From contig DATIAY010000005.1 in assembly GCA_035457825.1 (NCBI GenBank), forward strand, positions 2,722 to 66,721: 64,000 nt of DNA, in the 5' to 3' direction. The stretch comes from Candidatus Methylomirabilota bacterium. GTDB lineage: Bacteria; Methylomirabilota; Methylomirabilia; Rokubacteriales; CSP1-6. The position numbers and the translations under genes are program-made. The notes beneath the pieces are model-generated. The model saw nothing but the letters and a program-made list of their open reading frames with translations. It made no database searches and was not told the origin of the DNA. Below, in pieces: positions 1-64,000 of this stretch; within the stretch, counting starts at the first letter, position 1; each line of letters starts with the position of its first letter.

Positions 1-1145
1 TGCTCGTCAGGCAGCGGCTCCCCGGCCGACTCGAGAACGGTGAATCCCTGGGCACGGATGTGATCCAGGAGCCGGCGATAGACCTTGTCCCAGCGCTGGT
101 TCTTCACCAGGCGGATGTCGATCGCCACGGTGGCCCGGTGGGGGATGATGGTGTTGGCCTCCGCCCCGACGAAGCCGCTGTGCAACCCGCGGATCGTGAG
201 CGAGGGATGGAACATGATCCGCTCCAGGTAGTCTTCGGGCAGACGGACGCCCAGCTCCCGCTGCAGCGCGATCAGATCCAGCGGCACCGCGGCCATCATC
301 TGTCGCTCGGCCGGCGTGGGCCCGACGACGTCCTCCTCGAAGCCCTCGATCAGCGGCGCGCCATCCGGCGTGGCCATCGAGGCGAGCAGGCCGGTCAGTT
401 TCCACGCGGGGTTGGGGGCGGTGAAGTTACCGGAGTGCAGGTCCCGCCGGGCCGCCTCGAGAACGAGCTCGATCTTCACCACGCCGCGCGCCCCACCGGT
501 GATCGTCGGACGGCCGCTGGCGTGCTTGGGACCGTCCGTGACCAGAACGACATCCGCCGCCAGCAGGTCGCGGTGGGCCTCGGTGAAGGGTCCGAAGAAG
601 GGGCTGCCGATCTCCTCCTCGCCGTCGAAGATGAACTTCACGTTGACCCGCGGAGCCAGACCCAGAGCGTCCATCAGCTCGAGGGCGTGCAGATGACTCC
701 AGATGGGGCCCTTGTCGTCCGAGGCTCCGCGGGCATGGAGCCACAGGTCGTCCAGCTCGTTATCGGGCACGCCGGCGAGCGCCACCTCGGGCGCGGCAGC
801 CTCGGCCAGGCCGCGCCGGAAGACGGCCTCCAGGGGATCGGGCTGCAGCCAGCCGGCCAGCGGGATCGGCTTGGTATCGTAGTGACAGTAGATGAGCACG
901 GTGCGCGTGGCGCCGGGCACCCTCCGCTCGCCGAAGACAGCCGGATTGCCCCCGGTCTCGAGCACACGCCCCTGGAGCCCGCGGGACCGCAGGGCCTGGG
1001 CCAGCCACTCCCCGGTGGCCCGGACCCTGGCCGGCTCCTGGCTCACCGAATTGAGGCGGAGGAACTCGACCAGGCCCTCCACCATGGCCCGCCGGCGGGA
1101 GGCCAGGGCTCGATCGAACGTCAGCCAGTCCGTCAGGGTTGGCAT
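1..1145 (-). CDS. M20 family metallopeptidase/dipeptidase (3' end runs off the window)
   Basis: Absent from the ORF track because no stop lies in the window. Manual minus-strand translation from ATG at 1145-1143 gives MPTLTDWLTFDRALASRRRAMVEGLVEFLRLNSVS...LIYCHYDTKP...HARGASDDKGPIWSHL... and stays open to position 1. The ARGxxDDKG motif and overall layout are typical of M20 peptidases. Confidence 0.75.
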   Translation of the reverse strand, partial: MPTLTDWLTFDRALASRRRAMVEGLVEFLRLNSVSQEPARVRATGEWLAQALRSRGLQGRVLETGGNPAVFGERRVPGATRTVLIYCHYDTKPIPLAGWLQPDPLEAVFRRGLAEAAAPEVALAGVPDNELDDLWLHARGASDDKGPIWSHLHALELMDALGLAPRVNVKFIFDGEEEIGSPFFGPFTEAHRDLLAADVVLVTDGPKHASGRPTITGGARGVVKIELVLEAARRDLHSGNFTAPNPAWKLTGLLASMATPDGAPLIEGFEEDVVGPTPAERQMMAAVPLDLIALQRELGVRLPEDYLERIMFHPSLTIRGLHSGFVGAEANTIIPHRATVAIDIRLVKNQRWDKVYRRLLDHIRAQGFTVLESAGEPLPDE

Positions 1146-1155
1146 CGACTCGCGT

Positions 1156-1300
1156 TCAATCGTCGACGTCGAGCGCAACCCGTAGGGCCTGTCGTAGCTC
1201 GACGAGCTTCCGCGCCGACAGGGCGGCCACGAAGTTCGTTAGGGCCGTCTTGGAGCTCGTCGCGCGCCGTCGGGTGCGCGACGCGGTACAGATCCCCCCG
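1156..1300 (-). pseudogene. Decayed MazF/PemK-like toxin remnant downstream of the RHH antitoxin
   Basis: Directly after the antitoxin stop the minus strand reads ..PLNRGDLYRVAHPTARD.., a MazF-like N-terminal RGD(I/L)Y motif. A different frame then reads ..AALSARKLVELRQALRVALDVDD*, a MazF-like C-terminus with stop at 1158-1156. Only about 48 codons in two frames remain, versus more than 100 aa for an intact toxin. Confidence 0.4.
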
Positions 1301-1302
1301 AT

Positions 1303-1533
1303 TCAGGGGATCACCTGATAGCCGAGGACATCGGCGGCTTCCCGGTTGAGCCGCTTCGCCCGTCGATTCAGGATGTCGAAATCCCGGGAATTCCGCTCTT
1401 CCCATCGGATCTGGTGGAGAAAGGCCCGCATCGCTGCGTCGATGAACTTCGACCGGTTTTGCCCACCCCCCGCGCGGGTGTCGATGGCCTCCACCACGTC
1501 ACGCGACAGGGTGATCGATGTCTTGACTTTCAT
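1303..1533 (-). CDS. Ribbon-helix-helix (CopG/RHH) antitoxin-like protein
   Basis: ORF 1303..1545. MKVKTSITLSRDVVEAIDTRAGGGQNRSKFIDAAMRAFL is a classic RHH beta-strand plus two helices. The start is taken at the MKVKTS Met. Confidence 0.7.
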   Translation of the reverse strand: MKVKTSITLSRDVVEAIDTRAGGGQNRSKFIDAAMRAFLHQIRWEERNSRDFDILNRRAKRLNREAADVLGYQVIP

Positions 1534-1961
1534 ACCACGAACCATACGACCTAACCGCGTATCTCGACAACTGTGTGATTGTGCTCAGGCGCGTGGCTAT
1601 CGGCAGAGGAGATGGATCATCGGCTCTCTCGGGGATCTAAACTCCTTCTAGTCTCCCCGGACAAATTGTCCGCTCCACGCCGGCAAGATTTCATAGTCGG
1701 TGTGTCCGGCCTTCGGCCGTCACGGTGTAAGGAGCGTAAGCGCTCTTGCCGTGTTCGGGCTCGGCAATTGGCCTCGGTTGCAACGAGTGGCCGTGAGAGG
1801 GTCATCGCCGTCAACGTCGGCAAATGCGTGATCCCCGTCGGCCTTGCCGGCTCGATGGTCAGGGCCATGCGGGCTGGGCACGATTCGACAGCCCTCAGGC
1901 CAGTGAAGGCCCAGTAGAAGCCGCACTCCGGCGAGAACCTCACGCACCTGCGTCTACGGCA

Positions 1962-2357
1962 TCACTTCGTGCGCGGCCGTCCCCTCACGAGGCGAATCAA
2001 CGTAGCCACGCTGACGATGTAGCTCGCGGTGGCCAGAAAGCTGCTGGCGAAGAAAGCTGCGCCCCGGGACACGGTGCCTGGCGGAATGCCGACCACGATG
2101 GCGACGGCCAGGATCGGGAGGGCGTTGAGGACGACGATGGCCGGCACGCGCATCGGGACCTCGGGATCCAGGTGCGGGCGGCCGACGACCCCTAGGATGA
2201 GGAAGGCGGTGGCCGCCCCTGTCGCGAACAGCAGCACGTCGAATCGGCCGGGAAGCCCGTAGCGCGTCACGGTCCACGCCCCGGCACACCAGAGCGTCAC
2301 AGTGTAGCCGTAGGGGATGCAGAGAATGCTGGTGACGCGGGCAAGGGAGTGTTCCAT
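1962..2357 (-). CDS. Small integral membrane protein (about 4 TM segments), function unknown
   Basis: ORF 1962..2435, with the start taken at MEHSLARV. It contains hydrophobic stretches (ILCIPYGYTVTLWCAGAW, VLLFATGAATAFLILGVV, VPAIVVLNALPILAVAIVVGI, AAFFASSFLATASYIVSVA). It is divergent from the MarR gene. Confidence 0.55.
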   Translation of the reverse strand: MEHSLARVTSILCIPYGYTVTLWCAGAWTVTRYGLPGRFDVLLFATGAATAFLILGVVGRPHLDPEVPMRVPAIVVLNALPILAVAIVVGIPPGTVSRGAAFFASSFLATASYIVSVATLIRLVRGRPRTK

Positions 2358-2416
2358 GGAGGGATACTGCTCCGGCGACCGACGCCGGGTCAAGGCCGCG
2401 ACTTTACATCCAATTA

Positions 2417-2463
2417 GGTCACCTGACCAGTACACGTGGTGACGTACTGTATCACGTCGTGAT
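2417..2463. promoter_or_regulatory. Two short palindromes in the MarR/membrane-protein divergent spacer (candidate MarR operator)
   Basis: GGTCA-CC-TGACC at 2417-2428 and ATCACG-T-CGTGAT at 2451-2463, lying 13-60 nt upstream of the MarR start. Confidence 0.3.
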
Positions 2464-2475
2464 ATATAGTTAGCG

Positions 2476-2958
2476 ATGACAACCCGGTCGGACGTGAAGC
2501 GCCAGCCGACGATCCGTGTCGATTATGGCACGCTCGCGGAGTTGCGTTATCACATCCGTCGGTTCCTTCGCCTCCGCGAAGAGGCGGCGCGGGCCGCCGG
2601 CGTAGAGCCGCAGCAATACCTGCTTTTGCTCCAGGTCAAGGGCCTCGAGCGCGATCGGCCGGTGACGATCGGTGCTCTGGCCGAGCGCCTGCAGATTCGC
2701 CACCACGCAGCCGTCCAACTCGTGGACCGCCTCGTGAAGCGTGGGATGGTCCGGCGACAGCGCGTGAAGTTGGATCGGCGTGGCGTCGTTGTCGAGGTCG
2801 TGCCGCGAGGTGAAGCGGTGTTGCGAAAGCTGGCGCTCTACTCGTTGACGGAACTACGGACGGCCGGTCCGGCGCTGGTCTCGGCGCTGACCTATCTCAT
2901 GAGCCGGAACGGTCCTCGGCGGGCGCGATTGCCGAGAGCCACGATCCGGCGTCGATGA
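2476..2958 (+). CDS. MarR family transcriptional regulator
   Basis: 160-aa ORF. The wHTH core LLLLQVKGLERDRPVTIGALAERLQIRHHAAVQLVDRLVKRGMVRR..DRRGVVVEV is a MarR-type layout. Confidence 0.85.
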   Translation: MTTRSDVKRQPTIRVDYGTLAELRYHIRRFLRLREEAARAAGVEPQQYLLLLQVKGLERDRPVTIGALAERLQIRHHAAVQLVDRLVKRGMVRRQRVKLDRRGVVVEVVPRGEAVLRKLALYSLTELRTAGPALVSALTYLMSRNGPRRARLPRATIRRR

Positions 2959-3020
2959 ACCTCGGGCCGTTGCGGCAGGCCCCGCCACGCGGCCATCGCC
3001 GTCAGGAAGGAGCGTAGGAC

Positions 3021-3581
3021 ATGTTACGACTCGGTCGTTTGCTTCTCGTCGGCATCCTCATCAGCGTGCTGGCCATCATCGAGTGGGCGTGGGGTGAGCG
3101 CCACACGGACCACGGCGTGACCATGGGCACGTCGTCGGCCGCCGCAGCGACTCCGATCCGCATCACCATGGACGCCCTGCACGCGCAACGCGGCGTGCCC
3201 AAGGGATGGAGCTTTCTGTTTCCCTCGGGTGATGCCGGCCGCGGGCGCAAGGTATTCGTGGCCCTGGAGTGTTTCGCCTGCCACGCCGTCCAGGGCGAAG
3301 ACTTTCCGAGTGCGTCCAAGACCTCCCCCGATCAGGGCCCCGAGCTCACCGGGATGGGATCGCATCACCCGGCTGAATACTTCGCCGAGTCCATCGTGAA
3401 CCCCAACCGCGTGATCGTGCTCGGGCCAGGCTTCACTGGCCAGGATGGTCTGTCGAAGATGCCGGACTACTCAGAGAGCCTGACGATCAAGCAGTTAGTC
3501 GACCTCGTCGCCTACCTCAAGTCTCTGACCGGTCCGGGCAGTGTGCATGGGAATCACGGCATGGACAAGATGAAGCGGTGA
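3021..3581 (+). CDS. Membrane-anchored mono-haem c-type cytochrome
   Basis: N-terminal TM anchor LLLVGILISVLAIIEW. Single CxxCH haem motif (CFACH) preceded by GRKVF. Good SD (GGAAGGAG) upstream of the ATG. Confidence 0.8.
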   Translation: MLRLGRLLLVGILISVLAIIEWAWGERHTDHGVTMGTSSAAAATPIRITMDALHAQRGVPKGWSFLFPSGDAGRGRKVFVALECFACHAVQGEDFPSASKTSPDQGPELTGMGSHHPAEYFAESIVNPNRVIVLGPGFTGQDGLSKMPDYSESLTIKQLVDLVAYLKSLTGPGSVHGNHGMDKMKR

Positions 3582-3966
3582 GTGGACGGAACCCACGGTC
3601 GCCGTATGCCTCTGGTTTATCGCCAGGCCCGGTGAGCGGCATCTCCTGGACCACGACGGTCCCTGAATACGACGAGGAGATGCGTTCGCCAGGTGATCAT
3701 GCGACACGGCCGGCGCCGCGAGGTTGAAGTCGCCCGGATCCCGGATGGTCTGGTCAAGAGGCTCGGTTCGATCAGTCGGGACGCACGAGGAGTTCGCGCA
3801 GTTGCCGAGCGGAGTGACCCCACCAGTCAGTTTCCTCGGGGTCCCCGCCGTCGTGAATCGGCGAATTCGACGGCGGTGACGTATTTGATACATCCACGAA
3901 ACGCGACGCAAACGTTCTCGACTCGTCGATGTCGAGAAGCAGCTATCATGCGGGGGAGGACACACG

Positions 3967-4557
3967 ATGGGTGCCCGAACACTGTGCGCGGCCGTGGTCC
4001 TGGCCTTCGTGTGCGCGCAGCCTGCGCTCGCCTGGCAGGCCGGTGGAACGCTACGGCCGCCTGGGACTGAGTTGACCGGCGATTATCGCGTCGGCCCCGA
4101 GGACGTCCTGGAGATCGGTGTGTGGAACAACCCGGGCATCAGTCGGGTCGTCACCGTCCGCCCGGACGGCATGGTGTCGCTGCCCCTCATCAACGATGTC
4201 AAGGCCGCCGGCTTGACTCCGTTCCAGCTCCGGCAAGAGGTCGCCCGAAAGCTGAGCGATTACGTCCCCTCCCCGTCGGTCTCCGTGATCGTGAACGACG
4301 TTCGCAGCTTCAAGGTTTCGGTGCTCGGCGAGGTGGTCCGGCAAGACCGCTTCGAGCTCAGGGGCCCTACGACGATCCTGGACGTCATCGCCATGGCCGG
4401 CGGGTTCAATCAATTCGCGGCTCCTGCCCGGATCGTGGTCCTCCGCCGAGACGTCGACGGGCCGGAGCGGATTCCCTTCAACTACAACAGGGTCGTCTCG
4501 GGAATCACCAAGGACGTCCTCTATCTCCAGCCCGGGGACATCGTCTTCGTTCCCTAG
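3967..4557 (+). CDS. Polysaccharide export protein (Wza-like; Poly_export + SLBB domains)
   Basis: Signal peptide MGARTLCAAVVLAFVCAQPALA. YRVGPEDVLEIGVWNNP...VRPDGMVSLPLI..V.AAGLTP.QL...GGF... matches the polysaccharide export/SLBB pattern. Confidence 0.8.
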   Translation: MGARTLCAAVVLAFVCAQPALAWQAGGTLRPPGTELTGDYRVGPEDVLEIGVWNNPGISRVVTVRPDGMVSLPLINDVKAAGLTPFQLRQEVARKLSDYVPSPSVSVIVNDVRSFKVSVLGEVVRQDRFELRGPTTILDVIAMAGGFNQFAAPARIVVLRRDVDGPERIPFNYNRVVSGITKDVLYLQPGDIVFVP

Positions 4558-4761
4558 TGAGCAGGATCACGTAGATCGGGCCCTTGCCAGGGGCCCCACG
4601 AGCACGTAATCTCTGACCTTCACGAGTGCGGCTCTATGTCCCCGGCGACCGTCGAGACCGAGCGGCTGGAGCTGATGCGCTCGCTCCTCGCCTCGGAGTG
4701 GCAGATCTTCCGGACCGTGAGATTCCCGAACGCGCGCATCCCCTGACCGAAGGAGATCCCC

Positions 4762-5547
4762 ATGGCTGACAACTTCGTCCTCGTCGAGCGCGCCGAGCGC
4801 GTGGGTACCCTCACGCTGAACCGCCCGCCGCTGAACCCGATCTCGACCGGGCTCGTGGCGGCGCTCCACCGAGCGCTCGACGAGGTGGAGAGAGACCGGT
4901 CGATCCGATGCGTCATCCTCACCGGAGCAGGGGCAAAGGCCTTCTGCGCGGGGGCCGACCTCAACGAGGAATCGCGCTTCAAAGACCCCGCCGCTGCGAA
5001 GACGTTCCGGGAGTACGGCCGCTCGACGCTCCACCGGATCGAGCACTTCCCCAAGCCGATCGTCGCCGCGATCCACGGCTACTGCATCGGGGGCGGCACG
5101 GCCATTGGTTGGTCGTGCGATATCCGCCTCGCCGCCGACAACGCCGTTTTCCGGGCGGGCGACGCCTACCTCGGGATCGTGCCGAGCTGGGGGATGGGGC
5201 TCCTGCGGCTGCCGCGTCTCGTCGGGCGCGGGAACGCCCTCGACGTTCTCCTCACCGGGGAGAACTTCGGAGCCCAGCGGGCGTACGAGCTGGGGCTCGT
5301 CTCGCGCGTGGTGGGGCAGGCCACGCTCATGGACGAAGCGCGCGCGGTCGCCGCCCGCATCGCCAGGGGATCGCCGCAGGCGCTCCTGGCTATTCGCAAG
5401 GCCGTGGCCTTCAACCTCCGCCACTCGTGGGACGAGATGGTGCGCTACGAGGAGGAGCTCTGCGCCGAGGTCTTCCGGCATCCGGACGCCCAGGAGGGCC
5501 CGCGCGCCTTTCTCGAGAAGCGCCAGCCGGTCTTCCAGGACCTCTGA
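4762..5547 (+). CDS. Enoyl-CoA hydratase/isomerase (crotonase) family protein
   Basis: RPPLNPIS...VILTGAGAKAFCAGADL...IVAAIHGYCIGGGTAIGWSCDIRLAA...EGPRAFLEKRQPVF are crotonase signatures. SD GAAGGAG lies upstream. Confidence 0.9.
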   Translation: MADNFVLVERAERVGTLTLNRPPLNPISTGLVAALHRALDEVERDRSIRCVILTGAGAKAFCAGADLNEESRFKDPAAAKTFREYGRSTLHRIEHFPKPIVAAIHGYCIGGGTAIGWSCDIRLAADNAVFRAGDAYLGIVPSWGMGLLRLPRLVGRGNALDVLLTGENFGAQRAYELGLVSRVVGQATLMDEARAVAARIARGSPQALLAIRKAVAFNLRHSWDEMVRYEEELCAEVFRHPDAQEGPRAFLEKRQPVFQDL

Positions 5548-5647
5548 TGGCCGCCCGCTCGGCCCTCGCGCGGATGCTCTGGCCGGCGACGATCGTCTCG
5601 GGGATCCAGCGACCCATGCCGGAGTCGTCTCACGTTACGATAGCGGC

Positions 5648-6475
<828 letters not shown>

Positions 6476-6515
6476 CGTCGGCGTGGTACCGTCGCCACCA
6501 GGCGAGGAGATCCCG

Positions 6516-6746
6516 ATGCCGGACTACATCCCGAGCCCAAGACAATGGGTGCGCGACCAGGTCGACCTGTACGAGCGGAGCGGTGGGACGCACGGGCAAC
6601 TCCTAGTCGTGCCACGGTCATTTAATCATCGTGCCCAGACAACGTTCACACTAACCGGGCGCCGAGGAGCGAAGCGAAGAGGGAACCCGACCGCGGTTAC
6701 GCTCTTGGGCGCTCCGGTTCAGCGTGTTGTCGGGCGTCACGGTTAG
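6516..6746 (+). pseudogene. Truncated or degenerate deazaflavin (F420)-dependent nitroreductase family (DUF385-like) remnant
   Basis: MPDYIPSPRQWVRDQVDLYERSGGTHGQ resembles the N-terminus I recall for this family (..PSP.DWVR.QVE.YE.SGG..), and ..LTGRRGAKRRGNPTAV.. resembles its LTTxGRKSGKxRTTP segment. The ORF is only 76 aa, has a lower-GC, non-matching middle, and is cut off next to the convergent PduO gene. Confidence 0.35.
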
Positions 6747-6752
6747 TCCGGG

Positions 6753-7373
6753 CTAGCGCTTCTTCGTCCGCCGGCGCGCGTGGCTTTGCAGCCCGCGCTC
6801 CCACAGGTACTCCTTTTCCCCCATCCGCTTGGCCGCCCACCGGCTCAACACGAAGAACGCGTCGCCGAGGCGATTGACGTAGGTCAGCACCCACGGGTTG
6901 ACGGGCTCCTGCCGGGACAGCGCGAGAATCTCGCGCTCGGCCCGGCGGCATACCACGCGGGCTTGATGCAGGAACGCGTTGATGCGGCCGCCGCCGGGCA
7001 GCGTGAACGAGCGCAGCGGCGCCAGGTCCCGCTGGCAGCGATCCATCAACTGCTCGAGCGCCGTCACCTGCGCGGCGGCGGCCCGGACCATGCCCTCGTA
7101 CTCCGCCTCGGGGGGCGTGGCCAACTCGCTGCCCAGGTCGAAGAGCTCGTTCTGGATCTTCCGCAACACCTCGTCGAGCCAGCGGTGATGCGGGCCTTGT
7201 GTGAGACGCTCTTCATTGAACGTGCGCACGATGCCCACCACGGCATTGAGCTCGTCGATGGTGCCGTAGGCCACGATCCGCGGCGAGTCCTTGGGCACCC
7301 GTTTGCCGCCGACCAGGGCCGTGTCGCCCTTGTCGCCGGTTCGCGTGTAGACGCGGGTGATGCTGATGGGCAT
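6753..7373 (-). CDS. PduO-type ATP:cob(I)alamin adenosyltransferase
   Basis: N-terminus MPISITRVYTRTGDKGDTALVGG..., then YGTIDELNAVVG and FTLPGG motifs. Confidence 0.9.
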   Translation of the reverse strand: MPISITRVYTRTGDKGDTALVGGKRVPKDSPRIVAYGTIDELNAVVGIVRTFNEERLTQGPHHRWLDEVLRKIQNELFDLGSELATPPEAEYEGMVRAAAAQVTALEQLMDRCQRDLAPLRSFTLPGGGRINAFLHQARVVCRRAEREILALSRQEPVNPWVLTYVNRLGDAFFVLSRWAAKRMGEKEYLWERGLQSHARRRTKKR

Positions 7374-7425
7374 GGGGCCTCCGTGCTGGCCCGTATTCTA
7401 CTTGAACCCCGCGGGGGTCTCGGGG

Positions 7426-8619
7426 ATGATCGACCTCGTGATCTCGCGCGCCCGGGCAGTGCTGGCCTCAGCCTGCGGCCTCCACCTCCTGCACGACGGC
7501 TTCTCGGACGTCGTTTATGTGTTCCTGCCTCTGTGGGCCGCCGAGTTCGGCCTGAGCTTCGCCCAGGTCGGGATCATCCGGACCTGCTACACGGGCGGCA
7601 TGGCGCTCTTCCAGATCCCCGCGGGGGTTCTCGCCGAGCGCTGGGGCGAGCGCGGGCTCCTGTTTGCGGGAACCGCGCTGACGGCCCTGGGCTTCGTGGC
7701 CGCCGGCTGGGCGGGCGGCTTCGTGGCGCTGCTGCTCATTCTGTCGGTGGCCGGGATCGGCTCGAGCGTGCAGCACCCGCTGTCGTCGTCGCTCATCTCC
7801 AAGGTGTACGAGGTCGGCGGTCGGCGCGCGGCGCTGGGGACCTACAACTTCTCGGGCGACGTGGGCAAAGCCGGCGCCGCGGCGCTGATCGCGCTGGCGG
7901 CCGGCATCGTGGGCTGGCGGGCCGCCGGCGCCGCCTACGGACTCCTCGGGCTCGTGGCGGCCGGTGCGCTGCTGATCGTCCTGCACCGGCTGGGCGCCGG
8001 AGGCGCCAGCCCCGCCACCGATGACGCGGGCATGCCGGTGCGCGGCTGGGGCATCCGTGACCCGAGGGGGTTCAGCGCCCTGGCCGCCATCGGCATGATC
8101 GACAACGCCACTCGCACCGGCTTCATCACCTTCCTGCCCTTCGCCTTGATAACCAAGGGCTCCACCGTGGCCGGCGTGGGCACCGCACTGGCGCTCCTGT
8201 TCGTGGGGGGGGCGGCCGGCAAGTTCATCTGCGGCCTGGTGGCCGAGCGCGTGGGCGTGATTCGCACGGTGATTCTTACTGAGACCGCCACCGCGGCCGG
8301 GATCGCCGCCATCATCGTGGCCCCGCTCCCGATGGCCCTGGCCATCCTGGTGCCGCTGGGCGTGGCGCTCAACGGGACGTCCTCGGTGCTCTACGGCACG
8401 GTGGCGGACCTGGTGATGGCCGAGCGCCGCTCCCGCGCCTACGGTCTCTACTACACCCTGAGCGTGGGGTGTTCGGCGCTGGCCCCCACCCTCTACGGGA
8501 TCGTCGGGGACGCGGTCGGTGTCGCCGCCACGCTGGGGATCGTCGCCACGGTCGTGCTGGTCACGCTCCCGCTGTGTCTCGTCCTGCGCCCGGCCGTCGC
8601 CGCCCCCGTCAGCGCCTGA
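7426..8619 (+). CDS. MFS transporter
   Basis: ORF 7357..8619, with the start taken at MIDLVISR. It has about 12 hydrophobic segments and an MFS-like loop motif between TM2 and TM3 (GVLAERWGERG). Confidence 0.8.
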   Translation: MIDLVISRARAVLASACGLHLLHDGFSDVVYVFLPLWAAEFGLSFAQVGIIRTCYTGGMALFQIPAGVLAERWGERGLLFAGTALTALGFVAAGWAGGFVALLLILSVAGIGSSVQHPLSSSLISKVYEVGGRRAALGTYNFSGDVGKAGAAALIALAAGIVGWRAAGAAYGLLGLVAAGALLIVLHRLGAGGASPATDDAGMPVRGWGIRDPRGFSALAAIGMIDNATRTGFITFLPFALITKGSTVAGVGTALALLFVGGAAGKFICGLVAERVGVIRTVILTETATAAGIAAIIVAPLPMALAILVPLGVALNGTSSVLYGTVADLVMAERRSRAYGLYYTLSVGCSALAPTLYGIVGDAVGVAATLGIVATVVLVTLPLCLVLRPAVAAPVSA

Positions 8620-8667
8620 GACCGCACAGCCCAGGATGTCGGAAGGCCTCCGGGGCCAGCCCTGGAT

Positions 8668-8970
8668 TCACGAGGATCCATGCTGCTCCGGTGGTGGAGG
8701 CCGGTCGTAGGGTGAGGCAGACCGGTGGGGCTCGACCTCGCGTGGGAAGCTCGAGGCCTGGGTCCGGAGCCGGCGCCTCAGTCGCCAGAGCTTGAACGAG
8801 GCGGGGATACCAACAGCCAGGATGCCAACCCCGAACGAGACGAGCACCACCGCGGCCACGGGGACGTCGGCGATCTCCCAGATCAGGAACTTCACGATCA
8901 CGTGAGTGGTGTTCTGCATGGCGAACACGGCCACCGCGACCGCGACCACCGCCACCACGATGTAGCCCAT
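8668..8970 (-). CDS. LapA/DUF1049-like small membrane protein
   Basis: Two TM helices (MGYIVVAVVAVAVAVFAMQN...VPVAAVVLVSFGVGILAVGI) followed by a basic RLRRRLR segment. It lies 20 nt downstream of UbiD on the same strand. Confidence 0.5.
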   Translation of the reverse strand: MGYIVVAVVAVAVAVFAMQNTTHVIVKFLIWEIADVPVAAVVLVSFGVGILAVGIPASFKLWRLRRRLRTQASSFPREVEPHRSASPYDRPPPPEQHGSS

Positions 8971-8989
8971 TACGCTCCCTCGGGGACCA

Positions 8990-10480
8990 CTATAGATCGC
9001 CCAGGCCGTACTCGATCCAGCGCTCTCGCACCCGCACCTCGTCCTCGGGCGCCGGCCGCACCGTCGGCGGAAAGCGCTCGTTGTCCCACTCGGCCCGCCG
9101 CGGGAACTTCCAGTTGCGGGTGGCGTCGATGAGCACCCGGTTCCAGAGCCCGCTGCCGAGCTGGGTCACGTCGCGATCCTCCAGCGGGGTGCTGGGGTCG
9201 ATCGGCGAGCCGAAGCTCCCGGGGAAGACCACGATCCCCCCTTCGCCCGCGTTCACCCGGTGGGCAAAGGCCCAGTCCACGTGCTCGTAGGACGATGGGT
9301 CGATATCCTCCTCCACCACCACCACGTGCTTGTAGCGGAACTGCGCTGCGCTGGCCCCCCACAGGGCGGCGGCGATCTGCTTGGGCTGGCCCTGGTAGTG
9401 CTTCGTGATCTGCACGTGTATGTTCACGCCGTTAGTGATGGGGGGCACGTACACATCGCGGATGCCGGGGATGCCCGCGCCGGTGAGGATGGCCCAGGCG
9501 ATCGCTGCTCGCTGGACGGATGACATGACGCTGTTCTCGCTGTAGGAGCCGGGCAGCGTGCCCTCCAGGCAGCCACGGAAGACGGGGTCGCGCCGGTGGG
9601 TGATGGCGGTGACGCGCATGGTGGGCCGCGGGGTGGGAAGGTCCGAGACGTAGCCGGTGAACTCGCCGAAGGGCCCCTCGATCTCCCAGGTGGCCGGGTC
9701 GTCGCTGATGAAGCCTTCGATGACGATCTCCGCGGTGGCCGGGACCTCCAGGTCGACGGTTTCACAGCGCACGAGCTGGGCGGGCTCGCCCCGATACGCG
9801 CCCATCACGTCCCACTCGCAGACGCCGGCGGGCAGCGGCGAGCCGGCCAGGAACGGCATAATCGGGTCCCAGCCGATGACACAGGCCACCGGCATCGGCT
9901 CGCCCCGGGCCGCGTACTTCACGAAGTGCTGTCCCCAGTGCTGGCCGCCTTTGATGAGGAGCATGGGCGCCGTGTTCTTCCGGCCGATCATGCCCCGGTA
10001 GATCCCGACATTCATGACCCGCGTTTCGGGGTCGCGGGTGACGATGCACGAGAAGGTATGGATGTAGCGGCCGCCCTCGCGGAAGTGCCAGCGGGGGACG
10101 GGAAACTCCGTCTGGTCCACCCCGTCACCGCGAACGATCACTTCCTTGACGGGCCCGGTCGGCACGACCACGGGCGGGACCGCTTCTCGGTTCTTGCCCA
10201 TCACGTACTGCACGAGCTCGCGATTCGGTGCGTCCTTGGGAAAACCCAGGGCCAGAGCCATGCGGCGTCGATCCCCGAGCCCTCCGGTGAAGAGCTTCGT
10301 GCAGCGCCCGCTCTGATAGCCCTTGATGGTCTCGAAAAGGAGCGCCGGGCCTTTTTTCTCGAGCACGCGTCGGGCGATGGCGCCGATCTCACGGTCCCAA
10401 TCGACCTCGGCCTTGACCCGACGCACCTCCCCTTCCCGCTCGAGCAGCGCGATCCACTGCCGCAGATCCATGAACGCCAT
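8990..10480 (-). CDS. UbiD family (prenyl-FMN dependent) decarboxylase
   Basis: 496 aa. DLRQWIALLEREGEVRRVKAEVDWDREIGAIARRV...GPALLFETIKGY... is the typical UbiD N-terminus, and the length fits. Confidence 0.9.
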   Translation of the reverse strand: MAFMDLRQWIALLEREGEVRRVKAEVDWDREIGAIARRVLEKKGPALLFETIKGYQSGRCTKLFTGGLGDRRRMALALGFPKDAPNRELVQYVMGKNREAVPPVVVPTGPVKEVIVRGDGVDQTEFPVPRWHFREGGRYIHTFSCIVTRDPETRVMNVGIYRGMIGRKNTAPMLLIKGGQHWGQHFVKYAARGEPMPVACVIGWDPIMPFLAGSPLPAGVCEWDVMGAYRGEPAQLVRCETVDLEVPATAEIVIEGFISDDPATWEIEGPFGEFTGYVSDLPTPRPTMRVTAITHRRDPVFRGCLEGTLPGSYSENSVMSSVQRAAIAWAILTGAGIPGIRDVYVPPITNGVNIHVQITKHYQGQPKQIAAALWGASAAQFRYKHVVVVEEDIDPSSYEHVDWAFAHRVNAGEGGIVVFPGSFGSPIDPSTPLEDRDVTQLGSGLWNRVLIDATRNWKFPRRAEWDNERFPPTVRPAPEDEVRVRERWIEYGLGDL

Positions 10481-10583
10481 GAGCCCTCGTCACCCCCGCC
10501 CCGATCCGTCCGAGGCCGTCTGCCGTAGTGAACTATATCGGCATCCTCACCGGAACGCGAGCCTGCCTTGACAAAGCTGGTAG

Positions 10584-10880
10584 TCGTCGCTACGGTTCAT
10601 TCTCTTCGTCCCGATATTCCTGCCGATGCTGGATGAGTTCCACGTCGACCCGCTGCTGTTCGGCGTCCTGGTGGCGGTGAATCTCCAGACCGCGTTCCTG
10701 TCGCCCCCGGTGGCGATGTCGGCGTTCTATCTGAAGGGCATCTCCCCGCCCCACGTGACGTTGAACCAGATCTTCAACGGCATGTACCCGTTCCTGGTCA
10801 TCCAGCTCATTTGTCTGTTCCTCACGTGGTACTACCCGGAGCTCACCCTCTGGCTGCCCCGCTATCTCTACGGGGATTGA
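10584..10880 (+). pseudogene. C-terminal fragment of a DctM-type TRAP large permease
   Basis: The frame is open only from the stop at 10581. ..FILFVPIFLPMLDEFHVDPLLFGVLVAVNLQTAFLSPPVAMSAFYLKGISPP... matches just the last roughly 95 residues of DctM-type permeases. No upstream remainder is present. Confidence 0.6.
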
Positions 10881-10892
10881 GCAGGCGACCCC

Positions 10893-12746
10893 TCAGCGCA
10901 GCGCCGGCACCGCGGCCCGGCGGCGCGCCAGGCGCTGGCTGGCCAGCACCACGATGAAGCAGGCGACACCCATGAGGTCACTCACCAGGCCCGGGAAGAT
11001 CAGGAGGACGGCGCCGATCAGCAGCAGCGCCCGCTCCCACCGGCGGGTGGGCGACAGGAAATAGCCGATGATGCCGGTTCCCAGCATCACGATCCCCAGC
11101 GTGGCCGCCGCCGTCCGCAGCACGATCCCGAGCCCGGAGCCGATCAGCAGCAACGCGGGGTCGTAGGCGAAGGAGAACGGGATGATGAAGCCGGACAGCG
11201 CCAGCATCATCCCCTTCCATTGCGTCTCCCAGACGTCGGCCCCCGCGATCGAGGACGTGGCGTAGGTCGAGATGGCCGTGGGCGGAGTCAGGTCGGCGAG
11301 AATTCCGAAATAGAAGACGAACATGTGGGCGGCCAGGATGGGCAACCCAAGCTGGATCAGGGCGGGGGCGGCGATGATCGACGTGATGATGTACGTGGCC
11401 GAGGTGGGCAGCCCGGTGCCCAGGACCAGCGCGGCGATCATCGTCAGCACGAGGGTACCGAAGAGGTGGCCCCCTGAGATTCCGAGAATTCCGGTGGCCA
11501 GCTTGAGCCCGAGTCCGGTGAGCGAGATGACGCCGACCACGATGCCCACGGTGGCGCAGGCCAGCGCCACCGGCATGGCGCTCTGCGCCGAGTCGACGAG
11601 GGTGGCCAGGGCCGCGCGCGGCCCGATCCGCGTCTCACGGCGCACCCAGCTCGTCGCGACCGCGACCACCAGCGCCCAGAAGCCCGCGAACATCGGCGAA
11701 CGGCCCTCAACCAGAAACCAGACCAGCACGGCCGGCCCGGCCAGCAGGTGCAGGTCCCGCCGCAGCACCATCGTCAGCCTGGGCAGCTCGGCGCGCGGCA
11801 ACACCGGCAGGCCTAGCCGGGCTGCCTCGAAGTGGACCATGACCCCCACCGCGATGAAATACAGGACGCCGGGAATGGCTGCCGCGAGCGCGACGGTGCC
11901 ATAGGACACGCCCAGCGTCTCGGCCATGATGAAGGCGGCCGCGCCCATCACTGGGGGGATCAGCTGGCCCCCCATCGAGGCGGTGGCTTCGACGCCGGCG
12001 GCGAACGAGGGGCGATAGCCGGCCCGGGTCATTAACGGAATTGTCAGCGACCCGGTGGTCACGGCGTTGGCGATGGCGCTGCCGTTCACGGTACCGAAGA
12101 GCCCGCTGGCGATGACCGCCACCTTGCCCGCGCCGCCCCGGCTCGAGCCGGCTACCGCCAGCCCCAGATCCTTGAAAAACCCCAGGAGGCCGCCCCACTG
12201 CATCACCGCGCCGAAAACGACGAAGAGATAGATGAAGGTCGCCGACACCAGCGTGGGAATGCCGAACACTCCCCCTGTGGTCATCGTCTGCTGGTCGACG
12301 AGCTTCAACGCCGTGACGCCGCCGTGAGAGAGGAAGCCGGGCAGGCGGGGGCCCACGAAGGCGTAGGCGACGAAGGCCAGGGCCAGGATGACCAGGGGGC
12401 TGCCGACGTGGCGCCGCGAGGCTTCGAGCAGGAGCAGCACCAGGAGCACGCCGACAACCACATCGATGCGCCGGGGATCGTCCACCATCGCCATGCGGCT
12501 GGTGAGCCGCTCATTGTGAGCGATGTAGTGCGCCACGCAGGCCAGCGCCAGCACTGCACCAGCTCCGTCCAGGGCACGACGCCACGGGCCCGGGCGGGCG
12601 CCCGGAGGCGGAGTGAGAAAGCCCAGGGCCACGGCAAAGGCGACGTGGAGCGGGAGCTGAATGAGGAGGTCGAACATCCCGGCGTACGCCGTGTAGAGCT
12701 GGAACAGAGACCAGGCGACGGCGAGCCCAAGCCGGGGACTAGGCAT
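10893..12746 (-). CDS. TAXI-type TRAP transporter fused permease
   Basis: ORF 10893..12767, more than 600 aa, highly hydrophobic, with an N-terminal ..LFQLYTAYAGMF.. motif typical of TAXI fused permeases. The start at 12746 (MPSPRL) gives an 8-nt overlap with the upstream gene; 12767 is also possible. Confidence 0.85.
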   Translation of the reverse strand: MPSPRLGLAVAWSLFQLYTAYAGMFDLLIQLPLHVAFAVALGFLTPPPGARPGPWRRALDGAGAVLALACVAHYIAHNERLTSRMAMVDDPRRIDVVVGVLLVLLLLEASRRHVGSPLVILALAFVAYAFVGPRLPGFLSHGGVTALKLVDQQTMTTGGVFGIPTLVSATFIYLFVVFGAVMQWGGLLGFFKDLGLAVAGSSRGGAGKVAVIASGLFGTVNGSAIANAVTTGSLTIPLMTRAGYRPSFAAGVEATASMGGQLIPPVMGAAAFIMAETLGVSYGTVALAAAIPGVLYFIAVGVMVHFEAARLGLPVLPRAELPRLTMVLRRDLHLLAGPAVLVWFLVEGRSPMFAGFWALVVAVATSWVRRETRIGPRAALATLVDSAQSAMPVALACATVGIVVGVISLTGLGLKLATGILGISGGHLFGTLVLTMIAALVLGTGLPTSATYIITSIIAAPALIQLGLPILAAHMFVFYFGILADLTPPTAISTYATSSIAGADVWETQWKGMMLALSGFIIPFSFAYDPALLLIGSGLGIVLRTAAATLGIVMLGTGIIGYFLSPTRRWERALLLIGAVLLIFPGLVSDLMGVACFIVVLASQRLARRRAAVPALR

Positions 12747-14412
12747 CGCCGTGGATGACGCGTCCACCGACCATGGTGAGCCGGCAGGCGAGCGAGGCCA
12801 TGTCCTCGAGCGGGTGGGTGAGCGGATCCTGCTCCAATACGGCGAGGTCGGCGTCGAAACCAGGGGCGAGCACCCCCCGTTGACGCTCGGCGAAGGTCAC
12901 CCGCGCGCCGCCCACGGTGAGAGCCCGGAGCGCCTGCACCCGTGTGAGCCGCTCGCTCGGGCCCAGCACCTCACCCGTCGTCATGTCGCGGCGGGCGACG
13001 ACGGCGGCGAAGGCCAGCCAGGGATCGGCCGGCTTGTTGTCGGTGGCGATGCCAAACGGGATGCGACGGCGCACCAGGCTCTGGTGGGGAATCAGCGTGG
13101 CCGCGGCGCCGCCGACCTTGCGCACCTCCTCGGCGGCCGAGCGCCACAGATAGGAGATGGGGTTGGTCGTGACCACGGCACCCAGGCGCTTGATGCGCGC
13201 CAGCTCGGTGCCTGTCGCCACGTTGAGGTGAACGGCCACCCAGCGCAGATGCTGGATGGGGGTCTCGGCGGCGATCTCCTCCCAGATATCCAGCACCTGG
13301 GGCAGGTTCCGCGTGACGAGGCTGCTCACGCGTAATCCGTGGCGCGCGGCCAGCCGCGCCTGCTCCCGGTACTCGACCGGCGAGTTCGCGCTCTCCACGA
13401 AACCCGCCCAACCGGTGTAGGGCTGGCCGGCGTGCAAGATGCGGGCGACTTCCGGGTCACCACCGTAGTGCAGGCAGATACCGCAGAGCCGCAGGCGTTC
13501 ATCGCCGAGGCCGCGACCGCCGGCCCAGGCGGCCCACTCGGGAATCGCCCGGCGTCCCTCGTCGAGGCTATCCCAGGTGGGGCTGAGCGCGAGTGTGCTG
13601 CGGAGGCCGAGACGGCCACGCTCGTGGGTCTCCCGGTACACCCTCAGTACCTCCGGCGCCACGCCATGCCCCTCGTAGACGGCGGTGACACCCCGGGCGG
13701 CGTAGCGGCGTTGCGATTCCAGGAATGCCCGCAGGCGGTCGGCGGGGCTGAAGCGTGGCACGTCTTTCATCAGCGTGAATTCGATCACCTGGATCAGGTT
13801 GTGCTCGACGAAGACGCCGGTGGGCTCGCCGGCGGCGTCCTTGAGGATGTCGATGCCCTTGGGAGCGACGGTGTCACGGGTCACGCCGGCCCGGTGGAGC
13901 GCGGCGCTGTTGGCGACCGAGTAGACGGGCGGCTTGTTCCAGTAGCCCCAGATACCGCGCAGGTAGACGGGGTGGTCGGGGACCACCCGGTCGAGGTCGG
14001 CCCGGGTGGGCCAGCGCTTGTCGGCCAGTCCCCCGGCCTGGTCGAGATAGAACGGCGGGCGCCCCACCGGCATGGTGACGATCCACTCGCCCTTGGCTCG
14101 GCGCGCGGCCCAATGCCGGAGGACCGTCTGGACATCCGCGATGGCGCGGCAGTGGGCCAGGCTGGGGTAGAGGGTCTTGAGGCCCTCACGATCGAGGTGA
14201 GCGTGGGCGTCGACGAGGCCGGGCACCACCGTGGCGCCGCCCAGATCGATCGTGCGCGTACGGCGATCGCGCCAGGAGCGGACATCGGCCGCCGCTCCGA
14301 CGGCGACGATGCGGCCACCGGCGATCGCCAGCGCGGAGGCTTGCGGCCGCCGGGGGTCGAGCGTGAGGAGGCGGCCGTTCCGGAGGATCCAGTCCGCCGC
14401 TATTTCATCCAC
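12739..14412 (-). CDS. Amidohydrolase family (Amidohydro_3-like) metal-dependent hydrolase
   Basis: ILRNGRLLTLD...IAGGRIVAVG...IDLGGATVVPGLVDAHAHLD is the amidohydrolase N-terminal HxH motif. Length is 557 aa. Confidence 0.85.
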   Translation of the reverse strand: MDEIAADWILRNGRLLTLDPRRPQASALAIAGGRIVAVGAAADVRSWRDRRTRTIDLGGATVVPGLVDAHAHLDREGLKTLYPSLAHCRAIADVQTVLRHWAARRAKGEWIVTMPVGRPPFYLDQAGGLADKRWPTRADLDRVVPDHPVYLRGIWGYWNKPPVYSVANSAALHRAGVTRDTVAPKGIDILKDAAGEPTGVFVEHNLIQVIEFTLMKDVPRFSPADRLRAFLESQRRYAARGVTAVYEGHGVAPEVLRVYRETHERGRLGLRSTLALSPTWDSLDEGRRAIPEWAAWAGGRGLGDERLRLCGICLHYGGDPEVARILHAGQPYTGWAGFVESANSPVEYREQARLAARHGLRVSSLVTRNLPQVLDIWEEIAAETPIQHLRWVAVHLNVATGTELARIKRLGAVVTTNPISYLWRSAAEEVRKVGGAAATLIPHQSLVRRRIPFGIATDNKPADPWLAFAAVVARRDMTTGEVLGPSERLTRVQALRALTVGGARVTFAERQRGVLAPGFDADLAVLEQDPLTHPLEDMASLACRLTMVGGRVIHGDA

Positions 14413-15377
14413 CCTTTCTCGCGATAGGCGCGCTCGGCACCGGGATGCAGCGGGATCCCGACCTTCTCCGGTCGCCAGGCCGTCTGCGGATCGAAGGCCG
14501 CCAGCCCGGCGTGGCCGCGGACGAGGGCCTCCTTGTTGTCCACGATCGTCTTGGTCACCGTGTAGGCCACCGGCTCGGGCAGGTCCTTGTTGGTGATCAA
14601 CACGGTGGGAAAGCCGACGGTGTGGACCGCCTCGGGCTGGCTCTTGAACGTGTTGGCCGGCATGCTAGCCGGGGTATAGCCGAGCGGTTCGAGCCCCTTC
14701 ACCGCGTCGGCCTCCAGGGGGAGGAACTTCACCTCGGCGAACGTCGCAATCTCCGTGATCGAGGGGTGCTTGGGCGTCACCACGGCGAGCAGGACATCGG
14801 CACGGCCGTCCTTGAAGGCGTCGACGATGATGTTGTAGCCGACGTGCGTCGTCGAGCCGCCCCAGCCCTTGATGTCCGCATAGGACATCCCGTAGGCGCG
14901 CAGGAGCTGGCGGCCGCCGAACTCTCCCAGCGAACCCACAGGCAGCGAGTAGAGCCGAACCGGCAGCTTCCGGTCCTTGATGTCCCGGAGCGAGCGGATG
15001 TCGAGCTTCTTCTGGGCGATGGCCAGCAGGTAGTACGTGTCCAGGCCGCCCACCAGGGCCCGGAGATTCTCCAGCTTGGTGTCATAGGCCTCCGTGCCCT
15101 GGAAGGCCCAGCGGTTGGTCACCGTGAAGGACAGGCCCAGCGGCGTCTCGTTCCGGGCCACGAGCTTGGCGTTGCCGACGCCGCCGGCAAAGGGCTTGAC
15201 GTCCACGTTGGACCCCGCCGGGAGCGTCTTGCGGAACAGGTCCGCCATGGTGGCGCCATAGACGTACCAGGCGGTGCCGGAGTCCAGGGTGGAGAAGGCC
15301 AGTGTCACGGGCTGCTGGGCCCACACGCCCGTCACACCAACGGCCAGGACCAGAATCAGTGCAAGCGTCGTTTTCAT
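14400..15377 (-). CDS. TAXI family TRAP transporter solute-binding protein
   Basis: Signal peptide MKTTLALILVLAVGVTGVWA. ..GTAWYVYGATMADLF...VKPFAGGVGNAKLV.. fits the TAXI pattern. Confidence 0.85.
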   Translation of the reverse strand: MKTTLALILVLAVGVTGVWAQQPVTLAFSTLDSGTAWYVYGATMADLFRKTLPAGSNVDVKPFAGGVGNAKLVARNETPLGLSFTVTNRWAFQGTEAYDTKLENLRALVGGLDTYYLLAIAQKKLDIRSLRDIKDRKLPVRLYSLPVGSLGEFGGRQLLRAYGMSYADIKGWGGSTTHVGYNIIVDAFKDGRADVLLAVVTPKHPSITEIATFAEVKFLPLEADAVKGLEPLGYTPASMPANTFKSQPEAVHTVGFPTVLITNKDLPEPVAYTVTKTIVDNKEALVRGHAGLAAFDPQTAWRPEKVGIPLHPGAERAYREKGWMK

Positions 15378-16162
15378 CGTGTCGTCTCCTCTGCCACGAG
15401 TGAGAGCCGGGCGCCCAGCGTCCGGCCAGGATCGAGCGGGCCACGGGTGGCGGCCGCCGTCGTCAGGGTCGCCGCGTACGGCGAGGGACCGCGCTGGGCC
15501 AGCCAGCCGGTCAGTGGGCTGGCCGTCTCACGAGGCGCCAGCAGCTCGATGGTGTGCGGGCCGACGGCGAACCGCACCCCGCCAGCGGCCAGGTCGGCCC
15601 GGACGACGGGCTGGCCGGAACGGCCCAGGCTGTCTTCGTACCACCCGCGCACGGTGGCGACGTCGTCAACGGCGACGGTCAGCACGCCGATCCCGGTGGC
15701 GCCGTTGGAGTGCCGATTCTGCCGGGGTACGCGCTCCTCGCGCGGCGTCTCATCCTGGATCAGGAACGGCACGACACCCTTGTGCGCGTCCCGGGGAATC
15801 GACAGCACCCACTTGAGGTGGTAGCCATCAGGACGGACGCGGGAAAGCGGCGAGGGATCGTCGATGGCGACGCCTGCCCGGCGCCAGGCCGTGGTGTCCC
15901 CGAGCAGGTCATCGGTCTGCATACAGAAATCCACCAGTCCTCCGCCCTTCTGGAGCGGCAGCCACCACTTGTGCCGGGGGCTGGGCTCGTAGAACGCGAT
16001 CAGCTCGATGTAGGAGCCGTCGGCCAGCGCGATGAGGGCGTTGTGACTCCCCACCGGGTGCCGACCGCCCGGCACCACGGTGAAGCCGAGCCCCTCGTAG
16101 CTCTTCTGGGCCTGGGCCAGGTCCGGCGTGGCGATGACGAGGTGGTCGATGCCTCGCAGCAT
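15374..16162 (-). CDS. VOC (glyoxalase/dioxygenase-like) family protein
   Basis: In-frame part of ORF 15374..16666, with the start at MLRGIDHLVIATPDLAQAQKSYEGLGF (16162). It sits 2 nt after the upstream stop and has an ATGA overlap with the downstream SBP gene. Confidence 0.7.
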   Translation of the reverse strand: MLRGIDHLVIATPDLAQAQKSYEGLGFTVVPGGRHPVGSHNALIALADGSYIELIAFYEPSPRHKWWLPLQKGGGLVDFCMQTDDLLGDTTAWRRAGVAIDDPSPLSRVRPDGYHLKWVLSIPRDAHKGVVPFLIQDETPREERVPRQNRHSNGATGIGVLTVAVDDVATVRGWYEDSLGRSGQPVVRADLAAGGVRFAVGPHTIELLAPRETASPLTGWLAQRGPSPYAATLTTAAATRGPLDPGRTLGARLSLVAEETTR

Positions 16163-16164
16163 GC

Positions 16165-17190
16165 TCACGCTCCTCGGCGCGTGTCGCTGAACGCGGGGGC
16201 CACTTCGTTGAGGAAGCGCTTGAGCTGCCCGTGCTGGTCCCACGAGGACAGACGGAACGCGAGCTGGCCGAGCCCGGCATCGAGGTAGGCGCGGATCTCC
16301 GCGATGCACTGCCGGGGCCCGCCGGCCACGGTCCAGCCTTCCACGAACGCCGGGCTGAAGTTCGAGGTGTAGTACGTGTCGAGGAAGCGCTTGGACTCCT
16401 CGAGCGCCGCCGCGCGGTCCTCGTTGATGTTGATGTTGTGGTAGAGGACGCTGCCCAGGCGGGCCGGATCCCGTCCTTCCTCCCTCGCCATCCGGGTGAT
16501 CTGGGCCCATTGCTGACGGAACTCGTCGGGAGAAACCTTGTTGGTCATCCAGCCATCGGCGTAGTGGGCTACCCGGCGAAGACCGCGCTCGACGACGGCC
16601 GATGATGCGCTGGCGCCGCCCTTCCACGTGAGGCTGGTGGGGTTCGAGGCGATCCAGATGGGGCACGGCTGCTGGACGGGCCGTGGCTCCAGGGTGACGC
16701 CCTCGAAGCGGTAGAAGCGTCCGGTGTGCGAGACGCTGCGCTCGCCAAACAGCTTGCGCAGAATGACGATGCCTTCCTCCAGCCTCGGCACACGCTCGCT
16801 CGACTGCACGCTCATCACCGCATGCTCGAGGGCCTGGGCCCGGGAATGCTCATCAGGGCCGCCCAGGCACACGACGAGCCAGGCGCGGCCGTTGGAGAGC
16901 ACGTCCAGGCTCGCCCACTGCTGGGCGAAGAGCACGGGATGGCGGTGCACGAAGGTGGCCATACAGCCGACGCCGAGTCGCACCTTCGACGTCACTGCCG
17001 CCAGAGCCGAGAGCAGCGTGACCGACTCCAGCCGGGGCTTGGCGAGCAGGCTATCCCCCACCCACACCGTGTCGAAGGCACCGGAAGCCTCGGCGGCCAC
17101 CGTGATGTCGATGAGGTCGCGGGCCTTGATCACGCCGAGCACCACCGCGCGATTGGTGAGCGTGAGCCCAAAGGGCGAACGGGTCATCAT
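16165..17190 (-). CDS. LLM class (luciferase-like) flavin/F420-dependent oxidoreductase
   Basis: ..AAEASGAFDTVWVGDSLLAKPRLESVTLLSALAAVTSKVRLGVGC.. and overall luciferase-like monooxygenase features. Length is 341 aa. Confidence 0.85.
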   Translation of the reverse strand: MMTRSPFGLTLTNRAVVLGVIKARDLIDITVAAEASGAFDTVWVGDSLLAKPRLESVTLLSALAAVTSKVRLGVGCMATFVHRHPVLFAQQWASLDVLSNGRAWLVVCLGGPDEHSRAQALEHAVMSVQSSERVPRLEEGIVILRKLFGERSVSHTGRFYRFEGVTLEPRPVQQPCPIWIASNPTSLTWKGGASASSAVVERGLRRVAHYADGWMTNKVSPDEFRQQWAQITRMAREEGRDPARLGSVLYHNININEDRAAALEESKRFLDTYYTSNFSPAFVEGWTVAGGPRQCIAEIRAYLDAGLGQLAFRLSSWDQHGQLKRFLNEVAPAFSDTRRGA

Positions 17191-17194
17191 TCCC

Positions 17195-17962
17195 TCACCT
17201 CCCGGTGTAGTTGGGGGGCCGCTTCTCGAGGAAGGCCCGGACCCCCTCCTCGTAGTCGTGGGTGGAGCGGAGCCAGGCGTAGGCCTTGCGCTCGAGCTCC
17301 AGCGCCGTCTCCAGCGGAGCGTCGGCGCCCCGGTTCAGGACGGTCTTGAGGGTCCGCAAGGCCAGGGGCGGCCGGTCGGCCAGCTCCCGGCCCAGGGCGG
17401 TCACCGTTTCGTCGAGCTTGTCATCGGTCACCGCCTGGGTGATGAGCCCCCAGGCCTCGGCCTGCCGAGCGGCGATGCGCTGGCCCGTCATCATGAACAG
17501 TTTGGCCCGCGTCATGCCGATGAGGCGCAGGGCTCGCTGGGTGCCGCCGCTGCCCGGGATCATCCCCAGCCGCACCTCGGGGAAAGCGAACTCCGACCTG
17601 AGGGTGGCCACGCGGAAGTCGCAGGCCAGGGCCAGCTCCAGACCCGCGCCCATCGTGTAGCCGTCGATGGCAGCGATCACCGGCTTGCGGCAGCGCTCGG
17701 CCCAGGAGAGCGTGTCGCCCCACTCTTCCAGGTCAGCGGGCGCCAGGGTCAGGAACTCGGCCACGTCGCCCCCGGCGCTGAAGGCGCGCCCGCCGGCCCC
17801 GCGCACCACGACCACACGGACGGCATCGTCGGCGTCGAGGTCGCGGAACAGCCCGGGGAACTCGTTGCGCATGGCCACCGTCATGGTGTTCATCTTGGCC
17901 TGGCGGTCGATCCAGATGGTGGCCACGTCCACCGTCCGCTCCAGCCGAAGGAGTTCGCTCAT
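17195..17962 (-). CDS. Enoyl-CoA hydratase/isomerase family protein
   Basis: In-frame part of ORF 17195..18919, with the start at MSELLRLERTVDVATIWIDR (17962). Motifs: RGAGGRAFSAGGDV, IAAIDGYTMGAGLELALACDFRVA and EGVRAFLEKRPP. It overlaps the upstream stop by 4 nt. Confidence 0.9.
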   Translation of the reverse strand: MSELLRLERTVDVATIWIDRQAKMNTMTVAMRNEFPGLFRDLDADDAVRVVVVRGAGGRAFSAGGDVAEFLTLAPADLEEWGDTLSWAERCRKPVIAAIDGYTMGAGLELALACDFRVATLRSEFAFPEVRLGMIPGSGGTQRALRLIGMTRAKLFMMTGQRIAARQAEAWGLITQAVTDDKLDETVTALGRELADRPPLALRTLKTVLNRGADAPLETALELERKAYAWLRSTHDYEEGVRAFLEKRPPNYTGR

Positions 17963-19554
17963 CGGGAGATCTCCGTGTAGCGGCCCTCGCGCAGCAGCCG
18001 GCGCAGGATCTTGCCCGAGGCCGTCTTGGGGATCTCGGCGACGAAGACGACGCGCCGCGGCCGCTTGAACCGGGCCAGCTCGGCGCTCTCCCGGCAGTAC
18101 TGGTCCAGCCCGGCCGGGGTGAGGTCGGCCCCGCCGGGGACGACGAAGGCGACCACGCGCTCGCCCCAGCGCTCGTCGGGCTCGCCCACCACCGCCACGT
18201 CGCGCACCCCGGGATGGCGGGCCAGGGCCTCCTCCACCTCCACCGGATGGATGTTCTCGCCGCCGCTGATGATCATGTCGTCGACCCGCCCGGCGACGTA
18301 GAGCTCCCCATCGCCGTCCACGTACCCCATGTCGCCGGTGAAGTACCAGCCGTCGCGCAGGGCCCGGGCGTCGGCATCGGGCCGCTTCCAGTACCCCGCA
18401 AACGCTTCGTCGGAGTCGAGGCGGGCGATGATCTCGCCTTTCTCGCCCACGGGCACGATCTCGTCGGGGCCGACGCGGTGCTCGGTACTGGCCCGCACCA
18501 CGCGCAGCGTCGAGTGCACGCCGGGCCGACCGGCGCAGCCGGGCTTGAGGTGAACGTCGGGCCGCACGGAGAACGTATAGATCTCGGTGGAGCCGTAGTG
18601 GTTGACGAAGACCCGGGGCCGGAACGCCTTGAGGCAGGCCTCGGTCAGCGGCGCCAGCATCGGCGCTCCCGCATAGGCCAGCTTCCTCACCGTCGATATG
18701 TCCGTGCCGGCAAGCTCCCGGGTGTGCACGAGATCGTAGAACAGCGTGGGGATAAGGTACAGGGCGCTGAGCCGTTCGGCCGCGATCAGCCCGAGGGCCG
18801 GTCCCGGGGACCAGTCCGCCTGGCACACGAAGCAGCCGTTCACCGCCACCATGCTGGTGAGCGCGTGAATTCCCATCGTGTGGTAGAGCGGCATCACGCC
18901 GAGCGTGCGCTCGCCCCACTCATACCCGCACTGGATCACGTGAGCCAGCGCTCCCGAGTAGTGGTTGTGATGCGTGCGTGGCACGCCCTTAGGCCGGCCG
19001 GTCGTGCCTGACGTATACAGGATCAGCGAAAGATCACCTGGCGAGGGTCCGGGGGAGCGGAGTCCGCTCCCCTGCTCAGTACCCCATTCGCGTGGAGAGG
19101 ACCCCGCTCCCCCGGACTCCAGCGTGTCACCCATCACCTCTGCGAACGGCAGGCAGGCGGGCGGGGCATCGGGGCCGACGAAGACCAGGCGAAGGTCGCG
19201 GCCGCGGGCCGCGTCCAGCACCGCCGGCGCGGTGGCGGCTTCGAAGATTGCGAGCCGCGCCCCCGAATCCTCGACGAGGTAGGCCAGATCCCCCGAGGTC
19301 AGCCGGAAGTTGACGGGCACTGGCACCCCACCCAGGCGCTGCAGCGCCCAGTAGGCGAGAACATGCTCCACGCGGTTCCGGAGCGCCAGAAGCACCCGAT
19401 CTCCCAGACTCACACCCAGCTGGCTCAGGCCCCGCGCCAGGGCCGCCGTCCGGCGATCCAGATCGGTGTAGCTGAGCCGTGTCGTGCCATCCACGACGGC
19501 GTCGGCGTGCGGCTGGCGGAGGACGGCGCGCTCGAGCAGGCCGGCGAGCGTCAC
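17959..19554 (-). CDS. AMP-dependent acyl-CoA synthetase/ligase
   Basis: In-frame part of ORF 17959..19770. The start is taken at GTG 19554, forming a GTGA overlap with the upstream stop. Motifs: LILYTSGTTGRPKGV, YGSTE and GWYFTGD..DGELYVAGRVDDMIISGGENI. Confidence 0.9.
   Translation of the reverse strand: MTLAGLLERAVLRQPHADAVVDGTTRLSYTDLDRRTAALARGLSQLGVSLGDRVLLALRNRVEHVLAYWALQRLGGVPVPVNFRLTSGDLAYLVEDSGARLAIFEAATAPAVLDAARGRDLRLVFVGPDAPPACLPFAEVMGDTLESGGAGSSPREWGTEQGSGLRSPGPSPGDLSLILYTSGTTGRPKGVPRTHHNHYSGALAHVIQCGYEWGERTLGVMPLYHTMGIHALTSMVAVNGCFVCQADWSPGPALGLIAAERLSALYLIPTLFYDLVHTRELAGTDISTVRKLAYAGAPMLAPLTEACLKAFRPRVFVNHYGSTEIYTFSVRPDVHLKPGCAGRPGVHSTLRVVRASTEHRVGPDEIVPVGEKGEIIARLDSDEAFAGYWKRPDADARALRDGWYFTGDMGYVDGDGELYVAGRVDDMIISGGENIHPVEVEEALARHPGVRDVAVVGEPDERWGERVVAFVVPGGADLTPAGLDQYCRESAELARFKRPRRVVFVAEIPKTASGKILRRLLREGRYTEISR
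19048..19116. repeat. 69-bp GC-rich palindromic unit lying in-frame inside the acyl-CoA synthetase gene
   Basis: TCCGGGGGAGCGGAGTCC (19048-19065) and its inverted copy GGACCCCGCTCCCCCGGA (19099-19116) match 17/18. The GGGGAGCGG/CCGCTCCCC motif occurs three times. The unit is 69 bp, or 23 codons, encoding SGGAGSSPREWGTEQGSGLRSPG just before the P-loop. Confidence 0.5.
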
Positions 19555-20570
19555 GGGACGAGGATGACCTTGCCCTTGTTCTTGCGGTCCAGCACGTACT
19601 GCACGGCGGCCCGCGCCTGGGACAGCGGGAAGGCGCGATCGACGACCGGCCGGAGCCGCCCGGCCAGCACCTGATCGAGGATGGCGCGCAGCTCGAGGAT
19701 GGTCCCCAGATTCGTCCCCACGATCCGGAGATTCTTGGAGTAGACGTGGCGGAGGTCGAGCCGGCCCCAATGGGTGTCGTGGGAGCCGATGGAGACGAGC
19801 GTGCCCAGCCGGGTCAGCGCATAGGTCGAGCGCTCGAAGGTCTCGCCGCCGATGTGCTCGACGACGATGTCAACCCCCCGCTTGCCCGTCCAGCGCTTGG
19901 CCTCCTCCACGAAATCCTGCCGCCGGTAGTTGACGACGTGCTCGGCCCCCAGGCCGCGGGCGAACTCGATCTTGTCGTCGCTGCCTACGGTAGTCATGAC
20001 CCGGGCGCCGGCCAGCCGGGCGATCTGGATGGCCGCGCTGCCGACGCCACTACCGGCGGCCTGCACGAGCACGGTCTGGCCCGGCCGCACCGGGGCCTGG
20101 ACCACCAGGGCGTGCCAGGCCGTGAGCATTGCGAGCGGCAGCGCCGCGCCGGCTTCGAAGGCCAACCCGTCGGGCAACGGCACGACGTTGGCGGCAGGGA
20201 CCTTCACCAGCTCGGCGTACCCGCCGTCCTTGTGGGCGCCGAGATAGCCGTAGCGCAGGCACACGGTCCGCTCCCCGCGCTGGCAGAACTCGCACTGGCC
20301 ACAAGAGAGGCCGGGAAAGACAAGGACGCGCTGGCCGCGGGGAAGCCCGGACGCGGGCGCCTCCAGCGTGCCGGCGACTTCGCAGCCGTTGATGTGAGGC
20401 AGACCCTCGGGCGGGGGAAATCGTCCGTCGAGCAGCAACATGTCGACCTGGTTCAGGGCGCAGGCCCGCACGCGCACGAGCGTCTCGGTGGCGTCAGGGA
20501 CGGGGTCGCGGTAGTCGTCGTAGATGATCTTGTCGGCGCCACCGTGCTCCTTGAAGAAGGCCGCCTTCAT
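19551..20570 (-). CDS. Zinc-binding alcohol dehydrogenase / quinone oxidoreductase (MDR family)
   Basis: 339 aa. Motifs: ..VRVRACALNQVDM.., ..CGQCEFCQRGERTVC.. (structural Zn cysteines) and GQTVLVQAAGSGVGSAAIQIA (Rossmann fold). Confidence 0.9.
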   Translation of the reverse strand: MKAAFFKEHGGADKIIYDDYRDPVPDATETLVRVRACALNQVDMLLLDGRFPPPEGLPHINGCEVAGTLEAPASGLPRGQRVLVFPGLSCGQCEFCQRGERTVCLRYGYLGAHKDGGYAELVKVPAANVVPLPDGLAFEAGAALPLAMLTAWHALVVQAPVRPGQTVLVQAAGSGVGSAAIQIARLAGARVMTTVGSDDKIEFARGLGAEHVVNYRRQDFVEEAKRWTGKRGVDIVVEHIGGETFERSTYALTRLGTLVSIGSHDTHWGRLDLRHVYSKNLRIVGTNLGTILELRAILDQVLAGRLRPVVDRAFPLSQARAAVQYVLDRKNKGKVILVP

Positions 20571-21010
20571 GAGCCCGCCTGGAGGAGCTGACTCATGCGA
20601 CCGAAGAACTGATCGGCCAGCATCTTGGATACGCCGCCCAGCATCCGCTGGCCGACGCCGGCGATGAGCCCGCCGACCTGCACCTCGGCGGTGTAGCCGA
20701 CCCGGGTGCCCCCCTCGATGTCGGTCAGCGTGATCAACGTCTCCCCGCGGACGAAGCCGGGGCCGCCGCTGCCCTCGACCGCCATGCGGTAGGAGCTGGG
20801 CGGATTCTTCTCGGCGAGCTTGACCTTGCCCTCGAACGTTCCTTTCACGGCGGCGACACCGATTTTCATGGTGGCCTTGAACTCGTCATTGCCCAGGGCC
20901 TCGAGCTTCTCGCAGCCGGGGATCGCCTGGCGCAGTTGGTCGGGATTCAAGAAGGCGTCCCACACCTTCTGCCGAGGCACGGGGACGTCATGTGAACCTT
21001 CGATCTTCAT
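20567..21010 (-). CDS. CoxG / SRPBCC family protein
   Basis: In-frame part of ORF 20567..21076, with the start at MKIEGSHDVPVPRQKVWDAFLNPDQL (21010) and a GGAG SD. ..FKATMKIGVAAVKGTFEGKV.. is typical of CoxG. Confidence 0.8.
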   Translation of the reverse strand: MKIEGSHDVPVPRQKVWDAFLNPDQLRQAIPGCEKLEALGNDEFKATMKIGVAAVKGTFEGKVKLAEKNPPSSYRMAVEGSGGPGFVRGETLITLTDIEGGTRVGYTAEVQVGGLIAGVGQRMLGGVSKMLADQFFGRMSQLLQAGS

Positions 21011-21097
21011 CGCAGTCTCCTTACCGAGCGTGCGTTCCGGGGCGCCTAGTGTATCAAGGCGGGCCGGGCCTGGCACGGGGCCGAGCGGCCCTGATCG

Positions 21098-21994
21098 TCA
21101 GGCCGGGTAGGGCTCTCGCCCCATCGCGATCGTGGCGACCTCGGCTGCGGGAACCGGGGTTTCGACGTGGATCACACCGGCCGCGACGTCGATTCCGCGC
21201 ACGATGCCGAGGCCCAGGGTCACTCGGGTGGGGTCGAGCAACCCGACCAGCGCTCCGTCCAGCACGTGCGCCCCCGGGCCCGGCGCGAGCCGCTCGCCCC
21301 CTGGTCCTCTCACGCACACCCGAGCCGAGGCCAGGACCACCCGGCGCGCCGAGGCGAAGTAGTCGTCGAGCCGCCGCTGCCGGTAGCGACGCCGCTCCTC
21401 GGCGCTGCGGGCCCGGGCCGCCGTGGCGGCAGGAACCCGCATTACCGCGGGCCGCACCGTGGCTGCATAGCCTGCCACGATGTGGTCACACTCCCCCGCC
21501 CGTTCCAGGCAGATCACCAAATCCGGATCCGTCACTTCGATCTTGGCCTGCTTGAGGGTCCGCCCGAGAGGGCCACTGACCAGACCGCTGGTGTCGATGA
21601 CGGCACGCCGGAGCTTTTCCGCGCGGGCCCGGTCCAGCATGCGCCGCGCGCCGACGACCGTGCCGAGCAGATGGCGAGCGGGCGAGGTCACGCCGACGAA
21701 ATGCAGCGCGACGACCTCGGCATCGGCCAGCCGCTCGAGCCGGCGCGGGACCCGGCCGAGCCCGATCGTGGTGGGCGGGCCGATCTCGGACTGGCCCAGG
21801 TCGGCGTCGATTACGGCGACGCCGACACCCCGGGCGACCAGGGTGTTGGCGATGGTGGTCACCAAGGTGGTCTTTCCCGTGTCGGTCTCGCCGATGACCA
21901 TTGTGACCGCGGCCCGCTGGGCTCGCCGGACCGCCTCTTGCCATTCGGGAGGCACGTGAATCGGGTCCACACGCCGCCGCCGAGAGGAGGTCAT
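21098..21994 (-). CDS. Clp1/Grc3-like P-loop polynucleotide 5'-kinase homologue
   Basis: VIGETDTGKTTLVTTIANTLVARGVGVAVIDADLGQSEIGPPTTIG parallels the Clp1 pattern G.TD.GKST........A...G......DLD.GQ....PG. The protein is 298 aa with the P-loop near the N-terminus. Confidence 0.65.
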   Translation of the reverse strand: MTSSRRRRVDPIHVPPEWQEAVRRAQRAAVTMVIGETDTGKTTLVTTIANTLVARGVGVAVIDADLGQSEIGPPTTIGLGRVPRRLERLADAEVVALHFVGVTSPARHLLGTVVGARRMLDRARAEKLRRAVIDTSGLVSGPLGRTLKQAKIEVTDPDLVICLERAGECDHIVAGYAATVRPAVMRVPAATAARARSAEERRRYRQRRLDDYFASARRVVLASARVCVRGPGGERLAPGPGAHVLDGALVGLLDPTRVTLGLGIVRGIDVAAGVIHVETPVPAAEVATIAMGREPYPA

Positions 21995-22027
21995 GACGGT
22001 GCCCCGCCGGGCTGCCGCCGGTGGTGG

Positions 22028-23218
22028 CTACTCGAGGCTGCGCAGCGCCCGGTCCATCCGCGCCAGGCCTTCGCGAATCAGCTCGGCACTCGTCGCGTAC
22101 GACAGGCGCACGTGCGCGTCGGACCCGAAGTCGAGGCCCGGCACCACCGCCACCCGACCCTGATCCAGCAAGAACCCGGTCACGTCGGTTGAGGAGGCCA
22201 GCCGCTTGCCGTCGGCCGTCCGCCGCCCCAGGAGGCCGGCGATGTTCGGGAAGGCGTAGAACGCCCCCTTGGGCATCACGCAGCGGACACCCGGCAGCGC
22301 GTTGAGCCCCTCGACGATGATCCGACGCCGCCGATCGAACTCGGCGGCCATCACGGCGACGTCGTCCTGGGGGCCGGTCAGGGCTTCCACGGCCGCCCAC
22401 TGGGCGATCGACGAGGGGTTGGAGGTCACCTGGCTCTGGACGTCGGTCATGGCCCGGATCAGCTCCCGGGGGCCGGCCGCGTAGCCAATGCGCCAGCCGG
22501 TCATGGCATAGGCCTTGGAGCACGTGTTGACGACCAGCGTGCGGGCCTTGATCTCCCCACCCAGCTGGGCGATGGACACGTGGCGCCCCGCGAAGGTCAG
22601 GGCCTCATAGCACTCATCGGAGATCACCCACAGCCCGCGCTCGACGGCCAGGCGGGCGACGGCCTCCACCGCCGCCCGGGAAAACACCGCTCCCGTCGGG
22701 TTGTTCGGGCTGTTGAGGATCACGGCCTTGGTCCGGGACGTGACGGCAGCCCGCAGCCGGTCGGGGTCCAGGTCGAACCCGGTGCGCTCCTCCGTCGGTA
22801 CGGCCACGGCCACCGCCCCGATCAGCGTGATCTGCTCCGGGTACGACACCCAGTAGGGCTGCGGCACCAGCACCTCGTCGCCCGGATTGAGCAGGGCCAC
22901 CGCGGCGTTGAACAACGTGTGCTTGGCTCCCACCGAGACGAGAACGTCGGGGGGGTCGTAGTCCAGCTCGTTGTCGCGCTTGAACTTGGCGCACACCGCC
23001 GCCTTGAGCTCCGGGATGCCGCCAACCTCGGTGTACTTCGTCTGCCCGCGCCGCATGGCGGCAATCGCCGCGTCTTTGATGCGCTGGGGGGTGTCGAAGT
23101 CGGGCTCGCCGGCGCCGAAGGAGATGACATCGACGCCCTGCGCACGCAATGCCTTGGCCTGGGCCTGCACGGCCAGCGTCGATGACGGGGCGAGCGTCTT
23201 CATCCGATCCGCGAGCAC
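22028..23218 (-). CDS. Pyridoxal-phosphate dependent aminotransferase (aspartate aminotransferase class I)
   Basis: LADRMKTLAPSSTLAVQAQAKALRAQGVDVISFGAGEPDFDTP..., ..NSPNNPTGAV.. and ..CSKAYAMTGWRIGY.. (the PLP lysine motif). Confidence 0.9.
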   Translation of the reverse strand: MLADRMKTLAPSSTLAVQAQAKALRAQGVDVISFGAGEPDFDTPQRIKDAAIAAMRRGQTKYTEVGGIPELKAAVCAKFKRDNELDYDPPDVLVSVGAKHTLFNAAVALLNPGDEVLVPQPYWVSYPEQITLIGAVAVAVPTEERTGFDLDPDRLRAAVTSRTKAVILNSPNNPTGAVFSRAAVEAVARLAVERGLWVISDECYEALTFAGRHVSIAQLGGEIKARTLVVNTCSKAYAMTGWRIGYAAGPRELIRAMTDVQSQVTSNPSSIAQWAAVEALTGPQDDVAVMAAEFDRRRRIIVEGLNALPGVRCVMPKGAFYAFPNIAGLLGRRTADGKRLASSTDVTGFLLDQGRVAVVPGLDFGSDAHVRLSYATSAELIREGLARMDRALRSLE

Positions 23219-23240
23219 GCTGCCTGCTCCTTGGCCGGCG

Positions 23241-23738
23241 TCAGGCCGGCGATCTGGGGGGGAACTTCTCCGCCAGCCGCTTCTCCACGACCGGCGGGAC
23301 CAGCCCGGCCACCGCGGCGCCGTAGCTGGCCACTTCCTTGATCAACCGCGAGGAAATATAGGTGTACTTCTCGTGGGGCATGAGGAAGACCGTCTCCACT
23401 GTGGCCGACAACTTGCGGTTCATGAGGGCCATCTGGAACTCGTACTCGAAGTCGGAGACGGCGCGGATGCCCCGCACGATACAGTCGGCCCGCTCGCGAG
23501 CCACCAGGTCGATGAGGAGCCCGTCGAAGGCCACGATGCGGAAGTTGTTTTTCAGATCGGCGGTGGCCTCGTCGATCATCTCCATGCGCTCCTGCACCGA
23601 GAACAGCGGCGCCTTGGCAGGATTGGCGACCACCGCCACGATGAGCTCGTCGAAGATGCGCAGGCTCCGCTGGATGACGTCGCTGTGGCCGTTGTGGATC
23701 GGATCGAACATTCCCGGATAGACGGCACGCTTGGCCAC
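23241..23738 (-). CDS. coaD: Pantetheine-phosphate adenylyltransferase
   Basis: AVYPGMFDPIHNGHSDVIQRS...ISSRLIKEV are canonical CoaD motifs. The GTG start shares 1 nt with the rsmD stop. Confidence 0.95.
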   Translation of the reverse strand: MAKRAVYPGMFDPIHNGHSDVIQRSLRIFDELIVAVVANPAKAPLFSVQERMEMIDEATADLKNNFRIVAFDGLLIDLVARERADCIVRGIRAVSDFEYEFQMALMNRKLSATVETVFLMPHEKYTYISSRLIKEVASYGAAVAGLVPPVVEKRLAEKFPPRSPA

Positions 23739-24331
23739 TAGGAATCTCCTGCCGGCGGTGATTCAGCCGGGGCATCGTAGGCTGGCTCGCGAAAGAAAGT
23801 CAAGGTTGTCTCCCCGAATCGCCGGGTGCGATAGGCGCGCAGGATGCCGGCCTCGCCACCCGGTGGACGTTTGCTGAGGTGCTGAGCGACCACCAGCGCG
23901 GGTGGTGACAGCAGCCGACCCGTTCCCAGCGCGGCGAGGACCTCGGCCATCACCGCTGTCTCGTACGGGGGATCGAGGAACACCACGCCGAAACGCTCGC
24001 GCTGCCGCTCCAGCCAGGCCAACGCGCGACGCACCTCCGCGGGGACGACCCGGGCAACCTCCTCGAGCCCCAGCGTCGCGACGTTGCGCCGCAGCGCGTC
24101 TACGGCGCGGGCGTCACGCTCCACGAAGGTGGCGTGCGCCGCGCCTCGGGAGAGGGCCTCCAGCCCGACGCCACCGGCCCCGGCAAAGAGGTCGAGGAAG
24201 CGGACGCCCCCGAGCCAGGGCGCCAGCGTGTCCATGAGAGCGATGCGCACCTGGTCTGCAGTCGGGCGGGTAGTGGACCCTCGCGGTGTCACCAGGCGAC
24301 GCCCCTTGAACGCGCCGGCGATGATTCTCAT
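23738..24331 (-). CDS. rsmD: 16S rRNA (guanine966-N2)-methyltransferase
   Basis: MRIIAGAFKGRRL..P.G..TRPT.D.VR.ALMD.L...FLDLFAGAGGVGLEALSRGA, and ..VFLDPPY. The ORF extends to 24349, but MRIIAG is the usual RsmD N-terminus. Confidence 0.9.
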   Translation of the reverse strand: MRIIAGAFKGRRLVTPRGSTTRPTADQVRIALMDTLAPWLGGVRFLDLFAGAGGVGLEALSRGAAHATFVERDARAVDALRRNVATLGLEEVARVVPAEVRRALAWLERQRERFGVVFLDPPYETAVMAEVLAALGTGRLLSPPALVVAQHLSKRPPGGEAGILRAYRTRRFGETTLTFFREPAYDAPAESPPAGDS

Positions 24332-24351
24332 TGGATTGGGCATGGGCACCC

Positions 24352-24499
24352 GGGCTTCGCCACGCCCATGCCCCGCCGGAATCCCCCGCTCGTCTGTTCT
24401 CTCACGCGATCAGAGTCCCGATCACGGGCCTCGCCACGCCCGCACCCCGCCGGAACCGCCCGGGAGGTTGTTCACCCACGCGATCCGAGTCGTGATCAC
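24352..24499. repeat. 2 x 74 bp imperfect tandem direct repeat filling the recG-rsmD spacer
   Basis: Unit 1 (24352-24425) is GGGCTTCGCCACGCCCATGCCCCGCCGGAATCCCCCGCTCGTCTGTTCTCTCACGCGATCAGAGTCCCGATCAC. Unit 2 (24426-24499) is GGGCCTCGCCACGCCCGCACCCCGCCGGAACCGCCCGGGAGGTTGTTCACCCACGCGATCCGAGTCGTGATCAC. By eye, roughly three quarters of positions are identical. Confidence 0.75.
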
Positions 24500-24502
24500 C
24501 AG

Positions 24503-26593
24503 TTACCCCACACTCGCCAGGGCGAGTTTGCCCCGCCACCGGGCGAGGAGCCCCTGGCGCAGGGCCCGGTGCTCGGAGTCGCGAAGCTCGGGATCGGCGG
24601 CGACCAGAGCGGCGGCCTCGCGTCGTGCCTCTTCGAGCAGGGGTGCGTCCCGGAGGAGGTCGGCCACGCGGAATTGGGGCAGGCCCGACTGCCTCGTACC
24701 GAAGAACTCCCCGGGGCCTCGGAGCTGGAGGTCGACCTCGGCGATACGGAAACCATCCTGGGTGGCCACGATGGCGTCGATGCGCCGGCGGGCTTCCTCG
24801 CTGACGTGGCTGGCGTGCAGCAGGATGCAATAGGATTTCCAGGGACCCCGACCGACACGGCCGCGCAACTGGTGGAGCTGAGACAATCCGAACCGCTCGG
24901 CGTGCTCGATCAGCATGACGGCGGCGTTGGGTACGTCGATGCCCACCTCGATGACGGTGGTGGAGACGAGAATGTGGATCTCGCCGGCCTTGAACCGGCG
25001 CATGATGTCCTCCTTGTCTTCGATGCCCAGGCGCCCGTGCAGGAGGCCCACGCTGAGATCGGGAAAGACGTCGCGGGCGAGATGGTGGGCCATGTCGGTC
25101 GCCGCCTTGAGGTCCACTGCCTCCGACTCCTCGATCAGCGGGTAGACGACGTAGACCTGCCGCCCCTCCTTCACCTGCTCGCCCAGGAAGGCGTAGATCT
25201 CGCCTCGTTTGCTCTCCGTCCGGGCCACCGTCTTCACCGGCCGGCGCCCGGGCGGCAGCTCGTCGAGCACGCTCACGTCGAGGTCGCCGTACAGGGTGAG
25301 GGCCAGTGTGCGCGGAATGGGAGTCGCGGTCATCACCAGGAGGTCCGGATGTTCACCCTTGGCGCGAAGCCGCGCCCGCTGGGCGACACCGAAACGGTGC
25401 TGCTCATCAACGACCGCCAGGCCCAACCGCCGAAACTCCACCGCTTCCTGCACGAGAGCGTGCGTGCCCACCACGCAATCCACCCGCCCCGCCGCGGCCT
25501 CCGCGACGCGGGCCGCGCGCTCCCGCGCCTTCACCGACGAGGTCAACAGCGCGACAGTGACCCCAAGCGGCTCCAGCAGCTGGCGCAGCGTCATGAAGTG
25601 CTGCTCGGCCAGAATCTCGGTCGGGGCCATCACCGCCGCCTGATAGCCAGCCTCCACGGCAGTGAGGACGGCCAGCGCGGCCACCACGGTCTTGCCCGAG
25701 CCTACGTCACCCTGGAGCAACCGATGCATGGGCGCGCGCGCGGCCATGTCACGCCGGATGTCTTCCCATACCCGCTCCTGGGCGCCCGTGAGCGACCAGG
25801 GCAGGCTTGCCCGCAGCCGGGCCACCAGCGCGCCCGGGGGGTCCATTGCAATGCCGGGGGCCCGCGCCGTCCTGGACTTGAGGATGGCCAGCCCGAGCTG
25901 GAGGAAGAGAAAATCATCGAAGGCCAGACGCCGCCGGGCTGCCGCCTGGGCCTCTTCCGTCTTCGGGAAGTGTCCGTCGCGGATGGCGGCGGCCAGGGCC
26001 ACCAGGCGGCGCCGGCGGCGCACCGGCTCGGGCAGGATCTCGGCGACGTCGCTGGCGAAGCGTTCCACCAGGCTCCACATGAGCCGGCGCAGGGGCCGCT
26101 GCGTGAGCCCCTCGGTGGTTGAATAGACGGGGACGAGCCGACCGGTGTGCAGACGATCCTCGTCGTCGTGTTCTACGATCTCGAAATCCGGATGCTGAAG
26201 GGTGGTGGCGCCTCGGTAACGGCCGACGCGACCGTGCAGGACCAGTCGTTGGCCGCGTTTGAGGACCCGCCCCAGGTAGGCGGCTTTGAACCAGCTCGCG
26301 GTCACGAAGCCGCTCTCGTCGCGCAGCACGGCCGAGAAGGGCATCCGGGCGCGCCCGGGCGGAGGCGGGCTGAGCCCCACGATGACCCCGGAGCATGTCT
26401 GGGCCTGGCCCGGCTGGAGCTTTTGGAACGGGGTGAGCCGGGTGCGGTCCTCGTGGCGCAGGGGGATGAAGAAGAGGGCATCCTCCACGGTGTGGAGTCC
26501 CTTCTTGGCCAGCAGCGCCGCCCGTCGAGGCCCGACGCCCTTGAGATACTGCAGCGGCGTGGCCAGGGCGGGGCCTCCCGAAGTTTGCGTCAT
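24503..26593 (-). CDS. recG: ATP-dependent DNA helicase RecG
   Basis: 696 aa. L.YLKGVGPRRAALLAKKG..TVEDAL...P (N-terminal), the wedge domain, GDVGSGKT, the DEQHRFGV box and QLHQLRGRVGRG. Confidence 0.95.
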   Translation of the reverse strand: MTQTSGGPALATPLQYLKGVGPRRAALLAKKGLHTVEDALFFIPLRHEDRTRLTPFQKLQPGQAQTCSGVIVGLSPPPPGRARMPFSAVLRDESGFVTASWFKAAYLGRVLKRGQRLVLHGRVGRYRGATTLQHPDFEIVEHDDEDRLHTGRLVPVYSTTEGLTQRPLRRLMWSLVERFASDVAEILPEPVRRRRRLVALAAAIRDGHFPKTEEAQAAARRRLAFDDFLFLQLGLAILKSRTARAPGIAMDPPGALVARLRASLPWSLTGAQERVWEDIRRDMAARAPMHRLLQGDVGSGKTVVAALAVLTAVEAGYQAAVMAPTEILAEQHFMTLRQLLEPLGVTVALLTSSVKARERAARVAEAAAGRVDCVVGTHALVQEAVEFRRLGLAVVDEQHRFGVAQRARLRAKGEHPDLLVMTATPIPRTLALTLYGDLDVSVLDELPPGRRPVKTVARTESKRGEIYAFLGEQVKEGRQVYVVYPLIEESEAVDLKAATDMAHHLARDVFPDLSVGLLHGRLGIEDKEDIMRRFKAGEIHILVSTTVIEVGIDVPNAAVMLIEHAERFGLSQLHQLRGRVGRGPWKSYCILLHASHVSEEARRRIDAIVATQDGFRIAEVDLQLRGPGEFFGTRQSGLPQFRVADLLRDAPLLEEARREAAALVAADPELRDSEHRALRQGLLARWRGKLALASVG

Positions 26594-26657
26594 CCCGGGG
26601 GCCGTGCTATAAGCAAGGTCCGCCCCACGCGAACCCGTTCATACCGAAGGAGTGAGC

Positions 26658-26849
26658 ATGGCCCAGCGGTGCGACATCTGCGGGAAGGGCCCCGCGGTCG
26701 GAAACAGCATCAGCCACGCCCACAAGCTTACGCGGAGGCGCTGGCTGCCGAACCTGGTCTCGATGCGGGCCCTCGTCGCCGGTAAGCCGCAGCGTCTCCG
26801 CGTTTGCACCCGCTGTCTCAAGGCGGGAAAGGTCACCAAGGCTATTTAA
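26658..26849 (+). CDS. rpmB: 50S ribosomal protein L28
   Basis: [33 protein letters not shown] is the canonical bL28 N-terminus. SD GAAGGAG lies upstream. The track ORF starts 6 nt earlier. Confidence 0.95.
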
Positions 26850-26865
26850 GCACCGACGGCACAAC

Positions 26866-26888
26866 GGGAGGGGGCGAAGCCCCCTCCC
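26866..26888. terminator. Perfect 10-bp GC hairpin after rpmB (probable bidirectional terminator with the convergent micro-ORF unit)
   Basis: GGGAGGGGGC-GAA-GCCCCCTCCC lies 17 nt after the rpmB stop, with only a weak T run (CCTTT) after it. A second GC hairpin follows at about 26902-26925. Confidence 0.5.
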
Positions 26889-26937
26889 GGTCCTTTGGCA
26901 AGGTGGGAGGCCGCCACCCCCCACCCGGGGAACGACG

Positions 26938-26976
26938 CTACTTCTTCTTTTTGCCGGCCTTCTTCTTCTTGGCCAT
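26938..26976 (-). CDS. 12-codon poly-lysine micro-ORF 2 (MAKKKKAGKKKK)
   Basis: Minus strand: GAGAGGAGGTGAgaacttaATG GCC AAG AAG AAG AAG GCC GGC AAA AAG AAG AAG TAG. The SD is near-consensus with 7-nt spacing. It is below the ORF-track size cutoff. Confidence 0.35.
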   Translation of the reverse strand: MAKKKKAGKKKK

Positions 26977-27026
26977 TAAGTTCTCACCTCCTCTCGTCGG
27001 GGCATTGCTTCGAGCCGCTGTCGGCT

Positions 27027-27065
27027 CTACTTCTTCTTCTTCTTGGCCGCCTTCTTCTTGGCCAT
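27027..27065 (-). CDS. 12-codon poly-lysine micro-ORF 1 (MAKKKAAKKKKK)
   Basis: Minus strand: GGAAGGGGGGTGAacgcatccATG GCC AAG AAG AAG GCG GCC AAG AAG AAG AAG AAG TAG. It starts 28 nt after the stop of the 349-aa gene. Its stop is immediately followed by the hairpin GAGCCG-ACAG-CGGCTC (27012-27027). Confidence 0.35.
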   Translation of the reverse strand: MAKKKAAKKKKK

Positions 27066-27093
27066 GGATGCGTTCACCCCCCTTCCTTCGCCT

Positions 27094-28143
27094 TCAGTAG
27101 CCCATCGCTTCGCGGCGCAGGTGCTCAGCCTGCTCGACTCCTTTGCGCTCGTAGTGCAGGAGATCGACGTAGAGCTGCGGAAGGCAAACCACCTTGAGGC
27201 CAGCCTTCTCCAGTGCTCCGTGGAAGACGCCGGGATCATAGGGCGTGAGCAGGTGCAGCCCGCCTTCCCCTTCCGTCGTGGACCGCAGCCCGAGGGCGAC
27301 AGCCACGGGGGCGGGATCGCCCTCCAGATAGCAGTGCACGGCCGGGGTCCGCATGTGGGGCGCCACCAGGGAGAGCCCGGCGTTGAGGGAAAAGGCGTAG
27401 CGCTGGCCAGCCGCTGTCGCCGCCCGAGCCACGTCGGCCATGAAGGTGCGGGTGACGCGCGTCGGAACAAAGTAGGAGGAGATCTCGTTCTCGCGATACG
27501 TGTAGGATTCCCCCCAGTTCTCCAGCAGGTCGGCGGGCTTGGCGAGCCGGATGCGTTGCCGATCATCACGGTCGACCCAGGCCAGCTCCTCCAGGCGCTT
27601 GATCACATTGTGGGAGTGGCCGAGACTGACCTCGGCTGCCCGGGCCAACTCCTCCAGCTTCCAGGCGCGTGCCGGGTCGGTAAGGAGGACACGCACGACG
27701 CGGGTGGCCCGGGGGGCAAACAGTGAGCGGAGGGGACGGGTGGACGGCCGGACGTTCCGCTTGCCCTCCTTCTCGATGTGAACGTTCTCCAGGGCGAGAT
27801 AGCAGTTGCCGGACAGGTCGATGTAACCGAGGTTATTGGACTTGAGAATGCGAGCGCTCTGCGGGCCGATGTAGACCGCGGCGGCCATGGGATAGGCCGT
27901 CGGAAGCTCCCTGCGGAGCTCGCTCAGCCTGGTCACCGCCGCCCGAATCTGGCGCGGCTGGCCGAGGGAACACACCTCAAGCACGAGGCAGTGCTCCTGC
28001 TCCCCCAAACGGAAGGTGATCCGCAAGTCCGCGGCCTGATTGCCGGCCCGAACATCCGGCGTCTCCGTCCAGTCCTTCGCCTTTGGGAAGAGCTCGCGGA
28101 GCCGTTGGACCGCCTGCCGTCGAATCTCCCCCGATTTCAGCAT
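27094..28143 (-). CDS. Uncharacterised 349-aa protein with a central winged-HTH; N- and C-terminal domains not confidently assignable
   Basis: Clean 349-aa ORF. The central segment WKLEELARAAEVSLGHSHNVIKRLEELAWVDRD looks like a wHTH. The N-terminal part (..DLRITFRLGEQEHCLVLEVCSLGQP..GYIDLSGNCYL..) is only vaguely nuclease-fold-like. The C-terminal part is vaguely AbiEi-antitoxin-like. Both are weak impressions. Confidence 0.7.
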   Translation of the reverse strand: MLKSGEIRRQAVQRLRELFPKAKDWTETPDVRAGNQAADLRITFRLGEQEHCLVLEVCSLGQPRQIRAAVTRLSELRRELPTAYPMAAAVYIGPQSARILKSNNLGYIDLSGNCYLALENVHIEKEGKRNVRPSTRPLRSLFAPRATRVVRVLLTDPARAWKLEELARAAEVSLGHSHNVIKRLEELAWVDRDDRQRIRLAKPADLLENWGESYTYRENEISSYFVPTRVTRTFMADVARAATAAGQRYAFSLNAGLSLVAPHMRTPAVHCYLEGDPAPVAVALGLRSTTEGEGGLHLLTPYDPGVFHGALEKAGLKVVCLPQLYVDLLHYERKGVEQAEHLRREAMGY

Positions 28144-28162
28144 CTTTCGCTTGCCCCACGCA

Positions 28163-28180
28163 TTTCAGCATCTGCTGAAA
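28163..28180. promoter_or_regulatory. Perfect 8-2-8 palindrome just upstream of the 349-aa gene
   Basis: TTTCAGCA-TC-TGCTGAAA lies 20 nt from the start codon (28143) in an AT-rich spacer. Confidence 0.4.
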
Positions 28181-28301
28181 CCATAAGGACTATTGAAACT
28201 CCCTGTCAAGAGGAAACTTATAGCCCTCTCCTAGAACAGTGGACAGGTCAGACCTGCACCTGGCATCACCGAGTGGGGGTCGCTGGCTCCTGATTGATTC
28301 C

Positions 28302-28327
28302 AAAAAAGAACTATATTGTTCTTTTTT
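28302..28327. promoter_or_regulatory. Perfect 10-6-10 AT-rich palindrome upstream of the HxlR gene
   Basis: AAAAAAGAAC-TATATT-GTTCTTTTTT lies 27 nt upstream of the HxlR ATG. The loop is -10-like (TATATT). It could be an operator or a weak bidirectional terminator-like hairpin. Confidence 0.4.
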
Positions 28328-28353
28328 AGAACTCACCGTACGCTGGGCCCACC

Positions 28354-29028
28354 ATGGCGGACTTCCGGTACCCGCAATTCTGCGCGCTGGCACGGGCGGC
28401 CGAGGTGGTGGGCGAGCGCTGGACGCTGCTGATTCTCCGCGAGCTGCTGCTCGGAGCCAAGCGCTTCACTGACCTGCGAGAGCGACTGGACGGCATCAGC
28501 GCCAGCGTGCTCACGGCTCGGCTGGCGCGCCTGGAAACCGACGGCCTCGTCAGCCGCCGGGTCCTCGATCGGCCAGCCCCGGCCGTAGTCTACGAGCTGA
28601 CCGAAACGGGAGGAGGGCTCGAGCCTGCCGTGCTCGCATTGGCACATTGGGGGGCCCGCTTCCTTGTTCACGCCCGCCCGCGGGAGCGACTCGAGGCCGA
28701 CTGGCTTCGCCTGGCCCTGGCCGCCTGCGCGCGCCGGGAGCCGACTCCCCTGCGCTCGTTTCTCATCCGCATGCGAGACCGGCGGGCCGAGGTCATCCTG
28801 AGAGTGGCCGGCGGGCCGGGCGGTACCACGATCAGCAATCAACTCGAGCCCGCTGACGTCACCCTGAGCGCAGAGCCGTCGACCATCCTGGCCCTGATGA
28901 GCGGGGTCCTGAGCCCCCGGATCGCCGTGCGCGATCGGCGGGTCGAGGTGTCGGGAGACAGCGAAGCCCTCGAGGTATTCCCGGCCCTGTTCGACGCTGC
29001 CGTGACTCGGGGGGAGGCCAACCGCTGA
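28354..29028 (+). CDS. HxlR family transcriptional regulator with C-terminal SCP2-like extension
   Basis: YPQFCALARAAEVVGERWTLLILRELLLGAKRFTDLRERLDGISASVLTARLARLETDGLVSRR..VVYELTE.G is a canonical HxlR wHTH. It carries about 110 extra C-terminal residues. Confidence 0.85.
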   Translation: MADFRYPQFCALARAAEVVGERWTLLILRELLLGAKRFTDLRERLDGISASVLTARLARLETDGLVSRRVLDRPAPAVVYELTETGGGLEPAVLALAHWGARFLVHARPRERLEADWLRLALAACARREPTPLRSFLIRMRDRRAEVILRVAGGPGGTTISNQLEPADVTLSAEPSTILALMSGVLSPRIAVRDRRVEVSGDSEALEVFPALFDAAVTRGEANR

Positions 29029-29038
29029 AACGCCCGGG

Positions 29039-29443
29039 CTAATCTTCCTCGCCGTCCTCGATCTGGTGCATGGTCTCGTCGTCGAGCCCGAAGTAGTGTC
29101 CGATCTCGTGGACGACCGTGTCACGGACCACTTCCGTCATCTCGTCGGGGTCCCGGCAGTCCTCCTCGATTGGACCCTGGTAGATCGTGATGGTGTCGGG
29201 CAGGACGTTGCCGTAGAACGAGTCCCGGCGGGGCAGGTCGACGCCCCGGTAGAGCCCATACAGCGTGTCGGGCGGCTCGATACCCATGTCCGCCAGCGTC
29301 TCGTCGTCGGGCCAGTCCTCCACCACGACAGCGATGTTCGCCAGCTTCTCGCGGAAAGCGCGCGGCAGCCGTCGCAGAGCCCGCTCCACCAGCGCCTCGA
29401 ACTGGACCCGGGTCATCGCGGTGGGCCAGCCGCTATCGCCCAC
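29039..29443 (-). CDS. Metallopeptidase family protein (zincin-like, DUF1025 type)
   Basis: ..FE.LV..AL..LP..F...L.N...VVED.P.. N-terminal pattern, plus the HExxH motif VVHEIGHYFGLDD. The start may be the internal MTRVQF (29416). Confidence 0.75.
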   Translation of the reverse strand: MGDSGWPTAMTRVQFEALVERALRRLPRAFREKLANIAVVVEDWPDDETLADMGIEPPDTLYGLYRGVDLPRRDSFYGNVLPDTITIYQGPIEEDCRDPDEMTEVVRDTVVHEIGHYFGLDDETMHQIEDGEED

Positions 29444-29445
29444 TT

Positions 29446-31590
29446 CTAGAGGCCGCGGACCCGCTCGACGTTGATGACGTCGGGAACATCGCGAATCGCG
29501 GTCATGATCCCCTGGAGCTGGTCCAGGTCGGCCACCTCGACCACGAAGTGATTGATGCCGCGCCGGTCGTCGGTGACCGTCACCTCAGCCTTCGTGATGT
29601 TGCCCTTCTTCGAGGAGATGGCGCCGGTGATCTCGGAAAGCAGGCCGGGGCGGTCACGCCCGATGTAGACGGCGATGCGGACGGGCCGCGTGGCCGGGTC
29701 CTCCACATCCCACTCCACGTTCACCAGGCGCTCGCGGTCCAGCACGCTCTTGGCCACGGTGAGGCAGTCGCGGGCGTGGATGGTGAGTCCGCGTCCCCGG
29801 GTGATGAAGCCGACGATGGCGTCTCCGGGCAGCGGGTTGCAGCACCTGGCGAAGCGGACGAGGAGATCGTCCACGCCCCGGATCCGCACCCCCTGCTCGG
29901 CCTTGGGTCGGGTGGCCGGAGTCACCTTGGGCTTCTCGGGCACCTCCAGCATCGCCGCCGGCGCCAGCTTGTGCAGGATCTGCGGGACCGAGCTCTTGCC
30001 GTACCCGATGGCGGCCAGCATGTCGTCGACGCCCGGGAAACCCAAATCGGCCGCCACCTTCCGGGCCTCCTCTCCGCTCAGCAGGGCGGACCCGTTCACC
30101 CGATACTTCTTGGCCTCTCGCTCGAAGAGCTCGCGCCCCAGGGCAATGGAACGCGTGCGCTCCTCGATCTTGAGCCACTGATTGACCTTGGAGCGCGCCC
30201 GCGAGGACTTGATGATCTGGAGCCAGTCGCGGCTGGGGTGCTGGTTGGGCGAGGTGACGATCTCCACGATGTCGCCCTGCTGGAGCGTGGTGCGTAGCGG
30301 CACCAGCTTGCCGTTGACCTTGGCGCCCACACAGTGCTCCCCCACCTTGGAGTGCACCGCGTAGGCGAAGTCGATGGGGGTGGAGCCCTCGGGCAGCGAT
30401 TTGACGTCGCCCTTGGGGGTGAACACGTACACTTCATCGGGGAAGAGATCGACGCGCACCGTGTCGAGGAACTCCTGGGGGTCCTTCAAGTCCTGCTGGG
30501 TTTCCAGGAGCTGGCGTAGCCACAGCATCGAGTCGTCGAACTTGTCCTTGCCGGTCTTTCGCTCCTTGTACAGCCAGTGGGCGGCGATCCCTTCCTCGGC
30601 GATCCGATGCATGTCCACGGTCCGGATCTGGATCTCCACCGGGTCGCCCTTGGGGCCGATGACCGTCGTGTGGAGCGACTGGTACATGTTGACCTTGGGC
30701 ATCGCAATGAAGTCCTTGAAGCGGCCGGGTACCGGCTTCCACAGGGAGTGGATGACGCCCAGGCCACCGTAGCAGTCCCGGACGGAGTTCGTGATCACCC
30801 GGACAGCAGTGAGATCGTAGATCTCGTCGAACTCCCGGCCCTGGTCGTGCATCTTCTTCCAGATCGAGTAGAAATGCTTGGGGCGCCCGCGGATCTGGGC
30901 CTCGATGCCGACCTCCGAGAGCTTGCGCTCGAGGATGGCGATGGCCTGACCGATCTCGGCCTCCCGCTCCAGCCGCCGCTTGGCCACCCGGCGCTGGAGA
31001 TCGACGTAGGCTTCGGCGTGCAGGGCGCGCAGGGCGAGATCCTCCAGCTCGGCCTTGACCCTGGCCATACCCAGCCGGTGAGCCAGGGGCGCGTAGATGT
31101 CCAGCGTCTCCTGGGCGATCTTGCGGGCCCTGTCGGCAGGCAGGTACTGCAGGGTCCGCATGTTGTGCAGCCGGTCGGCGAGCTTGATCATCAGGACGCG
31201 CAGATCGCGCGCCATGGCCACCAGCATCTTGCGGAAATTCTCGGCCTGACGCTCTTCCCGGGAGGAGAAGGCCAGCTTGCTCAGCTTGGTCACGCCGTCC
31301 ACGAGGTCGGCGATCTCCCGGCCGAACTCCCGCTCCAGGTCACCCTTGGTGGCCTTGGTGTCCTCGAGGACATCGTGGAGGAGGCCGGCGGTGACCGTGA
31401 GGACGTCCATCTTGAAGTCGACGAGGAGGCGGGCCACTTCCAGGGGGTGGGACACGTAGGGCTCGCCGGAGGCGCGCTGCTGGCCACGGTGGAACTGCTC
31501 GGAGAATCGATAGGCGCGGCTCAAGACCTCCAGGTCAGCGCCTGGCTGGTACTTGGGAACCTCCTCCAGCAGCGTCTCGAGTCGGGTCAC
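29446..31590 (-). CDS. relA: Bifunctional (p)ppGpp synthetase/hydrolase RelA/SpoT family
   Basis: 714 aa. HD domain (HPLEVA..L......D..T..AGLLHDVLEDT), synthetase motif (YQSLHTTV), TGS and ACT regions. GTG start. Confidence 0.95.
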   Translation of the reverse strand: MTRLETLLEEVPKYQPGADLEVLSRAYRFSEQFHRGQQRASGEPYVSHPLEVARLLVDFKMDVLTVTAGLLHDVLEDTKATKGDLEREFGREIADLVDGVTKLSKLAFSSREERQAENFRKMLVAMARDLRVLMIKLADRLHNMRTLQYLPADRARKIAQETLDIYAPLAHRLGMARVKAELEDLALRALHAEAYVDLQRRVAKRRLEREAEIGQAIAILERKLSEVGIEAQIRGRPKHFYSIWKKMHDQGREFDEIYDLTAVRVITNSVRDCYGGLGVIHSLWKPVPGRFKDFIAMPKVNMYQSLHTTVIGPKGDPVEIQIRTVDMHRIAEEGIAAHWLYKERKTGKDKFDDSMLWLRQLLETQQDLKDPQEFLDTVRVDLFPDEVYVFTPKGDVKSLPEGSTPIDFAYAVHSKVGEHCVGAKVNGKLVPLRTTLQQGDIVEIVTSPNQHPSRDWLQIIKSSRARSKVNQWLKIEERTRSIALGRELFEREAKKYRVNGSALLSGEEARKVAADLGFPGVDDMLAAIGYGKSSVPQILHKLAPAAMLEVPEKPKVTPATRPKAEQGVRIRGVDDLLVRFARCCNPLPGDAIVGFITRGRGLTIHARDCLTVAKSVLDRERLVNVEWDVEDPATRPVRIAVYIGRDRPGLLSEITGAISSKKGNITKAEVTVTDDRRGINHFVVEVADLDQLQGIMTAIRDVPDVINVERVRGL

Positions 31591-31632
31591 CGCGCATTAA
31601 CCCTTGATTAAACATGTAGTTTTACATGCTCC

Positions 31633-32571
31633 TCAGGCCTTCGCCACCGCTTTTTTCGACCGGCGAATCCTGCTCTCCAGGTACTGCGTCCAGTCCACGA
31701 TCAGGGCGGCGGCGATGTAGATAGTGGAGTAGGTGCCCGCCACCACCCCCACGATCAGCGTGAAGGCGAAATCCTCCAGCACTTTCCCCCCGAAGAGGAA
31801 CAGGACGCCGGCGGCAAACAGCACCGAGAGACCGGTGAGGAGCGTTCGGGACAGCGTCTGGTTGATGGCGGTGTTGATCTGGACCGCGAAGGGTTGTCCC
31901 CGCTGTGAGCCCGCCCGCTTCCGGTTCTCCCGGACGCGGTCGTAGGCCACGATCTTGTCGTTGACCGAATAGCCGATCACGGTCAGCAGCGCGGCCAGCA
32001 CGGGCAGGGAAAACTCCCGGTCGGTGAGGGAGAGCGCGCCGATCGACACCACGACGTCGTGGGTTTGCGCGACGATAGCCGTGATGCCGCCCTTGAGATC
32101 GAAGCGGACGGCCACGTAGATGAGGATCCCGGCCAGGCCGGCCAGCACCGCATACAGCGCCTGCAACTGCAGATCGCGGCCCACCTGCGGCCCCACGAAC
32201 TCCACGCGTCGGATCTCGAACGGTCCCAGACCGGCGTCGCTGGCCAGGGCCTGCTGCACGGTCTTGCCGGGGTCCGTCGCGGCCGCGCCCAGTTTCAGGC
32301 GGATGATGAAGTCCCGGGCCTCCCCGAACTGCTGGATGATGCTGTCCCCCAGACCGACACCGGTGAGCGTCGCGCGGATACGGTCGATGGCGGGGGGCCG
32401 CTCGAAGCGCACCTCCACCAGCGTCCCGCCGGCGAAGTCGATGTCGGTCCGAAGCCCGCCGTGCACGACCAGCGACACGGCTCCCAGCACGATGAACGCT
32501 GCCGATACCAGGTAGGCCCACTTGCGTTTGCCGATGAAATCGTAGTTGGGAGCCCGGAACAGTTCGAGCAT
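31633..32571 (-). CDS. secF: Protein translocase subunit SecF
   Basis: MLELFRAPNYDFIGKRKWAYLVSAAFIVLG... is a typical SecF N-terminus. It sits directly downstream of secD. Confidence 0.95.
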   Translation of the reverse strand: MLELFRAPNYDFIGKRKWAYLVSAAFIVLGAVSLVVHGGLRTDIDFAGGTLVEVRFERPPAIDRIRATLTGVGLGDSIIQQFGEARDFIIRLKLGAAATDPGKTVQQALASDAGLGPFEIRRVEFVGPQVGRDLQLQALYAVLAGLAGILIYVAVRFDLKGGITAIVAQTHDVVVSIGALSLTDREFSLPVLAALLTVIGYSVNDKIVAYDRVRENRKRAGSQRGQPFAVQINTAINQTLSRTLLTGLSVLFAAGVLFLFGGKVLEDFAFTLIVGVVAGTYSTIYIAAALIVDWTQYLESRIRRSKKAVAKA

Positions 32572-32576
32572 CGGCG

Positions 32577-34136
32577 TCAGATGGAGATGGCCGCCACCGG
32601 CTGGCGCCGGCGCATGTACAGGAGATCGAAGAGCAGGCGCGTAAAGAACACCGCGGTGAAGAGGCTCGCCACCAGCCCGATGAACAGCGTCACCGCGAAG
32701 CCCTTCACCGGCCCCGTCCCGAAGTTGTAGAGGATGGCCGCCGTCACCAGCACGGTGACGTGGGTGTCGATGATGGTCACGAAAGCGCGGCTGAACCCGC
32801 TGTCGATGGCGGCGCGGGGGGACTTGCCCAGGCGCAACTCCTCCCGGATACGCTCGAAGATCAACACGTTGGTGTCGACGGCCATGCCGATGGTGAGCGC
32901 GATGCCCGCGATGCCGGGCAGGGTCAGGGTGGCCCCGAAGGCCGCCATGCAGGCCAGGAGGATCAGCAGATTCAGTCCCAGGGCGACGTCGGCGATCAAG
33001 CCCGACAGGCGGTAGTACACGAGCATGAACACGAAGACCACCAGGGCCGAGACCGCGATGGAGAGGAGGCCTTTGCGGATGGAATCGGCGCCCAGTGAGG
33101 GCCCGACCGTACGCTCCTCCAGAATCGTCACCGGGGCCGGCAGGGCTCCGGCCCGCAGCACGATGGCCAGGTCGCGAGCCTCGTCCACCGTGAACTGTCC
33201 GGTGATGACGGCGCGCCCGCCCGGGATCCGCTCGTTGATGCGGGGGGCCGAATAGACGTTGCCATCGAGGATGATCGCTAGGTGCTTGCCGACGTTCTGT
33301 TCGGTGGCCTCGCCGAAGATCCGGGCCCCGACGGCATTGAACTCGATGGCCACCTGCCAGTTCCCCATCGAGTTCTGATCGGCCTGTACCTCGGCCCGGT
33401 TCAGCTCGGCCCCGGTCAGGAGGGTGCGCTTCTGGACCACGTAGGGCGTCCGGCGCTCGGCCTTGGTGTCCTTCTCGATCCGCCGCTGGTAGAGCACCTC
33501 CGAGCCCTCAGGCAGTCGGCCGGCCAGGGCGTCCTCGACCGGGGTGCGCTCGTCCAGCAACTTGAACTCGAGGAGCGCCGTCTTGCCGATGAGGGCCTTG
33601 GCCCGCGCGGGATCCTGGATGCCGGGAAGCTGAATGAGAATGCGGTCATCGCCCTGGCGGGTGATCGTGGCCTCGGCTACCCCGAACTGATCCACCCGGT
33701 TGCGGATGGTCTCCACCCCCTGACGCACGGCGAGGTCGCGCAGACGGCTCACTTCGCGCGGGCTCAGGACCAGACGAAAGCGCCCGGCCGCCTGGTCCTC
33801 GTCCTGGCGCTCGAAGGTGCCGAAGTCGCCGACTACCGTGAGGGCGTCGTTCCACGTCTTGGGGGAGGCGAGCTGGACGACGATCGTCGTATCGCCCTCG
33901 CGGGCGACCCGATTGGCAGCAATCCCTTTGCGCTCCAGCGCGGTCTTGAGGTCCTCGGCAGCCCGGTCGGTCTGGCTGGCCAGGGCCTTGTCGGTCTCCA
34001 CGCCCAGCACCAGGTGGATGCCGCCCTGGAGGTCCAGCCCCAGATTGATGCTCGAGCGCGGCGGGTAGAGGTACCAGAGAGAGCCCAGGATGACCGCGAC
34101 CACCAGGCCGATACGCGACACCAGGTGCTTAGGCAT
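32577..34136 (-). CDS. secD: Protein translocase subunit SecD
   Basis: 519 aa. ..INLGLDLQGGIHLVL.. and C-terminal TM bundle motifs. Confidence 0.95.
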   Translation of the reverse strand: MPKHLVSRIGLVVAVILGSLWYLYPPRSSINLGLDLQGGIHLVLGVETDKALASQTDRAAEDLKTALERKGIAANRVAREGDTTIVVQLASPKTWNDALTVVGDFGTFERQDEDQAAGRFRLVLSPREVSRLRDLAVRQGVETIRNRVDQFGVAEATITRQGDDRILIQLPGIQDPARAKALIGKTALLEFKLLDERTPVEDALAGRLPEGSEVLYQRRIEKDTKAERRTPYVVQKRTLLTGAELNRAEVQADQNSMGNWQVAIEFNAVGARIFGEATEQNVGKHLAIILDGNVYSAPRINERIPGGRAVITGQFTVDEARDLAIVLRAGALPAPVTILEERTVGPSLGADSIRKGLLSIAVSALVVFVFMLVYYRLSGLIADVALGLNLLILLACMAAFGATLTLPGIAGIALTIGMAVDTNVLIFERIREELRLGKSPRAAIDSGFSRAFVTIIDTHVTVLVTAAILYNFGTGPVKGFAVTLFIGLVASLFTAVFFTRLLFDLLYMRRRQPVAAISI

Positions 34137-34476
34137 CTTTCTCCGGCGCGCCCACCGTCACGATCCGGCCCACGGAGCCCCGGTCGAACTCCAGCTTGAC
34201 CTGATCGGACACCCGCAGCGTGATGGTGTGCTCGCTGAGGCCCGTCACCGTCCCGTGCAGACCGCTGGTGGTGACCACGCGATCGCCGCGCTTCAGGGCC
34301 GTCAGCATCTGTTCCCGCTCCCGCTTCTGCTTCTGCTGGGGCCGGATGAGCAGGAAGTAGAAGACGGCGAAGATCGCGGCGAAGAAGAGCAGCTGCATGG
34401 CGACGGCGCTGGTCCCCGAGCCTCCGGGTGGCGCGGACGAGGCGAAGGCGATCTCAGCGGCATGGACGACGTTCAT
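34129..34476 (-). CDS. yajC: Preprotein translocase subunit YajC
   Basis: ..FAAIFAVFYFLLIRPQQKQKREREQMLTALKRGDRVVTTSGLHGTV.. is canonical YajC. The true start may be internal. Confidence 0.85.
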   Translation of the reverse strand: MNVVHAAEIAFASSAPPGGSGTSAVAMQLLFFAAIFAVFYFLLIRPQQKQKREREQMLTALKRGDRVVTTSGLHGTVTGLSEHTITLRVSDQVKLEFDRGSVGRIVTVGAPEKDA

Positions 34477-35633
34477 GGAAGGTCGGCCTCCGGTTCAGAC
34501 TCCCGCGAAACGCCTTCGGATGATACAAGACTTCGGGACAAAAACCGAGCCCGGAATGGCGCAAAGGTCCCGGCGGCAATCGCCGTCCGCAGGCCAGCCA
34601 TCAGGTCGAGGAAGAAGCGCAGGTTGTGCAGGGTGAGCAGACGGTAGGCGAGCAGTTCGGCCGACACGAAGAGGTGGCGCAGGTACGCCCGCGAGAAACG
34701 CCGGCAGGTATAGCAGTCGCAGGACTCGTCGAGGGGGCGGCTGTCGCGGGCGTAGCGGGCCTGCTTGATGACCAGCGGCCCCTCCCCGGTGAAGCACTGG
34801 CCGTTGCGGGCGTTGCGGGTGGGCAGCACACAATCGAAGAGGTCCACCCCGCAGGCCACGCACTCCACGAGGTCCTCGGGCTTGCCCACGCCCATGAGGT
34901 ACCGAGGGCGATCCGCCGGCAGGTGCGCCGCCGCCGCCGCCGTGAGGTCGTACATCGCGGCCTTCGGCTCCCCCACCGCCATGCCGCCGATGGCATAGCC
35001 GTCGCAGCCCATCGCCGCCGTCTCCTCCACGGCGCGCCGGCGGAGGTCCGCGAAGCTACCGCCCTGCACGATCCCGAAGAAGGATTGGCCAGGCCGCCCG
35101 TCCCGACGATGGGCCGTCCAGGCTCGCCGCGCCCAGCGCAGGGTGAGCTCCAGCGAACGCTCGGTCTCGGCGTGGGTCGCCGGGTAGGCCAGGCACTCGT
35201 CCAGCGGATGGATGATGTCGGCGCCCAGGGCCTGCTGCACCTCGACACTGAGTTCCGGCGAGAGAAAGTGGGTGGAGCCGTCGATCGGCGACCGGAACTC
35301 GACCCCCTCCTCGGTGATCTTCCGCAGCCGGGCCAGGCTGAAGACCTGGAACCCACCCGAGTCGGTCAGGATCGGGCCGTCCCATCCCATGAACCGGTGC
35401 AGGCCTCCCAGGTCGCGTACCAGGTCATGGCCGGGACGAAGGAGCAGATGGAAGGTGTTGGCCAGGACGATCTGGGCGCCGACCTCCCGCAGATCGTCCG
35501 GAGTCAGGCTCTTCACGGTTCCCGCCGTGCCTACCGGCATGAAGGCTGGCGTGTCGATCGGTCCGCGGGCCGTGAGCAAGCGACCACGGCGGGCATCGCC
35601 ATCACGGGCGAGGAGCTCGAAGCTGGCGCTCAT
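34473..35633 (-). CDS. tgt: tRNA-guanine transglycosylase
   Basis: FELLARDGDARRGRLLTARGPIDTPAFMPVGT.GTVK..., LTDSGGFQV and the Zn site C.CYTC. Confidence 0.95.
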   Translation of the reverse strand: MSASFELLARDGDARRGRLLTARGPIDTPAFMPVGTAGTVKSLTPDDLREVGAQIVLANTFHLLLRPGHDLVRDLGGLHRFMGWDGPILTDSGGFQVFSLARLRKITEEGVEFRSPIDGSTHFLSPELSVEVQQALGADIIHPLDECLAYPATHAETERSLELTLRWARRAWTAHRRDGRPGQSFFGIVQGGSFADLRRRAVEETAAMGCDGYAIGGMAVGEPKAAMYDLTAAAAAHLPADRPRYLMGVGKPEDLVECVACGVDLFDCVLPTRNARNGQCFTGEGPLVIKQARYARDSRPLDESCDCYTCRRFSRAYLRHLFVSAELLAYRLLTLHNLRFFLDLMAGLRTAIAAGTFAPFRARFLSRSLVSSEGVSRESEPEADLP

Positions 35634-36670
35634 AGGATCAACGTCGCATCGCCGTACGAGTAGAAGCGGTAGCCCGCAGCAACGGCATGACGATAGGCCC
35701 GAAGGACGAGCTCGCGGCCGGCGAAGGCGGCGACGAGGACCAGGAGCGACGAGCGGGGCAGATGGAAGTTGGTCAACAGCGCGTCGACGACCTGGAAGCG
35801 ACGCCCCGGTCCGATGTAGAGTTCGACGTGTCCGTCAACGGGACGCACGCGGCCGTCGGCGCCGGCCGACCCTTCCAGCGCCCGTGTCGTGGTCGTCCCC
35901 ACGGCGACGACCCGGCGGCCCTCCCGCCTGGCGGTGTTGACTGCGATCGCCACGGCCTCGGGGATCGACACCCGTTCCGGCGCGAGCACGTGGTCCTCGA
36001 CGTGTCGCGTGCGGATGGGACGAAACGTGGCCGGCCCCACGTGCAGAGTGACCTCGTGGACCTCGATCCCCCGCCCGCGCAACGCCCGGAGCACCTCAGA
36101 CGTGAAGTGCAGCCCGGCGGTGGGGGCCGCCACCGAGCCCGGGAGCCGGGCGTACACGGTCTGGTAGCGCTCCCAATCCTCGGCGGCCGGCTTGGCGTGC
36201 CGGGCCAGGTACGGCGGCAGCGGCGGCATCCCGTGCGCCTCGAGCAGCTCGGCGATCGTGCCGTCCTGCCGCTCGAGGATCCGAGACCCGTCGGCCGCGA
36301 CACCGACGACGGTGAGCAGGACGCCTGGCTCGCCTCCCGCGCGCAGGCGCGCCCCGACTGGGCAGCGGCGGCCAGGGCGGACCAGCGCGGGGGCGCGAGG
36401 CCCGGCCTCCCCGGCGAGGAAGAGGAGCTCGACAGGGCGACCCGACGCGTCCCGCGCCGCGACCCGGGCCGGAATCACCCGGGAGTTGTTGACGACCAGA
36501 CAATCGCCCGCGCGCAGGAGCGACGGCAGGTCGGCGAAGGCGCGATCGGCCAGAGCACCGCTGTCACGGTCGATCAGGAGCAGCCGCGCCCCATCGCGCC
36601 GCTCGGTCGGCGCCTGGGCAATTGCCGAGGGCGGCAGGTCGTAGTCGAAGGCCTCCAGCTCCACCGTCAT
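35630..36670 (-). CDS. queA: S-adenosylmethionine:tRNA ribosyltransferase-isomerase
   Basis: FDYDLPPSAIAQAPTERRDGARLL..., ..PLPPYL.. and ..GTT..RALE.. are QueA signatures. It overlaps tgt by 4 nt. Confidence 0.95.
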   Translation of the reverse strand: MTVELEAFDYDLPPSAIAQAPTERRDGARLLLIDRDSGALADRAFADLPSLLRAGDCLVVNNSRVIPARVAARDASGRPVELLFLAGEAGPRAPALVRPGRRCPVGARLRAGGEPGVLLTVVGVAADGSRILERQDGTIAELLEAHGMPPLPPYLARHAKPAAEDWERYQTVYARLPGSVAAPTAGLHFTSEVLRALRGRGIEVHEVTLHVGPATFRPIRTRHVEDHVLAPERVSIPEAVAIAVNTARREGRRVVAVGTTTTRALEGSAGADGRVRPVDGHVELYIGPGRRFQVVDALLTNFHLPRSSLLVLVAAFAGRELVLRAYRHAVAAGYRFYSYGDATLIL

Positions 36671-36706
36671 TCAGTCTACATGTCGCCGGCCGACGGCGCC
36701 CTCGGC

Positions 36707-37528
36707 CTATCCGGTGAAGAGGCCTCCGTTGGGCGAGATCCACTGCCCGGTGACGAAGGAGCTGTCGTCGGAGGCCAGGAACAGCGCGGTAGCCGCCACC
36801 TCGCGAGGCTCGCCCCACCGACCGAGCGGGGTGCGGCTCACCACCGCCATGCGCGTGAGCAGGGGGATGGGCGCCGTCATCGGGGTATCGATGAAGCCGG
36901 GGCAGATGGCATTGACCCGGATGCCCCGCGAGCCCACCTCGCGAGCCACCGCCCGCGTGAAAGCCAGGATGCCGCCCTTGGCTGCGCTGTAGTGGGGCAC
37001 ATTCTCGAGCCCCATGAGGGCGGCCACGCTGGACATGTTGATGATGGCGCCCCGGTTGCGCCGGCTCATCAGCCGGAGCGCCTCCCGGGTGCAGTAGAAC
37101 GTGCCGTGGAGGTGGACGGCGATCATACGGTGCCAGGCCTCGTCGCTCATCTCCTGGGTGATATCCCACTGGGTCTGGATACCCTGCCCGCTCAGCGTCT
37201 CCGTCAGGCGGGCCTCGGACTTCGCGGCGAGCGTCTCGCCTTCGCCGCCGGTCACCGCGATTCCCGCGTTGTTCACGAGAATGTCGAGGCCGCCGAACTC
37301 TCGCTCGACGGCGGCGAACATCTGGCGAACCTGGTCACTGTCGGCGACGTCGGCCACCAGCGCGCGGCCCCGTCCGGGCGTCATGGTGCCGACCGTGGCC
37401 TCAGCGGCCGCGGCGTTGATATCGTTGACGGCGACGCGGGCTCCCTCTTCGGCGAAGAGCAACGCAATGGCCCGGCCGATGCCGGAACCGGCGCCGGTCA
37501 CGAGGGCGATACGATCGCGAAGCCGCAC
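36707..37528 (-). CDS. SDR family oxidoreductase (FabG-like)
   Basis: ALVTGAGSGIGRA (TGxxxGxG), NNAG, and the YSAAK catalytic motif. Confidence 0.9.
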   Translation of the reverse strand: MRLRDRIALVTGAGSGIGRAIALLFAEEGARVAVNDINAAAAEATVGTMTPGRGRALVADVADSDQVRQMFAAVEREFGGLDILVNNAGIAVTGGEGETLAAKSEARLTETLSGQGIQTQWDITQEMSDEAWHRMIAVHLHGTFYCTREALRLMSRRNRGAIINMSSVAALMGLENVPHYSAAKGGILAFTRAVAREVGSRGIRVNAICPGFIDTPMTAPIPLLTRMAVVSRTPLGRWGEPREVAATALFLASDDSSFVTGQWISPNGGLFTG

Positions 37529-37540
37529 GGTCCGGAAACT

Positions 37541-37885
37541 CTACCCGATCCGCGACCCCGGCGTGACGGGTCGCTCCGGCTGGAGCAGCACCACGGCACC
37601 TTCCGCATCGTAGGCGCCCAGGACCAGTACCTCAGACACGAACGGCCCCACCTGCCTGGGCGGGAAGTTGACCACCGCGACGACGTGGCGCCCGATCAAT
37701 TGTTCGACCCGGTAATGCCGGGTGATCTGGGCGCTGGCCCGCTTGACGCCGAGAGGCCCGAAATCGATCCACAGCCGGTACGCGGGCCGGCGGGCCTCGG
37801 GAAACTCGCGGGCCTCGGTGACGAGGCCCACGCGGATGTCGACCAGGTCAAAGTCGGCGGGCTGGACCGGGAGCCGTTGGCTCAC
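37541..37885 (-). CDS. tRNA-binding domain protein (CsaA-like)
   Basis: In-frame part of ORF 37541..38449. The GTG start at 37885 forms a GTGA overlap with the upstream stop. ..FDLVDIRVGLVTEAREFPEARRPAYRLWIDFGPLGVKRASAQIT..LIGRHVVAVVNFPPRQ.. matches the CsaA/Trbp111 fold pattern. Confidence 0.8.
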   Translation of the reverse strand: MSQRLPVQPADFDLVDIRVGLVTEAREFPEARRPAYRLWIDFGPLGVKRASAQITRHYRVEQLIGRHVVAVVNFPPRQVGPFVSEVLVLGAYDAEGAVVLLQPERPVTPGSRIG

Positions 37886-39045
37886 CGCGTGTCGAGCGGG
37901 CCCAGCGTGGCGTCCGGATAGTAGAAAGCCAGGATCTGCCGGGCGGAGTAGCCCTGCTCGGCCATCCCCCGCGCGCCCCACTGACAGAAGCCCACACCGT
38001 GGCCGTAACCGCGGCCGGTGAAGCGGGCCGTCTGGCCCTCGATCGCCACCGAGAACAGGGTGCTCTTCAGCGTGTCGTAGCCGACGATGCGACGGAAGTC
38101 GTGGCCCCGCAGCCGCGCCGTTCCCCGGGTGCCCCGCACCGTGACAGCGACCGCGCGCACCGACGGCGTCCGCTCGCTGACCACGATCGTGGTGATCCGG
38201 CCCAGGTCGATGCCGTGGCGACGTAGCAGGTGGCCCAGGTCGGCGAGGGGAAGGTCGAGATTCCAGGAATAGTGGGGTGAGCCGGCCGAGAAGGGGCAGA
38301 CGACGGCGCGTAACGCCGGCATGTTGCGGGCCGCGAAGACCAGTCGCGGGTCCTCGGTATGACCGCCGCACTCGGTGTGATAGAAGGCCGGGAACAGCCC
38401 TCCGTCCAGCCGGAGAACCTGCCCGGCCGTGTCGTGCGCCGCCGCCCACAGCGGAGAGGCGACGGGCACTCGCCCCGCAAAGAGCTGGTTGGCCGTCGAG
38501 GCCACGACGTGAAACGGCCGTCCACCGCCGAGCACACGGTGGTGAGCGCTGTAGGTGCGAGCCACGATCGCCTGGGCACGCAGGGCCTCGATCGGCCAGG
38601 TCTCGCTGGCCTCGGCGCGGAGAACGCCGACCAGGTACTCCTCGAGGGGAAGCTCGTTGACGACGGCCATGCCGGCACCGTGCCGAACCAGATCGATGGT
38701 TGCCCCGTACTCACGACCATTCAAGCGGATGGCGCGGTCGCTCCGGAGGCGGAACCCCGGAGCCTGGCGGCCATCGATGTCGACGGCGGTGCCGGTCCAC
38801 ACCGCGCGCACCAGGGCCACCCGCCAGCTGCGGCCGCGGCAGCGATCGCAGACGGAGTCCTCGGCCGCCGGCAGAGGGCGCAGCTCGATATCACTGCCCT
38901 GAAGCTCCACATTCCGCGTCGACTCCACCAGCGCCACCCGGATCGTCCCCGAGCCCTCGGCGAACGGGGCCCACCCCGCCAGCACAGCGAGGATGCCGAG
39001 AATGGCCAACGCCCGGGGGCGTCGAGCGACCAGGGGCCTGGTCAC
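37882..39045 (-). CDS. SpoIID/LytB domain-containing protein
   Basis: Signal or TM N-terminus. ..LEEYLVGVLRAE....PIEALRAQAIVARTY..., ..HTECGGHTE.. and ..GHGVGFCQWGA.. are SpoIID domain motifs. Confidence 0.85.
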   Translation of the reverse strand: MTRPLVARRPRALAILGILAVLAGWAPFAEGSGTIRVALVESTRNVELQGSDIELRPLPAAEDSVCDRCRGRSWRVALVRAVWTGTAVDIDGRQAPGFRLRSDRAIRLNGREYGATIDLVRHGAGMAVVNELPLEEYLVGVLRAEASETWPIEALRAQAIVARTYSAHHRVLGGGRPFHVVASTANQLFAGRVPVASPLWAAAHDTAGQVLRLDGGLFPAFYHTECGGHTEDPRLVFAARNMPALRAVVCPFSAGSPHYSWNLDLPLADLGHLLRRHGIDLGRITTIVVSERTPSVRAVAVTVRGTRGTARLRGHDFRRIVGYDTLKSTLFSVAIEGQTARFTGRGYGHGVGFCQWGARGMAEQGYSARQILAFYYPDATLGPLDTR

Positions 39046-39260
39046 CCGCGGCGACCGAGCAGCCAGACGATCAGCGTGAGGACCGCGCTGATGATCAGCG
39101 AAGTCGCCAGCGGGAAGTAGAAGGTCCAGTTTCCGCGCTGGATATGGATATCGCCGGGGAGGCGGCCGATCCAGGGCACCCGACCGGCGAGGACCAGGAT
39201 CACTCCCACGCCGGCGATCAGCAGCCCGAACGCGATGAGCAGCTTGCCGATGTCGGGCAT
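39042..39260 (-). CDS. DUF2905 family small membrane protein
   Basis: 72 aa. ..GRLPGDIHIQRGNWTFYFPLATSLIISAVLTLI.. is the motif I associate with DUF2905. It has a 4-nt overlap with the next gene. Confidence 0.7.
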   Translation of the reverse strand: MPDIGKLLIAFGLLIAGVGVILVLAGRVPWIGRLPGDIHIQRGNWTFYFPLATSLIISAVLTLIVWLLGRRG

Positions 39261-39354
39261 TGTAATGGGTGCCGCGAGGCCGGCTCGAAACGTGGGTGGC
39301 CTGCCTCAGGAGCGTGCGGCTGCGTGTGCTTAGACCAATCGATCTTCTCGGAGA

Positions 39355-40371
39355 TCATTCGAAAAGCCCGGCTTGCCCGGTCCCGGGGGCGGGGGGTTGC
39401 TTGTCGAGGTGAAGGTAGGCCTCGCGCGTCGCCCGCCGTCCCGTGGGCGTACGGACGACGAATGCGATCTTCAAGAGATAGGGCTCCACCAGCTCGGTGA
39501 GCGATTCGGCCTCGTCGTTGATGGTCGCGGCCACCGCTTCGATGCCAACCGGCCCGCCGGCGTAGTGGTCGATGATGGCGCTCAGGAAGCGACGATCGAG
39601 GCGATCGAGACCGCGGCCGTCCACGCCCTCGCGGTCCAGGGCATCCCGGGCGATGACCAGACTGATGAGGCCGTCCCCGGCAACCTGCGCGTAGTCCCGC
39701 ACCCGTCGCAGCAGCCGGTTGACGATGCGGGGGGTTCCCCGGGCGCGGCGGGCGATCTCGGCGGCACCCTCGGGCTCGACGCGGGCGCCCAGGATCGAGG
39801 CCGAGCGGCTGACGATACGGGTCAGCTCGGTCTGCGAGTAGAAGTCGAGATGGTGCAGGATGCCGAAGCGCTCGCGGAGCGGCGCCGAGAGCATTCCCGG
39901 CCGGGTGGTGGCGGCCACCAGCGTGAACGGCCGCAGGGAGTACTTGAGGGTACGGGCGTGCATTCCGCGGTCGATAACGAAGTTGACCGCGAAGTCTTCC
40001 ATCGCGGGATAGAGCAACTCCTCGACCGCCCGGGGCAGCCGGTGGATCTCGTCGATGAAGAAGACGTCGTGTTCGGCAAGGTTGGTGAGAATGCCCATCA
40101 GGTCGGCGCCCCGCTCGATCGCTGGCCCCGACGTGGTGACGAGATTCGTGCCCATCTCATTGGCGATCACTCCGGCCAGCGTGGTCTTGCCTAGGCCGGG
40201 CGGGCCATACAGCAGGACGTGATCCACGCACTCGCCGCGCTGGCGGGCCGCCTGCACCGACACCCGCAGGCTGGCCACGGCTTGCTCCTGCCCCACATAT
40301 TCGTCGAACGACTGCGGCCGGAGTTGACGCTCGAACTGGGCCTCTTCGGGCGCGGCCATCCGGCTGAGCAT
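39355..40371 (-). CDS. ruvB: Holliday junction branch migration helicase RuvB
   Basis: In-frame part of ORF 39355..40539, with the start at MLSRMAAPEE. Motifs: LRPQSFDEYVGQE, LLYGPPGLGKTTLA and FIDEIHRL. Confidence 0.95.
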   Translation of the reverse strand: MLSRMAAPEEAQFERQLRPQSFDEYVGQEQAVASLRVSVQAARQRGECVDHVLLYGPPGLGKTTLAGVIANEMGTNLVTTSGPAIERGADLMGILTNLAEHDVFFIDEIHRLPRAVEELLYPAMEDFAVNFVIDRGMHARTLKYSLRPFTLVAATTRPGMLSAPLRERFGILHHLDFYSQTELTRIVSRSASILGARVEPEGAAEIARRARGTPRIVNRLLRRVRDYAQVAGDGLISLVIARDALDREGVDGRGLDRLDRRFLSAIIDHYAGGPVGIEAVAATINDEAESLTELVEPYLLKIAFVVRTPTGRRATREAYLHLDKQPPAPGTGQAGLFE

Positions 40372-40397
40372 CCGGGCGTCCTCCAGGGGGGCCGGGC

Positions 40398-41048
40398 TCA
40401 CGCGCCCTTCACCCCGCGATAGATCTCGTCGAAGAGCTCTTCCGCCGAGGCGATGCCGGGGCGCCGCTTGAAGGCTTCGGTGATGAGCTGCGAGGCCTCG
40501 CCGGGCCGGTGGCCGAGCTGCTTGACCAGGACCTCCCACACGAGCTCGCGCAGCCCGTCCCCGGCGGCGGCGGCGGCCGGCGCCGGCGCCGGTTCGGCCA
40601 CCGCCTCGTGGACCAGGGCGAACTTGGCCACTTTGCCGTGGAGCTGGGCCACGATGTTTTTGGCCTTCTGGGGGCCGATCCCGGGCAGGGAGCGCAGATA
40701 CTTCTCGTCCTGGCGGGCGATGGCGGCAGCGATCTCCGCCACTGGCGCGGCCAGGGCTCGCGCCGCCACCATGGGTCCCATGTCCTTGACCGTGATCAGC
40801 TTCTCGAAGAACTCCCGATCCAACTCCGAGGTGAAGCCGATCAAGACGGGGCGGGGCTGGTCGCGGGTCGCGTGATAGTAGGTCACCAGGGCTACCTCGC
40901 TGGCTTTGTCACCCTCCTCGGCGGCCAGGTGCTGCAGCTCACCCCGTACGATGGGCGGCAACAGCACCTCGTAGCCGATACCACCCGTCTCCAGCACGAT
41001 GCGGTCCTCCAGCCGTCGGCGCAGGCGCCCCCGCAGCGACGCGATCAT
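40398..41048 (-). CDS. ruvA: Holliday junction DNA-binding protein RuvA
   Basis: MIASLRGRL......IVLETGGIGYEV and HhH motifs (..LPGIGPKA/QKAKNI..). Confidence 0.95.
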   Translation of the reverse strand: MIASLRGRLRRRLEDRIVLETGGIGYEVLLPPIVRGELQHLAAEEGDKASEVALVTYYHATRDQPRPVLIGFTSELDREFFEKLITVKDMGPMVAARALAAPVAEIAAAIARQDEKYLRSLPGIGPQKAKNIVAQLHGKVAKFALVHEAVAEPAPAPAAAAAGDGLRELVWEVLVKQLGHRPGEASQLITEAFKRRPGIASAEELFDEIYRGVKGA

Positions 41049-41647
41049 CGGTTGTCACTCACTGGGGCGATGGCACCCTTGGTGAAGCCACGCGTGAACC
41101 GGGGAGGTATCGGAAGGGGCGTCTCGCCCCCTCCGATGCGGAGTCGGGGCGCCTCGCCCCCTCGGATGCGGAGCCGGCTGAGCCCGGTGAAGGCCAGGGC
41201 CAGGGCGTCGGCGACGTGAGAGGGTCCCGGCGCCTGCGCGAGGCCGAGCAGGCGCTGCACCCCCCGCCCCACCTGCTCCTTGCCGGCCGCGCCGTTACCC
41301 GTGACGGCGCGCTTGACCTCGGCCGGAGCGATCGCCAGCACGCTCACGGCGCGCTGCTGGGCCGCCAGGCAAGCCACCCCACGAGCATGGGCCATGAGGA
41401 GCGCGGTCCGGGGGAAGCGGTACTCCGTGTAGAGATCCTCCAGGGCCACCGCGGTGGGAGCGTACTCGTCGAGGAGGGCCGCGACGCCGTCGTAGATCTG
41501 CTGGACGCGCTCCTGGAGCCGGAGCCGGGCGTTCGTCTGGATCACGCCCGAGGCCAGCACGGCTGGGCCCGCCGGCGCCGACTCCAGGACGCCGTAGCCG
41601 AAGGCGACCAGACCCGGGTCCAGCCCCAACACCCGCGCGGTCGACAT
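41045..41647 (-). CDS. ruvC: Crossover junction endodeoxyribonuclease RuvC with repeat-encoded C-terminal extension
   Basis: In-frame part of ORF 41045..41773. The start is at MSTARVLGLDPG (41647) or at 41656. The protein ends ..HVADALALAFTGLSR followed by an atypical tail LRIRGGEAPRLRIGGGETPLPIPPRFTRGFTKGAIAPVSDNR. It has an ATGA overlap with ruvA. Confidence 0.9.
   Translation of the reverse strand: MSTARVLGLDPGLVAFGYGVLESAPAGPAVLASGVIQTNARLRLQERVQQIYDGVAALLDEYAPTAVALEDLYTEYRFPRTALLMAHARGVACLAAQQRAVSVLAIAPAEVKRAVTGNGAAGKEQVGRGVQRLLGLAQAPGPSHVADALALAFTGLSRLRIRGGEAPRLRIGGGETPLPIPPRFTRGFTKGAIAPVSDNR
41116..41175. repeat. 2 x 30 bp tandem repeat of a GC hairpin unit inside the ruvC 3' end
   Basis: GGGGCGTCTCGCCCCCTCCGATGCGGAGTC followed by GGGGCGCCTCGCCCCCTCGGATGCGGAGCC (27/30 identical). 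Each unit contains a GGGGCG-NNN-CGCCCC hairpin. The repeat encodes RLRIRGGEAP/RLRIGGGETP on the minus strand. Confidence 0.8.
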
Positions 41648-41657
41648 GGCCGCCATC

Positions 41658-42410
41658 TCAGGCGGCCGAGATCGCCTCGAGAACCTCGTCGGGAATATCG
41701 TAGTTCGAGTAGACAGCTTGAACGTCGTCCAGCTCCTCGAGCGCCTCGATGAGCCGCAGGACCGCGGGGGCATCCTTGCCCTCCACCCGCACCGTGGATT
41801 GGGGCAGGAACATCACCTCCGCCCGCAGCACCGGCACGCGGTGCTGCTCCAGCGCCGCCCGGACCGCGTCCATTTCACCAGGGGCTGTCACGATCTCGAA
41901 AACTTTTTCCACGCGCTTCATGTCGGAGGCGCCGGCCTCCAGGGCTTGCGCGAGCAAGTCATCCTCGCTGATCCGCTCGGCATCGACCTGGATGATCCCC
42001 TTGCGCTCGAAGATCCAGCCCACCGCGCCGGCCGCTCCCATGCTGCCGCCGTTCTTCTCGAAGGTGTGCCGGATCTCGGGGGCCGTACGGTTCCGGTTGT
42101 CGGTCAGCACGCGCACCATGACGGCCACCCCCCCGGGGGCATACCCCTCGTAGCTGATCTCTTCGTAGGCCTCGCCGGGCACCTCGCCGGTGCCCTTCTG
42201 GATGGCGCGTTTGATGTTGTCGTGCGGCATGTTCGCCTCCTTGGCGGATTCCATGGCCGCCTTGAGGCGCATGTTCACTTTGGGGTCGCCGCCACCGTTG
42301 CGGGCGGCCACCGTGATTTCGCGCAGGATCTTCGAGAAGAGCTTGCCGCGCTGGACGTCCGTCTTGCCCTTCTTCCGCTTGATCTGCGACCAGCGTGAAT
42401 GCCCTGACAT
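41658..42410 (-). CDS. yebC: YebC/PmpR family DNA-binding transcriptional regulator
   Basis: MSGHSRWSQIKRKKGKTDVQRGKLFSKILREITVAAR.GGGDP..N.RL is canonical. Confidence 0.95.
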   Translation of the reverse strand: MSGHSRWSQIKRKKGKTDVQRGKLFSKILREITVAARNGGGDPKVNMRLKAAMESAKEANMPHDNIKRAIQKGTGEVPGEAYEEISYEGYAPGGVAVMVRVLTDNRNRTAPEIRHTFEKNGGSMGAAGAVGWIFERKGIIQVDAERISEDDLLAQALEAGASDMKRVEKVFEIVTAPGEMDAVRAALEQHRVPVLRAEVMFLPQSTVRVEGKDAPAVLRLIEALEELDDVQAVYSNYDIPDEVLEAISAA

Positions 42411-42414
42411 GGTC

Positions 42415-43506
42415 CTACCTTCTTTCCCCTGAGCTGTCGTTGACGATGGTCGCCTTCAGGCGCTTGACCCGCTGCAGCCGCTGCTCGCGCCGGACCAGCG
42501 CGGCCGCCCAGCGCCGCTGCTCGGCCGGGGTCTGGGGCGTGAACGGCGGACAGGGCCGCGGCCGCAGGTCGGGCCCGAGGTGCACGAAGGTCAGAAAGGC
42601 CGTACAGGCTTCCCGGACCTCACCGGTCCAGGGCTTCTCGGCCAGCACCGTGACGCCGATCTCGAGGGACGAGGTGCCGACGTGGTTGAGGCCAGCCTGG
42701 AAGGTCACGACCTCGTGCGCGTGGATCGGGGAGTAGAAGTCCATCGCGTCCACACACGCCGTCATGACCAGGCCGCGGCAGTACCGCATGGACAGAATCC
42801 CGCCGGCCTCGTCGAGCTGCCGCAGCAGTCGGCCCGCCGATATCGTGGTGCCGAACAAGACGTCTTCGGGCAGCACCGGCCGCACCGACTCGAATCGCCA
42901 GATTGTATCGGGGGCTGTTGGAGCGGGGGCCGTGCGAATTGTTGGAGCGAGGGCCGTATGCTCGGGTACGGTCGTGGGTGGCCTGCCCCAGGTGCTGGAT
43001 GGCTCCGACTCACCCGATCTCACGGTGTGTGTGGATTCCCGGTGGTGGGCGAAGCGGGCCAGCCGCACGTCGCGGCGCTGACGGGCCTGCTCCACGAGCC
43101 TGGCCTCGGCTTCATCGGCCGGCGCGATCTGGTCCGGGACGGGACGCGGACGACCGTCCTCCGCTACGCTCACGAAGACGAGGTGGGAGTTGAGCGTGAC
43201 GCTACGCTGCCGCGTGGCGACATTCTCGGCCCAGACCCGCACCCCGACCTCCAGCGAGCTCCGGCCGACGTGCTCGACCTGGGCGCGCAGGATCGCGATC
43301 TCGCCGACCCGCACCGGGTGGAGGAAGTCGATGTCATCCATCGCCCCGAGTACGACATGGCCTCGGGCCAGCCGGGCGGCCGCCAGGGTCCCGGCCTCGA
43401 CAATCCACTCCATCATCCGGCCGCCGTGGATCAAACCCGGCGCGCCGGCGTGCTCGGGGAAGACCCACTGGATCTTCTCGACAGTAGTCTGACTGATCGT
43501 CGGCAT
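42415..43506 (-). CDS. Acyl-CoA thioesterase with two hotdog domains
   Basis: In-frame part of ORF 42415..43722, with the start at MPTISQTTVEK (43506). It has two repeats of the ..GG.....D..........H..V.F..P...G...... hotdog pattern (IHGGRMMEWIVEAG.., and ISAGRLLRQLDEAG..), joined by a low-complexity linker. Confidence 0.8.
   Translation of the reverse strand: MPTISQTTVEKIQWVFPEHAGAPGLIHGGRMMEWIVEAGTLAAARLARGHVVLGAMDDIDFLHPVRVGEIAILRAQVEHVGRSSLEVGVRVWAENVATRQRSVTLNSHLVFVSVAEDGRPRPVPDQIAPADEAEARLVEQARQRRDVRLARFAHHRESTHTVRSGESEPSSTWGRPPTTVPEHTALAPTIRTAPAPTAPDTIWRFESVRPVLPEDVLFGTTISAGRLLRQLDEAGGILSMRYCRGLVMTACVDAMDFYSPIHAHEVVTFQAGLNHVGTSSLEIGVTVLAEKPWTGEVREACTAFLTFVHLGPDLRPRPCPPFTPQTPAEQRRWAAALVRREQRLQRVKRLKATIVNDSSGERR
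42916..42963. repeat. Tandem 24-bp duplication in the thioesterase interdomain linker
   Basis: TGTTGGAGCGGGGGCCGTGCGAAT followed by TGTTGGAGCGAGGGCCGTATGCTC. The first 18 nt match 17/18. On the minus strand it encodes TALAPT..TAPAPT. Confidence 0.6.
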
Positions 43507-43589
43507 CGTCGACACACGAGCCCCGCGATCGCGCACGCGGGAGCCTACCTCTTGTAACACACAGTACCGAGGGCCGCGAGCCCGGCGTG

Positions 43590-45179
43590 CTAGCGCCCGC
43601 CCGGGGGTGCGGGATCGAGGGGGCCGGCAGGCAAGCCTGCCTCCATCAAGACGGTGGAGAGACGAGGGAACCCGGTCGGGTGCAGCCGCAGTCCCCGCAC
43701 CTCGGGCCGCGCCACCGCCCACAGCAGCTTCACATAGAGGGGCAGCCAGGGCATCTCCTCCGCCAGCACGGCCTGGGCCCGCTGGTAGAGACGTTGCCTC
43801 TCGGGACGGAAGGCCAGTTGGCTCGCGCGGACGAGGACGTCGTCCAGTTGGGGGTTCCGGTAGAAGGACACGTTGAAGGTCGGCCGGCCTTTGACCGCCC
43901 CCTCGCTCGTGGAGAGCGGGTAGAGGAAGAGGTGAGGGTCGCCGGCGATCACGGTGGCTTCGGCCAGGGTCATGTCGTGATCCCCGGCCGCCCGGGCCGC
44001 CGCTGCGAGCTCGGGCGGCTCGATGCGCAGCTTCACGTCGATGTTCACGGCCTCCAGGCTCAGCTGCAGGGCCTCCGCGACGGCCTTGGTGTCGACGGCC
44101 CCCGCGTCGTCAGGTGCGAGCAGCGTCACGCTGGAGCCCGCCGGCCACCGGCCCTCCTTGAGGAGCCCAATCACCGTCTTCCGCGCGCCGCCGAGCACGG
44201 GGGACCCCTCCCGCCTCGCCCACACCCCCGGCGGGAGATAGGACTGCAGGGGCACCGCGCCGGATCCAAGCGCGGCACCGATCACGGCAGGGTCGATGGC
44301 AGCAGCGATAGCCTGCCTGATCTTCTTGCGGGACATCAGATCGCGTTCCGTCTGAAACGCCAGGTAGCCCACGCGGGGACCCGGGATGGACAGCGCTCCC
44401 TGGGTTCGGCGCGGGGGACCGGGAGGGAACCAAACATCCAGAGCCTGCGCGCTGAGCTCGGCCTCGGCGTGGTCATTGTCCTCAATGTCGAGGAACACCA
44501 ACCGCTCCGCGTGGGGTAGCCCCGCCCAGTGGTTGGGGAAGGCCTCGAGCACGACGCGGCCCCCTGAGAGATCGGTCAGGCGATAGGGCCCGGTCCCAAC
44601 CAGGCGCGCGTCGGCCCCCGCTCCCACCTGCCGGGCCACACCGAACCCGGGATGCGCCAGTACTGTCAAAAGCGGCGCGTAGGGCTGGGTGAGGATCACC
44701 TGCACCGTCCGCGCATCAACCGCGCGCACGGCTTTCACCACCCCCGGCGCACCGCGCAGGAGTGCCGACCACACGGCGGCCGCTGGCCGTGTTCCAATTT
44801 TCAATGGACGCTCGAGACTGGCGACGACATCGGCTGCGCTCAGTGCCTTTCCGTCATGGAAGCGCACGTTGTCACGCAGGATGAAAGTCCACACGAGACC
44901 CTCGCGGGACGAAATCCACCGCGTGGCGAGGGCGGGCTCGATGTCGGTGGAGGCCGGATTGTAGGCGACGAGCGTGTCGAAGATCTGTCGCTGGATCAGC
45001 GGGCCTGCGCCCTCTAATGCCATGCCGGGCTCGATCTCGGTAGGAACTCCAGAGATTCCGATCCGAATTTCCCGCCGCTCTTGCGCGAATTGGGCCCGAA
45101 GTGGGGAGTTGGATATCGTCAGGGCGATGAACGCCACGGCGAGCGCCGTGAACGCGAGGCGGTTGGGCATATACGCCAC
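43590..45179 (-). CDS. ABC transporter substrate-binding protein (family 5, peptide/nickel type), no cognate permease adjacent
   Basis: Signal or anchor MAYMPNRLAFTALAVAFIALTI. ..IFDTLVAYNP.....PALATRW.....G..W.F.LR..V.FHDG... is the SBP_bac_5 pattern. Confidence 0.85.
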   Translation of the reverse strand: MAYMPNRLAFTALAVAFIALTISNSPLRAQFAQERREIRIGISGVPTEIEPGMALEGAGPLIQRQIFDTLVAYNPASTDIEPALATRWISSREGLVWTFILRDNVRFHDGKALSAADVVASLERPLKIGTRPAAAVWSALLRGAPGVVKAVRAVDARTVQVILTQPYAPLLTVLAHPGFGVARQVGAGADARLVGTGPYRLTDLSGGRVVLEAFPNHWAGLPHAERLVFLDIEDNDHAEAELSAQALDVWFPPGPPRRTQGALSIPGPRVGYLAFQTERDLMSRKKIRQAIAAAIDPAVIGAALGSGAVPLQSYLPPGVWARREGSPVLGGARKTVIGLLKEGRWPAGSSVTLLAPDDAGAVDTKAVAEALQLSLEAVNIDVKLRIEPPELAAAARAAGDHDMTLAEATVIAGDPHLFLYPLSTSEGAVKGRPTFNVSFYRNPQLDDVLVRASQLAFRPERQRLYQRAQAVLAEEMPWLPLYVKLLWAVARPEVRGLRLHPTGFPRLSTVLMEAGLPAGPLDPAPPGGR

Positions 45180-45318
45180 TTATACGTGGAACCCTCGCGC
45201 GGCGCCAACGGTTTGACGAACAGACGGTCTCGGGCGCCAATCGGTACGGAATTTGCTGAGGCCCAGGTGTGAAGGCGCCGGCGAAACGGCAAAGTCGCGC
45301 CGTAAACGCCGCTGAACC

Positions 45319-45347
45319 TTGACTTTCCTGCGGGTAGTGGCCATACT
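45319..45347 (+). promoter_or_regulatory. Candidate sigma70-type promoter upstream of mpa
   Basis: TTGACT (45319-45324), a 17-nt spacer, then CATACT (45342-45347), about 65 nt upstream of the mpa start. Confidence 0.35.
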
Positions 45348-45410
45348 CCATCACGAGTTGGATGACCGTGCCATGCGGCTCACCAGCGATCGGAACAAGA
45401 GGGATAGGTG

Positions 45411-47225
45411 ATGAAGGAGTTCGACAAGAAGGGTAGCCCCGGTCGAGAAGGCTTCTCCAAGTTCCTTCCCGCCGCCATGTCGGATTCCGGCACGCGTCGT
45501 CGGCTCACCGAGTACGAGATCCAGGTGCAGGACCTGCAGGCCTACGTGCGCTCTCTCGAGGCAGAGACGGTGCATCTACGCAAGAAGCTCGAAGACACGC
45601 CCAAGGAGTTCATGGTCCTGGAGAACAAGCTCCGGGAGGCCAACCGGCAGCTCGTGCAGGCGTTCAATCAGAACGAGAAGCTGGTGAACGCGCTGTACGA
45701 GGCGCGCGAACAGATCACCGCGCTCAAGGAAGAGGTCGATAAGCTCTGCGCCCCGCCCTCCACCTATGGTGTCTACCTCTCGGTCAACGAGGACGGTACC
45801 GTCAACATCCTGGCCCAGGGCCGCAAGGTGAAGGTCAACCTGCACCCGGCCATCAAGGCCGAGACCCTCAAACCCGGCCAGGAGCTCATCCTCAACGAAG
45901 GCCTCAACGTCGTGGAGGTCGCCACCTACGAGATCCAGGGCGACGTGGTGATCCTCAAGGAGCAACTGGACCCCGAGCGGGCGGTGGTGACCCTGCGGGC
46001 TGACGAGGAGAAGGTCGGGATCATCGCCGATCCGCTGCGCGGCCTGCGCCTCAAGACCGGCGATCACATCCTCATGGACGCCAAGTCCGGCTATCTGCTG
46101 GAGCGGCTGCCCAAGAGCGAGGTGGAGGACCTGGCCCTGGAGGAAGTGCCCGACATCGGCTACGACGACATCGGCGGCCTCATCACCCAGATCGAGTCCA
46201 TCAAGGACGCCGTGGAGCTGCCCTACCTCTACGCCGACTACTACAAGGAGCACAAGCTCACCCCGCCCAAGGGCGTGCTCCTCTACGGGCCCCCCGGCTG
46301 TGGCAAGACTATGATCGCCAAGGCCGTGGCCAACAACCTGGCCGAGAAGATCTCCGAGAAGCGGGGCGAGAAGATCAAGGGCTACTTCCTGAACATCAAG
46401 GGGCCCGAGCTGCTCAACAAGTACGTGGGCGAGACCGAGCGCAAGATCCGGGAGATCTTCCAAAAGGCCAAGGAGAAGGCGGCCGACGACGTCCCCGTGG
46501 TGGTTTTCTTCGACGAAATGGACGCCCTGTTCCGGACCCGGGGCACCGGCATCTCCTCCGACGTGGAGACGACCATCGTGCCCCAACTGCTGGCCGAGAT
46601 CGACGGCGTGGAGGGGCTGCGCAACGTCATCGTGATCGGCGCGTCCAACCGCCAGGACCTCATCGACCCGGCCATCCTGCGCCCCGGCCGCCTGGACGTG
46701 AAGATCAAGATCGAGCGCCCCGACCGGGACGCCGCCGGCGACATCTTCGCCAAGTACCTGACCCGGGACCTGCCCATCGCCGAGAGCGAGATCCGGCGCC
46801 ACAACGACTCCCAGGGCGCCATCGACGCCATGATCGCGGTCACCGTGGAGAAGATGTACAGCCTCAGCGAGGAGAATCGGTTCCTGGAGGTCACCTACGC
46901 CAGCGGCGACAAGGAGGTTCTCTACTTCAAGGACTTCAGCTCCGGGGCCATGATCGAGTCGATCGTGCGCCGGGCCAAGAAGATGGCCCTCAAGCGGCAC
47001 ATCGCGGGCGGGGCCAAGGGCCTCATGGACGATGACCTGCTGGCGGCCGTGCGCGAGGAGTTCAAGGAGAACGAGGACCTGCCCAATACCACCAATCCCG
47101 ACGACTGGGCGAAGATCGCCGGTAAGAAGGGCGAGCGCATCGTCTACGTCAAGCCGCTGATGAACGAGACCAAGGACAAGCAGCGCAGCGTCGAACGGGT
47201 GGTCAACACCGGTCAGTATCTGTAA
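45411..47225 (+). CDS. mpa: Proteasome-associated AAA+ ATPase Mpa/ARC
   Basis: N-terminal coiled coil, OB region, Walker A GPPGCGKT, Walker B VVFFDEMD, and the C-terminal proteasome-docking motif ..NTGQYL*. The start is taken at ATG 45411 (SD GAGGGA); the track lists GTG 45408. Confidence 0.95.
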
Positions 47226-47258
47226 CTGCGATGGGGGGGGGAAACCGCCCCTCCCATT

Positions 47259-47304
47259 CCCCCCCGGATCGCGCCAGACGCGACCACCGGGGGGTTTCGT
47301 TTTC
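47259..47304 (+). terminator. Rho-independent terminator-like structure between mpa and dop
   Basis: CCCCCCGG (47260-47267) pairs with CCGGGGGG (47287-47294). An inner TCGCG-CCAGA-CGCGA hairpin sits in the loop. The stem is followed by TTTCGTTTTC (47295-47304). Confidence 0.55.
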
Positions 47305-47329
47305 TGTGGCGGGCCAGAGTGAGGGATGA

Positions 47330-48829
47330 ATGGCGATCCCCAAGGTGATGGGCATCGAGACCGAGTACGGGATCACAGTCAAGAATCAGCCGGACTTCAA
47401 CCCGATCCTCAGCTCCCTGCTGTTGATCAATTCCTACGAGACCTACCGCTCCTCCCGCATCCGGTGGGACTATGAGGCGGAGAGTCCCCTCCGTGATGCC
47501 CGGGGCTTCGAGTACATGGAGGAGAAAGACGTCCCCTCCAAAGAGGAGTCGCGCCTCATCAACCTCATCCTCTCCAACGGCGCCCGCTTCTACGTCGACC
47601 ACGCGCACCCTGAGTACTCGAGCCCGGAGACCACCAACCCCCGCGATCTGGTGATCTGGGACCGGGCCGGCGAGCGGGTGCTGAACCTGGCCCGCCAGCG
47701 GGCGGAGGCGGTCTCGCCGCCCGAGCAGCGGATCCTCATCTACAAGAACAACACCGACTACAAGGGCAACTCCTACGGCACCCACGAGAACTACCTGATG
47801 GACCGCCGGGTGCCATTCGCCCGTATCGTCCAGCACATGATGCCCTTCTTCGTCACCCGGCAGATCTTCACCGGTGCCGGCAAGGTAGGGGCCGAGAACA
47901 ACGCCGACCCCTGCGACTACCAGATCTCCCAGCGGGCCGACTTCCTGGAGACCGAAGTGGGCCTGGAGACCATGCACTCCCGTCCCATCATCAACACGCG
48001 GGACGAGCCCCACGCCGACCCCGAGAAGTACCGGCGCCTGCATGTGATCGTGGGCGACGCCAACATGAGCGAGGTCACGAACTACCTGAAGGTCGGCACC
48101 ATGGCGATCGTGCTGAGCATGGTGGAGGATGATTTCATCGACCGGGATCTCTCGATCGACGGCCCGGTGGCCGCCTACCGGCAGGTGTCCCGGGATCTCG
48201 CCTGTCGCGAGACGATCCGCCTCAAGGACGGCCGCACTGTCACGGCTATCGACCTGCAGCGCGAGTTCCTGGCCCTGGCCCACCGTTACTACCGCGAGCA
48301 CGAGGCCGAGCCCTGGGTGCGCGACGTGCTGGCCCGCTGGGAGCATACTCTGGATCGGCTGGCCGAGGACCCCGCCGCGCTGGGGCGAGAGCTGGACTGG
48401 GTCATCAAGCGCCAGCTCATCGAGAACTACACCGCTCGTCACCGCCTGGACTGGTCGGACTCGCGGGTTCAGCTGCTGGATCTCCAGTACCACGACATTC
48501 GTCCCGGCAAGGGCCTCTACTACAAGCTGGAGGAGGCCGATGCCGTCGAACGGGTCGTCAGCGACGACGAGATCTCCAAGGCCATTTACGATCCGCCCAA
48601 GGATACCCGGGCCTACTTCCGCGGCATGTGCCTGCAGCGCTATGCGGAAGAGATCGTGTCGGCGAGCTGGGATTCCGTGATCTTCGACCTCAAGGAAGGC
48701 CCCCTCAAGAAGATCTTCATGCTGGAACCGCTACGGGGCACCGAAGCGCACGTGCGACAACTCCTCACGGAGTCGCCCACGGCCGGCGACCTCCTGCGCA
48801 ATATCTCCCGCCCCAGCGCAGGAGTATGA
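47330..48829 (+). CDS. dop: Pup deamidase/depupylase Dop
   Basis: MAIPKVMGIETEYGI.. is the carboxylate-amine ligase fold shared with PafA. It is longer than the PafA paralogue (499 vs 451 aa, consistent with the Dop-specific loop) and sits directly after mpa. Confidence 0.9.
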   Translation: MAIPKVMGIETEYGITVKNQPDFNPILSSLLLINSYETYRSSRIRWDYEAESPLRDARGFEYMEEKDVPSKEESRLINLILSNGARFYVDHAHPEYSSPETTNPRDLVIWDRAGERVLNLARQRAEAVSPPEQRILIYKNNTDYKGNSYGTHENYLMDRRVPFARIVQHMMPFFVTRQIFTGAGKVGAENNADPCDYQISQRADFLETEVGLETMHSRPIINTRDEPHADPEKYRRLHVIVGDANMSEVTNYLKVGTMAIVLSMVEDDFIDRDLSIDGPVAAYRQVSRDLACRETIRLKDGRTVTAIDLQREFLALAHRYYREHEAEPWVRDVLARWEHTLDRLAEDPAALGRELDWVIKRQLIENYTARHRLDWSDSRVQLLDLQYHDIRPGKGLYYKLEEADAVERVVSDDEISKAIYDPPKDTRAYFRGMCLQRYAEEIVSASWDSVIFDLKEGPLKKIFMLEPLRGTEAHVRQLLTESPTAGDLLRNISRPSAGV

Positions 48830-48954
48830 CAATCGAAGGGGCGACACACCGTCGCGCCCTATGGGGCGCGACGGCCCCCTCCGAGCCTCCCCCAGGACTT
48901 GCGCGGGCAAAGCCCACGCCCGACTCGCGGGCGAACGGGTAAAATAGGGGCGTT

Positions 48955-49764
48955 ATGGACGAGCCGCGCTGGGTCCGCACGTTCAACGACTACGCTGGCT
49001 CCAGCTTCGTCGACCTGTTACGTCGCGAGTCACCCCATGTGCTGGCGGCTCAGGGCCCGGCCGCCGAGCGGAGTCCGGACGTGCCCCACGGCACCACCGT
49101 CCTGGCGCTGAAGTATCGCGACGGGGTCATCATGTCCGGGGACCGTCAGGCGACGGCAGGGTTCCAGGTAGCCAGTCGTCGGATCGACAAGATCTTCAAG
49201 TGCGACGAGTATTCCGGCATCGGCATCGCGGGGGCGGCCGGCCCCGCGATGGAGATGGCCAAGCTGTTCCAGACGGAGCTCGAGCACTACGAGAAGGTCG
49301 AGGGCGACAACCTGTCGCTGGAAGGCAAGGCCAACAAGCTGGGACAGATGATCCGGATGAACTTGCCCGCCGCGCTGCAAGGCCTGGTCGTCGTCCCCAT
49401 CTTCGCCGGCTTCGATGAAAAGGGGGGCGCCGGGCGCCTGTTCAAGTACGACATCACCGGGGGCCGCTACGAGGAGATGAACTACGACGCCCAGGGGTCG
49501 GGGGCCAAGGATGCCCGCGACTCCCTCAAGAAGCTCTGGCGGAAAGACATGAGTCGCGAGGAGGCGCTGCGAGTGGCTCTGGAGGCTCTCGTCGACGCCG
49601 CCGACGAAGACGTAGGCACCGGGGGACCCGACCTCGTTCGCGGCATCTTCCCCACGGTGAAGATCATCACCCGCTCCGGCTTCACCGAGGTGACCGACGG
49701 GGAAATCCAGCGCGTCTGCGAGAGCATCCTGAAGGATCGCGCCCAGTCCGGGCAGGGAAACTAG
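48955..49764 (+). CDS. prcB: Proteasome subunit beta
   Basis: The propeptide ends ..VPHG|TTVLALKYRDGVIMSGDRQAT, with the catalytic Thr1 context. It overlaps or abuts prcA. Confidence 0.95.
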   Translation: MDEPRWVRTFNDYAGSSFVDLLRRESPHVLAAQGPAAERSPDVPHGTTVLALKYRDGVIMSGDRQATAGFQVASRRIDKIFKCDEYSGIGIAGAAGPAMEMAKLFQTELEHYEKVEGDNLSLEGKANKLGQMIRMNLPAALQGLVVVPIFAGFDEKGGAGRLFKYDITGGRYEEMNYDAQGSGAKDARDSLKKLWRKDMSREEALRVALEALVDAADEDVGTGGPDLVRGIFPTVKIITRSGFTEVTDGEIQRVCESILKDRAQSGQGN

Positions 49765-49765
49765 C

Positions 49766-50458
49766 ATGCCGCTGCCCTACTACGTCAGTCCCGAGCAGAT
49801 GATGAAGGACAAGGCGGAGTATGCGCGCAAGGGCATCGCTCGCGGGCGGTCCATCGTGGCCCTCGAGTACCGTGAGGGCATCCTGCTGGTCGCCGAGAAT
49901 CCCTCGACCCTGCTGCACAAGGTCTCTGAGATCTACGACCGCATCGCCTTCGCCGGAGTCGGCAAGTACAACGAGTTCGAGAATCTCCGGATCGCGGGAA
50001 TTCGCCACGCCGATATCAAGGGCTACTCCTACAGTCGCGGCGACGTCACCGCCAAGGCGCTGGCCAACGCCTACTCCCAGGCGCTGGGCAACATCTTCAC
50101 CCAGGACATCAAGCCGTTCGAGGTGGAGGTGCTGGTGGCGGAGGTGGGCGACGACAACGGTGGCCGGAACGAGGTCTACCACATCCTCTATGACGGCACC
50201 ATCGAGGACGAGCGCAGCTATGCCGCCATGGGGGGCCAGGCCGACGAGATCCGGCGCTTCCTCAAGGAAAACTACCGGGAGGGCCTGGACCTGGGCGAGG
50301 CCCTGAAGCTGGGCGTGCGAGCCCTCAACGTCACCCAGAACAAGACGCTGAGCGAGCGGGATCTAGAAATCGCGGTCCTGGATCGGACCAAGGCGCGCCG
50401 GAAGTTTCGGCGGATCCCTCCCGAGGCCATCGCTCAGCTGCTGGGCACGGTGCGCTAG
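49766..50458 (+). CDS. prcA: Proteasome subunit alpha
   Basis: [42 protein letters not shown] is a typical bacterial PrcA N-terminus. Confidence 0.95.
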
Positions 50459-50481
50459 ACCATGTTAGGCTGAGGGGCACC

Positions 50482-51837
50482 ATGAAGCGGCGGATCTTCG
50501 GCCTCGAGAACGAGTATGGCCTCACCTGTACCCTGAACGGTCAGCGCCGCCTCAGCCCGGACAACGTCGCCCGCTACCTCTTCGAAAAGGTCATCCCCGG
50601 GGCCCGCAACGCCAACGTATTCCTCGAAAATGGGGCCCGCCTGTATCTGGACACCGGCTTCCACCCCGAGTACGCGACGCCCGAGTGCGACGACGTCACC
50701 GAGCTTGTGATCCACGACAAGGCCGGGGAACGGATCGTCGAGGACCTGCTCCATCAGGCGGAAAAGCGCCTGCGGGAGGACGGGATCTCCGGCAACATTC
50801 TGTTATTCAAGAACAATACGGACTCGGCCGGCAATTCCTACGGGTGCCACGAGAACTATCTGGTCAGCCGGGACGTCTCCTTCCAGCGGCTGGCCGAGGC
50901 GCTGATCCCCTTCTTCGTCACCCGGCAGATCTTCGCGGGAGCCGGCAAAGTCTTACAGACCCCCCGGGGCTTCCACTACTGTTTGTCCCAACGGGCCCAG
51001 CACATTTGCCAGGAGATCTCGGGAGCCACGACCTCCTCGCGCTCCATCATCAACACCCGCGACGAGCCGCACGCCGACGCCGAGCGCTACCGCCGCCTGC
51101 ACGTCATCGTGGGCGACTCCAACATGTCCGAGGTGGCCACCTATCTCAAGGTGGGAACAACGGCCCTCGTTCTCGACATGATCGAGGACGGCTTCTTCGA
51201 CCGCGACTACTCACTGCAGTCGCCGGTCCAGGCCATCCGGGACATCTCCCATGACCCGACCCTGAAGGAGACCGTCAAGCTCAAGGACGGCCGCTCCATC
51301 TCGGCGCTGCAGCTACAGCTCGAATACCTGGAATACGCCACGCGCTACGTGGCCTCCATCGACGCCGACGCGGTATCCAAGGACGTGCTGGCCCGGTGGA
51401 CGGACGTGCTGACCAAGCTCGAGGCCGATCCCCTCCAGCTCGACCGCGAGCTGGACTGGGTCATCAAGCGCCAGTGGATCGAGAGTTACATGACCCGGCA
51501 TCGCCTGTCCTGGCGCGACCCCAAGATCTCGCTCATGGATCTGCAGTACCACGACATCCGGCCCGACCGGGGGATCTACTACAAGCTGGCAGGGCGGGAC
51601 ATGGTGGACCGGGTCACCGATGACGAGACGATCGAGCAGGCCAAGCACCTGCCGCCCCAGACCACGCGGGCTCGCCTGCGCGGTGAGTTCATTCGGCAGG
51701 CCAACCTCAAGGGTAAGGACTACCGGGTGGATTGGGTCTACCTGAAGCTCAACGACCCCGAGCGCGAGACCATCCTCTGCAAGGACCCGTTCCAGTCGCA
51801 CGATGAGCGGGTCGCTCGCCTGATCCGTTCTTTCTGA
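50482..51837 (+). CDS. pafA: Pup--protein ligase PafA
   Basis: [14 protein letters not shown]..., a paralogue of Dop lacking the Dop loop, positioned after prcA. Confidence 0.9.
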
Positions 51838-51901
51838 CCCGCCTCTCGAGGACCCTCTTCGCCTGAACAATCAGGGGGCTATGTCGAGGCTCCCCGCGCG
51901 G

Positions 51902-54451
51902 CTATCGCGCGATGACGCGTCTCAGCAACTCGCGATCGACCGGCTTCAGCAGGTGGGCGTCACACCCGGCCGAGAGGGCCCGCAGCTGGTCCTCGTGCCG
52001 GCCGTACCCGGTGAGGGCCACCAGGAGCACCTCCGGCCCCAGAGCTTGCCGCAGGCGCTTGGCCACCTCGTACCCGTCGATCCCCGGTAGCCCGATGTCG
52101 AGCAGCACAACCTGGGGACGCCGGGCCACAGCCAGGTCGATGGCGCGATCACCGTCACCGGCCACATCGACGTGGTGGCCTTCGAGCTCGAGCATGAGGC
52201 GCAGCGTCTGCCGCGCGTCGGGATCGTCCTCCACGACGAGGATGTGACGGGGGGCCACGGTCGCCAATGATGCCTCACCCTCGGCCAGAGCGGCAGCGCC
52301 GCCGAGGGGCAGCCGGACCGTGAAGCACGCCCCCCGCTCCACGCCGCCGCTCTCGGCCTCGACGGTTCCCCCGTGCAGCTCGACGAGACGACGCACGAGG
52401 GCCAGGCCGATGCCGAGACCGCTCTCACGGCCTCGGCCGGCGACGGTACCCCGCGGCCCGAAGGGATCGAACACCCGGGGCAACAGCTCCGCTGCGATGC
52501 CGTCTCCGCTGTCCCGGACCCGGATCACCGCCCGGTCACCTTCCTGGCCGGCGACGATCGTGATCTCGCCTCCTTCGGGACTGTACTTCGAGGCGTTGCC
52601 GAGCAGGTTGGTCACGACCTGGATGAGCCGCGTGGCGTCCACCCACAGCACGAGCTCCTCGCCGGGCAGGGTCGCGCGCACGACCTGCCGCCGGGCCTCA
52701 GCCAGGGGGCGGATGATGTCGAGGGCGTCGGCCACGACGCGGGCCAGCTCCACCCGGCTCCGCCGTAGCTCGATCATCCCGCGACCGATGCGGGCCAGAT
52801 CCAGGAGATCGTCCAGGATCCGGGCCTGATGCCGCACCTGCCGCTCGACGATCTGCCGGGCCACCCGCAACGCGGACTCATCGCCCTCGTGGCGCTCGAC
52901 GATGGCCATGGCGCTCAGGATCGGGGCCAGGGGCGCGCGCAGCTCGTGGGCGAGCACGGACAGAAACTCGTCCTTGCGCCGATCTGCGGCCTGCCGCTCG
53001 CCGTAGAGGCGGGCGTTGTCGAGGGCATCAGCGGCGCGGGCGGCGAACTCCTGGGCCAGATCGAGGTCGACGGCCCGGTATCGCCGCTCCGGCCGCAGCG
53101 AGACCAGCGAGAGCGCGCCCAGCGTCCGCCCTCGCGCCAGGAGCGGAACAACCATCGCCGACTGCGGTCCCAGCTGCTGGAGGAGGCGGAGATGCTCCGC
53201 ATCGCACGCCGAGACCGCTATCATCGACTCCGTGATCTCGGTCATCAGGTACGGCTGCGCCGTCCGAATCACGTCGACCACGACCCGGGGCGCCGGACCG
53301 GGAGAGTAACGTTGCAGGGCCGAAGCCAAGCCCTCCTTGAGCGGATCGGCCACGGCCACCACGGCGCGGCGGAGGGAGTCTTCCCCCTGCACCATATCCA
53401 GGACGCAGACGTCACCGAGCTCGGGCACGGCGAGCCGGGCGATCTCGGCCAGCGTGTCGTCGTAGTCCAGCGAGGCGGTGAGGCCTTTGCTGACCTGGGC
53501 CAGAAAGGCGGACTGCGACCGCCCGCTTTCGGCCCCCGCGCGGGCCGCGCGCTCGGTCTCGTAGAGCCGCGCGTTCTCCATCGCGATCGCCAGCTGGTTG
53601 GCGACGATCTTGAACAGGTGCTCCTCTTCCAATGTGGCGCCGGCACCTTCGAGCCAGCGGGCGGTGACAAAGCCGAGGGGCCGGCCGCGCACGATCAGGG
53701 GCACCTTGAGCTCCAGATCCGTCCCGGTGCCACTCGACGACGTGGTCCCGGCGCGGCGCGCGCGGCCGCCGGCGGCGGCCAGGCGCAAGCCGGGCGGGCA
53801 GCTCAGCTCGACGATGAGGTCCGTGGCGTGCAGCGCGCGGGCCAGGCGGGGCAGCAGGCGCTCCAGGATCGCCGCGGGCCCGAGCTCGGAAGTGAGATCC
53901 TGCACTGCGTCGTGGATGTCCTCCAGGCGCTGCGCCCGAATCCCCACCTCCTGGCTGAGCCGCCCGACCTCGTCGAGCTGGCGCAAGAGCCGGCACACCA
54001 GACGCTGGTTGAGATCTCTGAGGTAGTAACCTTCGTCGCTGGCCGCCGCCCGCTCGCGCTTGCCCTGCAGGAAGTCGGCGACCTGGCCGGGGAACGCATC
54101 GACGTCGATGGGCTTGGCGATGTAGCCATCGCAGCCGGCCACGAGCGTCCGCTCGCGATCTCCGGGCGCGGCGTAGGCGGTGACCGCGACGATTGGCACC
54201 TCGGAGAGCTTGGGAAAGGCCCGGAGCGCGGTGGCGACGGTGTAACCGTCCACCTCCGGAAGGTTGACGTCGAGCAGGATCAGCGCCGGGCGCTCACGCA
54301 GCGCGAGCTCGATCCCGGTGATGCCGTCCTCGGCCTCGAGCACGACGTAGCCGACCCGCTCCAGCACGCTCCTGACCAGGAGCCGGCTCCCCGGGTCGTC
54401 CTCGACATAGAGGATGCGGGACGTATCGCCCTGACCCCGCGGCTGTGTCAT
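51902..54451 (-). CDS. Hybrid sensor histidine kinase/response regulator (REC-GAF-GAF-HisKA-HATPase-REC)
   Basis: 849 aa. N-terminal REC (ILYVEDD...DVNLPEVDG), two GAF-like regions, H-box LSVLAHELRAPL, N/G boxes (NLLGNASKYSP, DSGDGI, GLGIGL), and C-terminal REC (ILVVEDD..DIGLPGIDG). Confidence 0.9.
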   Translation of the reverse strand: MTQPRGQGDTSRILYVEDDPGSRLLVRSVLERVGYVVLEAEDGITGIELALRERPALILLDVNLPEVDGYTVATALRAFPKLSEVPIVAVTAYAAPGDRERTLVAGCDGYIAKPIDVDAFPGQVADFLQGKRERAAASDEGYYLRDLNQRLVCRLLRQLDEVGRLSQEVGIRAQRLEDIHDAVQDLTSELGPAAILERLLPRLARALHATDLIVELSCPPGLRLAAAGGRARRAGTTSSSGTGTDLELKVPLIVRGRPLGFVTARWLEGAGATLEEEHLFKIVANQLAIAMENARLYETERAARAGAESGRSQSAFLAQVSKGLTASLDYDDTLAEIARLAVPELGDVCVLDMVQGEDSLRRAVVAVADPLKEGLASALQRYSPGPAPRVVVDVIRTAQPYLMTEITESMIAVSACDAEHLRLLQQLGPQSAMVVPLLARGRTLGALSLVSLRPERRYRAVDLDLAQEFAARAADALDNARLYGERQAADRRKDEFLSVLAHELRAPLAPILSAMAIVERHEGDESALRVARQIVERQVRHQARILDDLLDLARIGRGMIELRRSRVELARVVADALDIIRPLAEARRQVVRATLPGEELVLWVDATRLIQVVTNLLGNASKYSPEGGEITIVAGQEGDRAVIRVRDSGDGIAAELLPRVFDPFGPRGTVAGRGRESGLGIGLALVRRLVELHGGTVEAESGGVERGACFTVRLPLGGAAALAEGEASLATVAPRHILVVEDDPDARQTLRLMLELEGHHVDVAGDGDRAIDLAVARRPQVVLLDIGLPGIDGYEVAKRLRQALGPEVLLVALTGYGRHEDQLRALSAGCDAHLLKPVDRELLRRVIAR

Positions 54452-54711
54452 CCCCCTCCCCGCGCCCCTGTCTGCACCGTGGCCTCGGTCTGTCCCGGGA
54501 TGAGGACCAAACTTTACAGGGGGGCTAGGGACCGGTCAAGGGACCCCCAGGGGCGGGCGGGCCCCCGGCCGCCGGGGGCGGTGACGCCTGGGGGCCGCTA
54601 GCCCGAGGGGTCCGCCGGCTCTGCCGCCAAAGTTTGACTCGCTTGCACGGCGGATGGTAAGTCCAAGAAGTACGTGATGTCCCAGCCCTCGCGTGCGAAG
54701 GAGGCGCCCTG

Positions 54712-55140
54712 ATGTCCATGTTCGGCGGCAAGGCCACCAAGCCGCCCGTCAAGCCCGCCGACCTCAGCGCCTTCATCGACGAAGGCTCGGAGATCGAGGG
54801 CAAGTACAGCTTCAGCGGCACCGTGATGCTCAACGGCAAGCTCAGCGGCGAGATCCAGACCCGGGACACCCTCATCATCGGCGAAAAGGGCGTCGTGAAC
54901 GCCATAGTCCGGGCCGGGACGGTGATCATCAGCGGCGAGGTGGTCGGGAACGTTAACGCCTCCGAGCGCGTAGAGCTCCGCGGCACGGCCCGCGTGTTCG
55001 GCGATGTCGAGGCGCCGGTGGTGGTCGTCGAGGAAGGGGTGCTCTTCGAGGGGCACTGCCGGATGAGCAAGGGCAAGCTCGATGTCAAGCTCGACGGCCC
55101 CGTCTCGCTCGACGCCGCCGTCATTCCCCTCACGCGGTAG
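54712..55140 (+). CDS. Bactofilin (polymer-forming cytoskeletal protein)
   Basis: The repetitive beta-helix pattern ..IEGKYSFSGTVMLNGKLSGEIQTRDTLIIGEKGVVNAIVRAGTVIISGEVVGNVNASERVELRGTARVFGDVEAP.. is typical of DUF583/bactofilin. A strong SD GAAGGAGG lies upstream. Confidence 0.85.
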   Translation: MSMFGGKATKPPVKPADLSAFIDEGSEIEGKYSFSGTVMLNGKLSGEIQTRDTLIIGEKGVVNAIVRAGTVIISGEVVGNVNASERVELRGTARVFGDVEAPVVVVEEGVLFEGHCRMSKGKLDVKLDGPVSLDAAVIPLTR

Positions 55141-55160
55141 CTCGGGCTGTCCGCCCGCCA

Positions 55161-56021
55161 TCAGCGGGCCAACGCCACGCAGACGACGCCGCCCAGGATC
55201 ACTGCGGCGCCGGCCAGGCGCGGCAGCAGCCGTCCCTCGCGAAACCACAGCGCCCCGATCAGCGCCGAGAGCACGATCGACGTCTCGCGCGCTGCCACCA
55301 CGTAGGCCGTCTTGGACAGACGGAACGCGAACAGGACCAGCAGGTAGGCGACGAGCGTCATCACCGAGGCGGCCACAATAGTCCGCCAGTTGGCGCGCCA
55401 CTCCCGCCGCAGCGCCTGGGACTCGGACAACACGACGGGCAGGAGCATCAGGCTCATGCCCAGAAACATCAGAACAATGTAGGGCAGCGGGTGAAGACGC
55501 GCCACGCCGGCCTTGTCCACCAGCGAGTAGGCGGCCGTGGTGAGCCCTGTCGCCAGCGCCCACCAGGTGCCGGCGTCCGGGCGCGCCAGGCGGGCGACCT
55601 GCGGCCCCACGCTGGCCAGATGGAGAGTCACGATGCCGACGACGACCAGTCCGACACCAGCCCCCCCCACTGGCGAGGGCCACTCGTCGAACACGAGGAG
55701 GGCCACCCCCGGCACCAGCGCCACGCCGAGGCCGCGGGCCACCGGGTAGACCACCGAGAACTGCCCCGAGTAGTAGGCCCGCCCCAGCGCATAGAAGTAC
55801 AGCGCGTGCAGCCCGATGGTGGCGATGACGTAGGGCCAGGCCGCCGGGGGAACGCCGGCGGTCAGCAGCATGGGCAGCGCGGCCGGAACGCCGACAACAG
55901 TCGCCAACGTGACAGCCGACCAGAGGAAGCACAGGGGATGACGAGCCTGCTTGCCCAGCGCGTTCCACGTCGCGTGCAGGACCGCAGCGACGAGGACGAG
56001 GACAAGGGCAGTGGTCGGCAT
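55161..56021 (-). CDS. DMT superfamily (EamA-like) transporter
   Basis: 286 aa with about 10 TM segments and a duplicated EamA-like architecture. Confidence 0.8.
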   Translation of the reverse strand: MPTTALVLVLVAAVLHATWNALGKQARHPLCFLWSAVTLATVVGVPAALPMLLTAGVPPAAWPYVIATIGLHALYFYALGRAYYSGQFSVVYPVARGLGVALVPGVALLVFDEWPSPVGGAGVGLVVVGIVTLHLASVGPQVARLARPDAGTWWALATGLTTAAYSLVDKAGVARLHPLPYIVLMFLGMSLMLLPVVLSESQALRREWRANWRTIVAASVMTLVAYLLVLFAFRLSKTAYVVAARETSIVLSALIGALWFREGRLLPRLAGAAVILGGVVCVALAR

Positions 56022-56030
56022 GCCGCCCGC

Positions 56031-57563
56031 TCAGTCGAGCGGGCCCAGCGCCTCTTCCACGGCTGCCAGCACGACGCCCTGCTCCACCAGCTCGACGGCG
56101 GCGTCGAGGTCGGTCTTGAGATAGCGGTCCTGGTCGAGGGGCGGAATGCGCCGACGAACGGCGTCACGGGCGGCTGCGCTGCCCTGCCCCGGGCTCAGGG
56201 GCGCGCGCAAGTCGAGGGCCTGAGCGGCCAGGAGCAGCTCGATGGCCAACACCTGGCGCAGGGCCCGGATTGCCGCGCGGGCCTTCAAGGCCGAGCCGGC
56301 CGCCATCGCGTTGTAGTCCTCCTGCAGCCCGGAGGCGGGAATGGAGTCCACGCTCGCCGGCTGGGCCAGCCGCTTGCACTCCGACGTCAGGGCGGCAGCG
56401 ACATACTGCGCGATCATGTAGCCGGAGTGCACGCCGCCGTGGGGCGACAGGAATGGCGGCAGCCCTTCGTTGGTGAGCGGGTTGACCAGACGGTCGATGC
56501 GTCGCTCGCTGATGCCGGCCAGCTGGGCCAGGCCGATGGCCAGCGTGTCGAGAGCCAGGCCCAGCGGCTCGCCGTGAAAGTTCCCGCCGCTCAGCACCAG
56601 GCTGTCGTCGGCGAACACCAGCGGGTTGTCGGTGACGCTGCCCAGCTCACACGTGATGATGGCCCGGGCGAAGGCGATGGCCTCGCGGGCGGCGCCGTGG
56701 ACCTGGGGCATGCAGCGCAGGCTATAGGCGTCTTGCACGCGGGTGCAATCGCGATGGGAGGCGATGATGGCGCTCTCCGCGGTGAGCCGCCGAAGGTTCT
56801 CGGCGCAGGCCAGCTGGCCGGGGTGCGGGCGCAACGCATGGATCCGCACGTCGAAGGCGGCGTTGCTGCCCATGAGCGCCTCCAGGGACATGGCGCCGAC
56901 GACATCGGCAACCTGCTCGAGTCGGGACGCATCGAGCAGGGCGAGCGCCCCGAGGCCGGTCATGAGGTGCGTGCCATTGAGGAGCGCCAATCCCTCCTTG
57001 GCCTCGAGGTGGAGCGGCGACAGCCCCGCCCGGGCCAGCGCGTCCCGAGCCGGCACCCGGCGCTCCTCCACCCACGCCTCGCCTTCCCCGATGAGGCAGG
57101 CGGCGACGTGGGCCAGCGGTGCCAGGTCACCTGAGGAGCCGAGCGAGCCCAGCTCGGGCACCACGGGATGCACGCGCCGGTTCAGGCAAGCCACGAGGGC
57201 GTCGACCAGCTCGGCCCGGACGCCCGAAGCCCCCCGGGCCAGGGAGGCCGCGAGCAGGAGCATCACCGCGCGCACCTCTTCCTCGGCCAGCGGTGAGCCC
57301 ACCGCGCCGGCATGGCTCAGAACCAGATTGCGCTGCAGGCGCGCCCGCTCAGAGGCGGGAATCAGCGTGTCCTTGAGCTTGCCCACCCCGGTAGTGATGC
57401 CGTAGACGGGTGAGCCCTCTCGGGCCAGACGATCGACGAAGGCCCGGCTGGCCGCGATGAATCGCCGGGCGCCAGCGGAAATCTCGACGGGAGCCCCCTG
57501 CCGGGCGGCCCGCTCCACCATCTCCAGAGTCAGCGGGCCGCCGTCCAGGATGACCGCAGTCAC
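56031..57563 (-). CDS. hutH: Histidine ammonia-lyase
   Basis: In-frame part of ORF 56031..58097. The GTG start at 57563 forms a GTGA overlap with the upstream stop. Motifs: ..VYGITTGVGKL.., ..GSLGSSGDLAPLAH.. (MIO region, with Ser-Ser-Gly instead of Ala-Ser-Gly) and ..QDAYSLRC.PQVHG... Confidence 0.9.
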   Translation of the reverse strand: MTAVILDGGPLTLEMVERAARQGAPVEISAGARRFIAASRAFVDRLAREGSPVYGITTGVGKLKDTLIPASERARLQRNLVLSHAGAVGSPLAEEEVRAVMLLLAASLARGASGVRAELVDALVACLNRRVHPVVPELGSLGSSGDLAPLAHVAACLIGEGEAWVEERRVPARDALARAGLSPLHLEAKEGLALLNGTHLMTGLGALALLDASRLEQVADVVGAMSLEALMGSNAAFDVRIHALRPHPGQLACAENLRRLTAESAIIASHRDCTRVQDAYSLRCMPQVHGAAREAIAFARAIITCELGSVTDNPLVFADDSLVLSGGNFHGEPLGLALDTLAIGLAQLAGISERRIDRLVNPLTNEGLPPFLSPHGGVHSGYMIAQYVAAALTSECKRLAQPASVDSIPASGLQEDYNAMAAGSALKARAAIRALRQVLAIELLLAAQALDLRAPLSPGQGSAAARDAVRRRIPPLDQDRYLKTDLDAAVELVEQGVVLAAVEEALGPLD

Positions 57564-58936
57564 CGCCGCCACCCCCGCGTGAGGTGCCGCACCCGACCGA
57601 GCAGCTCGGCCATGTCCACCGTCGTCAGGTGGCCATCGGCCACCACCCGGCGCCCGTGGACCCACACGTCGGTCACGGCTTGCGCCGACATTGCGTACAC
57701 GACGCTGGCCAGAAGATCCGTGCGGGGATGAAGCGAGGGATGGCCGAGGTCCACGGCGACGAGATCGGCCAGACGATTCGTCGCGATCACGCCGGCCGCC
57801 AGTCCCAGGATCTCGGCCCCCGCGCGGGTGCCGAGGCGGAACGCTGTGGGTGCGTCCAGGGCCCGGCCGTCGAGCAGGCGCACCCGCTGGAGCAACGCGG
57901 CCATCCGCATCTCCTCGAAGACGGACAACCGGTTGTTCGTGCAGCCGCCGTCGGTCCCCAGCCCGACCCGCACCCCGGCCCGCAGCATCTCGGGCAGACG
58001 GGTGATGCCGTCTCCCAGGAACATATTGGACGACGGGCAGTAGGCGAGCGCCGCCCCCCGGGCGCCCATCAGGGCGATTTCCTCGGCGTCGAGCCACACG
58101 CAGTGGACACCTATCGTCCGCGGGCCGAGCACTCCGAGCTTGTCGAGATACCGGATCGGCGTGGCGCCATGCTCGGCGACGGTGCGCTCACCCTCGTACT
58201 GTCCCTCGGCGACGTGGATGTGAAAGGGACAGCCCTCCGTCTCGGCGACCTCCCAGCCGGCGCGGATCATGGCCGGCGATGCCCCGTGGGGACTGTGCGG
58301 AGCGGGCTGCACCGCCACGGTCGGGTCGCTCCGGTGGAGCGCGATCAGCTCTCGCGTGCGACGGGCGGCGTCGGAGACACGCTCACGATAGCGCGGGGGT
58401 GCCCCCTCCCAGTCGTAGAGGGCCCGGGCCAGGACGAGACGGATGCCCACGCGGCGGGCCGCCGCGATGACCGCTTCGGCGTTCTCGTTCCCGTCGTCGG
58501 ACAGGTAGAAGAAGTCCACGCACGTCGTGGCGCCGTGCCGCAGCATCTCGGCGAAGGCGAAGGCGGCGCCCAGCGCGATGCCATCGGGGTCCAGTCGCCC
58601 CGAGAACGGGTAGAGCACCTGGTCGCGCCAGGCCATGAAGTCGAGGTCGTCGCCGAGCCCGCGCAGGAGCGACTGGAAGGTATGGCAGTGGGCGTTGACG
58701 GTGCCGGGGAGCAGCGCCCGGTTCCTGAGCGTTACGTCGCCCGGCCGCGGTAGGTTGGCGGGCTCCACGGCCACGATGCGTCCATCGGCGATCGCCACGG
58801 CGCGATCCGGCTCCCAGCCGGCCTCGGTCAGGACCAGATCGGGAATCAGTCTTGTTGTGGCGGGGCCCGCAAGCCCGGCTTGGACCGAGGGTGGGCTGCT
58901 CGAGGTGCGGCGTGGCTGCGTGGGTTTATCGCGCAT
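57560..58936 (-). CDS. hutF: Amidohydrolase, probable formimidoylglutamate deiminase (HutF-like)
   Basis: ..LPGTVNAHCHTFQS..(HxH), ..FHIHVAE.. and ..GTDG.. are motifs of the ATZ/TRZ/guanine-deaminase-like amidohydrolases. The gene is embedded between hutI and hutH. Confidence 0.65.
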   Translation of the reverse strand: MRDKPTQPRRTSSSPPSVQAGLAGPATTRLIPDLVLTEAGWEPDRAVAIADGRIVAVEPANLPRPGDVTLRNRALLPGTVNAHCHTFQSLLRGLGDDLDFMAWRDQVLYPFSGRLDPDGIALGAAFAFAEMLRHGATTCVDFFYLSDDGNENAEAVIAAARRVGIRLVLARALYDWEGAPPRYRERVSDAARRTRELIALHRSDPTVAVQPAPHSPHGASPAMIRAGWEVAETEGCPFHIHVAEGQYEGERTVAEHGATPIRYLDKLGVLGPRTIGVHCVWLDAEEIALMGARGAALAYCPSSNMFLGDGITRLPEMLRAGVRVGLGTDGGCTNNRLSVFEEMRMAALLQRVRLLDGRALDAPTAFRLGTRAGAEILGLAAGVIATNRLADLVAVDLGHPSLHPRTDLLASVVYAMSAQAVTDVWVHGRRVVADGHLTTVDMAELLGRVRHLTRGWRR

Positions 58937-60178
58937 AGACTAATTCACCACGCTTCAGGACGCGGCTGACGTGGTTGACGCCGTAGAAGTACGAGAGCCA
59001 CCGCCAGTTCGGGACATCGCAGAGGACGACGTCGCACTGCTTGCCGGGGCCGAGGGAACCCACCTCGCCTTCCAGGCCCATGGCCCAGGCGCCGTGCCGG
59101 GTCACACCGAGGAGCGCTTCCTCGGGCGTCATCTTCATCTGGCTCACCGCCATGGTCATCACGAGCTGCAGATTGCAGCCCATGGACGAGCCGGGATTGA
59201 AGTCCGAGGCCAGGGCGACGCGAACACCCGTCTCCAGAAAGGCTCGCGCCGGCGCGTAGGGCAGACCGAGAAAGAACGCCGTGCCCGGCAGCAGCGCCGC
59301 AGTGACGCCGGCCTCCTTCATCCGGGCGACATCCTCCACCCGGGCCTTCAGGAGGTGATCCGCCGAGAGCGCGCCGACCTCGGCGGCCAACGCGGCGCCG
59401 CCCAGCGCAACGAACTCATCGGCGTGGATCTTGGCCCGCAGCCCGTGCCGGGCCCCGGCTTGAAGGATTCTCCGCGCCTGCGCGACGGAGAAAACGCCCT
59501 CCTCGCAGAAGACGTCCACGTACCGCGCCAGGTTGCGCTCGGCAACGGCCGGCAGCATCTCGTTCACCACGAGATCGACGTAGGCGTCGGTCTGGCCGCG
59601 ATAGGTGGGCGGGACCTCGTGGGCGCCGCAAAAGTTGGCGTGGACGTCCACCGGCTGCAACTTGCCCAACCGCCGCGCCACCTCCAGCATCTTCAGCTCG
59701 TCGGCCGTGGTGAGGCCGTAGCCGGACTTGATCTCGATCGTCGTGGTGCCGTGGGCGAGCGCGGTCCGCAGCCGCGGCCGGGCCAGGTTCACCAGCTCAT
59801 CCAGGTCGGCGGCCCGGGTGGCCACGACCGTCGACAGGATCCCGCCGCCGGCCGCGGCGATCTCCTGGTACGAGGCGCCACGCGCGCGCAGCGCGTACTC
59901 CTGCTCGCGGGAACCGGCGAAGACCAGGTGGGTATGGGAGTCGACGAAGCCGGGCAGCGCGACCGCGCCCCGGGCGTCGATGCGGTCCAGGCCTGGCCCG
60001 GCAGGGCCGACGGCCAGACGCTGGTCGAGCTCCGCTTCCCGGCCCACCCAGACGACGTGCCCGTCGGCGGCGGCCAGCGCGGCGCTGGCGATGACCCCCA
60101 GCGGGCCCTGGCCCAGCGTCGGATCGCAGGTCACCAGCTCGCCGATGTTGACGACGACCAGGTCGGCGTCGGTCAAGC

Positions 60179-60182
<4 letters not shown>
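58926..60182 (-). CDS. hutI: Imidazolonepropionase
   Basis: In-frame part of ORF 58926..60401. The GTG start at 60182 forms a GTGA overlap with the hutU stop. Motifs: ..[18 protein letters not shown]...R..G.SY.EI...GGGI.., KIHADE and ASDFNPGS. Confidence 0.9.
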
Positions 60183-61858
<1,676 letters not shown>

Positions 61859-61868
61859 GAGGGGACGC

Positions 61869-62642
61869 TCAGACCGCCATGATGTGGTAGCCGCCGTCGA
61901 CGAAGATCACCTCGCCGGTGATTCCGGAGGAGAGCCGGGAGGCCAGGAAGAGCGCGGTGTCCCCGACCTCGCGGGGCTCCACGTTCCGCCGGAGCGGCGC
62001 CTTCTCGGCGTGATGCTGGAGAATGCCGGTGAAGCCCTTGATGCCCCGGGCGGCCAAAGTGTTCACAGGACCGGCAGAGATGGCGTTGACGCGGATTCCC
62101 CGCGGCCCGAGGTCCGCCGCCAGGTAGCGGACGGCGGCTTCCAGCGCGGCCTTGGCCACGCCCATCACGTTGTAGTTGCCCGCCACCTTCTCGGAGCCGT
62201 AGTAGGTCATGGCGATGACCGAGCCCTGACCCGATTTTTCCAGCAGGGGCCGGGCCCCCCGGGTGAGGGCCACGAGCGAATAGGCCGAGATATCGTTGGC
62301 CAGCTTGAACCCCTCGCGCGAGGTCGCAACGAACTCGCCGTCCAGGTCCTCTTTCTGGGCGAAGGCCACGGAGTGGACGAGCGTGTCCAGCGCGCCGAAC
62401 TCCCGGGCCAGCCCGGCGAAGACGGCGTCGATCTCGGTGTCCGAGGTGACGTCGCACGAGTAGAGGAGCGAACCCGGCAGCGTGGCGGCCAGCTCGTGCA
62501 CGTTCTCCTTGAGGCGCTCGCCCTGATACGTGAAGGCCAGCCGCATGCCGGCCCCGGCCAGGGCCTGGGCGATGGCCCACGCGATCGACCGCTTGTTGGC
62601 CACCCCGAAGACGATCCCCGTCTTGCCGTCGAGGAGTTTCAT
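61869..62642 (-). CDS. fabI: Enoyl-[acyl-carrier-protein] reductase (NADH) FabI
   Basis: In-frame part of ORF 61869..62822, with the start at [25 protein letters not shown] (62642) and SD GGAGG 5 nt upstream. ..[13 protein letters not shown].. contains the catalytic Y/K. Confidence 0.9.
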
Positions 62643-62764
62643 GGATGCCTCCGCCGACATGATAGTACGACTGCCGCCGGAACCCCGCCGTCTACCGAAA
62701 CCGGAGGTCGATCGCCGTGGAGTATACTCGCGCTGGTCTCGACCCCATCCTCGAGAGGGTGACC

Positions 62765-63541
62765 GTGATCCCCAACCATGTGAAGCAGACGCTCCGAGCC
62801 GGCCGGCCCCAGTTCGGCACACTCTTGAATTTCGGTGACCCGCTGGTGGCCGAGATGATGGCCGCCGTGGGCTTCGACTGGCTCCTGGTCGACACCGAGC
62901 ACGGACCGATCGACCTCGCCACGCTCGCCACCATGTTCGCCACGATCACCCGCTACCCGGTGGCGCCTCTGGCCCGCGTGCCGGCCCTGGCCGAGGAGGA
63001 CTTCAAGCGCGTGCTCGACGCCGGGGCCTGGGGCGTGCTGGCGCCCAACGTGCGCTCGCGGCAAGAGGCCGAGCTGCTGGTGGCCGCGTGCAAGTATCCG
63101 CCGGCTGGCATCCGCAGCCTGGGCGCGGGCCGTTTCGCGCTCTCGTTCAAGACCGACCCGGCTACCTACTTCGCCCGGGCCAACGACGAGCTGCTGCTCA
63201 TTGCCCAGATCGAGCACATCGAGGCCGTGAAGAACATCGACGCAATCCTGTCCGTGCCCGGTGTCGATGCGTGCTACGTGGGGCCCAACGATCTCTGCGC
63301 CTCGATGGGGTTGGCGCCCTCGCTGGAGCCGCCCCATCAGGAGTTCGCGGACGCCATGCGAACCGTCCTGGCCGCCGCCCGCCGCCACGGGGTGATCCCG
63401 GGTATTCACTGCGCCACCGCCGAGACCGTGAACCGCCGCATCGCCGAGGGCTGGCCCCTGGTGGGGATGATCAACGACCAGCGATTCCTCACCGGAGCGG
63501 CTCGGGCCGCCCGCGATGCCGTCAAGACCGGGCGCGCATGA
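62765..63541 (+). CDS. HpcH/HpaI family aldolase
   Basis: ..NHVKQTLRAGRPQFGTLLNFGDPLVAEMMAAVGFDWLLVDTEHGP.. is typical of HpcH/HpaI. The start is taken at GTG 62765 (SD GAGGG); the track ORF starts at 62717. Confidence 0.8.
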   Translation: MIPNHVKQTLRAGRPQFGTLLNFGDPLVAEMMAAVGFDWLLVDTEHGPIDLATLATMFATITRYPVAPLARVPALAEEDFKRVLDAGAWGVLAPNVRSRQEAELLVAACKYPPAGIRSLGAGRFALSFKTDPATYFARANDELLLIAQIEHIEAVKNIDAILSVPGVDACYVGPNDLCASMGLAPSLEPPHQEFADAMRTVLAAARRHGVIPGIHCATAETVNRRIAEGWPLVGMINDQRFLTGAARAARDAVKTGRA

Positions 63542-64000
63542 GCGGAACGCCAAGCCGGTTGGGTCTGGCCGTGCCCTTCTTCCACGCGCTGGGGACCGCC
63601 GAATACGTGGCCCTGGCTCGCGAGGCCGAAGCCCGCGGATACGATACGGCCTGGACCGCCGAGGTCGCCGGCCAGGACGCCTTCACGACGATGACGCTCA
63701 TCGCCAGCCAGACGACGCGGCTCCGAGTGGCCACCGGCGTCGTCCCCGTGCAGACTCGCACGCCGATCGTGCTCGGGATGACCGCGGCGACGCTGGCCAA
63801 CGTGGCGCCCGGACGTATCGCGCTGGGGCTCGGCGTCTCCAGCCCGGTCATCGTGGGCCAGTGGCACGGCCTGCCCTTTCGCAAGCCGCTCCAGCAGCTT
63901 CGGGAGGCGGTGCAAGTGATCCGCCTGGTGCTGGCCGGCGAGCGGGTGAACTTCGACGGCGAGTTCTACCATCTGCGCAACTTCCGCCTCAGCCTGAAGG
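63538..64000 (+). CDS. LLM class flavin/F420-dependent oxidoreductase (3' end runs off the window)
   Basis: ATGA overlap with the upstream stop. MSGTPSRLGLAVPFFHALGTAEYVALAREAEARGYDTAWTAEVAGQDAFTTMTLIAS.TTRLRVATGVVP...RTP is luciferase-like. The frame is open to the window end. Confidence 0.8.
   Translation, partial: MSGTPSRLGLAVPFFHALGTAEYVALAREAEARGYDTAWTAEVAGQDAFTTMTLIASQTTRLRVATGVVPVQTRTPIVLGMTAATLANVAPGRIALGLGVSSPVIVGQWHGLPFRKPLQQLREAVQVIRLVLAGERVNFDGEFYHLRNFRLSLK

Follow-up and report, generated by a model that had tools for sequence, protein, structure and literature searches.

Organization of the locus

The window (the whole stretch of DNA analysed, 64 kb) carries on its minus strand a gene for a 349-aa AbiEi_2-family winged-helix protein (27094..28143; PF09952), which ends in a TGA stop at 27096-27094 and is followed by two unannotated ORFs of 12 codons, here termed K-ORF1 and K-ORF2. 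K-ORF1 (27027..27065, minus strand) reads ATG GCC AAG AAG AAG GCG GCC (AAG)5 TAG and encodes MAKKKAAKKKKK; its Shine-Dalgarno sequence (SD), GGGGGGTGA (27074..27082, minus strand), was read from the sequence and lies 8 nt ahead of the ATG. K-ORF2 (26938..26976, minus strand) consists of ATG GCC (AAG)4 GCC GGC AAA AAG AAG AAG TAG, encodes MAKKKKAGKKKK, and has its SD, GGAGGTGA (26984..26991, minus strand), likewise read from the sequence, 7 nt ahead of the ATG. A small hairpin of the same strand, GAGCCG-ACAG-CGGCTC (27012..27027; read and folded), lies between them. Each unit follows a single plan: a strong SD precedes the start codon of an ORF in which one or two small residues separate M(A)KKK from KKKK(K), and a stop closes it.

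A preliminary description of this DNA had reported two SD-led lysine-run mini-cistrons after the 349-aa gene; their coordinates are confirmed, and shuffling places them far above chance. The string AAGAAGAAG occurs seven times in the window, every time within K-ORF1 or K-ORF2, against a mean of 0.08 in shuffled windows, none of 100 of which reached seven; the pattern GGTGA-N4-9-ATGGCCAAGAAGAAG is found twice, against 0.00 in shuffles. A scan of both strands of the 64 kb revealed no further ORF in the 5-40-codon range whose Lys content reaches 40%. A dispersed repeat or REP-like element was rejected, HP1, HP2 (see below) and the K-runs each being unique within the 64 kb. Of the overlapping reading frames, a 180-aa ORF (27027-27569) is an alternative frame of the 349-aa gene that extends into K-ORF1, while the opposite-strand ORFs 26804-27100 and 26895-27197 cover unalignable, indel-rich spacers.

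The K-ORFs are convergent with rpmB, the stop of which is at 26849. The earlier statement that nothing lies downstream on their strand is not strictly true, as recG (24503-26593, minus strand) is situated past rpmB. Two hairpins occupy the intervening space on the minus strand. HP1 (26902..26925), a 10-bp stem with a tetraloop, GGTGGGGGGTGGCGGCCTCCCACC, is unique in the window and lacks a U-tail. It was found in 114 loci, among which three compensatory pair changes arose independently, and is retained where the neighbouring gene is as little as 57% identical; as judged from these alignments, HP1 is a selected RNA structure. HP2, an 11-bp GC stem (CGGGAGGGGGC-TTC-GCCCCCTCCCG; stem 26889-26865, with a U-rich tail to 26857), abuts the rpmB stop and is likely the intrinsic terminator of the operon. 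Its arms are 0.98-0.99 identical across loci and its loop is variable; more distant lineages possess different U-tailed hairpins at this place. The sequence of the inter-ORF hairpin is not conserved, and differing small hairpins take its position in other loci. In MFE folds the hairpins form independently, the purine-only ORFs have no pyrimidine pairing partner, and no antiterminator (alternative) pairing was found. The reverse complement of the K-ORF region displays two UCACCUCC motifs.

The upstream gene and its promoter

The first cistron of the operon matches PF09952 at 26.2 bits (cut-off 21) over residues 199-344, and its homologue P0121 shows HTH_IclR/MarR matches at residues 146-195. 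Homologues are labelled "AbiEi family antitoxin" by NCBI; a search of PDB returned no sequence relatives. The protein is basic (pI 9.25), without an acidic patch that could bind a polycation, and its gene, of fixed length, belongs to the phylum's syntenic core. Three genes upstream lies relA/spoT, and the surroundings also include zincin-like, rsmD, rpmB and recG genes.

A consensus scan revealed one promoter, TTGACA-18 nt-TATGGT (28180..28209, minus strand), where 0.1 is expected; it is preceded by a conserved GTAAGTTTT element, and the motif is kept in 41 of 41 aligned loci. Directly after the -10 hexamer, an inverted-repeat search located an operator-like perfect palindrome, TTTCAGCA-GA-TGCTGAAA (28163..28180), and an extra GCTGAAA half-site (28135-28142) is positioned at the start codon of the 349-aa gene. 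The palindrome, TTTCAGCrGAyGCTGAAA in the -10/+1 region, is present in all loci, including the out-group at 52% identity. This conserved sigma-70 promoter, with its putative operator, would drive the operon, and the winged-helix protein may bind the palindrome. No internal promoter for the K-ORFs was found at this locus.

Relatives of the protein at 35-40% identity are followed, 0-45 nt downstream, by an AbiEii-like gene of ~300 aa with weak PF08843 matches (E 0.003-0.0075). No Methylomirabilota locus examined has an AbiEii nucleotidyltransferase gene after the 349-aa gene; in Rokubacteria, the K-ORFs fill that slot.

Conservation and coding selection

Homologous loci with K-ORFs after the 349-aa gene are referred to as locus A. 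Every Methylomirabilota homologous locus fetched contains one to three tandem K-ORFs in this position. To define an unbiased set, 38 species-representative loci and the window were taken together, their 72 ORFs being gathered without an ORF-based search. At least one unit is present in 38/38 loci and in the window, and two units occur in 33; an orthologue of K-ORF1, starting with ATG, GTG or TTG, was recognized in 33 of the 39 and also in the out-group, and an ORF in the position of K-ORF2 in all complete loci. The 72 ORFs start with ATG (60), GTG (11) or TTG (1), and end in TAG (46) or TAA (26). They span 10-13 codons (10-14 overall), of which 7-10 specify Lys, and the start codon follows GGTGA by 4-8 nt. 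An in-frame TAA or TAG directly closes the K-run in 72/72 cases, and in 268/268 overall.

Mean pairwise identity is 0.79-0.97 for the SD and ORF segments versus 0.28-0.51 for the spacers, which cannot be aligned across loci where they flank the K-ORFs. The SD of K-ORF2 reaches 0.97, and that of K-ORF1 0.89 against 0.28-0.42 in its adjoining spacers. Both ORFs are retained at 51-52% identity of the adjoining protein, in lineages whose hairpins are wholly different, and two loci that lack rpmB (L029 and L079) retain a K-ORF unit.

The peptide MAKKKAAKKKKK is encoded by seven distinct DNAs in the unbiased set and by 30 overall. Across 106 distinct DNAs, the Lys triplets comprise 804 AAG and 43 AAA, with AAC and AAT never occurring, and the interruptions of the K-run are always whole codons for small residues. 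The same peptides arise from many synonymous DNAs. Counting differences by codon position between ORFs of equal length gave no information, since such low-complexity sequences shift in register and so confound the counts.

Relative to the 349-aa gene, K-ORF1 is found in all three frames (19, 10 and 4 loci), which rejects a C-terminal extension, read-through or frameshift of that gene. Two outcomes that would have counted against the preliminary description, namely that only the hairpins are conserved and that the K-runs belong to a longer or frameshifted gene, did not materialize: the frames are conserved as well, and the runs never form part of such a gene. Its core claim, that these are real mini-cistrons, is borne out by frames, SDs, starts and stops that are conserved in surroundings that are not. 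Together with the shuffles, this conservation rules out a chance origin. On comparative grounds, the K-ORFs are genuine, presumably translated micro-genes and members of a family of polylysine ORFs, 10-14 codons long, that is conserved across the soil phylum Methylomirabilota (Rokubacteria); the alignments show purifying selection upon them as coding sequence and signals that, by their type, are those of strong expression.

Rfam and the literature searched contain no described gene family matching the K-ORFs. At a permissive threshold Rfam returned sub-threshold noise alone, viral contigs gave no match, and a literature search for the peptide strings and related concepts yielded nothing relevant.

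A second locus

In about 26 fetched loci, including one from a named Rokubacteria MAG, a K-ORF stands alone after a phosphoribosyltransferase (PRTase) gene, without the 349-aa gene (locus C). The order is tsaB on the opposite strand, the PRTase gene, a promoter, a leader, GGGAGGGAGGTGA, the ORF, and two hairpins. The predicted promoter is near-consensus (TTGACA-17-TAGAGT) and has an AT-rich upstream GTATTTT element. Among the neighbours, which comprise PRTase, tsaB, nrdR and glyA genes, none is ribosomal. The downstream gene varies (EamA, convergent nrdR, others) and the unit is constant; an EamA transporter gene lies directly downstream in about half of the genomes with this locus, starting 64-150 nt past the ORF without a visible SD. 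The co-occurrence of loci A and C rests on taxonomy and one recombination remnant.

Since locus C has its own promoter, leader and hairpins, as predicted from its sequence, the K-ORF is an autonomous micro-gene and not the tail of an upstream gene, a partner dedicated to the winged-helix protein, or a classical leader peptide. The earlier view that these are not leader peptides holds at locus A; at locus C such a role is possible where EamA is downstream. The further suggestion of a partner peptide for the upstream winged-helix protein is weakened, in that the stand-alone, promoter-driven ORF lacks that protein and the protein is itself basic, which also led us to reject an electrostatic partnership.

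Composition and comparison with known systems

After the initial Met, the residues of the 72 ORFs are K (586), A (144), T (24), G (16), R (6), S (2) and P (2), with no acidic or bulky residue in any of these peptides. The Lys:Arg ratio of 586:6 differs from that of the ordinary proteins of the window, which contain 10.1% Arg and 3.0% Lys.

The peptides resemble bL37 (about 24 aa), Thx (about 26), bS22 (about 33) and eL41 (about 25) in being tiny, cationic and ribosomally made, with genes below annotation cut-offs and strong translation signals. Those proteins bind nucleic acid, as the K-ORF peptides may. By comparison, the latter have 10-14 residues, are almost pure Lys with Ala, Thr or Gly, vary in length and copy number, and are encoded outside ribosomal operons; their Lys-only composition differs from that of those families.

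Attenuator leaders such as hisL, pheL and thrL share with the K-ORFs an SD, 10-20 codons mostly for one amino acid, a stop and stable hairpins, and Thermus reportedly has a lysine-cluster leader peptide. A short SD-led ORF rich in the codons of one amino acid is indeed what is found here. However, neither at locus A nor at locus C does it head an operon for the synthesis or transport of that amino acid: at locus A the K-ORFs come last in their operon, more than one locus has them, tandem copies exist, competing terminator and antiterminator structures were not found in MFE folds, and no lysine pathway gene is among the neighbours.

Lys/Ala-rich histone-H1-like proteins act in DNA compaction, and their alphabet is used even in high-GC organisms. 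Chlamydia Hc1/Hc2, the C-terminal tail of mycobacterial HupB and Pseudomonas AlgP are built from the same K, A and some T/P/G, and the 72 ORFs show the same Lys/Ala-rich low complexity. These either reach at least 100 aa or form the tail of a protein with a folded DNA-binding domain, whereas the K-ORF products would be free peptides of 10-14 aa. Protamines and adenovirus Mu are likewise short polycations that condense or bind polyanions, but are Arg-rich and eukaryotic or viral. Epsilon-poly-L-lysine demonstrates that bacteria do make lysine polymers; it is synthetase-made, isopeptide-linked and secreted, in contrast to an alpha-linked peptide made ribosomally from its own gene without an export signal. 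A RiPP or microcin-C-type precursor would call for modification and export genes next to it; the neighbours here are housekeeping genes, and the sole candidate exporter is EamA in some cases of locus C.

The AbiE type IV toxin-antitoxin system is described as an operon of two cistrons, one of them for the nucleotidyltransferase toxin AbiEii (DUF1814; PMC3985639), and its promoter inverted repeats as serving antitoxin autoregulation (PMC7319586). Locus A shares with it an AbiEi_2 winged-helix gene and operator-like inverted repeats at the promoter, which the protein may bind. It differs in having no AbiEii, in that the 349-aa gene belongs to the syntenic core, and in that the K-ORF also occurs without it.

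Possible functions

The best reading of what these genes do, which we hold tentatively, is that the product is the free oligolysine peptide, a polycation acting on nucleic acids. The two tandem K-ORFs would be the last cistrons of an operon led by the AbiEi-type winged-helix gene, each copy using its own strong ribosome-binding site, and the transcript would end in the conserved stem-loop HP1 followed by the terminator HP2. The functional product would be a peptide with 7-10 lysines (about 1.25-1.4 kDa) acting in trans on polyanions, most plausibly nucleic acids. Candidate targets are nucleoid DNA, given a Lys/Ala composition like that of the AKKA-type tails of histone-H1-like nucleoid proteins, and rRNA or ribosomes. 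The peptide would thereby be a genetically encoded analogue of protamine or polyamines, with its dosage set by copy number (one to three tandem copies plus a stand-alone copy).

This reading is congruent with the coding selection on the K-ORFs, the autonomy revealed by the second locus, the variation in dosage (1, 2 or 3 tandem copies at locus A), and the Lys-dominated composition without acidic or bulky residues. A compaction role also has a context in the biology of the host. Rokubacteria cells are estimated at 0.3-0.4 µm in diameter despite large genomes, and "extensive DNA packaging or dormancy" has been suggested by the same authors (PMC5712423). That the oligolysine is physiologically a dosage-tuned protamine or polyamine analogue compacting the nucleoid and/or ribosomes is an unlikely extension of the idea. 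If true, it would help to explain how 6-8 Mb genomes fit in 0.3-0.4 µm cells, or entry into dormancy; how very large genomes go together with very small cells in Rokubacteria is a question raised by Becraft et al. (2017), for which the K-ORF peptides are a concrete test candidate.

Several points weigh against a free polycation. Short unstructured peptides are usually degraded quickly. Charge alone leaves the near-exclusive use of Lys unexplained in a genome that prefers Arg (10.1% vs 3.0%), and a function at the level of codons or tRNA accounts for it equally well. Furthermore, the sequence invariance of HP1 hints at an RNA-level role that the model does not require, the conserved linkage with the AbiEi-like gene is left unexplained, and EamA downstream in about half of the locus C genomes fits a leader role there.

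The main rival, which we consider rather unlikely, holds that translating the 7-10 AAG codons is what counts, whatever becomes of the peptide. A shortage of charged Lys-tRNA would make ribosomes stall in these abundant short ORFs, with an effect either in cis, on how the RNA 3′-end is handled or on read-through (at locus C into EamA; at locus A across rpmB, in antisense, and on into recG), or in trans, as a "sentinel" whose stalled ribosomes activate RelA. The 586:6 K:R ratio suits this idea, since the proteome prefers Arg and is poor in Lys, so that ordinary mRNAs would report lysine supply poorly. An SD, a single-codon run, a stop and hairpins make up the attenuator design of the his, phe and thr leaders, to which the K-ORFs conform; the position of EamA 64-150 nt past the ORF without a visible SD in about half of locus C cases, and of relA/spoT three genes upstream at locus A, also accord with it. 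On the other hand, the ORFs at locus A are the final cistrons ahead of a terminator and a convergent gene, the gene downstream of locus C varies around a constant unit, the hairpins fold independently in MFE folds with no antiterminator pairing found, leaders do not usually form tandem multi-copy arrays in which each unit has its own SD, and no lysine biosynthesis genes are nearby. Were the sensor to prove real, a lysine sentinel ORF acting in trans or located at the 3′-end would represent a novel mode of sensing amino acids.

It is quite unlikely that the product is instead a stoichiometric, lineage-specific ribosomal or ribosome-associated protein, akin to bL37, bS22, Thx and eL41 but shorter. 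The tiny size, polycationic composition and strong SD, the TAA/TAG stops typical of highly expressed genes, the promoter with its UP-like element, and the constant neighbourhood of rpmB with relA and rsmD near would all agree with such a role, and there is precedent in published accounts of very small ribosomal proteins that were overlooked until ribosome structures revealed them. Yet the K-ORFs are convergent with rpmB and not co-transcribed with it, their linkage tracks the 349-aa gene and not rpmB (as in L029 and L079), and locus C has no ribosomal neighbours. A homopolymeric sequence of variable length (10-14 aa) and copy number is, moreover, atypical for a defined rRNA pocket, and the known tiny ribosomal proteins have specific sequences that mix Arg and Lys, unlike the K-ORF peptides.

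Very unlikely, in our opinion, is that the K-ORFs supply the AbiEi-type protein with a toxin-like partner or effector, a growth-arresting polycation controlled transcriptionally or neutralized by the 349-aa protein. The K-ORFs do occupy the slot in which relatives at 35-40% identity carry ~300-aa AbiEii-like genes 0-45 nt downstream, the conserved operator palindrome fits autoregulation of the AbiEi type as described (PMC3985639, PMC7319586), and positively charged repeat peptides are reported to be potentially toxic through aberrant phase separation (PMC10028949). Against this, no antitoxin-like gene adjoins the stand-alone copy, the promoter of which is near-consensus, the 349-aa protein is basic (pI 9.25) without an acidic patch, and its fixed-length, syntenic core gene is not a mobile toxin-antitoxin module.

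The distal face of Hfq binds an (A-R-N)n pattern, which (AAG)n matches, and an incidental ORF within a conserved RNA or DNA motif could be imagined, whether a purine-rich (AAG)n tract with SD-like sequences bound by Hfq or another protein, or anti-SD mimics (UCACCUCC, two on the reverse complement) in the rpmB 3′ UTR, with HP1 as a selected RNA structure nearby; this is extremely unlikely, as the starts vary among ATG, GTG and TTG alone at 4-8 nt after GGTGA, each K-run is closed in frame by TAA or TAG (72/72; 268/268 overall), the "N" position is G or A and never C or T, interruptions are whole small-residue codons, the unit is retained without rpmB, and no Rfam family matches. The same constraint on the third position does not fit an Hfq-type (A-R-N)n site or class II sRNA, and the start and stop codons are conserved.

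Should the free oligolysine be the product, this would be a gene of only 33-45 nt, conserved, present in several copies and equipped with a promoter, whose product is nearly a homopolymer. At 10-14 codons such genes would rank with the shortest that are conserved, code for protein and have a promoter of their own, and cells would be shown to obtain a polycation resembling polyamines or protamine by direct synthesis on the ribosome. Such a gene class is invisible to every gene caller, and conservation-aware searches of ORFs below 15 codons are able to recover real genes. In two cases, gene callers absorbed a K-ORF into an extended call for the neighbouring gene.

The K-ORF pair and its conservation

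On the minus strand, the 349-aa gene of the AbiEi_2-family winged-helix protein ends at 27094 and is followed by two 12-codon polylysine micro-ORFs: K-ORF1 at 27065-27027 (Shine-Dalgarno (SD) GGGGGGTGA, 8 nt, ATG to TAG, peptide MAKKKAAKKKKK) and K-ORF2 at 26976-26938 (SD GGAGGTGA, 7 nt, ATG to TAG, peptide MAKKKKAGKKKK). A small hairpin (27027-27012) separates them, and two further hairpins, HP1 (26925-26902) and HP2 (26889-26865), lie between K-ORF2 and the stop codon of the convergent rpmB on the opposite strand (26849). Re-reading the SDs, ORFs and hairpins in the window reproduced the layout in the preliminary description; its statement that nothing lies downstream on this strand is not quite correct, since recG (24503-26593) is encoded on the same strand past rpmB. 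The window has a G+C content of 68.5%. AAGAAGAAG occurs seven times in it, always within the two K-ORFs, against the 0.08 that shuffles predict, and the complete SD-start-K-run unit occurs twice (expected from shuffles, 0.00).

Using the 349-aa protein, 38 species-representative genome loci were fetched; the micro-ORFs played no part in the search and so cannot have biased the sample. Every locus carries downstream at least one unit of SD, start codon, M(A)KKK[A/T/G/S]0-2KKKK(K/R/G) and stop codon, and with GTG and TTG starts allowed, two units are present in 33 of 39 loci, the window included. The exceptions are a truncated contig and a clade in which the proximal copy was lost. The 72 K-ORFs of this set are 10-13 codons long, begin with ATG (60), GTG (11) or TTG (1), end with TAG (46) or TAA (26) and never TGA, and specify 27 peptides from 50 distinct DNAs, a single peptide being encoded by several DNAs that differ solely in synonymous positions or in their start or stop codon. 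Lysine codons are AAG or AAA, positions at which AAC and AAT never occur, and GGTGA stands 4-8 nt from the start codon. Alignment identity is 0.79-0.97 across the SDs and ORFs versus 0.28-0.51 in the intervening spacers, which are effectively unalignable. Conserved SD, start, stop and frame, combined with synonymous variation, are the signatures by which we regard the K-ORFs as translated sequence under purifying selection, and the reading frames proposed earlier are strongly supported as real. These signatures are those of coding sequence rather than of a purine-rich RNA motif. An extension of the 349-aa gene is ruled out, as K-ORF1 is found in all three frames relative to it.

The arrangement extends to a Methylomirabilota out-group whose 348-aa protein is 52% identical, where the order relA, zincin, 348-aa gene, rpmB (opposite strand) and recG is kept. 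Here two units (MAKKKAAKKKK and MAKKKAAKKKKK), each preceded by GGAGGTGA, are followed by two hairpins of wholly different sequence. At 57-62% identity, intermediate lineages have a single unit, and on one contig (L158) the members of a tandem of three start with ATG, GTG and GTG. In two loci (L029 and L079) the 349-aa gene, both ORFs, HP1 and HP2 occur together beside a different downstream gene, indicating that the unit travels with the 349-aa gene and not with rpmB.

The downstream hairpins

HP1, a 24-nt stem-loop, is nearly invariant in sequence: of its copies in 114 loci, 85 are identical, and the others show several changes from G-C to G-U and three independent compensatory pair changes. 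It lacks a U-tail and is retained where HP2 has been replaced. On these comparative grounds HP1 is a selected stem-loop, one that might bind a protein or serve in processing or stability. HP2 and the hairpins that replace it end in U-rich tails and resemble a terminator for the operon. No Rfam family match was found for the K-ORF region.

The 349-aa gene and its promoter

The 349-aa protein matches Pfam AbiEi_2, and its near homologues (76-96% identity, nearly all of exactly 349 aa) are named Candidatus Rokubacteria or Methylomirabilota. The gene order on the minus strand is queA, tgt, secD, secF, relA/spoT, a zincin-like gene, a 263-aa gene, the 349-aa gene and the micro-ORFs, beyond which lie rpmB on the opposite strand, recG and rsmD. 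The promoter and operator region (28135-28209, minus strand) consists of GTAAGTTTT, TTGACA, 18 nt and TATGGT; across loci, GTAAGTTTT precedes TTGACA, 17-18 nt and TAtgGT. Downstream of TATGGT is a perfect palindrome, TTTCAGCA-GA-TGCTGAAA (cross-locus consensus TTTCAGCrGAyGCTGAAA), and a third half-site, GCTGAAA, is found at the start codon. Conservation of promoter, palindrome and half-site holds for all 41 loci inspected, the out-group at 52% identity among them. The palindrome looks like an autoregulatory operator of the winged-helix protein. AbiEi autoregulation has been described (PMC3985639, PMC7319586), and since the conserved sites fit this pattern, the micro-ORFs of locus A, as the locus seen in the window is called here, are probably under transcriptional control of the winged-helix protein.

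Relatives at 35-40% identity (L042, L043 and L046 among them) have the classical AbiE layout, with a gene of about 300 aa, AbiEii-like, 0-45 nt downstream; for these three the PF08843 matches are weak. No K-ORF is present beside these relatives. Given their AbiEii-like partner, the Rokubacterial gene is seen as an "orphan" AbiEi-type gene that has become fixed among housekeeping genes.

A stand-alone copy at locus C

Scanning metagenome contigs with the exact pattern yielded at least 120 stretches. Among the matches listed and the fetched loci, 133 represent locus A (126 with a 349-aa homologue upstream, and seven cut off upstream with rpmB downstream), and about 26 have neither the 349-aa gene, rpmB nor recG nearby. 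The latter share a neighbourhood, locus C, of tsaB (opposite strand), a phosphoribosyltransferase-family gene and a K-ORF, followed by an EamA transporter gene or else by convergent nrdR and glyA. Near homologues of this phosphoribosyltransferase gene are also named Rokubacteria/Methylomirabilota, and the arrangement is found in a named MAG (GCA_016188005.1) and on a 522-kb contig. The promoter comprises a conserved AT-rich GTATTTT, an invariant TTGACA, 17 nt and TAGAGT or TAGCAT. About 45 nt of leader and the SD GGGAGGGAGGTGA then lead to the K-ORF, ATG GCG (AAG)3 GCG GCC (AAG)5 TAA. Of the two hairpins that follow, the first is variable and the second is an invariant CGGCCCTGTCGG-CCCCAT-CCCGGCAGGGCCG. 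With its own promoter, leader, SD and hairpins, the micro-ORF at locus C forms a transcription unit of its own, and its expression signals are near consensus.

The HP2 3′ arm and a truncated rpmB (L28) pseudogene occur on two contigs of locus C (L114, 2500-2760; L057, 1590-1640; both K-ORF-oriented, i.e. reverse-complement). This remnant of the locus-A 3′ flank suggests that loci A and C once recombined ectopically in a shared genome. On one contig (L167, 1840-1900) the EamA ORF starts 14 nt past the second hairpin without a visible SD, and on another (L054) the homologous start position reads ATC. The pyrimidine tail CCAUCUC, conserved after the hairpin, can in the MFE fold pair with the SD of the K-ORF; covariation supporting this pairing was not seen at locus C.

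Fetched loci and listed matches together hold 268 K-ORFs in 164 of 168 loci (41 peptides, 106 DNAs, no TGA stop), the other four being classical AbiE pairs; as the search pattern biases the metagenome subset, the statistics rest on the 38 loci and the window. The lack of TGA could reflect selection for efficient termination or mere origin, TAG and TAA being one step from AAG and AAA and TGA not. Automatic calls of the upstream genes run into or across the K-ORF region (L044, P0126, 379 aa; L170, P0282, 267 aa), so that existing annotations hide the micro-ORFs.

Possible function

The comparisons show a conserved, multi-copy, autonomously expressed family of coding micro-genes. In layout the unit is like leader peptides; its size and charge recall tiny ribosomal proteins, and its composition recalls H1-like tails. 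Its position is that of the toxin in an AbiE-like operon, yet it misses a defining feature of each of these. The peptide strings are absent from the searchable literature, where no related description was found; the unit is therefore rated as outside known kinds, with a putative function.

Tentatively, the oligolysine peptide itself would be the product, acting as a polycation, because it occurs in one to three tandem copies plus a further stand-alone copy, has a strong promoter and SD with stable hairpins downstream, has no fixed downstream gene, and is restricted to Lys and small residues. A Lys/Ala alphabet is typical of histone-H1-like nucleoid proteins. For Rokubacteria, which have large genomes in cells of 0.3-0.4 µm, extensive DNA packaging has been proposed (PMC5712423). 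The main difficulty for a polycation is that charge alone leaves lysine exclusivity unexplained: K:R is 586:6 in the micro-ORFs, versus 10.1% Arg and 3.0% Lys in ordinary window proteins. A lysine-codon sensor accounts for this ratio naturally and is for that reason kept as a strong rival, albeit one less probable than the polycation product. A dedicated ribosomal protein, a TA-like effector and non-coding readings are each less likely than either the polycation or the sensor.

Other observations

Three unplaced contigs have divergent poly-K ORFs, which may belong to neither main locus or come from beyond the phylum: a tandem pair, MAKKKAKGKKKK and MAKKKAKKARPKKK (L071, 1415-1546 in original coordinates, minus strand), a unit whose terminator is of the classical U-tailed type (L150) and a micro-ORF encoding MAKKKPTKKKK (L058). 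In this genome of 68% GC, an AT-rich 17+17-nt palindrome (TTCCAAAAAAGAACTAT/ATTGTTCTTTTTTAGAA, 28298-28331) immediately follows the 263-aa gene; it resembles a bidirectional intrinsic terminator set between that gene and the 349-aa operon. The start codons of rpmB and recG are divergent and 58 nt apart (26594-26651), and a promoter-like site for rpmB, TTGCGT-17-TATAAG, was read by eye inside the 5′ end of recG. Finally, a 298-aa protein (21098-21994, minus strand) in this bacterial housekeeping region has a strong Clp1/Grc3-type P-loop domain match (PF16575, E 2.8e-35) and a NOL9-like C-terminal region, from a polynucleotide kinase family typical of eukaryotes and archaea.

Follow-up and report, generated by a model that had tools for sequence, protein, structure and literature searches.

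Why does a cluster that encodes the enzymes of the Pup-proteasome system lack the gene for Pup itself? The question is raised by a 64,000-nucleotide stretch of contig C5, referred to here as the window, from an uncultured soil member of the Rokubacteria (Methylomirabilota). The host MAG comprises 3.6 Mb on 212 contigs and is 74% complete, and the Dop protein encoded in the window is 84-98% identical to Dop of ~80 Rokubacteria/Methylomirabilota MAGs. An earlier note on this DNA had described five enzyme genes in a pup-less layout and had left two alternatives, namely that pup has been relocated, or that it has been lost and the locus is decaying or repurposed. According to our analysis, simple relocation of pup in this lineage, combined with the incompleteness of the MAG, very probably explains the pup-less window (probability about 0.9). 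In this reading, pup seems to be missing because the lineage keeps the gene elsewhere and that site falls into a gap of the assembly.

Enzyme genes and spacers of the cluster

The cluster is composed of the following genes and spacers, with the scores of each protein on its NCBIfam model:

45408-47225, + strand: mpa/arc, proteasome-associated AAA ATPase with N-terminal coiled coil, two OB domains, AAA domain, and GQYL end; 751 bits on TIGR03689 (cut-off 505)
47226-47329, 104 bp: mpa-dop spacer, as delimited in the ORF list, with insufficient room for pup or UBact
47330-48829, + strand: dop, Pup deamidase/depupylase, 499 aa; Pfam Pup_ligase 1e-181; 627 bits on TIGR03688 (cut-off 492) and 434 bits on the PafA model
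48830-48954, 125 bp: dop-prcB spacer, with an 11-bp GC hairpin and a non-conserved 28-codon ORF
48955-49764, + strand: prcB, beta subunit of the 20S proteasome, with a propeptide and the HG|TTV processing site; 317 bits on TIGR03690 (cut-off 192)
49766-50458, + strand: prcA, 20S proteasome alpha subunit; 334 bits on TIGR03691 (cut-off 139)
50482-51837, + strand: pafA, Pup-protein ligase, 451 aa; 633 bits on TIGR03686 (cut-off 551) and 440 bits on the Dop model

The NCBIfam equivalog cut-offs, one family per protein, serve as the identity test. All five proteins lie above them, and Dop and PafA are clearly separated by the model scores. Mpa contains the Pfam domains AAA, Prot_ATP_ID_OB_N, and Prot_ATP_ID_OB_C and terminates in ...NTGQYL, a GQYL-type docking motif, and the processing site of PrcB reads ...PDVPHG|TTVLALKY. 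Thus, the ORF list, Pfam, and the equivalog scores bear out the five enzyme genes and their pup-less layout, and motifs and scores agree with the further claim that the enzymes are intact (GQYL in Mpa, HG|TTV in PrcB, full-length Dop and PafA).

All five genes are encoded on the + strand, and the spacers between mpa, dop, prcB, prcA, and pafA measure 104, 125, 1, and 23 bp in the ORF list. As the earlier note had stated, none of these gaps fits pup, since they leave no room for a gene of 60-70 aa. A simple scan of the mpa-dop spacer reveals no terminator-like site on the + strand, and when the whole cluster is scanned for promoters and terminators, the number of sites is not above that of shuffled sequence.

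The dop-prcB spacer corresponds to the canonical pup site of Actinobacteria and is empty here. It folds with -63.8 kcal/mol (z = -2.7) and forms an 11-bp GC hairpin (48849-48874), the loop of which contains the ATG of the 28-codon ORF (48861-48947). In an alignment of seven spacers, this region is poorly conserved and mostly unalignable among relatives; the sole conserved element is TAnAATAGG immediately 5' of the prcB ATG. With L001, the closest relative (98% identity in Dop), the window can be aligned across the ends of the spacer, and the ATG of the ORF lies inside a 23-nt stretch that is missing in this relative. Further, the distance from dop to prcB ranges from ~3 to ~150 bp in relatives. 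The ORF is therefore present as described, and it was rejected as a real gene because it is non-conserved and starts in a hairpin loop, which makes it a chance ORF. The claim that it is not pup holds.

The earlier note had also proposed to compare the spacer in relatives and to check for mis-assembly or deletion at 48.8-49.0 kb. All 80 Rokubacteria loci that were fetched display the order mpa-dop-prcB-prcA-pafA with short spacers, and in each of them the dop-prcB junction is pup-less. When these loci (983 kb combined) are searched by tblastn with Pup and the proteins usually encoded beside it, no match is returned, and a scan of them for short ORFs with a G[EQ] end yields antisense or out-of-frame artefacts only, none of them a conserved ORF. 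As 80 of 80 relatives lack pup at this position, neither a mis-assembly at 48.8-49.0 kb nor a deletion private to this genome can account for the spacer.

The five genes are free of stops, and their products are 69-99% identical to those of ~80 relatives (Mpa 78-97%, PafA 88-99%). Compared with three relatives, the five genes diverge by 31-44% at codon position 3 versus 2-16% at position 2. Judged by this pattern, all five enzymes are under strong purifying selection, so that the cluster is not decaying. Absence of stops, protein identity, and codon divergence thus give no support to the second alternative of the earlier note, a locus that has lost pup and is decaying or repurposed.

Pup in the host MAG and across Methylomirabilota

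In the whole host MAG (3.6 Mb, 74% complete), the Pfam Pup HMM finds no match at E <= 10, and tblastn with the Pup of a same-genus genome finds none at E <= 1e-3. Against the window, the best tblastn match of this Pup has an E value of 0.53, and up to E <= 100 only chance matches and no remnant appear. Stop-to-stop ORFs ending in G[EQ] were collected from the whole MAG; none is Pup-like, all being antisense or out-of-frame artefacts. HMM, tblastn, and ORF scan consequently support the observation that the window contains no Pup-like acidic ORF with a GG[QE] end. For the MAG, in which the earlier note had suggested searching with a Pup HMM and for GGQ/GGE ORFs, one half of the answer is firm, as there is no pup in the assembly; the other half is limited by its 74% completeness. 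Since 26% of the markers are missing from the MAG, the lack of a Pup match is no proof of absence. The UBact models NF033388 and PF20513, whose accessions were obtained by scanning a UBact-like consensus, likewise give nothing above cut-off in the host MAG, and their best scores (13-16 bits) lie inside long ORFs.

Of the 151 Methylomirabilota genomes searched, 140 encode a canonical Pup that exceeds the Pfam cut-off of PF05639. In the window's family it is found in 93 of 95 genomes and in its genus in all three, with E values of ~1e-21; in this family set (at least 85% completeness), two genomes are without a Pup match. The UBact model NF033388 exceeds its cut-off in none of the 151. The same-genus Pup (MAEQKKKETRPTKPSE.GDGAAAGSPELAKKGKKIKEDIDKLLDEIDEILEENAEEFVKSYVQRGGQ) is 67 aa long, ends in GGQ (...EENAEEFVKSYVQRGGQ), and scores 62.8 bits on TIGR03687 (cut-off 41). 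Both GGQ and GGE occur as Pup C-termini in the phylum.

In the window's family, pup belongs to a separate unit of dCTP deaminase, pup, FmdB/Ruc-type zinc ribbon, and lysR, which occupies a stable site. The spacing of pup and mpa, computed by script from the positions of the two genes per genome, differs between families:

Window's family (f1): pup within 10 kb of mpa in 0 of 74; otherwise on another contig, or 299 and 306 kb apart (two genomes)
Sister families (f2 and f3): within 10 kb in 0 of 14; one 1.2 Mb apart
Family f5: within 10 kb in 1 of 9; 46.5 kb apart in the single-contig genome G008
Family f9: within 10 kb in 6 of 8, with pup immediately 5' of mpa
Family f10: within 10 kb in 1 of 1, with pup in the dop-prcB interval

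The canonical order is represented by genome G107 (zinc ribbon-mpa-dop-pup-prcB-prcA-pafA) and an intermediate one by G138 (pup-zinc ribbon-mpa-dop-prcB-prcA-pafA). Three pup arrangements therefore exist in one phylum: inside the cluster, at its head, and detached from it. The first alternative of the earlier note, relocation of pup, emerges as a trait of the lineage, as the gene is near mpa in 0 of 74 and 0 of 14 genomes while Pup is encoded in nearly all.

The pup site in the host assembly and alternative explanations

The 40 kb around pup of G063, a same-genus genome with 93-94% nucleotide identity to the host MAG, were mapped onto the latter. Positions 1-2240 of this stretch match C2:2239-1 with 94% identity, at the very end of contig C2, and positions 25609-30374 match the whole of contig C10 (4763 bp) with 93.5% identity; the rest has no match in the host MAG. 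In G063, pup is located at 19860-20051, between the two matches. Because these flank pup, the gene of the host would fall into a ~23-kb gap that was not assembled or not binned. In another relative (G087), the region corresponding to C10 lies ~5.5 kb from pup. Moreover, orthologues of the dCTP deaminase, the zinc ribbon, and LysR encoded beside pup are not found in the host MAG, where the searches return 34-39% paralogues or nothing.

This picture bears on a true loss of pup in the host, in which a deletion of the dcd-pup-zinc-ribbon region would have left the enzymes recently orphaned or repurposed. Pup is not found in the 3.6-Mb assembly, its three immediate neighbours are missing likewise, no Pup match is obtained in two of the family's 95 genomes either, and a genuine deletion that spans pup and exceeds 20 kb would produce an identical assembly picture. 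However, the missing region is flanked by contig ends and not by a junction, and 26% of the marker genes are absent from the MAG anyway. In addition, pup is kept in three of three same-genus genomes, and the enzyme genes lack stops and diverge far more at position 3 than at position 2. We therefore regard a true loss as improbable.

Even less credence is due to the idea that another modifier, UBact or an unrecognised small protein, replaces Pup, and an artefact of the spacer has almost none. Outside Actinobacteria, UBact systems (in Nitrospirota, Verrucomicrobiota, and other phyla) resemble the window in their homologous Mpa, Dop/PafA-like, and proteasome genes. Lehmann and colleagues reportedly described in 2017 that, in several Gram-negative phyla, UBact accompanies clusters with homologues of Mpa, Dop/PafA, and the proteasome; this company of UBact elsewhere, along with the lack of Pup in the assembly, favours a replacement. 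In contrast to those systems, UBact occurs in neither the host MAG, where NF033388/PF20513 stay below cut-off, nor the 151 phylum genomes (0/151, versus 140/151 for canonical Pup), and the modifier of the lineage is true Pup. UBact as the missing modifier was thus rejected, as the host MAG and the phylum genomes yield sub-threshold noise only. Against a small protein of another kind stand the 80 cluster loci without a conserved short ORF ending in Q/E and the spacers, which are too short and not conserved. The suspicion that the short dop-prcB spacer results from a mis-assembly or deletion that removed pup from the contig draws on the fact that pup occupies exactly this site in Actinobacteria (PMC3511204) and also in one Methylomirabilota family (G107). 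Yet the same pup-less junction recurs in 80 independent assemblies from different species, the alignment with the closest relative continues across both ends of the spacer, and the window holds no Pup remnant. The junctions of the relatives and the spacer alignment already refute such an artefact.

Gene order and function of the Pup-proteasome system

With pup relocated in the lineage and its site unassembled in the host, the cluster would supply the enzymes of a Pup-proteasome system that is complete and working, with the tag gene hundreds of kilobases away at a separate, stable locus. We infer that the host carries pup, as its relatives do, and that its Pup-proteasome system is active. By homology to the actinobacterial system, Dop would deamidate Pup-GGQ to Pup-GGE, and PafA would ligate Pup to substrate lysines. 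The coiled coil of Mpa would then bind Pup, the ATPase would unfold the substrate, and its GQYL motif would dock on the 20S PrcAB core, while Dop may additionally strip Pup from substrates. On this basis, the system of the window would function as a normal Pup-proteasome system, and the placement of its genes is all that sets it apart.

The likeness to the actinobacterial system extends to the five equivalog enzymes, GQYL in Mpa, a PrcB propeptide cut before Thr, and the presence of both Dop and PafA. Further, the Pup of relatives shares the canonical C-terminal half (...LLDEID..LEENAEEFV..YVQ.GG[QE]). In M. tuberculosis, the order is mpa ... dop-pup-prcB-prcA ... pafA (PMC3511204), and pup is placed directly upstream of prcBA, after dop, in a gene order called 'rigidly conserved' (PMC3511204, Fig. 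2 legend). In contrast, pup of the window's lineage resides at a distant locus and not between dop and prcB, and pafA is found 23 bp 3' of prcA, with no adjoining pafBC seen. In the other Methylomirabilota families (G107, G138), the five enzymes and their order recur, with 55-64% identity to those of the window, but pup has stayed within the cluster or stands at the head of it (6/8 in f9 and 1/1 in f10, versus 0/74 in the window's family). The dop-pup-prcB order is a trait of the actinobacterial locus, not of the biochemical system. In the literature on pupylation together with Rokubacteria, NC10, or Methylomirabilis, we found no paper on the detached-pup layout.

A separate observation concerns the neighbour of pup. 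In 41 of 49 pup copies sampled from the phylum, a zinc-ribbon gene follows 1-48 nt downstream on the same strand. It encodes a protein of ~65-72 aa with CxxC...CxxC and a match to TIGR02605, and its N-terminus (MPIYEYxCxxC..FE) is similar to the one of Ruc/Rv0991c from M. tuberculosis, a redox-activated chaperone with a zinc ribbon (PMC7448276). In Rokubacteriales and Methylomirabilis, pup is accompanied by, and probably co-translated with, the gene of this FmdB/Ruc-type zinc-ribbon protein. Tentatively, and with the odds against it, the split of pup from the enzyme operon might be functional rather than accidental, the supply of the tag being co-regulated with an oxidative-stress holdase and apart from the genes for ligase, depupylase, and proteasome. 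The pair is located outside the window and is a lead, not a finding of the window.

For annotation, mpa-dop-prcBA-pafA clusters of Rokubacteria without pup are not to be labelled as decaying or Pup-independent, and it is not safe to call a gene absent from a MAG that is 74% complete. Whereas earlier work on NC10 drafts reported Dop/PafA no more than 'very sporadically' (PMC7947786), the Pup-proteasome system is near-universal in Methylomirabilota (canonical Pup in 140/151), and its gene order is not rigid within this phylum. As a lead, only the pup/zinc-ribbon pair has real biological content: if the split is indeed functional, the Pup-proteasome system would have an accessory in the zinc-ribbon protein that has so far gone unrecognised.

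The dop-prcB spacer

In the alignment of seven relatives, the sole invariant element of the spacer is TAnAATAGG, directly before the prcB ATG. The window's spacer also carries a perfect 11-bp GC hairpin (CCGTCGCGCCC-TATG-GGGCGCGACGG, 48849-48874) that is not followed by a T-run, and the 5' arm of this hairpin lies within a 23-nt stretch absent from L001, the 98%-identical relative.

The assembly gap and the relatives' genomes

In the window's own MAG (G000), an unassembled stretch of ~23 kb is bordered by contigs C2 (at its position 1 end) and C10 (the whole contig, 4763 bp), and this gap is syntenic with G063:C156:15240-38607 of a same-genus genome. Judged by gene order, the dCTP deaminase gene (dcd), pup, the zinc-ribbon gene and lysR should lie inside it. 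At least another 9.6 kb is missing beyond C10 as well, so the MAG covers this part of the chromosome poorly.

In some Methylomirabilota genomes (e.g., G099, G120, G119, G100, G045, and G051), two or three sequences pass the Pfam cut-off for Pup and may be either pup paralogues or contamination; in G099, two such matches lie ~53 kb apart on a single contig.

Several loci (L004, L009, L062, L067, L069, and L071) encode Dop 85-92% identical to that of the window's Rokubacteria genome. The MAGs that contain them carry the labels Binatia, Acidoferrum, Nitrosotalea, Verrucomicrobiia, Limnocylindria, or Deferrimicrobiaceae, and the contigs concerned were probably binned wrongly or mislabelled within one large soil MAG series.

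Pairing of pup with a zinc-ribbon gene

Outside the window, across Methylomirabilota, an FmdB/Ruc-type zinc-ribbon gene lies 3' of pup on the same strand in 41 of 49 copies (L087, L095, and 39 others among L088-L154), for example:

L087:1282-1701, minus strand, pup and zinc-ribbon gene
L095:1453-1911, plus strand, pup and zinc-ribbon gene

The intervening gap spans 1-48 nt, most commonly 3 nt, and the encoded protein has a Gly/Cys-rich tail.

Pup copies with the zinc-ribbon gene 3', by family
f1: 25/26
f2: 5/7
f3: 1/1
f5: 6/6
f9: 4/4
f6: 0/3
f7: 0/1

In family f10, the zinc-ribbon gene is located upstream of mpa, not behind pup. When pup departs from the enzyme cluster, the zinc-ribbon gene goes along, and the two move as a pair.
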